Origin: Opitutales bacterium
GTDB lineage: Bacteria; Verrucomicrobiota; Verrucomicrobiia; Opitutales; Coraliomargaritaceae
DNA: 32,159 nt
Direction of reading: 5' to 3'
Assembly (NCBI GenBank): GCA_049598495.1
Contig: JBMYNR010000007.1
Coordinates: forward strand, 1-32,159
The notes under the pieces are model-generated. The model ran no database searches. It was not told the origin of the DNA and saw nothing but the letters and a program-made list of their open reading frames with translations. This document shows positions 1 to 32,159 of this stretch, piece after piece. A program made the position numbers and the translations under genes. Position 1 is the first letter of the stretch. Each line of letters begins with the position of its first letter.

Positions 1-186
1 CAGCGACTCCGTCGCAGACACCGCACCCGGCCATGTGGCGCCGATAAAAACAAGACAGAGAAAAAGTCTTCCAGACGAAGAAAACGACGAAGAGAACAAC
101 GGACGGAACGGCGGACAGCTGAAGCGCTTCTGTAAACAGTTGCCTGCGATGGGGATTGCGACTCGATCGGGGTAGAGGATTTTCAC
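1..186 (-). CDS. Possible 5' end of an exported protein running off the left window edge
   Basis: Open frame from GTG at 186 to the window edge, ending ...RLFLCLVFIGATWPGAVSA-TESL, which resembles a signal peptide. No homology recognised and the start is uncertain. Confidence 0.3.
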   Translation of the reverse strand, partial: MKILYPDRVAIPIAGNCLQKRFSCPPFRPLFSSSFSSSGRLFLCLVFIGATWPGAVSATESL

Positions 187-431
187 GCGGCCATGCTAAC
201 ATAGGACCATTAAGTTATCGTTAAGCGGGTGAACCTTTTTGATCCTTCGTGGGTATTTACCGTAATTTTACAATTCCAGGGCCACAGGCCCCCAGCAAGG
301 TCGACGGGCAAGCACTTCCGCCCCTTCGGGGCTCTTCACACGTCGACGCGACTGACATCGCATCGCTACGCACAGCTTCCCTCCCTTCTTAACGGCGGTC
401 GAATTCTACCAATTCGAGAAGCTGAGATACC

Positions 432-1274
432 CTAAACACGACGACGCGTCATCCAGCCACCCAACCAACGGGCGAACACGCAAACAAATGCAGCCATGGA
501 AACCAGCGCAGCCCCAAGGCTCAATGGAATTACCCACAACTGCATAGCAGCCAGAGCCGAAAATAATGCGATGAGGACGATCGCAACTGGAACCCAATCC
601 GTATGTATGCGATGGATGCGTGCGGCGTAGTACACAGGCAAAACGAACGGAGGCATGGCTAGGATCAGAGTAAAGACCAAACAAGCGAGACTGAGTAGCC
701 CGAGCAGGCCGCTGTAGGCCGCAGCCCCCAGAGCATTGATTTCGTAAACGTGAAGGAGTAAGGCGTTTATGGTAAACGCCGCCGCCGATAAAGATCGCAC
801 CGCAATAGGCGACCAAGCCCGCACAGCTGCCAGCGGCTCCGCGTCGAGGCTGTAACCGAAGCGATAGAGTTCGGCACCCAGTTCGGCTAGACTGAATGCG
901 GTTGGCTGCCAGGAAAGCCCCAAACGATTCCCTGAGAGACTGACCTCAGCCTGAGTGATGCCCGGTCGCCGCCGCGTGAGACGTTGAACCAGCCAGACGC
1001 AGCCCATGCAAGACATCCCGGATACGGCGAAGGTGGCCTGTGGCCTCCCGCCAGTCTCCACCCTCTTCTGAGTCGCGTAGAGTGCATTTGCGTCAACGGA
1101 AGGTAGCGCCCGATCCTTGAGCGGTTCAGCCACCCGATCCTGAAAACTGTAAAAATCATCCAGACCCTGGTTATGTATCAGGGAATAAACCTCTCGGCAC
1201 CCAGGACAACAAAACTCCCCCGAAACGGGCTCTCCTAAAATGGTGTTTGAGCAATGACGACAGATGAGACTCAT
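432..1274 (-). CDS. Membrane protein matching the N-terminal metal-binding part of CcoI/FixI-type P1B ATPases, without the catalytic domains
   Basis: CRHC...FCCPGC motif, HMA motif GMSCMGC, then about 4 hydrophobic segments. No TGE, DKTGT or GDGxND motif before the stop. Confidence 0.75.
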   Translation of the reverse strand: MSLICRHCSNTILGEPVSGEFCCPGCREVYSLIHNQGLDDFYSFQDRVAEPLKDRALPSVDANALYATQKRVETGGRPQATFAVSGMSCMGCVWLVQRLTRRRPGITQAEVSLSGNRLGLSWQPTAFSLAELGAELYRFGYSLDAEPLAAVRAWSPIAVRSLSAAAFTINALLLHVYEINALGAAAYSGLLGLLSLACLVFTLILAMPPFVLPVYYAARIHRIHTDWVPVAIVLIALFSALAAMQLWVIPLSLGAALVSMAAFVCVFARWLGGWMTRRRV

Positions 1275-1362
1275 ATCTTTTGGGCTCTTCGCAAGAACTC
1301 ACGATCTCGTTCACTCAAGAAAGGCTGGCTAGACACTGCCCTAGGGAGTGCCTGGAAATTCC

Positions 1363-4300
1363 CTAAAGCAAATCGAAACGTTCAATTCCTTTGCGGACAT
1401 CGGATAAAAACGCAGCCGCCCCCACCCCATTGATCCATCTATGGTCGAAAGTAAGGACCAGCGAGCAGACTTCCATCGTGTCACCTTCCTTCGATTTAGG
1501 ATCGGGCAATTGGTAAGGGGCCCCAATAAAGAGCGTGGCAATTGCGGGCGGAACAACAATTGGGATCGCCGAGCGAACATTGTAGGCGGCCATACTGGAA
1601 ATTGAGATCGAGACCCGGTTCTTGGAATCGGCTTCGCCGTGCCTTGTCCGGCGAAGGGCATCATTAAACACCTCAGGGAAGGCATCCCACTCAAGCTGAT
1701 TGGCACCCTTGACCACAGCCGTCTCCAATGCATCCCCCGGCAGGGCCACCGCGACGCCCAAATCAAAACGTTCGGGGTCATAAACAAGATCATCATCCCC
1801 CACCACCGAGGCAAAGCGCTCGTGCTTCTTGATCGCCTGCGTCACCGCCCAAGCGCACATCGTGGTGGTCGACATGGTGCCGGCAGCGGTCTTTTTGCTC
1901 CGCAAGCGGGCATCACGCACCGCCTCCCAGCGACAAGTGATATCAATGGTCGCCGGGATAATGCCTTGAAGTTGTTTGACCGCCTCTTGAGAAAGCCCTC
2001 CCGTCCGCTTCTGCTCATCGGACGGAAGCGATACCTCCTTTTGCACAAGGGGCACCCCAGATACCGGTCCGTTCATTTTCAGCTCGACCAAATCCTGCCC
2101 CACTTTGACTTCGTCGTCCACAGAGACACACCACTCCCCGAGGATGCCATCTTCATCGCACTCGATTGGAAAGACCGCCTTATCGGTTTCGACCTCGCAG
2201 AGTGCGTCATCGGCTCGGATCGTTTCTCCAGGGTGCTTTAAAATGGAAACCACTCTCGCGACACGGATGCCCTCGCCGAGGATCGGTACCGTAATGGCTT
2301 TACTGTTCGAGGTCGGAGCGGATTCTTCGGGAGCAATCATATCAGAAGCGTCGGAGTTAACAGCGGACGTAGGCACGGTCGTTTTATCAAGAGCGGTCTC
2401 CAATGTCGATGCAAGCAGGCGATCGAGGGCGGATTGGATACGGTCCTTGTCAGGCAAGGCGGCATACTCATAGATCGGATTGAAGCCAACATGGACATCA
2501 TCTTTCGAGACAATGACGGGCGGACTCTTTAAACTCTGAAGGATATCGCGACGGCCACACATTTCCGCCAAGATCATTTGTCCGACACTCGCGCTGATAT
2601 TGTCTTCCTGAACAACCATCAGACGGCCCGTCTTGAGAATGGAGGTCGCAATCGTTTCACGATCCCATGGTTGAATCGAGCGCAAGTCGATCAACTCGAC
2701 GTCAAGTTCCGCTTCCATCTCATCGAGCGTCTCCTCAACCAGCTCCACGCAATTGCCCCAGGTTAAGAGAGTGAGTAGGTTTCCCTCACGAATGATCCGC
2801 GCTTCCCCAAGCGGCACGGCCGCCACGGCCCCGACTTTCTGGTCCGCCCACATCAAATGTTTTGGCAGAAGAATAATCGTCGGATCCTCCCCGTTCAAGG
2901 CCGTCCAGAAAACCCCAGCGGCATCCGCCGGAGTGGAAGGCACCACGACTCGAATACCCGGTATCCTCGCGAAGGAAGCCTCCCCCGCCTGACTATGCCA
3001 CAAAGCACCACCCGGGAGATAGCCCCCGCAGGGTGCGTATATGACAAGTGGACATTTCCACTGCCCGAAACTGCGCCAGCGCAAGGTTGCCATATTGGAG
3101 ACCAACTGGTTCCAGCCCGGATAAATGAAGTCAACGAACTGAATTTCAAAGCAGGGTCGCTTCCCGTAGGATGCGAGTCCAACGGCCACGCCCATGATGG
3201 TGGATTCTGCCAAGGGCGAATTCACCGCACGGGCTGGGTGCTTCGTCGACAGTCCTTTTGTTAGGTTAAAGACGCCCCCCTTCGGATCGGCGATATCCTC
3301 TCCGAAAAAGACCACATCCTGCATGGAATCAATGGCCGCATGGAAAGTCTTGTTCACCGCGTCAAGCATCCGACAGGAATCGCCCAGTTCAATGGACGGC
3401 ATGGATACAGGCAAACTCTCGGGCCCCGTCAAGTGGAGGCGACATTCCTCCGCCATGGGATCTTGCATCGTGCCCGCGTGCTTATAGGCCTCGCGCACCT
3501 CTTCCCGGATCGTCTCCTCCAATGCCGACGCATCCGATTCAGAGAGAAGCCCCTCATCAATCATCCGCTGCCGGTAAGCGAGAATCGGATCGCGGTCCTG
3601 CATCGCGTTCAGTTCGTCCGCCGCCCGATACATCCGCTGATCATCCGCGCTGGAATGATTTGAGAATCGCTCGACATCACACCAGATAAAGGCGGGCCCC
3701 TGTCCCGAACGAGCCTGATCGACCGCGGCTTGCCCGACTTGATAAACCGCCTCGATATCACTGCCGTCGACACGATGCCACTCTTCCTGATTCAAAACAC
3801 CCAGCGCAATCGGGTTCGTCCGGACGGTCGAAGTGCTGATCGCGATACGGTTATCCTCCACGACAAAGACGATCGGTAGCTTCCGCTCCTTCGCGAAACA
3901 CACCGCCTCGAAAAAATCACCTTGTCGAGCAGAGGCTTCGCCCAAAGAGGCATAAACAACATGACTCTTGCCCTCCAACTGCATCCCCCATGCGGCGCCA
4001 CAGGCCGGTAGAAGATGGGCTCCCACCGGGGATGGATGGCTCCAAATATTGAGCTTACGATCACTGAAGTGTCCCGTTAACTGACGTCCTCCACTTGAAG
4101 ATTCCCGTTTCGCGTAAAATGCGAGCGCCATATCTAGATCCGACAGACCACGCTGCAAACAGAAGGCCCGATCTCGATAGTAGGGGAAGGCATAGTCGTC
4201 TTCCTCTAAAGTCAGTGCGAGCGCGGCCAGCGCCTCGTGCCCCATTCCGGAGATATGGAACCAGCCCTTACCTTGGCGGATCAAACTCTGCTCCCGCAAA

Positions 4301-4392
4301 TCTCCCAAGCGACTCCTTAAGATAGAGCGAAGAAGCTCAAGTCGGGTGCAGCGATCTAATGCGGATGTCGGATGGGACGATTGTTTCGACAT
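1363..4392 (-). CDS. Fused 2-oxoacid dehydrogenase E1alpha-E1beta-lipoyl domain-E2 acyltransferase (branched-chain/pyruvate type)
   Basis: E1a motifs GHEA, YYRD, GEAS...EDN and HSSADD; E1b motifs GEDI and EIQFVDF; lipoyl motif VETDKA; E2 motif TFDHRWING. Start placed at MSKQ (4392); the supplied ORF extends to 4419. Confidence 0.9.
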
Positions 4393-4605
4393 GAATGTGC
4401 AATAAAAAACAGATCTCAAAAGACCTGTAGCTGGCAGTTTGGGTTACTAAACGCGACGGATATTCGGCTAGCAAGGCTGAATCAAATTCCCCGTGTAGCA
4501 AATTTCAGATTTTCGAGCGACACCAAGTCAAGGGGTCGGCCTCGGCATGGACGTTAAGGTATTGATTTCTTTGCGGCTTAAAGACAGATATCGTTTAAGT
4601 CCATC

Positions 4606-6189
4606 ATGCCCGACCTCGAACTTCCAGGCTTACAGATTTTACTCCTCGGGGAGAGGGAAGCCGAGACAGACCTTGTATTCAAGACCCTGGAACTGACCAG
4701 GCTGCCGATGGAGATACAAGTCGTCAATTGTCTGAAGGAAGGCCTTCGTGCGCTCCGTAAGCAGGCCTTCAACGTAATTTTACTGGATCTAAACCTCTCG
4801 GATAGCCAGGGCATCGAGACGCTTAAATCGATGATGGTCGAAGTAAAGGAGGCGGTCGTCATTGTGCTCGCGGACGTGGACGACGAGGAATGCTCTCTCA
4901 AATCACTGCAGCTAGGCGCGCAAGACTATCTGCTCAAAGATCGCTTGAGCGGTGAGGATCTCCGGCAGTCTATCCGCTACGCGATCGAGCGAAGCAATCT
5001 TCTACGGAAGCCGCAGAACCACATTCAACGGACTGAAGATAAACTCTTCCAGGCAGAGAAATTGAATTCTATCAGCTTACTGGCTGGAGGCATCGCTCAC
5101 GATTTCAACAACATGCTGGCCACCATTTTAGGCAATATCTCGATGATTCGCATTGAAATGGACGAAGGACACAGTTACTCAGAAAAATTGCTTGCCGCTG
5201 AAAAAGCCGCCCTGCAGGCCAAGTCCCTGACCCAGCAGCTTCTCACCTTGTCAAGGGGTGGCACCCCTGTCCTCGAAGTCACCACAGTGGCCGAGGTGGT
5301 CGAGGAGTGTGCACAATTCGTCCTCCGAGGCTCAAACGTGAAATGCGAAGTATCCAAAGACGAAGATCTATGGCCAGTCGATGCCGACAAGGGGCAGATC
5401 AGCCAGGTCGTGAACAACCTCATCATCAATGCAGATCAGGCCATGCCACGTGGAGGAAAGATCGCCATCAGCATCGGCAATTCGAAGATTAGTCCATCGG
5501 AAGTACCCTCTCTGGATTCAGGCAACTATGTGTGCATCGAATTCAAAGACGAGGGGGACGGCATTCCCCCCGAGAATCTCAAGCGAATCTTCGACCCCTA
5601 CTTTACAACGAAGAAAGCCGGCAATGGATTGGGTCTCGCGTCTTCTTATTCCATTGTACAGAGCCACAAGGGTAGCATCATTGCCGAGTCTACTTTGGGC
5701 TCGGGTTCGGTCTTCAAAGTCTATCTTCCGAAGAGCCAAAGATCCGTAGAGCCAGTCAATACCACAGAGATAAAACAGGCAAAGGAGAGCTCCAAAGAGA
5801 CCATTCACCGAGGCAAGGGTCGTATTCTTGTTATGGACGACATGGAGGCCATGATGTTGGTCGCAGGCGAGATCTTGACGGTGCTTGGCTACGAGGTCGA
5901 GTATACGACGAACGGCGAAGAGGCGATCGCTGCTTATCAAAAGGCCAAGGAATCGGGTAACGGCTTCGATGCTGTTGTCTTCGATTTAACCGTCCCCGGC
6001 GGCATGGGCGGTGAGGAGGCCGCGAATATTCTAATCGAATACGATCCGGATCTAATCGCAATTGCATCCAGCGGATACACGACATCCAATGTTATGTCCG
6101 CCCCCCAAGACTCTGCGTTCAAAGGCGTGGTTCCCAAACCCTATCGGATTAAGGAAATGGGTGACGCACTGCACAAGGTGCTCAGTTAA
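4606..6189 (+). CDS. Soluble hybrid histidine kinase (REC-HisKA-HATPase-REC)
   Basis: H-box AGGIAHDFNN, N-box NLIINADQA, G/F boxes DEGDGI and FDPYFTTK..GNGLGL; receiver domains at both ends; no transmembrane segment. Confidence 0.9.
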   Translation: MPDLELPGLQILLLGEREAETDLVFKTLELTRLPMEIQVVNCLKEGLRALRKQAFNVILLDLNLSDSQGIETLKSMMVEVKEAVVIVLADVDDEECSLKSLQLGAQDYLLKDRLSGEDLRQSIRYAIERSNLLRKPQNHIQRTEDKLFQAEKLNSISLLAGGIAHDFNNMLATILGNISMIRIEMDEGHSYSEKLLAAEKAALQAKSLTQQLLTLSRGGTPVLEVTTVAEVVEECAQFVLRGSNVKCEVSKDEDLWPVDADKGQISQVVNNLIINADQAMPRGGKIAISIGNSKISPSEVPSLDSGNYVCIEFKDEGDGIPPENLKRIFDPYFTTKKAGNGLGLASSYSIVQSHKGSIIAESTLGSGSVFKVYLPKSQRSVEPVNTTEIKQAKESSKETIHRGKGRILVMDDMEAMMLVAGEILTVLGYEVEYTTNGEEAIAAYQKAKESGNGFDAVVFDLTVPGGMGGEEAANILIEYDPDLIAIASSGYTTSNVMSAPQDSAFKGVVPKPYRIKEMGDALHKVLS

Positions 6190-7177
6190 TCCGAACTCGG
6201 TCGACCCAAATCGCCGCCGTAATGAGTTGCAGGGGGTGAAACACGATCAGGGGCAGAAGGAGCCAGCCCAGTTGAACCACTAGAGCAGCTGGCAACGCGG
6301 TGAAGATCGCGGCCGCAAGCGGCAACCCCGTCGCCAAAGATTTTTGGGAAGCACAAAAGAAGGCCGCAAGACGCTCGCCGGGCGTGAGCTTCAAAAGGCC
6401 TGAGCTCAGCCACGTAAGCACTGCAACAAGGAGGACCAAGCTCCCGGTGGCGACAAAGAGTAGCGCGATTCGAGCGAATGAAAACGACTCGAAATAGCCA
6501 CCGGCAACCGCGTCGGCGAAGGCCGCGTAAACAACAAAGAGGATGACCCCGCTACAGACCCGCTTTGACCGCGAAGCAAGCCTGGCGGCAAGCGTGGGCA
6601 AGCACACCCGGGCAACTTGGCCGAGCAGCAACGGAAGCACAATCAAAAGGCTCAATTGAACCAACAAGGGACCGATGGGGAGCTGGATCGATTCGGTGGT
6701 ATCGAGAAACAGAGCCACCCATGCGGGGACGATGATTACCCCGAGTAAGTTGGATAATCCTGTGGCACAGATCGCACTTGCTGTTTGCCCACCCGCAAGA
6801 CCGGTCAAGGCAACCGCGGACGAGATCGTTGTCGGCATGATAGACAGCAAGGCAAACCCCAGAAGGATATTCTGCGGCACCCATTGGCTCATGGCAAGGC
6901 TGCCGAGCAGAATAAGCACAGGGAAAAAGATGAAGTTCCAACTCAAGACGAATAACAGCAGGCGGACGGGGCGGTAGCCGTTTGACAAATCACGTAGTGG
7001 GAGCGAAAGACCCTGAAGGAAAAAGATCCACCATACCCCGAGCATCGTTGTCCATTCGGGCCGCAGAAGACCGCCCTTCATGCCCGGCTCGGGAAAGACC
7101 GCCGCCAGAAGCAGCATAAGCAGAAGTAGCACCGTGAATCCATGCCGTTGAAAGCGAGCTATTCCTACAGTCTTCAT
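6182..7177 (-). CDS. Bile acid:sodium symporter (SLC10/SBF-like) family transporter
   Basis: About 9-10 hydrophobic segments; motifs FFLQGLSL, MPTTISS, FCASQKSLATGLP and FHPLQL. ATGA overlap with the upstream tonB stop. Confidence 0.85.
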   Translation of the reverse strand: MKTVGIARFQRHGFTVLLLLMLLLAAVFPEPGMKGGLLRPEWTTMLGVWWIFFLQGLSLPLRDLSNGYRPVRLLLFVLSWNFIFFPVLILLGSLAMSQWVPQNILLGFALLSIMPTTISSAVALTGLAGGQTASAICATGLSNLLGVIIVPAWVALFLDTTESIQLPIGPLLVQLSLLIVLPLLLGQVARVCLPTLAARLASRSKRVCSGVILFVVYAAFADAVAGGYFESFSFARIALLFVATGSLVLLVAVLTWLSSGLLKLTPGERLAAFFCASQKSLATGLPLAAAIFTALPAALVVQLGWLLLPLIVFHPLQLITAAIWVDRVRIN

Positions 7178-7830
7178 TCAAGGGAAATCTGGATGGGCCA
7201 CTCGTAGCGAGCGCGCACCGGCTCTCCGTTTCGAACGGGAACGGAGAAGCGAGTGCCCATCGCCATACGTTTCGCAGGTTCGATCAACTCCCGATGTGAA
7301 AAATCAAGCACATCCTGCACACTTACACGACCGTTCACGTCGATAATGATCAGTAGGTTCACAAACTTCTGCCCCCGACCCCGCGGACCATTCGTCGGAT
7401 AACGGTACTGTCCAGCTCGGACGACCCGTGGAATTTCATCAAGCTCCCCAAAACCGAAAATCGACTCCAACTGCTCGACCGATTCGGTGGAAAAATTGAT
7501 TCCCAAGCCCATATCGATCCCGAGATTCCCTCCGGTTCCTGCGTTTAACCCGATCTCTAATTGCTCGAGGCTCGGCATCGGAGGCGGCAGCTTGAGTTCG
7601 GGCGGGGGCTCTTCTTCGCGTCTGGGTGGGGGCGGGGGCGGCTCCTCAAGCGGAAGTGGAGGAGGAGGAGCGACGTCGGCCTGCTCAATAACAACAACCC
7701 GTTCCCGGTCTGGCTTCAGCAACTGCGCAAACGGAACCATCAAGAGAATAAACAAAGCCACGCAAATACCCAGCAGGACACTGAGCCAGCTCCCCTGTGA
7801 TTCACCCTGCGATGGAAATATGCGTGACAT
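7174..7830 (-). CDS. tonB: TonB-family energy transducer
   Basis: N-terminal TM anchor, Pro/Glu-rich linker (PPPPLPLEEPPPPPP), C-terminal YP...IIDVNGRV...RFSVPVRNGEPV TonB_C-like domain. Confidence 0.8.
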   Translation of the reverse strand: MSRIFPSQGESQGSWLSVLLGICVALFILLMVPFAQLLKPDRERVVVIEQADVAPPPPLPLEEPPPPPPRREEEPPPELKLPPPMPSLEQLEIGLNAGTGGNLGIDMGLGINFSTESVEQLESIFGFGELDEIPRVVRAGQYRYPTNGPRGRGQKFVNLLIIIDVNGRVSVQDVLDFSHRELIEPAKRMAMGTRFSVPVRNGEPVRARYEWPIQISLE

Positions 7831-7950
7831 TTTGCTGGGGCAGTTCTGGACAGCACCATCGATTTGTCAAAGTCCGATAGCACCCGCGAGAGCCTTGACA
7901 GAGGCCAAGCCCACTGGCAAATCAGACGCTTTCCCAATCAACTCATACCC

Positions 7951-8508
7951 ATGGCATCACCCACAGACGTTCGAAAAGGCAAGGTTCTCAACTACCAAGG
8001 TAATCCACACCTCGTGCTCGATGTACAACACCGCACGCAGGGCCGCCAGGCCGGCTTTATGCAAGTCACCATGCGCAACCTCAGCACAGGCGCTAGCACC
8101 AACACGAAGATACGAACGACCGACAGTGTTGAGATTATGCACACCGATATGGTTAAACTCGAGTTCAGCTACGTCGACGGCGACGGCTACCATTTCATGG
8201 ACCCAGAGACCTTTGACGATGTGATCCTTGGGGAGAGCCTCGTCGAAGACGCCAAGGACTTCCTTGTCGAAACCCAAGCCTACAGTATCCTTCACGTGGA
8301 TGATAAGCCGATCTCCATCGATCTTCCCGCTTCGATCGAAATGAAGGTGACCGAGTCAGCCGAAGGGGTGAAAGGCGACACGGCCAGTAATGTCCAGAAA
8401 CCTGCAACACTCGAAACAGGGCTGACGATCCAGGTGCCTCTCTTCATCAAGGAGGGGGAGACGATCAAGGTAAATACCGCCGACCGCTCCTACGCGGGGC
8501 GCGCTTAG
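7951..8508 (+). CDS. efp: Elongation factor P
   Basis: MASPTDVRKG start, FMDPETF, GVKGDTA..KPATLETG...VPLFIKEGE signature; 185 aa. Confidence 0.95.
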   Translation: MASPTDVRKGKVLNYQGNPHLVLDVQHRTQGRQAGFMQVTMRNLSTGASTNTKIRTTDSVEIMHTDMVKLEFSYVDGDGYHFMDPETFDDVILGESLVEDAKDFLVETQAYSILHVDDKPISIDLPASIEMKVTESAEGVKGDTASNVQKPATLETGLTIQVPLFIKEGETIKVNTADRSYAGRA

Positions 8509-8558
8509 CCAGATGCAACGATCCGGTTCCTCGCGCTTCAGCTAGCCATCGATTTCCG

Positions 8559-9446
8559 ATGAAACCCACGCTCTTAGTTCTGGCGGCCGGAATGGGCAGC
8601 CGTTACGGTGGGCTCAAGCAACTCGACCCGATGGGCCCAAAGGGAGAGACCCTCCTGGATTATTCCGTCCGCGATGCCATCGCTGCTGGCTTCACAAAGA
8701 TCGTCTTCGTCATTCGCCGTGACTTTGAAGACGAGTTCAAGCAAGCGGTCGGTTCCAAATACAAAGATACCGTTGAAGTCGCTTACGCCTTACAGGAGCT
8801 AGACGATTTGCCACAGGGCTTCACGGTTCCGGAAGGCCGCACCAAACCCTGGGGCACGACACACGCCCTTCGAGCCGCGCGCCGTGAAGTAAAGGATCCT
8901 TTCGTCGTGATCAACGCCGACGATTTTTACGGGGCGGATGCCTATGAGCGCGTCATGCCTTTCCTCGCGGGCTGCGATCCTCAGGACGCCGCTCGAACCG
9001 CCATGGTCGGCTACCCTATCCTCAATACCCTCTCACCCCACGGCACGGTTAACCGGGGAATCTGCAGAACAGACAAAGGGGTTTTGCAAACCGTTGAAGA
9101 ACACAGCGAAATCAAGGAAGCCAAAGACGGTCGCCTCACCGCTTGCAATCTAGCGGGCGAACAAGTCGAACTGGATCGCGATTGTCTCGTCTCAATGAAC
9201 TTTTGGGCCTTCCCCCCTGCCCTCTTTGAAGTCATCGAACGCGATTTCACCACTTTCCTCAAGACCCACGGTGGTGAGAAAAATTCCGAATGCTATATTC
9301 CGACCGTTATCAACGATTTGATACAATTAGGGCAGACGCACTGCGAAATGCTTCCTACAACCGGAAATTGGTTCGGCGTGACCTATCCGGCCGACCGCGA
9401 GCAAGTCCAGAAAAAACTCGAAGCACTGCGCGGTTCGACCGATTAA
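8559..9446 (+). CDS. Nucleotidyltransferase (NTP_transferase / sugar-phosphate nucleotidyltransferase-like)
   Basis: LAAGMGSRYGGLKQ, KPWGT, VINADDFYG and WFGVTY motifs. Confidence 0.88.
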   Translation: MKPTLLVLAAGMGSRYGGLKQLDPMGPKGETLLDYSVRDAIAAGFTKIVFVIRRDFEDEFKQAVGSKYKDTVEVAYALQELDDLPQGFTVPEGRTKPWGTTHALRAARREVKDPFVVINADDFYGADAYERVMPFLAGCDPQDAARTAMVGYPILNTLSPHGTVNRGICRTDKGVLQTVEEHSEIKEAKDGRLTACNLAGEQVELDRDCLVSMNFWAFPPALFEVIERDFTTFLKTHGGEKNSECYIPTVINDLIQLGQTHCEMLPTTGNWFGVTYPADREQVQKKLEALRGSTD

Positions 9447-9602
9447 GCGTTCATAGATGACGACTTGTAAGCAGTGGCACAGCGAAGCCACGCAGGGTCC
9501 TCCGTGTTGATTCAAATAAACCAATTGAATCGTGGAGCTGCGCCTTCCCTCTGATATTGTTGCGCTTCTTCTGCCATAAGCGGCACGTTCACCAAAAAAT
9601 TT

Positions 9603-9620
9603 TGGTCGGCCTACGGGGAT
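9603..9620 (-). repeat. Degenerate tRNA-Pro-3'-end-like (att-like) site marking the distal island border
   Basis: Minus strand ATCCCCGTAGGCCGACCA versus tRNA end ATCCCTCCGCCCCGACCA (12/18, both ends conserved); both are followed by AAAT. Confidence 0.5.
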
Positions 9621-9642
9621 GGCGATACGAAATTAGAAAAAA

Positions 9643-10629
9643 TTATTCTTTATCAAGTCGGCCCTTAATTTCGCTTAGAGTGAATCGTTGCCCCTGAAGT
9701 TCACGAATCTTCGCAGCACGCTGAATCATTCCCGGGTGATAAAGCTGATAACCAGAATCCGTTGTATCGGCCACACTCATGAGGCCTTCCTTCGTCCAGT
9801 AGCGAATTGTCGCATTGCTCTCACCTGTCTCACGAGCCAATTGGCCGATACGGAGCAAGTCTGGTGCTCTACCTGAATCTGTATCAGCGACTTCCCCTCC
9901 AGCAGCCTTGAGGTAGATGTCTAGTGATCGATCAACGGCATCCTCAATCACTTTGTTGTAGCCGTCCTGGGAACCACCTAACTGCGCCTTTTCCAAGCCA
10001 CCAATATACCTCAATCGGTCACGCGTCCGGATGATCGCTGGTGGATAGCCATTCTGCATCAGGATCAAATTCATCAACAGTCGAGCGGTCCGCCCATTTC
10101 CATCCACAAATGGATGAATCGTCACCAATTGATAGTGCGCCTCCGCAGCCAATTCTACAGGATGTAGATTCGTGCTCGTGACCACCCATTCGATGAAGGC
10201 CTCCATCATATTCGGCACTTTCACAGGATTCGGGAGAATGACCGGGGAACCTGAGATACGAACAGGAATCGTTCGAAAATGCCCCGCATTGTCATCATCA
10301 ATCCCACGTAGAACCGTTTCATGAATCTGTAGCACATCTACCAATCTAAGTTCGCCAGTTGGGGTTTGTGACAAACGGAGCACGTCCTTCAAAGCTTTGG
10401 CATGATTCGTTGCCTCAAGATGCTCAATCAAGGTCTTGCCACCAACAGTAAGCCCCTTCTCCACAACTGCCGCGGTCTCTTTACGTGACAAGGTATTCCC
10501 TTCAAGCGCATTACTCGTATAAGTCAGCTCAACTAAGAACCACTCCTCAAGATTACGCACAAGTTCAGGCGGCAGAGGGCGATAAACATCCAGCCGCTCC
10601 TTCTTCTTTGATAATCCATTTAGTTCCAT
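9643..10629 (-). CDS. Fic family protein with an N-terminal inhibitory motif and a C-terminal MerR-type HTH
   Basis: Intact Fic motif HPFVDGNGRTAR, inhibitory SNALEG, C-terminal LRIGQLARETGESNATIRYWTKEGL..SGYQLY. Start placed at MELNG (10629); alternative 10647. Confidence 0.9.
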   Translation of the reverse strand: MELNGLSKKKERLDVYRPLPPELVRNLEEWFLVELTYTSNALEGNTLSRKETAAVVEKGLTVGGKTLIEHLEATNHAKALKDVLRLSQTPTGELRLVDVLQIHETVLRGIDDDNAGHFRTIPVRISGSPVILPNPVKVPNMMEAFIEWVVTSTNLHPVELAAEAHYQLVTIHPFVDGNGRTARLLMNLILMQNGYPPAIIRTRDRLRYIGGLEKAQLGGSQDGYNKVIEDAVDRSLDIYLKAAGGEVADTDSGRAPDLLRIGQLARETGESNATIRYWTKEGLMSVADTTDSGYQLYHPGMIQRAAKIRELQGQRFTLSEIKGRLDKE

Positions 10630-10632
10630 ACA

Positions 10633-10666
10633 AAAACCATAAAGCATGACTTTATGGTTTTGTCGA
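10633..10666 (-). promoter_or_regulatory. MerR-type promoter/operator of the fic gene
   Basis: TCGACA (10666-10661), 19-bp spacer, TATGGT (10641-10636). Perfect 12-bp inverted repeat AAAACCATAAAG-N5-CTTTATGGTTTT at 10633-10661. Confidence 0.7.
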
Positions 10667-10885
10667 GGTGCAATATCTAAAAATCAGAAGCAAAAAACGT
10701 ATCATATCGCGTTACCATTTTCGTCCAAATGAACGCCCTATATCGCCATATCTCCACAAGTTTCAAATGAGACGACCTATGACGCCCGTGCACGGCGTCG
10801 AACCCCTTGCATCAGCCACCTAGAAGAGCAATAGGATCCGCTTTTTAGGACTTGAACTCCTATATTACATAAATAGAGTGCTCAC

Positions 10886-12043
10886 ATGTTAATTAAACGG
10901 CACATTGAGAGCGAACTGAACACGCTACTCCAGGAGTATCCCGTCGTTACGATACTTGGTCCACGCCAAGCAGGAAAGACCACGCTGGCCAAGACAGCCC
11001 TCAAGGACTACGCCTACTCGAATCTGGAAGATCCGGAAATTCGCGAAATCGCCAAGAACGACTCCAAGGCCTACCTCACACAATTCTCAGGCAAGGTCAT
11101 CATCGACGAAATCCAACGCGTTCCAGAACTCCTGAGCTACATTCAAGTCGAAGTCGACGCCACATCTGGCAATGGCCGATTTGTCCTGACTGGCTCGCAC
11201 CAGCTCAGTCTACGCGAAGCGATCTCACAATCACTCGCTGGTCGCACTGCGATTCTCAACCTACTTCCCTTCTCTATTGCCGAACTGACTCAAGCAGGCA
11301 TCGAGTTCGAGCGCTTTGAGGATTATTGTTTCACGGGATTCATGCCTCGAATCTACGAGCAGAAGCAGCGGCCCTCCGCAGCCTACGCCAACTACTACCA
11401 AACCTATGTGGAGCGAGATGTGCGGCAGTTGATTCAACTCAAAGACATCAGCCTGTTTGAGAAGATGCTCAAGTTAATGGCCGGCAGAGCAGGACAAGTT
11501 TTCGACTATAGTTCACTAGCCAATGATGTAGGTGTGGACGCGAAAACAATACGCAACTGGATCTCTATTCTGGAAGCCTCGTTCATACTCTTCAAACTCC
11601 CGCCCTACTTTGAGAACTTCGGCAAGCGTATCATAAAGAGTCCAAAGTATTATTTCACGGACGTTGGGCTCCTCTGTTACTTGTTAGGCATACGGGAAAC
11701 GGATCAGATCACACGGGACCCTCTGGTTGGTCAGATCTTCGAAAACCTTGTTGTCATCGAGGTCTTGAAGGACCGCTACAATAAGGGACAGATGGCGGAC
11801 CTCTATTATTACCGAGATAGCAACGGAAACGAAGTAGACCTCTTGGCTCAATCAGGTCGAACACTTGAGGCACTCGAGATCAAATCCGCGTCCACCTTCA
11901 AAATGGAACAACTCAAAGGCATTCGCCGATTCAAAGAGCTCACGGATGACGTCAGTTCTAGCTACCTAGTCTACACAGGTAAACCGCACAAACTAAGCGA
12001 CGAGACACAGGCCATAGACTACAAAGCTGTCGCGTCTCGATAA
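10886..12043 (+). CDS. AAA_14 ATPase with DUF4143 / PD-(D/E)XK-like C-terminus
   Basis: Walker A GPRQAGKTT, Walker B IIDEIQ, LTGS, SLAGR, KSPKYYFTDVG, YYRDSNGNEVD...EIKS. Confidence 0.9.
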   Translation: MLIKRHIESELNTLLQEYPVVTILGPRQAGKTTLAKTALKDYAYSNLEDPEIREIAKNDSKAYLTQFSGKVIIDEIQRVPELLSYIQVEVDATSGNGRFVLTGSHQLSLREAISQSLAGRTAILNLLPFSIAELTQAGIEFERFEDYCFTGFMPRIYEQKQRPSAAYANYYQTYVERDVRQLIQLKDISLFEKMLKLMAGRAGQVFDYSSLANDVGVDAKTIRNWISILEASFILFKLPPYFENFGKRIIKSPKYYFTDVGLLCYLLGIRETDQITRDPLVGQIFENLVVIEVLKDRYNKGQMADLYYYRDSNGNEVDLLAQSGRTLEALEIKSASTFKMEQLKGIRRFKELTDDVSSSYLVYTGKPHKLSDETQAIDYKAVASR

Positions 12044-12125
12044 AGAATTATTGCGAGTGAGCCACCCCAGCAATCAACAGCAAAACTGATAAGCAGAAGT
12101 TGCCTCTCCTCTGCAGTGATAAACC

Positions 12126-12590
12126 ATGTCAACCAGAGGAATTTACGGGTTTCGAATCAACGAAACAAACAAGCTAGCCTACAACCACAGCGACAGTTTC
12201 CCCGATACGCTCGGTGCGACCATTCTCAATCAGCTCGGCGAAGTCCAGGATTGGGATCGAACTCGAAACCTAGTCGGCAACCTCGTCTCGCTCGACGAGA
12301 TACGCGAACTCACCCAGCACGACGGCATCTTTAGAACGGAGCTCCGGGGTCACTATCCAGATCTAAAGTATGATCGGGAACCACAGGACTTCTGCGACCT
12401 GATATCCCCACTGCAGGGAACCATCGAGCCCTACCTGTCAGGTCGTCTATTCTACGAACGGGGCTACGTCGCAAATCTGGACAAGGATAATGTGCCGCTT
12501 GTTCTGCAAAAAGCGAAGGGCCTTAGAGGCATTACAGATCCAAACACAAAAAAGCTGCGAACCTGTAGAAAGTTCGCAGCTCATTCTCGA
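12126..12590 (+). pseudogene. Phage-like hypothetical protein remnant; its frame runs on without a stop through the repeat to 12899
   Basis: The N-terminus MSTRGIYGFR...YNHSDSFP..LG and the later YERGYVANLD recall an uncharacterised phage-associated family (from memory). The tail translates terminator and repeat DNA, so the native 3' end appears lost. End coordinate approximate. Confidence 0.5.
12548..12581 (-). terminator. Intrinsic terminator just downstream of the tRNA-3'-end copy at 12591
   Basis: 10-bp stem AGCTGCGAAC/GTTCGCAGCT followed by a T-run on the minus strand. Confidence 0.75.
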
Positions 12591-12592
12591 TG

Positions 12593-12754
12593 GTCGGGGC
12601 GGAGGGATTGGCCATCTACAGATGGGTCCTCCGGACTCGCGCTGCGCGCGCCCCAGCTCCGCCGGACAAGCCGGCTACGTCAAACCCCACTTCGGGGGTT
12701 CTCATCCCTATCGACAAAAAAACCTCCGCTTGCGCGAAGGTTTTATTTTGGTCG
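12593..12754. repeat. 162-bp tRNA-linked structured direct repeat, distal copy
   Basis: Matches 16563-16724 except at one base (12631 C versus 16601 T). Includes the tRNA-Pro 3' end (12591-12609, with CCA) and a terminator copy (12716-12744). Confidence 0.97.
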
Positions 12755-12863
12755 AACCTGGGGACTCAAATATGATCCCAACGTCCCAAATGGCCGGAGT
12801 TCAGAAAACCTCAAAATTGAAACTAAGCAACTGAATAAAAGCATCTTACAAAAACCACATTCC

Positions 12864-12921
12864 ATGTTCACGCAAACCGCTCTGTTCACGTTGACGTGAA
12901 CATGCCTACATTCGTGAACAT
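12864..12921. promoter_or_regulatory. Symmetric four-box protein-binding site (TGTTCACG x2, CGTGAACA x2)
   Basis: Boxes at 12865, 12883, 12895 and 12913; 18-bp period in each arm; 4-bp centre TTGA. Function is inferred. Confidence 0.6.
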
Positions 12922-12929
12922 CAAAATAT

Positions 12930-14171
12930 TCAGCCTCCGTTTTTAAACGCCACGCGCATTCGCTCTACCTCACTGCGACTGATTCCCATCTTCTCTGCGA
13001 TAGAATCCCATCTGGCAACCGCCTCTCGAACCTCTTTGATGTATGTATCCTGCTCCCGCTCTAAGAGTCGGAAATAGTGCCCTACCGACCGAGCCAAATC
13101 CAGATCGCATGCATTACTGACTTCGTCGACATTCAAAGCCAATCCTCCAGCCCAAGGCTGCGGATTTAGATCGTAGGCTGGTGATAACTTCCAGCCAGAT
13201 TCCCCCAGCAGAAAACCATGGTTTCTCAGATGGTCGTCAGTATTATGTATGCAGACATTAAACACGATTCGCTTCCATAACTCTGTAAGATCTGTCTCCA
13301 CGTCAGAACCATAGCGTTCGATTAAATCGACCAAATCCAGATAACTGGCTCCGGTTTTCGCTCCGTCCCCATCCTGATAGCCCAACAGGCACATTGCCGA
13401 AGCAAAATGCACTCGCCTCTGTTCCTGTCGGTCAAAGCGCTGGCTCAGAAAAGTATGACCGGCACCTGAGAATCTTTCCACTCTGGCAGACGCAACATTG
13501 AGTCCAGCTTGTTGTGCGAGCTGCATGACCACACCCTCCCATGCTCCGACATCATATTCGTCGTTGCGACTAGGAAACTTCGCCACCCACAGATCACCCT
13601 TGGGGTCCAGCACACTGGCTTTAGGTCGCGCCCCCCCAAGAGAAGTCCCTGGAGCGAGCAACATGCTCAGCCATTGCGCATAATGCGGATCTTCCGAATC
13701 TGCCGCTTCAAAGTTAAGAGACGCCTGCTCTAATTCTCGAAGCATATGCATTGGAGGCACCGAAAGTGCTTCATCTTCGGCGAGAAAAGCGCCATCCAAA
13801 TCCAACTTGAAGCGTAAGCCGCCCATTCGGCAAGTGTCAGCAACTGCAAGCACATAGTCTGACTCATACAAACTCCTAGGCTCTTTCTCTAAGGCTGCTC
13901 GACGCTGAATCAACAACCGCCCCCAGCGATCCGGAGCAGAGTCAGTCAAAAGACCAAATGCACCAGACGCATCGGGATATTGACGCCCTAGGACCAATTG
14001 CAGACGAGGATCAAGCAGCATAGCGTCTCCCTGCTTCAACCATTCCTGTTCATACTCAAAGGCAAGCACCTCCTCCCCACGCACCACGGAGCGATGCACC
14101 ATCCCCATCAAGGCGGGCTTCTCCAGCCACACCCAATCCGCATAAACATAGATCGGTGGTCGCTCAGCCAT
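12930..14171 (-). CDS. hipA: HipA-family Ser/Thr kinase toxin
   Basis: DSAPDRWG, SLGGARPK, KFP, RFDR, NTDDHLRNHGF and LSPAYDLNP motifs all intact. Confidence 0.93.
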   Translation of the reverse strand: MAERPPIYVYADWVWLEKPALMGMVHRSVVRGEEVLAFEYEQEWLKQGDAMLLDPRLQLVLGRQYPDASGAFGLLTDSAPDRWGRLLIQRRAALEKEPRSLYESDYVLAVADTCRMGGLRFKLDLDGAFLAEDEALSVPPMHMLRELEQASLNFEAADSEDPHYAQWLSMLLAPGTSLGGARPKASVLDPKGDLWVAKFPSRNDEYDVGAWEGVVMQLAQQAGLNVASARVERFSGAGHTFLSQRFDRQEQRRVHFASAMCLLGYQDGDGAKTGASYLDLVDLIERYGSDVETDLTELWKRIVFNVCIHNTDDHLRNHGFLLGESGWKLSPAYDLNPQPWAGGLALNVDEVSNACDLDLARSVGHYFRLLEREQDTYIKEVREAVARWDSIAEKMGISRSEVERMRVAFKNGG

Positions 14172-14487
14172 TTAAGGCCTTTCGCCGAGGAGCCCGTTTC
14201 TTTGTAACCAGATCCAAATCCTGAAGCTTACGCCCCATTTGGTCATCCAAAGCCAACAGTCCAAAATCAGCCTCCAGCCCTAACACTCGGAGCACTTGAA
14301 AGTAACTCCCCATTGCCACATTGGGATCCCCCAATTCGATCTTGTGCAGTGTAGCCCGACTGATACCAGAGCGCTCCGCCACCAACGTAGCCGAGAGGCG
14401 ACGACGTAGACGCGCCAACTTCAACCGTTCACCGAGTTGAGCGAATTGACGGCGTTGACGAGGGAGTAAATTCACCGACCGCTGCAT
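14164..14487 (-). CDS. Xre-HTH HipB-like antitoxin
   Basis: LGERLKLARLRRRLS..VAERSGISRATLHKIELG; overlaps the hipA start by 8 bp. Start placed at MQRSV (14487). Confidence 0.88.
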   Translation of the reverse strand: MQRSVNLLPRQRRQFAQLGERLKLARLRRRLSATLVAERSGISRATLHKIELGDPNVAMGSYFQVLRVLGLEADFGLLALDDQMGRKLQDLDLVTKKRAPRRKALNG

Positions 14488-14614
14488 AATGCCTATAAAA
14501 AACGCCAAAAACATGCATATTGTCAATTTTAATAAACATTATAATTAATTCTCCTCTCCTATCGAATAAGATGCAGCGGCCCCAAAGCTACGAGACAAAG
14601 ATGCGGCACAACGC

Positions 14615-16565
14615 TCAAAGCAACATACTGTCACTCGAATCTCGTATATCATACCCCATCTCACGATATCCAGCAGATCGCTTACGATACATGCTGCTTG
14701 CTAACTGCAGCTTGTAGTCGAGATAATCAAATATGAGAGCTTCGGATTTCCCCTGATAGTCTCGATGCAAACGACCAGCATATTGCACAATCCGACCTCG
14801 AAACGAGACGGGCATTGCCAAAAACAGAGTGTCCAACTCAGGCAAATCGAAGCCCTCACCAATCAGAGAGGCAGTTGAAAACAAACAAGCTTTCTGACCA
14901 GATTGAATCGCCGTTTTGAATTCATCAATGCAAGCGTTTCTTTTCCTAGGCGACATCGAGCCATCGATACTGCAAAGCAGTATCTCACCACGTGATTGTT
15001 CATCCACTGCCTGCATGAGGATTTTCAGATGCTCTTTACGGTCGGACAAAACAAGCGGGACACGCTCAGCACCCTCTTTGACAACATCGGCAGCTATCAA
15101 TGCGTTGCGTGGTTTCGAACGAATAAGATTCTCCCAAATTAAGTGAAGCGGCAAAGGCAGACCGTTCTCATCTGACGCACTAAATTGCGTCCGCGTGACA
15201 ATCACACGTCTCACATGAACAGGATTCTCAGTATTTGGAACCACATGTCGAATAGCTCCACATTGTAGATAAAGTAACCGCTCAAGACCATCCTTTCGCT
15301 TTGGAGTCGCAGTGAGACCAACGACATAGCGCGATCCGCACTCCTTCATAACAGCTTCCAGAGTAACTGAGGGAACGTGGTGGCACTCATCAACAATCAC
15401 CATTCCATACTCTCGGAAGAGCTTCTTTAGGTCATCGCGCCTTGCTAATGTCTGAACCGAAGCAATATCAATAAAGCCCTTCAGTTTCTTTTTTGCTCCC
15501 TGTAAGACACCAATCTTCTTCTCATCGACATCCAAAAACTGCTGTAACCGCGATTTCCACTGCTCAGCCAGAGTTTGGCGATGAACGATGATGAGAGTTG
15601 GCATCTTGCACATCCCATCACCGTCTTCCCAGTGCCCGGCGGTGCAACGAACACACCATGCTCATGGGCTTTCATCGCTTTTACCGAAGCCTTCTGAACA
15701 GGCTTCAATTCGCCGATAAACTTCACGGAAATCCGCTTCGGATTGAGTCGCCGATCTTGAATTTCGACTCGCGAACCAGCTTCAGCGAAAGTTTCAACTG
15801 CGCCCTCCAAACATCCACGTGGCAATATCAGTCGATCAGGATGTAATTCTCCTGCGAAAATCCTACGCGGAATGTTGTAGGTAGGAAAACGTTGGCGCTG
15901 CTTCTCAAAGAAGACAGGATTTGGAAACGAGCCAGAGCCTGCAACTTCGCAACAAACGCAGACGGCAGATTGCCAATTGGAATGATCAAGTTCTCTGCTA
16001 AGTGGATTTCCCAATCGGAGACTATAGGATAATCAACAGGATCAGTTGAAGTCGCTTCCAATATCAAAGACTCCAACTCGAAGGAATCGGTGTCATGTGC
16101 CGGAACACCCAGCTCTTCTTCCAAAACATCACCAAGCTCGTCAAGCGACAGCCGAGGCACATCAGCTAGTACTTTCCATTGGTCATCATATGGGCACAAC
16201 CCATCATCAACAAACTCAGTCAACCCGTGGTGCCGCCTAACTTTTTGCAATGGGAGCGCAATCAAGTTCCCGAAGCCTCCTTTCGGCATCACATCCTGAT
16301 TCGGAAAAAGTCGATCAAAGGACTGTAGTGATGAAGAAGGTCGAGTCGCCTCAATCTTGGCAAGGAGAAGGCTCCCTAGGGCTCGCGCATCACGAGCAGG
16401 CACAGGCTCCATAAAAAAGATCCATGCGTGTGCGCCATTCCCCGATCTCGAAATCTCGACAAGAACCGTGATCCCAATTTTGGCTGCTGCATCACGGTAA
16501 GCTATAACCTCACTCTTCCAACCATCATTATCAAAATCGGCAGCTAGGAAGATACAGGTGTCGTC
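14615..16565 (-). pseudogene. 5'-truncated, twice frameshifted AEP-like primase (TOTE-associated type) fused to an SF2 DExH helicase
   Basis: Primase-type motifs DDTCIFLAADFD, EISRSGNGAHAWIFF and FDRLFPNQD..PKGGFGNLIALPLQ. Helicase motifs APPGTGKT, DECHH, TAT, GEGFD and QYAGRLHR. Frameshifts near 15930 and 15612; no start codon upstream of 16565. Confidence 0.85.
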
Positions 16566-16724
16566 GGGGCGGAGGGATTGGCCATCTACAGATGGGTCCT
16601 TCGGACTCGCGCTGCGCGCGCCCCAGCTCCGCCGGACAAGCCGGCTACGTCAAACCCCACTTCGGGGGTTCTCATCCCTATCGACAAAAAAACCTCCGCT
16701 TGCGCGAAGGTTTTATTTTGGTCG
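16563..16724. repeat. 162-bp tRNA-linked structured direct repeat, tRNA-proximal copy
   Basis: Directly follows tRNA-Pro; contains a terminator, a hairpin cluster and a second tRNA 3' end (16563-16579, lacking the final CA). Confidence 0.97.
16686..16714 (-). terminator. Intrinsic terminator of tRNA-Pro
   Basis: Minus strand AAAACCTTCGC-GCAA-GCGGAGGTTTTTTT: a stem with a GNRA loop plus a T-tract. Confidence 0.85.
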
Positions 16725-16796
16725 GGGCGGAGGGATTCGAACCCCCGACCCTCTGCTCCCAAAGCAGATGCGCTAGCCAGGCTGCGCTACGCCCCG
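16719..16796 (-). tRNA. tRNA-Pro(TGG)
   Basis: Acceptor stem CGGGGCG/CGCCCCG, anticodon arm TCTGC-TTTGGGA-GCAGA, T-loop TTCGAAT, encoded CCA. Confidence 0.98.
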
Positions 16797-16906
16797 TAAC
16801 CAAAAGAAGCGCGAAGTGCATCATATTTTACCCCCCTGTCAATCTACATTTTTTACACAAATTAGATTGGCGGTTCAGGGAGTTCATCCCAGCCTTTAAG
16901 CCTGCT

Positions 16907-19747
16907 ATGAGGCGATGGTCGACGCAAGGAATCCGCTCAAAGTCAGTCGTATCGACTGCCTTTCTCGCCCTGCTGTTTTCATCCCTGAACGGCAACACCC
17001 TGCGAGAGCAAGTGGATGCTGCGGTGGCCGCATTCAGTAATGGGAATTATACGCAAGCCTACTGGACCTTCGAGAGCATCGAGCTCGACTACGGGAAGGA
17101 GCCCGAATTCCTCCATCCCGAATTTCAAAAGACCGTGCTCCCGGTGCGGGCCTACTCGGCACTCATGGCCGACCGCCCAACCGATGCCCTCGTCTTTTTT
17201 CGTCAACTGCTCATCGGACACGAACCGCGGGACGGGGTCCGCGCCTTTGTGATCTATAACTCCGCGATCGCACTCACACAAACCCATGCTCTTGCGGCCG
17301 CCGCCGAGGCCTTTGCCAGCTTTCAGACTAACTTTCCCAACTCAAATGAAGCGGCCCTCGCCCAACTACAGGAAGCGGACTTGCTTCATGAAATCGGCGA
17401 AACCGATCGTGCCATGGAGCAACTGGCAGACTTCTTCGAATCCTCCGCACCCGCCAACCTACGAATGCAGGCACGCTTGAGAGCCCTCCAAATCGCCAGC
17501 GAATCCGGCGACGCGATGACCGCGGAGGCAATCTTGTTTGAGACCGATTGGAACGTGGCGGCGATGCCGGATATCGCGGTTCTTAGTTTTGCAGCTCTGG
17601 ATGCCGGCGACCTGCTCATGGGCGAGGGCGAGTTTCTCAAGGCGATCCGCGCCTACCGACTGACCCTTCCGCGAGATATCCTTATCGAAAAACAGCGCGA
17701 ACGCCTCGTTGCCACCCAGCAGAATTTTGCCCAACAAGCCACCTTGGCCTCCAGCATCTGGAAGAGTCATTCCACTCAACTGATCGCCCGACTCCAACGG
17801 CAACTGGATCGGCTCGAGAATATGGAAGACTACACCGCGGGCCTCTACCTTCGCTCAGGGCAGGCCTACCTGCTCGCCCGCCGCCACCGGGAGGCGGCGA
17901 TCCTCTTCAAGACCATTGCCCTCGAGGAAGCCTACGAGACGAATCTACGCGCGGAAGCACATTATCGATGGATTCTCGCGCTCAGCGAAGCCAAGCAATG
18001 GGAACCCGCTCGCCAGACCGCCCGGCAGTTTCTCGAACGACATCCTAAGCACGAACTGGCCAACAGCGCACTCTTTCTTATCGCTCGTGCCCATCAAGGC
18101 CAGGGGCACTTCCTTGATGCCATTGAAGTCCTAGATACCCTGATTGAAAACTATCCGGACGATAAACAGGCTCCTCGCTGGCATTTTACCCGCGGCTACA
18201 ACTACAGTGTTCTTGAGCGCCAAACCAAAGCACGGGAGAATTTCGAAGTGGCACTCGACCGCTACCCGAAGGGTGAGTTGGCCACACAATTGGAAATGTG
18301 GGTAGGCCTCACCCATTTTTTCGAGCGAGACTACGAAAATAGCCTCGATATCCTTACCGACCTCGCTGAACGCAGTAGCAAACATCCCCTGTATCCTGAA
18401 ATTCGATACCGTATCGGAAACATCTACTACGCACAGAGAGATTATAAGAGCGCCCTTGATATTATTGAAACCACCATCCGGGACTACCCGGAACACGCGC
18501 GCTACGGCGAATCACTGGCATTGAAAGGCGATATCTTCATGGGCCTAGGCGAGCTGGAGGTAGCGGCGAGCGCCTTCCGCGAGGTCCCGCCCGACGAACC
18601 GAGGATCTACGACTATGCCGTTTTCCAAGCCTCCAAGATCTACAAGGCACTGGAGCGCTATGATCTGATGCGCGAACACCTCCAAGTTTATGTGAATCGT
18701 CCCGACGCGAGCAAACGTTCTCGCATTAGTGAAGCCCTCTACTGGATCGGTTGGTCGTTCCGGCAGGAATCGCGGACGGAGGAAGCCTTCCCTCTTTTTG
18801 AGGCTGCCCTTGATCGTTTCGGCAACGACCCGAAGGCACGTGCAGTCAGCGAGATCCTGCAAGCCTACTCCGAGCTGTTCCGACGAAGCGAAACGACAAT
18901 AATCAGCTTTGATACATGGCTGCAGGAAAACAGTGAGCAGGCCCTCGCCGAGAATCAACTCACTTGGTTTGCACGGCTCACCCTCTACACCGCTCAGCGT
19001 CAGCGACGTATGATGGACGATACCACTGCTGATGCGACGCTTCTTTCAATCCATCGCTTGGTGCCGATTCAGGAGCAATCGCCTGAAGCCCTCGCGAAAG
19101 TAGGCCTCGTACTCGTCGAACGAGGATATGAATCCTCCGACGATTATTTCGAAGAACTCCTGAACGAATACCCCTCCCGATTCGATCGAGCCTACGCCTA
19201 TTACGGGAAGGCGCTTCTAGCTGCGCAGAAGCAGCGCCTGGACGAGTCCCGTCGATGGTTGATACGCTTTCTCGAAGAGACGCCCACCCACCCGCTGGCC
19301 GCGGACGCCCGTTTGCTCGCTGCGGATGTTCTTACACGTCAGGGCGTCTACCAAGCCGCCCGAGAAGCGCTCAATGAGATCCTCCAGATCAAGGCCATGC
19401 GCGGGCAACCGCACGCACGGGCACTGGCAGGGCTGGCACGACTTGAGATGGAGACTGCCAATAGCACTCGGGCGATTCCCTATTGGCAGCGGATCTACAC
19501 CCTTTACCGCGCATACCCCGAGCTAGTTGCGGAAGCCTACTGGGAGAGCGCCCAACTCTTCGAAGTAATCGACGATCCCATCGCGGCACGCAACACGGTT
19601 GTCGAAATGCTCCAAGACGAGAGACTCAAGAACCTACCCCAGTATGCGCTTGCGGAAGCGGCGCTCCCCAGACTGGAGGCACTTGCGCGGGCGCGCAGCA
19701 CCGTAGTGGAGCAAGGAGATACCCAGGAAACGGAGGTGGAGTTGTGA
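16907..19747 (+). CDS. Large exported tetratricopeptide-repeat protein (946 aa)
   Basis: Signal-like N-terminus and many helical repeats of the type (Y/F)P..E.A..A. Start placed at ATG 16907 because the longer ORF overlaps the tRNA. Confidence 0.85.
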   Translation: MRRWSTQGIRSKSVVSTAFLALLFSSLNGNTLREQVDAAVAAFSNGNYTQAYWTFESIELDYGKEPEFLHPEFQKTVLPVRAYSALMADRPTDALVFFRQLLIGHEPRDGVRAFVIYNSAIALTQTHALAAAAEAFASFQTNFPNSNEAALAQLQEADLLHEIGETDRAMEQLADFFESSAPANLRMQARLRALQIASESGDAMTAEAILFETDWNVAAMPDIAVLSFAALDAGDLLMGEGEFLKAIRAYRLTLPRDILIEKQRERLVATQQNFAQQATLASSIWKSHSTQLIARLQRQLDRLENMEDYTAGLYLRSGQAYLLARRHREAAILFKTIALEEAYETNLRAEAHYRWILALSEAKQWEPARQTARQFLERHPKHELANSALFLIARAHQGQGHFLDAIEVLDTLIENYPDDKQAPRWHFTRGYNYSVLERQTKARENFEVALDRYPKGELATQLEMWVGLTHFFERDYENSLDILTDLAERSSKHPLYPEIRYRIGNIYYAQRDYKSALDIIETTIRDYPEHARYGESLALKGDIFMGLGELEVAASAFREVPPDEPRIYDYAVFQASKIYKALERYDLMREHLQVYVNRPDASKRSRISEALYWIGWSFRQESRTEEAFPLFEAALDRFGNDPKARAVSEILQAYSELFRRSETTIISFDTWLQENSEQALAENQLTWFARLTLYTAQRQRRMMDDTTADATLLSIHRLVPIQEQSPEALAKVGLVLVERGYESSDDYFEELLNEYPSRFDRAYAYYGKALLAAQKQRLDESRRWLIRFLEETPTHPLAADARLLAADVLTRQGVYQAAREALNEILQIKAMRGQPHARALAGLARLEMETANSTRAIPYWQRIYTLYRAYPELVAEAYWESAQLFEVIDDPIAARNTVVEMLQDERLKNLPQYALAEAALPRLEALARARSTVVEQGDTQETEVEL

Positions 19748-20730
19748 GTCAGTGGCTTGGTAATGTTGGAGTCCCGCCTTTAGGCGGCAGTGCGCCCGTG
19801 GCCAAACAGACTCGACCGCCTAAAGGCGGAACTCCAACACTTTACATCCTCTCACTGGCTCTCGCCAGCGTCCTACCCGCTTCGCTTCGAGCGATCTCCC
19901 CGGACGAGTTGGCAACAATCCGGACGGAACTCAGAGAGCCGATAACCCTAAAGTTAAGTAACCGAAACACAGTAATCGGAAACCCGGTTAATGTATCCAA
20001 CGATTCTATACAGATGGCTTCCGCGGAGGGTGCCGGCGAGATTGTCTTTACATTCCGCGCCGAGGAGATCCGCCAGATCGACGTGCCCGGGGAAAGCTAC
20101 AAGACACTTGCTCTCGAATGGATGCGGAGCGGACAAACCGAAGATGCCTTGGAATTGATGGGGCTTCTCTACAAGCAACGGGGGCCACTACTCCCCCTTA
20201 TGCCGGCTAGTGAGTCGCATTTTTTTGTCTATTACGCGGACCTTGTCCTGGATTCGCCCAAGCCGGCGCGCGCCATCGCGATCACGGAGAACCTGCGGCC
20301 GCAGATCGAGAACCCGGAGGCACTCCGTATGCTCGATGATGCCCTCCTTGAAAGCTACCAAACACTCGAACTCTACGAGCAAGCCGCCCCACTGGCTGAA
20401 AAATGGCTGGAGGAGCGCAACCCCTATGGCGAGAGTGCCCTCGGCTACTACGTGCTTGCGGCCTCTAAACTGCGTTCTGAAGCGTATGATGAAGCATTGG
20501 AATTCAGCCTAGAGCCAATTGTCTTCTCCTCCCCCATTCCGACTGACAAATTAGCGCACTGCTACGCGGTCGCCGTATCGGCGGCTCTAGGGTTGCGCGA
20601 ACGGGCATACGCCACCACCCTCTATCGCGAAATGGTGGAACGCGGCCTCGCTTGGCCAGCCGATGACAGGACTCTCGAACCTTACTTCAACAAATTAAAA
20701 GAATACATCGAACAACATGAACCCTCTTAA
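19744..20730 (+). CDS. Exported hypothetical protein, helical/TPR-like
   Basis: GTGA overlap with the upstream stop, GGAGG at 19732-19736, hydrophobic signal LYILSLALASVLPASLRA; overlaps the exbB-like start. Confidence 0.75.
   Translation: MSQWLGNVGVPPLGGSAPVAKQTRPPKGGTPTLYILSLALASVLPASLRAISPDELATIRTELREPITLKLSNRNTVIGNPVNVSNDSIQMASAEGAGEIVFTFRAEEIRQIDVPGESYKTLALEWMRSGQTEDALELMGLLYKQRGPLLPLMPASESHFFVYYADLVLDSPKPARAIAITENLRPQIENPEALRMLDDALLESYQTLELYEQAAPLAEKWLEERNPYGESALGYYVLAASKLRSEAYDEALEFSLEPIVFSSPIPTDKLAHCYAVAVSAALGLRERAYATTLYREMVERGLAWPADDRTLEPYFNKLKEYIEQHEPS
19764..19839. repeat. REP-like inverted doublet inside a coding region
   Basis: 24-bp arms at 19764-19787 and 19816-19839 (23/24 complementary), each containing the palindrome CCGCCT-NN-AGGCGG. 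Confidence 0.85.
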
Positions 20731-21433
20731 AGTTGCCTCGTCATCCACCCTAATCTCGATTCTGGCATTTTCAATGCCTGCCGTGGCTCACGCGCAGGAG
20801 TCCCTTGAGGCAGGCGAAGAAAGTCTCAGTTTATGGGGACTTATCCAGCAAGGCGGTTGGGCCATGTATCCGCTCGGGTTTTGCTCCTTGGCAATGCTCT
20901 TCCTTATATTCTACTCGTGGAAGGAAACGAGCCGAAAGAAATTCTACTTGGCTGACCAAGTGGCCGCGGCCAAGGCAGCCGTGGGCGGCGGCGACCTCGA
21001 AAAAGGTGAAACCGGCATGGCTGCCAGCAAGACCCTGCTTGGCCGAGCGCTCGCTCCGGCGATTTCGAAATTAGCCAATGACCGCAAGAAGGCTGAAAAT
21101 CTCTTCGTCGAAAATCTGGAGGCCGAGGAAAACTCGGTCAGCCAGTGGGTCACCTATCTGAATGTTGTCGCATCCGTAGCGCCAATGATCGGGCTACTCG
21201 GAACGGTGAGCGGTATGATTAGTGCCTTCCAAACCATTGGTCGCGGCGGGATGGGGCGACCGGAACTACTCGCCGGGGACATTGGCGAGGCACTGATTAC
21301 GACCGCCACGGGGCTTGTTATCGGCATACCGGCAATGATTGCCTACTTCGTGCTCAAGAATCGCCTAAACACTGCCATGATTGCCACCGCTCAAGCGGGC
21401 ACGGAAGTCATCGAAGCCGGCGACAAGCACTAG
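20717..21433 (+). CDS. MotA/TolQ/ExbB proton channel family protein
   Basis: GGWAMYPL, APMIGLLGTVSGMI and GIGEAL-like DIGEALITTATGL.IGIPA motifs. Confidence 0.92.
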   Translation: MNPLKVASSSTLISILAFSMPAVAHAQESLEAGEESLSLWGLIQQGGWAMYPLGFCSLAMLFLIFYSWKETSRKKFYLADQVAAAKAAVGGGDLEKGETGMAASKTLLGRALAPAISKLANDRKKAENLFVENLEAEENSVSQWVTYLNVVASVAPMIGLLGTVSGMISAFQTIGRGGMGRPELLAGDIGEALITTATGLVIGIPAMIAYFVLKNRLNTAMIATAQAGTEVIEAGDKH

Positions 21434-21507
21434 TGCATTCCGCATCTAATACAAATGAAGCCACGGCCCTCTGTCGCCGTGCCAAGCAAGAATACGTCTC
21501 AGCAGAT

Positions 21508-21540
21508 CCGTCTTCGCTCTGCGAGCTGCGTCGGGACATG
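21508..21540. repeat. Short hairpin repeat (CTTCGCTCTNCGAGCTNCG family) between convergent genes
   Basis: Core 21512-21530 matches 32110-32128 at 17/19. Confidence 0.6.
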
Positions 21541-21549
21541 GTGAGGCGG

Positions 21550-21924
21550 CTACATCTGGGGTTCATTCAACTGAATGCCGCCTTCTCTCTTGCCCCTCAC
21601 GTATTCTAAGGCGGTAACACCGGTGACCCAGTCTAAATACTTCTGCCCGACTGACTCGGGACGCAGCACAATCCACTCCGGCACCTCGTAGGCATGGTTC
21701 TCCATGATGAAGGCCTCGATCGCCTCACCATGACGTGCGGGAAATTTTATAGTCAGCCGGATTTCCGAGTGGTCCTCAAGCTGGCCCTTCCAGCGATAGA
21801 GCGAACGGACATTTGCATCGATCTTAACACAGGCAGCCAGACCTCGATCCAGGAGCCCCCTGGCAATACGGTCGGCCATGTTGGGATCGTCGCAAGATGT
21901 GAGACCTATGCGTAATTCATTGAT
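21550..21924 (-). CDS. cutA: Divalent-cation tolerance protein CutA (start codon uncertain)
   Basis: LAACV, SLYRWKG, and HAYEVPE motifs. The frame is open upstream of ATG 21879 as INELRIGLTSCDD, with ATC at 21924. Confidence 0.8.
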   Translation of the reverse strand: MNELRIGLTSCDDPNMADRIARGLLDRGLAACVKIDANVRSLYRWKGQLEDHSEIRLTIKFPARHGEAIEAFIMENHAYEVPEWIVLRPESVGQKYLDWVTGVTALEYVRGKREGGIQLNEPQM

Positions 21925-21930
21925 AACGAA

Positions 21931-23388
21931 TCAACGATGATCCCATGGCAGTTGCACGTCAACAAGTTCGTGATCCCACACCTCAAAGGGCTCAAAAATC
22001 TTGCCGGGATTCAGAATGCCCTTCGGGTCGAGGGCGTCTTTAACGGCACGCATGGCCGCGATTTCGGCCGCACTGTGCTGCATAGACATGAAGGGGATCT
22101 TGGCCAGCCCGATGCCATGCTCGCCGGTGATGACTCCGCCGAGGTCGACGACTTTTTGCATGAGTTTACGGATGCCCAGCTTCGCTTTCTCCGCATCAAC
22201 TGGATTGCCCCGATCATACATGATATGCACATGCAAATTTCCATCGCCGGCATGACCGAAAGTCGGCGTGGCGAGGCCGATCTCTTTTTTCAGGGCGATG
22301 GTGTATCGGATCAACTCGGCCTGCTTTTCGATCGGCACGACGACGTCTTCATTCAGCTTAGTATCGGCCAAGGAGAACATGGACTGGGAACAAGTGCGGC
22401 GCACCTGCCAGAGCTTTTCCGCCTGAGTCTCTGTTCGTGCCTCTCGGAGTGCCACCGCGCGCGCTTGCATAAAATCCAGCAACCGACTTCGTTGTTCACG
22501 AACTTCAGCGGTCCGCCCGTCTAACTCAACCAAAAGGATGGCCGCACGGGAATGCCCCGGAAAGATCACCTCGCCCGCGTAAGATTCGGCGCAACCGACT
22601 GATTGCTTGTCCAGGAACTCGAGGATTGAGGGACTGATGTCCTTCTTAAAAAGAGCGACTACGGCGCGCAAGGCGGCCGCCTCCGTGTTAAAAGCAAACA
22701 TGCCCGTCCAGCGACGCTCCGGCTTGGGGATCAGCTTGAGGTTCGCCTCGGTCACGACGCCGAGCGTGCCTTCCGAACCGATCATAAGATCGCGCAAATT
22801 CAGACCGGACACATATTTCTTGAGCGGGAGGCCTAAGCGAAAGGGACTGCCATCCGCAAAGAACCCGCCCAGACCGAGGACATAATCGCGAGTCACCCCA
22901 TATTTGACACAACGCATACCACCTGCATTGCAGGCAATGTTACCACCGATGGTAGAGTATTTTTTTGAGGAAGGATCAGGAGGAAAAAACAAGCCGAGAG
23001 CTTCCACTTTAGCCTGTAAGTCAGATGTAATCACCCCCGCACCAGCTGTCACAATTCGGGCAACGGGATCGATCTTCATCTGATTCAATCCCGAAAGATC
23101 GAGCACCCAGCCACCGCGGATCGGCACGGCTGAACCTGTCGCCGATGAACCCGCACCGCGGGCGGTGACCGGCACTTTATATTTGGAAGCTACGCGCAGA
23201 ACCTGCCCGACTTGGTCTGCCGTCTGCACACAAATGACAGCCTCCGGCATGAAAGAAAGTCTCAGATTGTCCAGTGAGGCAGTAAAGCGACTGCTAGGAT
23301 CCTCAAACACACAAGCCCCCAGTTCCTGACGCAAGGAACGCATACGTTCGGGAATTTTTTTCTGACGCTTCTTTTTTTTCAGATTCAT
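21931..23388 (-). CDS. FAD-linked oxidase, GlcD / D-lactate dehydrogenase family
   Basis: RGAGSSATG, PPDPSS..STIGGNIACNAGG, GSEGTLG, FGHAGDGNLH, GEHGIG and DPKGILNPGK motifs. Start placed at MNLKK. Confidence 0.9.
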   Translation of the reverse strand: MNLKKKKRQKKIPERMRSLRQELGACVFEDPSSRFTASLDNLRLSFMPEAVICVQTADQVGQVLRVASKYKVPVTARGAGSSATGSAVPIRGGWVLDLSGLNQMKIDPVARIVTAGAGVITSDLQAKVEALGLFFPPDPSSKKYSTIGGNIACNAGGMRCVKYGVTRDYVLGLGGFFADGSPFRLGLPLKKYVSGLNLRDLMIGSEGTLGVVTEANLKLIPKPERRWTGMFAFNTEAAALRAVVALFKKDISPSILEFLDKQSVGCAESYAGEVIFPGHSRAAILLVELDGRTAEVREQRSRLLDFMQARAVALREARTETQAEKLWQVRRTCSQSMFSLADTKLNEDVVVPIEKQAELIRYTIALKKEIGLATPTFGHAGDGNLHVHIMYDRGNPVDAEKAKLGIRKLMQKVVDLGGVITGEHGIGLAKIPFMSMQHSAAEIAAMRAVKDALDPKGILNPGKIFEPFEVWDHELVDVQLPWDHR

Positions 23389-23766
23389 AGACTTGGCTGG
23401 AAAGAACCATCCATAGAATGGGCCATAACTCAACGTTAACCACAAAGTAGGGAACGTCGAGTCCACGCTGAGGTATGCATGATGAACTTCAGGAAAACCT
23501 CAGGCAACGTCTGTAGAATCCTTTGCCCACCGATATACTTACACGGGAAAAATTAAAGCCTCCTCGCCTCAAAAAGAAATCTGAGAGCAACCTACAACCT
23601 AACAGACGAGTGCTCCATATCGGTCGCGACAGGATGCATTCGCTTCGGATTTCTATAATAGACATCTTAGATCCGTAGGATACTCCGGGCAAATGAATTG
23701 CCTGAGATATCATATCGCTCCATTTTTCGTTGCACAAAGAGCCGCAGAGAGCATCTTCTGCCCGCT

Positions 23767-24870
23767 ATGCTTCAAGCTGGTATCGTAGGTCTCCCCAATG
23801 TGGGAAAAAGTACGCTGTTCAACGCCCTAACACGCACACGAAAGGCGGAGTCGGCCAATTATCCATTCTGCACGATCGATCCAAATGTCGGAGTCGTACA
23901 AGTGCCAGATGCCCGTCTGGAACCCTTGCGAGAGATCGCCAAGACCGACAAGGTGATTCCTGCGGCCATTGAGTTTGTCGACATCGCCGGACTCGTCGCG
24001 GGCGCCAGCAAGGGAGAAGGCCTGGGCAACAAGTTCCTAGCCAATATCCGCGAAGTGGACGCCATTGTGCATGTCGTTCGCTGCTTTGAAGATGATGATA
24101 TTATCCACAACATGGGCTCGATCCACCCAATCCGGGACATTGAGGTCATCAACACCGAGTTGATCCTCTCCGACATCAGCTCTCTTGAAAGCCAGCAGGA
24201 AAAACTGGTGAAAAAAGCACGAGGAGGCGACAAGGAGGCGAAAGAGAATCTTGAACTGATCGAACGACTACTCCCACATCTCAACGAGACCAAGCCTGCC
24301 ATTACTCTAGCGATGAACGAGGATGAGCATATCGTACTCAAGCGCCTCTGTCTGCTTTCAGCTAAGCGTGTGCTCTATGCCTGCAATGTAGCCGAAAGCG
24401 ACCTCGCCAAGCCCTCCGAGAATGCGTTTGTCGGAGAAGTCGAAAAATATGCAGCCGAACATCACGGTGCAGGTATTTGTGTAATTTCAGCGGCGGTCGA
24501 GGCCGAACTGATCGATTTCGACGATGATGAAGCGGCCGAATACCTCGAATCGCTCGGGGTGAAGGATTCCGGCGTCTCCCTGCTTATCCGAGCCACCTAT
24601 AACCTGCTCGGGCTCGCCTCCTACTTCACCGCGGGCGTGCAGGAAGTGCGCGCCTGGACTTTCAAGAAGGGGATGAAGGCGCCGCAGTGTGCGGGCGTGA
24701 TTCACACCGATTTCCAAAGCGGTTTTATCAAAGCCGAAGTCGTGGCCTACGAAGACCTCGTCACCGCCGGCAGTGTCGCAGGTGCCCGCGATGCGGGAAA
24801 ATATCGACTCGAGGGCAAGGATTACGAATTTCAAGACGGCGATGTCGCCCTCTTTCGTTTCAACAACTAA
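23767..24870 (+). CDS. ychF: Ribosome-binding ATPase YchF
   Basis: GIVGLPNVGKSTLFN, NYPFCTIDPN, DIAGLV.GASKGEGLGN and a C-terminal TGS domain. Confidence 0.97.
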   Translation: MLQAGIVGLPNVGKSTLFNALTRTRKAESANYPFCTIDPNVGVVQVPDARLEPLREIAKTDKVIPAAIEFVDIAGLVAGASKGEGLGNKFLANIREVDAIVHVVRCFEDDDIIHNMGSIHPIRDIEVINTELILSDISSLESQQEKLVKKARGGDKEAKENLELIERLLPHLNETKPAITLAMNEDEHIVLKRLCLLSAKRVLYACNVAESDLAKPSENAFVGEVEKYAAEHHGAGICVISAAVEAELIDFDDDEAAEYLESLGVKDSGVSLLIRATYNLLGLASYFTAGVQEVRAWTFKKGMKAPQCAGVIHTDFQSGFIKAEVVAYEDLVTAGSVAGARDAGKYRLEGKDYEFQDGDVALFRFNN

Positions 24871-24944
24871 TCACCCGCATTAGTTGCAGAAATACGGGAG
24901 TTCGACTGATTGACCTTTTTCGACAAGCTAGCCTCATCGACAAC

Positions 24945-25580
24945 ATGCTTCCAAAATCTGCAGTGATCGTTCCCGCAGCCTTCGCTCTCGCAATTGGCCT
25001 GCTGCTGAGCGGTTGCGATTCGGCGCAGCCGACGAGTTATCGCATCCCCAAGGAAGAACGGACGGTCGCCATGCCCGCCCCTGTCGATACAGAGAAGCAG
25101 GCCCTGGCAGGTGCAGCAGGCATGCGCATCCTTCCTGGGATGCAGGAAGCGGCCGACGAGGCCGGTAGAGTCAGCTACACCGTCCCCGAAGGCTGGGAGG
25201 AGTTCCCTGCAAGCGGTATTCGCAAAGCCAATCTCAAAGTCGCTGACGAAAACGGAAGCGCTGAGCTAACCGTCTTAGCCTTTCCTGGCGATGTGGGCGG
25301 CACACTGGCTAACATCAACCGATGGCGTGGACAGATAGGACTCAGGGAAGCGACGGCGAAAGATCTACCTGCGTTTACCGAGAACTACACGATTTCCAAA
25401 CACAAAGGCCTCTACGTCCGTCTCGAAGGGAGCACGCAGAGTATCCTCGGCGGGCTACTTCCGTTTCATGGCTACACTTGGTTCTTCAAACTCCAAGGCA
25501 CAAGTATGACAGTCCTTACCAACGAAGCGAAGATGAAGTCCTTCCTCGATTCTATCGAACTGGAAGACAATCACCACTAA
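24945..25580 (+). CDS. Hypothetical lipoprotein heading the cytochrome c biogenesis cluster
   Basis: Lipobox LSG-C; PEGW and GGTLANINRWRGQIGL segments; stop lies 1 bp before the next ATG. Confidence 0.75.
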   Translation: MLPKSAVIVPAAFALAIGLLLSGCDSAQPTSYRIPKEERTVAMPAPVDTEKQALAGAAGMRILPGMQEAADEAGRVSYTVPEGWEEFPASGIRKANLKVADENGSAELTVLAFPGDVGGTLANINRWRGQIGLREATAKDLPAFTENYTISKHKGLYVRLEGSTQSILGGLLPFHGYTWFFKLQGTSMTVLTNEAKMKSFLDSIELEDNHH

Positions 25581-25581
25581 G

Positions 25582-26754
25582 ATGAAGTCGCTTTTCCAGT
25601 TCTTCAGCTCACTCAAGCTGACGGTGGTGCTGCTGACCCTTTCATTGGCACTGGTCTTTTTCGGAACACTCGACCAGGTGCACTTCGGTATTTGGCAGAC
25701 GCAGAAACTCTACTTTGAAAGTTTTCTTGTCGTTTGGGCTTACCCGGAACAGTGGCTCCTCCACGACAAACTCTTTTGGGTGCATCTACCCATGCCGGGC
25801 GGCTATCTTTTGGGCGGCCTGCTCTTCGTCAACCTGCTGGCGGCCCACTTCACACGCTTTAAGATGACCTGGAGGAAGAGTGGCATCTTCCTTGTTCACT
25901 TCGGTCTCGTCATGCTTCTCGTCAGCGAGTTGATGACCGATCTGCTTGCGGTGGAAAGCCAGATGCCTGTCGACGAGGGTGGACGAAGCAACTACTCGAC
26001 CAAATTCCGCTCGAACGAGCTCGTCTTTATCGACCGCAGCCATCCCGACTACGATCAGGTGCACGCCATCCCCACGGAGCGACTCATACCGGGCAAGACC
26101 GTCGACGTTCCGGATACGCCGCTACAGATTCGCACCGTCAGCTACTACCCGAACGCCGAAGTCGGGCGCTCAACCGAGGGTCTTAATGCCGGAAGTCCGG
26201 CCACCCGCGGGGCAGCGGTGAAGATGGGCATTGTAATCACCCCACAGGAGGAGAGTTTCGCCGAAGACGACATCAACACGGCGACCGCGTATGTGGAAGT
26301 CCTTGGGCCGGAGGGCTCGCTCGGGGTCTGGCTCGTCTCCAATGTCATCGATGAACGCTTTCCTCCTCAGTTGGTGCAGCTTGGGGACAGCGAGTGGGAG
26401 CTGGCGCTGCGTTTCACGCGGATCTACTACCCGTTCGAGATCGAACTGATCGACTTCGCACACGACAAGTATCCAGGAACCGAAATTCCATTCAATTTCT
26501 CCAGCGAAGTTCATGTGCATCACAACGATCAGACAAAAGACCAGAAAGCACTCATCTACATGAACCATCCGCTACGCTACGAAGGCTATACCTTCTACCA
26601 AGCCTCCTTTGCTAACCAAGACAAGACCTCCATCTTTCAGGTCGTTCGCAACCCCGGCTGGCTCCTGCCCTACCTTAGCGTCCTACTGATGGGCCTCGGC
26701 ATGTGTGTTCAATTCGGCATGCACTTCTTTAACTTTCTGGGTAAGCGCCGATAA
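25582..26754 (+). CDS. ResB/Ccs1-like cytochrome c biogenesis protein (system II)
   Basis: FFSSLKLTV N-terminus, TM histidine in LVHFG, large periplasmic region ending MNHPLRYEGYTFYQAS, C-terminal TM segment. Confidence 0.85.
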   Translation: MKSLFQFFSSLKLTVVLLTLSLALVFFGTLDQVHFGIWQTQKLYFESFLVVWAYPEQWLLHDKLFWVHLPMPGGYLLGGLLFVNLLAAHFTRFKMTWRKSGIFLVHFGLVMLLVSELMTDLLAVESQMPVDEGGRSNYSTKFRSNELVFIDRSHPDYDQVHAIPTERLIPGKTVDVPDTPLQIRTVSYYPNAEVGRSTEGLNAGSPATRGAAVKMGIVITPQEESFAEDDINTATAYVEVLGPEGSLGVWLVSNVIDERFPPQLVQLGDSEWELALRFTRIYYPFEIELIDFAHDKYPGTEIPFNFSSEVHVHHNDQTKDQKALIYMNHPLRYEGYTFYQASFANQDKTSIFQVVRNPGWLLPYLSVLLMGLGMCVQFGMHFFNFLGKRR

Positions 26755-26774
26755 CCAGGCTCTGTATTTCTTGA

Positions 26775-27222
26775 AACTACGAAAACCGCGAAATACGCGA
26801 AACATGAGCACAAACATTGTTTATAAAGACGAAAGCTATCGAATCATTGGCGCTGCATTCGAGGTTTACAAAGACAAAGGATGTGGCTTTCTCGAAGCGG
26901 TTTATCAAGAGTGCTTGGCAATCGAGTTAGAGGTCCAATCAATTCCTGCGGTAGAAAAATCTCCACTTAGGCTTGAATATAAAGGCCGCGAGCTAAAGCA
27001 AAAGTATGAACCCGATTTTCTCTGCTTTGGCAAAATCGTAGTCGAAATCAAAGCAGTGAAATCTCTAATCGACGAACACCGGGCGCAAGTGGTAAACTAC
27101 CTCAAAGCTACCGGAATGGAACTGGGTATACTTATCAACTTTGGCCATTTTCCAAAGGTTCAGCACGAAAGGTTTGTTAATCAGCCGTCGTAGTTTTCGC
27201 GTGTTTCGCGTGTTTCGTAGTT
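26775..27222. mobile_element. Candidate inverted-repeat-bounded GxxExxY cassette
   Basis: Arms at 26775-26802 and 27195-27222 (25/28 complementary) each lie 1 bp from the start or stop codon of the enclosed gene. Mobility is inferred. Confidence 0.6.
26804..27193 (+). CDS. GxxExxY protein (PD-(D/E)XK nuclease-like), 129 aa
   Basis: GFLEAVY motif, PD-FLCFGKIVV-EIK catalytic-type motif, QVVNYLKATG.ELGILINFG tail. Confidence 0.92.
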   Translation: MSTNIVYKDESYRIIGAAFEVYKDKGCGFLEAVYQECLAIELEVQSIPAVEKSPLRLEYKGRELKQKYEPDFLCFGKIVVEIKAVKSLIDEHRAQVVNYLKATGMELGILINFGHFPKVQHERFVNQPS

Positions 27223-27233
27223 AATCCCTCTCA

Positions 27234-29132
27234 ATGAAGAAGCTCATCTACAGTATCGTATTCGGCTTGGCGGCTCTCATCCTGGTCGAGGGGTTCCGGT
27301 CCACCTCCGTCCAATCTGAGTTCGACGTGGAGAGCTTCTCTGAGCTACCTGTTCAAGTCGGTGGCCGGATCAAACCACTCGATTCCGTGGCGCGAAACAC
27401 CCTCTTGATTCTGTCAGCCCGACAGAAAGTGGTGACCCCGGAAGGCGTCAGCCTATCCCCGATTGAGTGGTTCATGGATCTAACCATGCGGCCGGAACTG
27501 GCGGACACTTACCGCGTCTTCAAAATCGAGTTTCCCGATGATCTCGGCCTCGCGGGCCTAGCCCAGCAGGGCCAGCGTTACTATTCCTATAACGATTTGC
27601 TACCCTTCTTCGACGAGATCCGGGAAGCGTTTTCCAAAATCGATCCTGAACCGCAGAAACGGAATGCTTATGAGCGCCAAATCTCCGATTTAAATGAGGG
27701 GCTCATGCGCTACCATCGGGTCATGCACTCGCTTCATCCAATTGGCGGTAGCGAACGCCTCGACCGACTCGTCGACGAATACCAGAGCTATCAGGCCACC
27801 ATCCGGCCGGGCATGGTTGAACTGCGCAGGCAGCAAGCGGGCGAGGAGTTCGACGGAGCCGTTCTCAATCGCTTCATCGCCTTTGCGGATGACTACCTAA
27901 AACTCTCACAAACTGCCCTCCTTCGCGTGGTGCCCCCACCCCCGCCCGTTGACCCGATGGAGGACTGGAAAAACATCGGGCTCGAGCTACTCGACCTAAT
28001 GAAGGGCGACCCCCTCAGTCCCTACGTAACGACCTACGCCTCTCTCACGATGGCCTACCGAACAGACGACACGGAGACATTTAACAAAGAGGTTAGTGAG
28101 CTGCGCCAGCGCTTTATCGCGGACTTTCCGCAGGACATCGACCGCGTGCACTACGAACGCATCTTCAACGCCTTCCAGCCTTTCTACATCTCAATACTTC
28201 TCTATGTCCTTATCTTCCTTGCCGTCTGCATCTCTTGGCTCCGCTGGCCGGAGGAACTGACAGGGGCCGCATTCTGGGTGCTTATATTGGCATTCGCCAT
28301 ACACACCTTCGGCCTGCTCTCACGAATGTATATTCAAGGCCGCCCTCCGGTTACAAATCTCTACTCCTCCGCCGTCTTCGTGGGCTGGGGCGCCGTTCTC
28401 CTCGGCGTTTTCATTGAGCGCTTTTTCAAAAACGGCATCGGTGCTGCGATGGCTTCAATCGTCGGCATCTCTACCTTGATTATCGCCCACCATCTCGCGA
28501 TGAGTGGTGACACCCTGGAAATGATGCGGGCCGTATTGGATTCGAATTTCTGGTTGGCGACGCATGTGATCATTATCACCTTCGGCTATTCAGCTATGTT
28601 CCTCGCCGGTGCGCTCGCCATCATCTTTGCGATCTTTGGCCTTTTCAATCGTCGGTTCTCGAAGGAGCAAGCACGCTCTCTGAGCGCCATGGTCTATGGG
28701 ATCACTGCCTTTGGCGTGCTCTTCAGTCTTGTGGGCACCATTTTGGGTGGCATCTGGGCGGACCAAAGCTGGGGTCGCTTTTGGGGCTGGGATCCCAAGG
28801 AGAACGGCGCCCTCATGATTGTTTTGATGGGTGCGATCTACCTACACGCCCGCTGGGGCGGAATCTGCCGGGAACGTGGGCTCATGGTGCTTGCTATCTG
28901 CGGCAACATCGTCACCGCTTGGTCCTGGTTCGGCACAAATCTCCTCGGGGTGGGGCTGCATTCATACGGCTTTACCGACAGCGGATTTTTCTGGCTCGTC
29001 GGATTCTGGATGAGTCAAGCTGTGTTCATCGCATCCTGCCTACTTCCTTGGAAATACTGGCGCAGTGAATTTGGGAAATCGAACGACCGGAAAGAAGGTA
29101 AGCGTATCCTCATCGCGGCAGAAGACGTGTAG
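27234..29132 (+). CDS. ccsA: Cytochrome c biogenesis protein CcsA/ResC with a large N-terminal periplasmic domain
   Basis: WWD motif WADQSWGRFWGWDPKE, WLATHV, GLHSYG, and N-terminal GGRIKPLDS. Confidence 0.92.
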   Translation: MKKLIYSIVFGLAALILVEGFRSTSVQSEFDVESFSELPVQVGGRIKPLDSVARNTLLILSARQKVVTPEGVSLSPIEWFMDLTMRPELADTYRVFKIEFPDDLGLAGLAQQGQRYYSYNDLLPFFDEIREAFSKIDPEPQKRNAYERQISDLNEGLMRYHRVMHSLHPIGGSERLDRLVDEYQSYQATIRPGMVELRRQQAGEEFDGAVLNRFIAFADDYLKLSQTALLRVVPPPPPVDPMEDWKNIGLELLDLMKGDPLSPYVTTYASLTMAYRTDDTETFNKEVSELRQRFIADFPQDIDRVHYERIFNAFQPFYISILLYVLIFLAVCISWLRWPEELTGAAFWVLILAFAIHTFGLLSRMYIQGRPPVTNLYSSAVFVGWGAVLLGVFIERFFKNGIGAAMASIVGISTLIIAHHLAMSGDTLEMMRAVLDSNFWLATHVIIITFGYSAMFLAGALAIIFAIFGLFNRRFSKEQARSLSAMVYGITAFGVLFSLVGTILGGIWADQSWGRFWGWDPKENGALMIVLMGAIYLHARWGGICRERGLMVLAICGNIVTAWSWFGTNLLGVGLHSYGFTDSGFFWLVGFWMSQAVFIASCLLPWKYWRSEFGKSNDRKEGKRILIAAEDV

Positions 29133-29140
29133 GATCTTCA

Positions 29141-30052
29141 TCAAGCCCGCGGATGGGCCTGCTTATGGGCCTCCTTCAGCCGTGCAATGGAAACATGGGT
29201 GTAAATCTGCGTCGTCGATAGATTGGCATGCCCAAGAAGCTCCTGCACCGCACGTAGATCCGCTCCCCCGTCGAGCATATGCGTGGCAAAGGAATGCCGC
29301 AGCTTGTGTGGCGTCATATCGAGCGGAAGGCCGGCCGCAGCCAAATGGATCTTCAATCGCTTTTGAATCTGGCGCGGTTGCATGCGTTTCCCGCTTCGAC
29401 CACAAACAAGCGGCGCGCTGAGCCCAGCCTCAAGGTCAAATCGCTGGATGAAGGTTTTTAAGCACTGGAGGGCCACCGGACCAAGCGGACAAATACGTTC
29501 CTTACGCCCTTTCCCAAGCACGCGGGCCACTCCCTGCCCTAAATCCACCTGCCCATGGTTCAGGGCGCAGAGCTCACTCACACGCAAGCCGCCGCCGTAG
29601 AGCAACTCCAGAATAAGACTATCTCGGAAGGCCTCGAACTCCCCCAACTTTCCGTCCTTCCAAAGTAAAATGGGAGCGTTGAGCAAGCCGTGCATCTGCG
29701 CTTCTGTTAAAAACCTGGGCAGCGGCTTATCCAGCTTTGGCAGCGTAAGCCCCGTAAAAGGATTGTTGGCAACAAGCTCTTGCTTGAGGAGATAGAGGTA
29801 GAAAGTGCGTAGGCCGGATACGTGATTATGCAACGTGCGGCGCGCCTTGCTTCGCCCCTCTTCGATCAAAAAGGAACGCACTTGGGTGGACGTAACTCCC
29901 GAAAGGTCCTCTCGCCACTTGCCGGCCAATTCCAGATGACGGACGAAGTTCTCTACCGCCGCCCGATAGTTGCGCACCGTGTAGGGCGAGACCCGCCGCT
30001 CATGGGCGAGATAGTCGCAGAACTGGTCGAGATGTGGAATGGTTAGGGACAT
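29141..30052 (-). CDS. xerC: Tyrosine recombinase XerC-like
   Basis: GLRVSEL, GKGRKER, HKLRHSFATH, LLGH and TQIYTH motifs; ends HKQAHPRA. XerC versus XerD cannot be settled by eye. Confidence 0.85.
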   Translation of the reverse strand: MSLTIPHLDQFCDYLAHERRVSPYTVRNYRAAVENFVRHLELAGKWREDLSGVTSTQVRSFLIEEGRSKARRTLHNHVSGLRTFYLYLLKQELVANNPFTGLTLPKLDKPLPRFLTEAQMHGLLNAPILLWKDGKLGEFEAFRDSLILELLYGGGLRVSELCALNHGQVDLGQGVARVLGKGRKERICPLGPVALQCLKTFIQRFDLEAGLSAPLVCGRSGKRMQPRQIQKRLKIHLAAAGLPLDMTPHKLRHSFATHMLDGGADLRAVQELLGHANLSTTQIYTHVSIARLKEAHKQAHPRA

Positions 30053-30135
30053 TGTAGAACGCCTGCGAAAGCTGGTGTAGACTCAGATGCTGCCTATCAC
30101 AACGACTATCGTCGTCGTGCTACAAAATACCGCGC

Positions 30136-30921
30136 CTACTTCGCTAGCCCGAAGCGGTCGATCACTTCCTCGGCAAAATAGCGGTAGGCATGAGCACCGT
30201 TGCTTTCCGGCTCATATTCAAAAATCGACTGACCGAAGCTGGGCGCCTCACTCAAGCGGACTGAGCGTGGAATCGTTTGACGGAAGACCAGTTCATCGAA
30301 GTGGTTGCGCACCTCAGCAACGACTTGCTGGCCGAGATTGGTCCGTTGGTCGAACATCGTCATGAGAATACCGCCGAGCTCGAGGCCGTCATTGACACCT
30401 GCATCACGAAGCTTGTCGACCACCTTAAGGATCTGCCCGAGACCCTCCATCGCGAGATACTCGCACTGCAGGGCAATTAAGAGGAAATCAGCCGCCGCCA
30501 GACTGTTCATTGAGAGCATTCCCAGCGCAGGCGGGCAATCCAGTACAATCGCATCGAAATCGTCTGACTCACGTAAAGGTGACAAGATTTGACGCAACTG
30601 AAGGAGGTAGTTGTCTCGTTGATACAATTCAATCTCGATCGCGGCCATATCCACCTCCGACGGAATCACGTAGAGACAATCACTCGCCCCGACAGGCTGC
30701 ACCTTTTCGAGGGCCGAGCCCTGGCCGCAAAGCGGGCCATAGAGACTTCCGCCCTCGAGCTTCTCCAAGCCCAATCCACTGGTTGCATTCGCCTGCGGAT
30801 CGAGATCGACCAATACGGTTCGAACCCCCTTGCCAGCCAAGGCGTAGCTAAGGTTGATGGCGGTCGTCGTCTTGCCAACGCCGCCCTTCTGATTTGCAAT
30901 CGTGAATACTTTAGCGGGCAT
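30136..30921 (-). CDS. parA: ParA/Soj family ATPase
   Basis: NQKGGVGKTT, DLDPQANAT, DCPPALG and IPRSVRLSEAPSFG motifs. Confidence 0.9.
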   Translation of the reverse strand: MPAKVFTIANQKGGVGKTTTAINLSYALAGKGVRTVLVDLDPQANATSGLGLEKLEGGSLYGPLCGQGSALEKVQPVGASDCLYVIPSEVDMAAIEIELYQRDNYLLQLRQILSPLRESDDFDAIVLDCPPALGMLSMNSLAAADFLLIALQCEYLAMEGLGQILKVVDKLRDAGVNDGLELGGILMTMFDQRTNLGQQVVAEVRNHFDELVFRQTIPRSVRLSEAPSFGQSIFEYEPESNGAHAYRYFAEEVIDRFGLAK

Positions 30922-31136
30922 AGGTTGTTGATAGCCAAAGGAGAATGCCCGTCGAGCAGAAAGGGGTCCAAACCCGGCACCTCGTTGTCGTCAGAAAAGT
31001 TGCCACTGCGTTTTTCGCAGGGCATTCGCGCGAGTCAGGTCGACGTGCCTGGCCATCTCTACGACGGCACGGCTGGTGTCGCACACGGCCTCGTTTCATG
31101 ATCTTGAGCCTGACAGTAAATCGAATGATCCCCCGA

Positions 31137-31937
31137 CTAGGACTCCGTGAGCACCGGATTCCGAAGGACCCCTATACCCGTGATCTCAACCGTCACCTCA
31201 TCTCCGGGCTTCAGGAAGCGCTGTGGCGTCGCTGCCACACCCACCCCCGGCGGTGTGCCCGTAAGAATCACTGTGCCCGGCATCAGGGTTGTGCTCGCGC
31301 TAAGAAAGGAAATGAGCTCAGCCACGCTAAAAATCATATCCCCAGTAAAGGACTCCTGGCGCATCTCACTATTAAGAATCGTCCGTATCGGCAGAATCTG
31401 GGGATTCGGGATCCGGTCGGATGTCACAAGGATCGGCCCGAGCGGACAAAAGGTATCGAAACTCTTACTTTTGATCCATTGGCCGCCGCCATGAAAATTC
31501 TGCCAGTCACGCGCGCTCACATCATTCGCACAGGTGTATCCGAGTACATAATCCAAAGCGTCGGCCACGGAAACATTCTTGCATCGACGCCCAATGACCA
31601 CCGCCAGCTCACATTCATAGTCCACCTGGTCGCTATGAAGGTGGCGGGGCAGTAGAATCGGCTCCCCCGGATCGAGTATCGAGGTAGGACTCTTCATGAA
31701 AACGACCGGATATTCCGGCAGGTCTGCCCCCATCTCCAACGCGTGCTCTCGATAGTTCAGTCCGATCGCGTAGATCGCCGCAGGCACCACCGGAGCGAGC
31801 CGCCGCAGCGGCTCCAGTCGCTCATTACCTTGAGAGAATTCTCCGTAGAGATCACCCTCCAGGCGGTAGACGTGATTACCCACTTCACAGCCATACTCCA
31901 CTCCGCCGGCGCGGGTCTCTACGCGAACAATTTCCAT
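31137..31937 (-). CDS. Fumarylacetoacetate hydrolase family protein
   Basis: [32 protein letters not shown] and TGTPPGVG motifs. Confidence 0.93.
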
Positions 31938-32030
31938 TTATAAGCACCATTACTTGAAACCACCACAGCGCAAATTTTTTCTTGCTTTGGCCTATTCAAG
32001 AACCTTTATTCCGCCCCTTCCCAAGCACAT

Positions 32031-32107
32031 GGGGGCGTAGCTCAGTTGGTTAGAGCGCATCCTTGACATGGATGAGGTCGCTGGTTCGACTCCAGTCGCT
32101 CCCACCA
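32031..32107 (+). tRNA. tRNA-Val(GAC)
   Basis: Acceptor stem GGGGGCG/CGCTCCC, anticodon arm CATCC-TTGACAT-GGATG, T-loop TTCGACT, encoded CCA. Confidence 0.98.
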
Positions 32108-32133
32108 TGCTTCGCTCTACGAGCTACGCATGG
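32105..32133. repeat. Short hairpin repeat (CTTCGCTCTNCGAGCTNCG family) overlapping the tRNA-Val CCA
   Basis: CCATGC-TTC-GCTC-TAC-GAGC-TAC-GCATGG; the outer stem begins with the tRNA CCA. Confidence 0.65.
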
Positions 32134-32159
32134 CACAGCCATGTGTAGATTGTAGCTAA

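Follow-up and report, generated by a model that had tools for sequence, protein, structure and literature searches.

In the window, by which we mean the whole 32,159-nucleotide stretch of DNA that was analysed, a resB-like gene is followed in the same orientation by a ccsA-type gene, and a small ORF bordered by inverted repeats lies between them. The layout is as follows.

25582–26754, + strand: resB-like gene, the upstream co-oriented neighbour (PF05140 ResB, E 3.3e-18)
26775–26802, + strand: left arm, a 28-nt inverted repeat with three words 9 nt apart, ACTACGAAA, CGCGAAA and CGCGAAA
26804–27193, + strand: GxxExxY ORF of 129 aa (PF13366 and TIGR04256), with no promoter or Shine-Dalgarno sequence of its own
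27195–27222, + strand: right arm, the same words inverted, TTTCGCG, TTTCGCG and TTTCGTAGT
27234–29132, + strand: ccsA/resC-type cytochrome c assembly gene, the downstream neighbour (PF01578, Cytochrom_C_asm, E 1.2e-25; its TIGR03144 match, at 132 bits, is under the family cut-off)

Bases 26775 to 27222 are one self-contained cassette, a promoterless nuclease gene between two inverted arrays of short words. A single nucleotide separates each arm from the ORF, a C at 26803 before the ATG at 26804 and a T at 27194 after the TAG stop codon at 27191–27193, and the ccsA-type gene starts 11 nt downstream of the right arm. Of the 28 arm positions, 25 (89%) can pair with their counterparts; the three mismatches include one T/C difference, that is, a U-G pair in the sense RNA. 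CGAAA occurs at arm offsets 5, 14 and 23, giving a period of 9 nt, and the outermost word of the left arm differs from the two inner ones. The coordinates, the 25/28 pairing, the wobble and the periodic CGAAA triplets of the original prediction are thus all in the sequence, and the domain matches and coordinates agree with its placing of the ORF, in the sense orientation, between resB-like and ccsA genes.

As had been noticed, the ORF exceeds its neighbours in AT content: its GC content is 43.1% and its GC3 45.4%, against 55.2% and 71.6% for resB and 55.7% and 69.2% for ccsA. A promoter scan found no sigma-70-like promoter before the ATG, and the 28 nt preceding it hold no Shine-Dalgarno sequence of the GGAG type, again in keeping with the original prediction. 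In profile searches of the cassette the PF13366/TIGR04256 family was the sole match, with no transposase domain, and an Rfam search returned nothing relevant, only two chance-level matches (E 0.3 and 4.2).

The GxxExxY protein and its armed loci

The 129-aa protein matches PF13366 (PDDEXK_3) with an E value of 3.1e-41 and TIGR04256 (GxxExxY) with one of 1.8e-41, at scores of 140.8 and 141.1 bits against curated cut-offs of 22 and 35. In an alignment of 62 family members, residues E31, D71, K83 and Y99 never vary, and E81 and Q95 hardly do. The conserved positions include G28, E31 and Y34, which form the G..E..Y signature, and D71, E81 and K83, which form the D...E.K core. The Q..Y positions are those of what we take to be the RecB-family nuclease motif. 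An AlphaFold2 model of the protein has a mean pLDDT of 95, and the best structural matches of the model are all PD-(D/E)XK nucleases. The top Foldseek match in the PDB is the Cas4 protein SSO0001 (4ic1; E 7.2e-5, TM 0.57 normalised to the query), with 4r5q (Cas4/RecB-family), lambda exonuclease (1avq), LHK-Exo and the AdnA nuclease domain among the other best matches. Hjc and the splicing endonucleases score lower than this Cas4/lambda exonuclease group. Since the active-site residues are invariant and the fold is nearest to Cas4 and lambda exonuclease, we read the protein as a minimal RecB/Cas4-like metal-dependent PD-(D/E)XK nuclease, with its predicted active site intact.

The protein is not a Cas4. 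The PADLOC Cas4 profile matches only at E 0.0039, over residues 76–109; the neighbours are resB and ccsA, with no cas context; and the three cysteines are scattered, with no C-terminal triad. The E, D, ExK and Q..Y positions are common to the cassette protein and the Cas4/RecB nucleases, but the cassette protein is just 129 aa long and has neither a CRISPR context nor the four-cysteine cluster that is presumably typical of Cas4. Its profile has no matches among the PDB sequences, and a PHROGs search also gave none. In its PF13366 entry, a 2012 survey of the PD-(D/E)XK superfamily gives the function as "Unknown" and records multiple transfers, and one published paper mentions the domain beside a reverse transcriptase.

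Arms were scored as an ungapped inverted repeat between flanks of 110–120 nt, with a threshold of 13. The cassette scores 20.5, against a mean of 7.6, a 99th percentile of 10.5 and a maximum of 14 for a null of 294 long ORFs from the same genome. PF13366 matches the source genome (1.75 Mb in 73 contigs) 13 times, at 10 loci, six of them intact and four broken; eight of these loci reach the threshold, against one of the 294 long ORFs. The threshold is also reached by 40 of the 76 reference-genome loci, by 47 of the 69 on metagenome contigs and by 16 of the 27 in relatives. These are minimum counts, since the score is gapless and reaches only 110 nt. With shuffled right flanks, the threshold is reached in 1/380, 1/345 and 0/135 cases (2/860 in all). 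Shuffled flanks replaced a cross-locus null, in which the left flank of one locus is set against the right flank of another; that null, with a maximum of 30, is unsuitable because the loci share arm words. At least one armed locus is present in each of 10 named phyla, and in most loci the arms lie 0–20 nt from the ORF. The armed design is family-wide, far beyond chance, and the idea that other GxxExxY genes lack such arms, against which the original prediction was to be judged, clearly does not hold. None of the fetched loci matches the 23S sarcin-ricin-loop motif, in the form that we take it to have, and no cassette was seen in an rRNA context.

History of the resB–ccsA junction

Forty relatives were examined. 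Orthologues of resB are present in 36 of them, and 29 loci were fetched, 28 of which contain the junction and are informative. The GxxExxY gene is absent from the resB–ccsA junction in all 28, and the spacer, which is 482 nt in the source genome, is 1–184 nt in the relatives and 2 nt in five of them. ORF-less remnants with ACTACGAA termini occupy the junction in two relatives. The first (L022), from the same genus as the source, retains the upstream flank and a degenerate arm pair of the ACTACGAA type that encloses about 35 nt of loop; the second (L034), from another genus, keeps ACTAC...CGTAGTT ends. Because the composition of the ORF is foreign, the gene is missing from this junction in 28 relatives and ORF-less remnants occur there in two, the cassette is a discrete inserted unit, as had been proposed.

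The insertion is not a recent event unique to the source genome, an idea overturned by metagenome loci with the cassette at the same junction. Four such loci were found in a metagenome scan with the protein (L154, L155, L157 and L161) and one in a reference genome (L044). These five came from a cassette-based search and say nothing about how frequent the cassette is. Their GxxExxY proteins are 69–81% identical to that of the source, with ResB identities of 70–78%. In a ResB tree of 33 rows, which leaves out L028 (no junction) and L032 (partial ResB), the cassette-bearing loci are scattered through a family-level clade with support of 99/97. In a GxxExxY tree of 40 rows, the six copies from the junction fall into a single clade (SH-aLRT 88), a degree of clustering that none of 500 label shuffles equalled; both this tree and the ResB tree pair L044 with L155. 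Sister to the junction copies is a clade with ACTACGA-type cassettes from other phyla and other gene contexts. Since the cassette stands at the same junction in five other lineages and the proteins form one clade, it is old and vertically inherited. The simplest reading is that of one insertion in an ancestor of the family (f1), with vertical descent in at least six lineages, many independent losses, and purifying selection on the gene and its words during descent. Homologous recombination may, alternatively, have carried the cassette and its flanks from one lineage to another. The original prediction had set stable synteny across the family against itself; such synteny holds in part, as the cassette does keep one junction in six lineages, but the gene is absent there in 28 informative relatives. 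The six orthologous copies and the two remnants make up a natural series at one site, namely, intact, gutted and lost.

Contigs from three seawater DNA runs bridge both junctions of the cassette, and the contigs of the seawater runs (three DNA and one RNA) hold no joint that skips it, as an empty-site allele would. The marine habitat of the organism is read from these seawater runs only. Some seawater runs contain no more than 55–78% of the sequence words of the locus. A precise empty site, which the original prediction looked to in orthologous loci, did not emerge, since none of those compared is nucleotide-precise. Its remark that no target duplication is visible stands, and the same is true more widely: at 26 loci no direct repeat was found outside the AACC(R)C termini, where there are only T-rich or A-rich flanks. 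Given the missing transposase domain, the missing direct repeats at these 26 loci and the paralogues discussed below, a classical IS or transposon was rejected.

A history of this kind could also be that of a host gene. The cassette would then be domesticated and immobile, the nuclease would serve the cell, for example in repair or defence, and the words would be operators for the nuclease gene itself or for the ccs operon. Vertical inheritance at one junction, with the ORF, active site and words intact between hosts whose ResB proteins are only 70–78% identical, is what this explanation expects. The source genome, moreover, has no near-identical copies; its six intact paralogues are 31–59% identical, so there has been no recent transposition or burst. 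REPINs and their RAYTs, in the accounts cited below, offer a precedent for long vertical persistence. However, the family is patchy: PF13366 occurs in 22 of 41 related genomes, with 0–13 matches each (three in G007, a complete genome), and several genomes that are 99–100% complete have none. The cassette has been lost from the resB–ccsA junction in most lineages, four of the ten loci in the source genome are broken, and all nine matches in G016 are fragments. The foreign composition and the sister clade in other phyla and gene contexts also speak against domestication, which we consider distinctly unlikely.

Words, spacers and pairing in the arms

Each arm is built of words of 7–8 nt, and the spacer between words is 1–3 nt. 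In the nearest subfamily the arms repeat CACGAAA, CGCGAAA or CACGGAA, with a step of 9 nt in 71 of 82 cases, three units per arm (3+3) in 15 of 24 parsed loci, and an outermost unit that usually starts with AACC(A/G)C. Other subfamilies have other words, CGCAGAG, CGCAAAG, CACGGAG, CACGAAT, CGCTAAT, CGTGAAT and GCAGGAAA, and several subfamily words stand side by side in the source genome. Across 54 cassettes, arm similarity rises with protein identity (Spearman 0.385, permutation p 0.001), as would also be expected if gene and arms simply descended together.

The six orthologous cassettes allow words and spacers to be compared. Between the two arms, 120 of 133 positions match within the words, but only 20 of 41 within the spacers. 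Across the six, the right arm keeps its words most strictly, and the words ACTACGAAA and CGCGAAA are identical across hosts with the ResB identities given above. Spacers of equal rank match between arms no more often (49 of 77 comparisons) than those of different rank (38 of 57). Whole 9-nt units are alike at 389 of 441 positions at the same rank, slightly above the 678 of 810 at different ranks, and some register-specific symmetry or pairing constraint may act on the arms. Mismatches between arms were sorted by type, an A.C-type mismatch being a wobble on the antisense strand only. In the reference-genome set (n = 102) there are 19 of the G.U type (sense), 28 of the A.C type and 55 transversions; in the metagenome set (n = 133) the numbers are 27, 36 and 70. 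Taken together, the two sets hold no sense-strand excess of G.U over A.C (46 against 64). A stem under selection in sense RNA should enrich G.U pairs, and their lack of enrichment counts against selection for such a stem. To judge from the aligned arms, the spacers between words drift without compensation, and these comparisons indicate that selection keeps the words as sequence rather than their pairing. The complementarity of the arms is largely due to the same words standing inverted at both ends.

These results bear on an explanation at the level of RNA, in which the arms are kept for a stem in the ccs operon transcript, much as in an rRNA intervening sequence (IVS). RNase III would cut the stem, leaving the host cistrons functional, and the cut would release the ORF as its own mRNA or dispose of it; the protein need not touch the arms. 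The predicted RNA has the required shape, since in the minimum-free-energy fold (−143.3 kcal/mol, z −3.94, with none of 100 shuffles as low) the two ends pair into the terminal stem, and an RNase III gene is present in the source genome. RNA cleavage is therefore plausible as a consequence of the design. A Coxiella 23S IVS of the same build is excised by RNase III, as described in PMC4990558. Among armed loci, 33 of 40 and 12 of 16 have a left arm in which purines predominate on the sense strand.

The orientation of the cassettes also accords with a role in RNA, in view of its strong bias. Counts cover the loci in which both neighbours could be oriented. In the reference-genome set (all but 39 of the 76 loci), 22 cassettes are in sense with both neighbours, against 4 antisense, 6 in the +- and 5 in the -+ arrangement; in the metagenome set (all but 38 of 69) the corresponding numbers are 27, 2, 1 and 1. 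In the source genome, nine of the ten GxxExxY loci are in sense with both neighbours. In-sense placement, together with the missing promoter, suggests that transcription reading through from the host operon expresses the gene. A contig from an RNA library (26597–26838) extends without a break from resB across the left arm to the start of the ORF, which is a weak hint of read-through and a weak point against cleavage, as contigs cannot show RNA ends; a second contig covers 26943–27126.

Against selection for an RNA stem stand the failure of pairing to be kept where the words do not force it, at the spacers of the orthologues, the want of a G.U excess, and the conservation of words across divergent hosts and across phyla, which a pure pairing constraint does not predict. 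We therefore regard it as unlikely that the arms are kept for an RNA stem. The claim in the original prediction that the stem loops out or excises the ORF finds no support, as a selected function, in the spacer and G.U comparisons. Its other claim, that the protein recognises its terminal boxes, fares better: the words are conserved as sequence and are subfamily-specific, which fits, while recognition itself is what we infer.

Proposed mechanism and known systems

We propose that the cassette is a promoterless selfish element acting at the level of DNA, whose words are the predicted binding sites of its own nuclease and whose RNA stem is a by-product. We give this reading a probability of roughly 0.5. 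The patterns of conservation, the fold, the history and the orientation described above are what the data show; binding, cutting and movement of the cassette are what we infer. The nuclease, expressed through read-through of the host operon, would bind the words at both ends of the cassette symmetrically and cut at or near the distinct outermost word. Cutting would occasionally copy or move the cassette and yield ORF-less hairpins, as is thought for RAYT acting on REPs and REPINs. The stem would arise simply from the inverted arrays, and RNase III would probably cut it, as it does in rRNA intervening sequences.

Several observations count against the DNA-level proposal, namely, the lack of recent transposition among the divergent paralogues of the source genome, the lack of a target duplication, the lack of a precise empty site, and the small number of ORF-less arrays of the cassette's own word. 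Periodic hairpins were sought with a genome-wide inverted-repeat scan in place of TRF, which at a lenient threshold gave 1433 arrays and was too noisy. ORF-less periodic hairpins do exist in the source genome. The word ACCGCTNAT, which belongs to another resident cassette, forms 28 ORF-less arrays, against none in five shuffled genomes. The word of the present cassette, CRCGAAN, forms 18 arrays, against 1–6 in the shuffles, and 8 of the 18 are inside three cassettes.

The same scan found periodic arms around four-helix-bundle genes. The source genome has nine PF05635 (23S_rRNA_IVP) matches, with flank scores of 35.5, 17, 16, 11.5, 11.5, 11, 11, 9 and 7; three of the nine score 16–35.5, and seven are above the 99th percentile of the null. 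That an unrelated family is armed alike argues that the design need not depend on the nuclease, and the occurrence of a four-helix-bundle protein, for which no catalytic site is known, in the same design is the strongest argument against the DNA-level proposal. It is possible to imagine the arms as a generic hairpin vehicle, mobile in trans, with GxxExxY and four-helix-bundle genes as interchangeable passengers. Two unrelated ORF families with one design in a single genome, the ORF-less hairpins, and the different hairpins found in the same resB–ccsA spacer of two relatives (L021 and L032) would all suit such a vehicle. Passengers, however, should be shuffled among arms, whereas the words track the protein subfamily. 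The arms also hug the ORF, being 1 nt from the start and stop codons here and 0–20 nt away in most loci, and no candidate trans-acting enzyme was identified. Of the explanations considered, this one seems to us very improbable.

A wider form of the DNA-level proposal may be put forward tentatively, as a possibility that we think doubtful. GxxExxY proteins in general would be sequence-specific nucleases that read phased words, and they would be the engine of pan-bacterial hairpin-armed mini-elements, with the classical ORF-bearing rRNA intervening sequences as their four-helix-bundle branch. If so, the mini-elements would live in operons, persist vertically like REPINs and RAYTs, and shed gene-less hairpins. 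If the words are the recognition sites of the nuclease, they would make up a new pairing of nuclease and site, the site being short, modular, subfamily-specific and readable from genomes, and many "REP-like" intergenic hairpins outside the Proteobacteria would be explained. The resB–ccsA locus is a good test case for the behaviour of such a cassette. In the literature covered, which excluded subscription journals, no description of a gene-plus-repeat cassette of this type was found. Besides the Cas4/RecB nucleases treated above, two known systems come closest.

The first is the REP/REPIN–RAYT system, in which, according to the accounts in PMC3116915, PMC3337134 and bioRxiv 10.1101/2021.07.10.451892, one gene is flanked by inverted repeats on which its product is thought to act. 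The differences are considerable. RAYT is an HUH/Y1 transposase, whereas the only family matched here is the PD-(D/E)XK nuclease family PF13366/TIGR04256. The repeats there are single REP palindromes and here phased three-word arrays, and one RAYT contrasts with ten divergent paralogues that have different words. This particular cassette also has few gene-less copies. In both systems, as far as those accounts describe REPINs, a gene lies between inverted copies of a short repeat, gene-less hairpins occur elsewhere in the genome (in the source genome, the 28 ACCGCTNAT arrays with the word of another cassette), and vertical persistence is long.

The second is the IVS in helix 45 of the Coxiella burnetii 23S rRNA, described in PMC4990558 as an element of 428–444 nt whose ends form a 28-bp stem, whose loop carries an S23p ORF with three tandem heptamers ahead of its ATG, and which is excised by RNase III; the same source states that the origin of rRNA intervening sequences is unclear. 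The cassette is not itself an rRNA IVS, as it lies between protein genes, has no Rfam match, and carries a PF13366 rather than a PF05635 ORF. The one is set in an rRNA helix and the other in the mRNA spacer between two protein genes, the one encodes S23p and the other a predicted nuclease, and RNase III excision has been demonstrated for the one. For the cassette, the tests indicate selection on the words rather than on the stem. The likeness, to the extent of that description, is nevertheless close. Both measure about 430–450 nt and enclose a small ORF in a terminal stem of roughly 28 bp. In both, short tandem repeats stand directly before the ATG, heptamers there and words spaced by 9 nt here; the Shine-Dalgarno sequence is weak or missing, and the ORF decays in some lineages. 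The 23S IVS-type (PF05635) genes of the source genome, which are armed alike, lie outside rRNA. Given this shared build, the cassette is an object of that kind which carries another ORF and sits in an mRNA. If the wider proposal holds, the origin of the intervening sequences and their unexplained heptamer repeats would be accounted for. If the words are the nuclease's recognition sites, the IVS puzzle would be tied to a general type of cassette that inserts between the genes of operons without disrupting them.

The resB–ccsA junction

The spacers between resB and ccsA in relatives of the window's genome hold other, unrelated hairpins of 100–184 nt (loci L017, L020, L021, L032 and L033), among them one with a CGCAGAG word in L021 and a near-perfect palindrome of 25 nt in L032. 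Therefore, the junction, where the GxxExxY cassette of the window also lies, is a hot spot for hairpin insertion. In L161, a metagenome locus with an orthologous cassette, the ACTACGAAT.. word forms a second array at 1893–2032, in direct orientation, past the stop codon of the ORF and ahead of the true right arm. This extra array looks as if part of the left arm had been duplicated within the cassette. On the upstream side of resB, the ORF listed here has no Pfam or NCBIfam match.

Window 24948–25580, same orientation as resB: ORF immediately 5′ of resB

Arrays and repeats lacking an ORF

The word ACCGCTNAT matches the arms of another GxxExxY cassette in the window's genome (G000), at C46:4442–4849, and is present in arrays and hairpins without an ORF at 28 places of that genome. 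Examples are as follows.

C19:3361–3515: ORF-less array or hairpin
C6:56640–56793: ORF-less array or hairpin
Contig ends of C28, C32, C47 and C4: ORF-less arrays or hairpins

Several of them come within 80 nt of the end of a contig and so probably interrupt the assembly. An inverted-repeat family, GGTTCATCGTCAAAGT..GGGGAA, is found at four further places.

C1:97109–97618
C2:83195–83702
C4:25939–26385
C51:3582–4040

No convincing ORF is apparent in the 400–468 nt interiors of these four units, which may be decayed cassettes or non-coding RNA.

In a relative's genome, G016 (about 90% complete), all nine PF13366 (GxxExxY) matches are fragmentary or contain stop codons, and the whole family appears to be undergoing loss in that lineage.

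Other repeats

An inverted-repeat scan of G000 and its repeat families gave two more features.

Window 19764–19839: palindromic hairpin with 24-nt arms (TGTTGGAGTCCCGCCTTTAGGCGG and its complement)
C1:35380–35474 and 13 other places, none within the window: 95-nt unit, 14 copies

The hairpin is one member of the REP-like family GACGCCCTAAAGGGCG...GTTGGAG, which occurs at no fewer than 10 places in the genome. The 95-nt unit is built as AGTTTGTTGCTGTC, 67 nt and GACAGCAACAAACT.

Four-helix-bundle genes in periodic arms

Genes of PF05635, the four-helix-bundle family of the 23S rRNA intervening-sequence type (23S_rRNA_IVP), also lie inside periodic inverted arrays in G000.

C31:5131–5604
C42:11507–11924
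C60:209–725

At the C31 locus, the arms are 38 nt long, with a 12-nt unit and a single mismatch.
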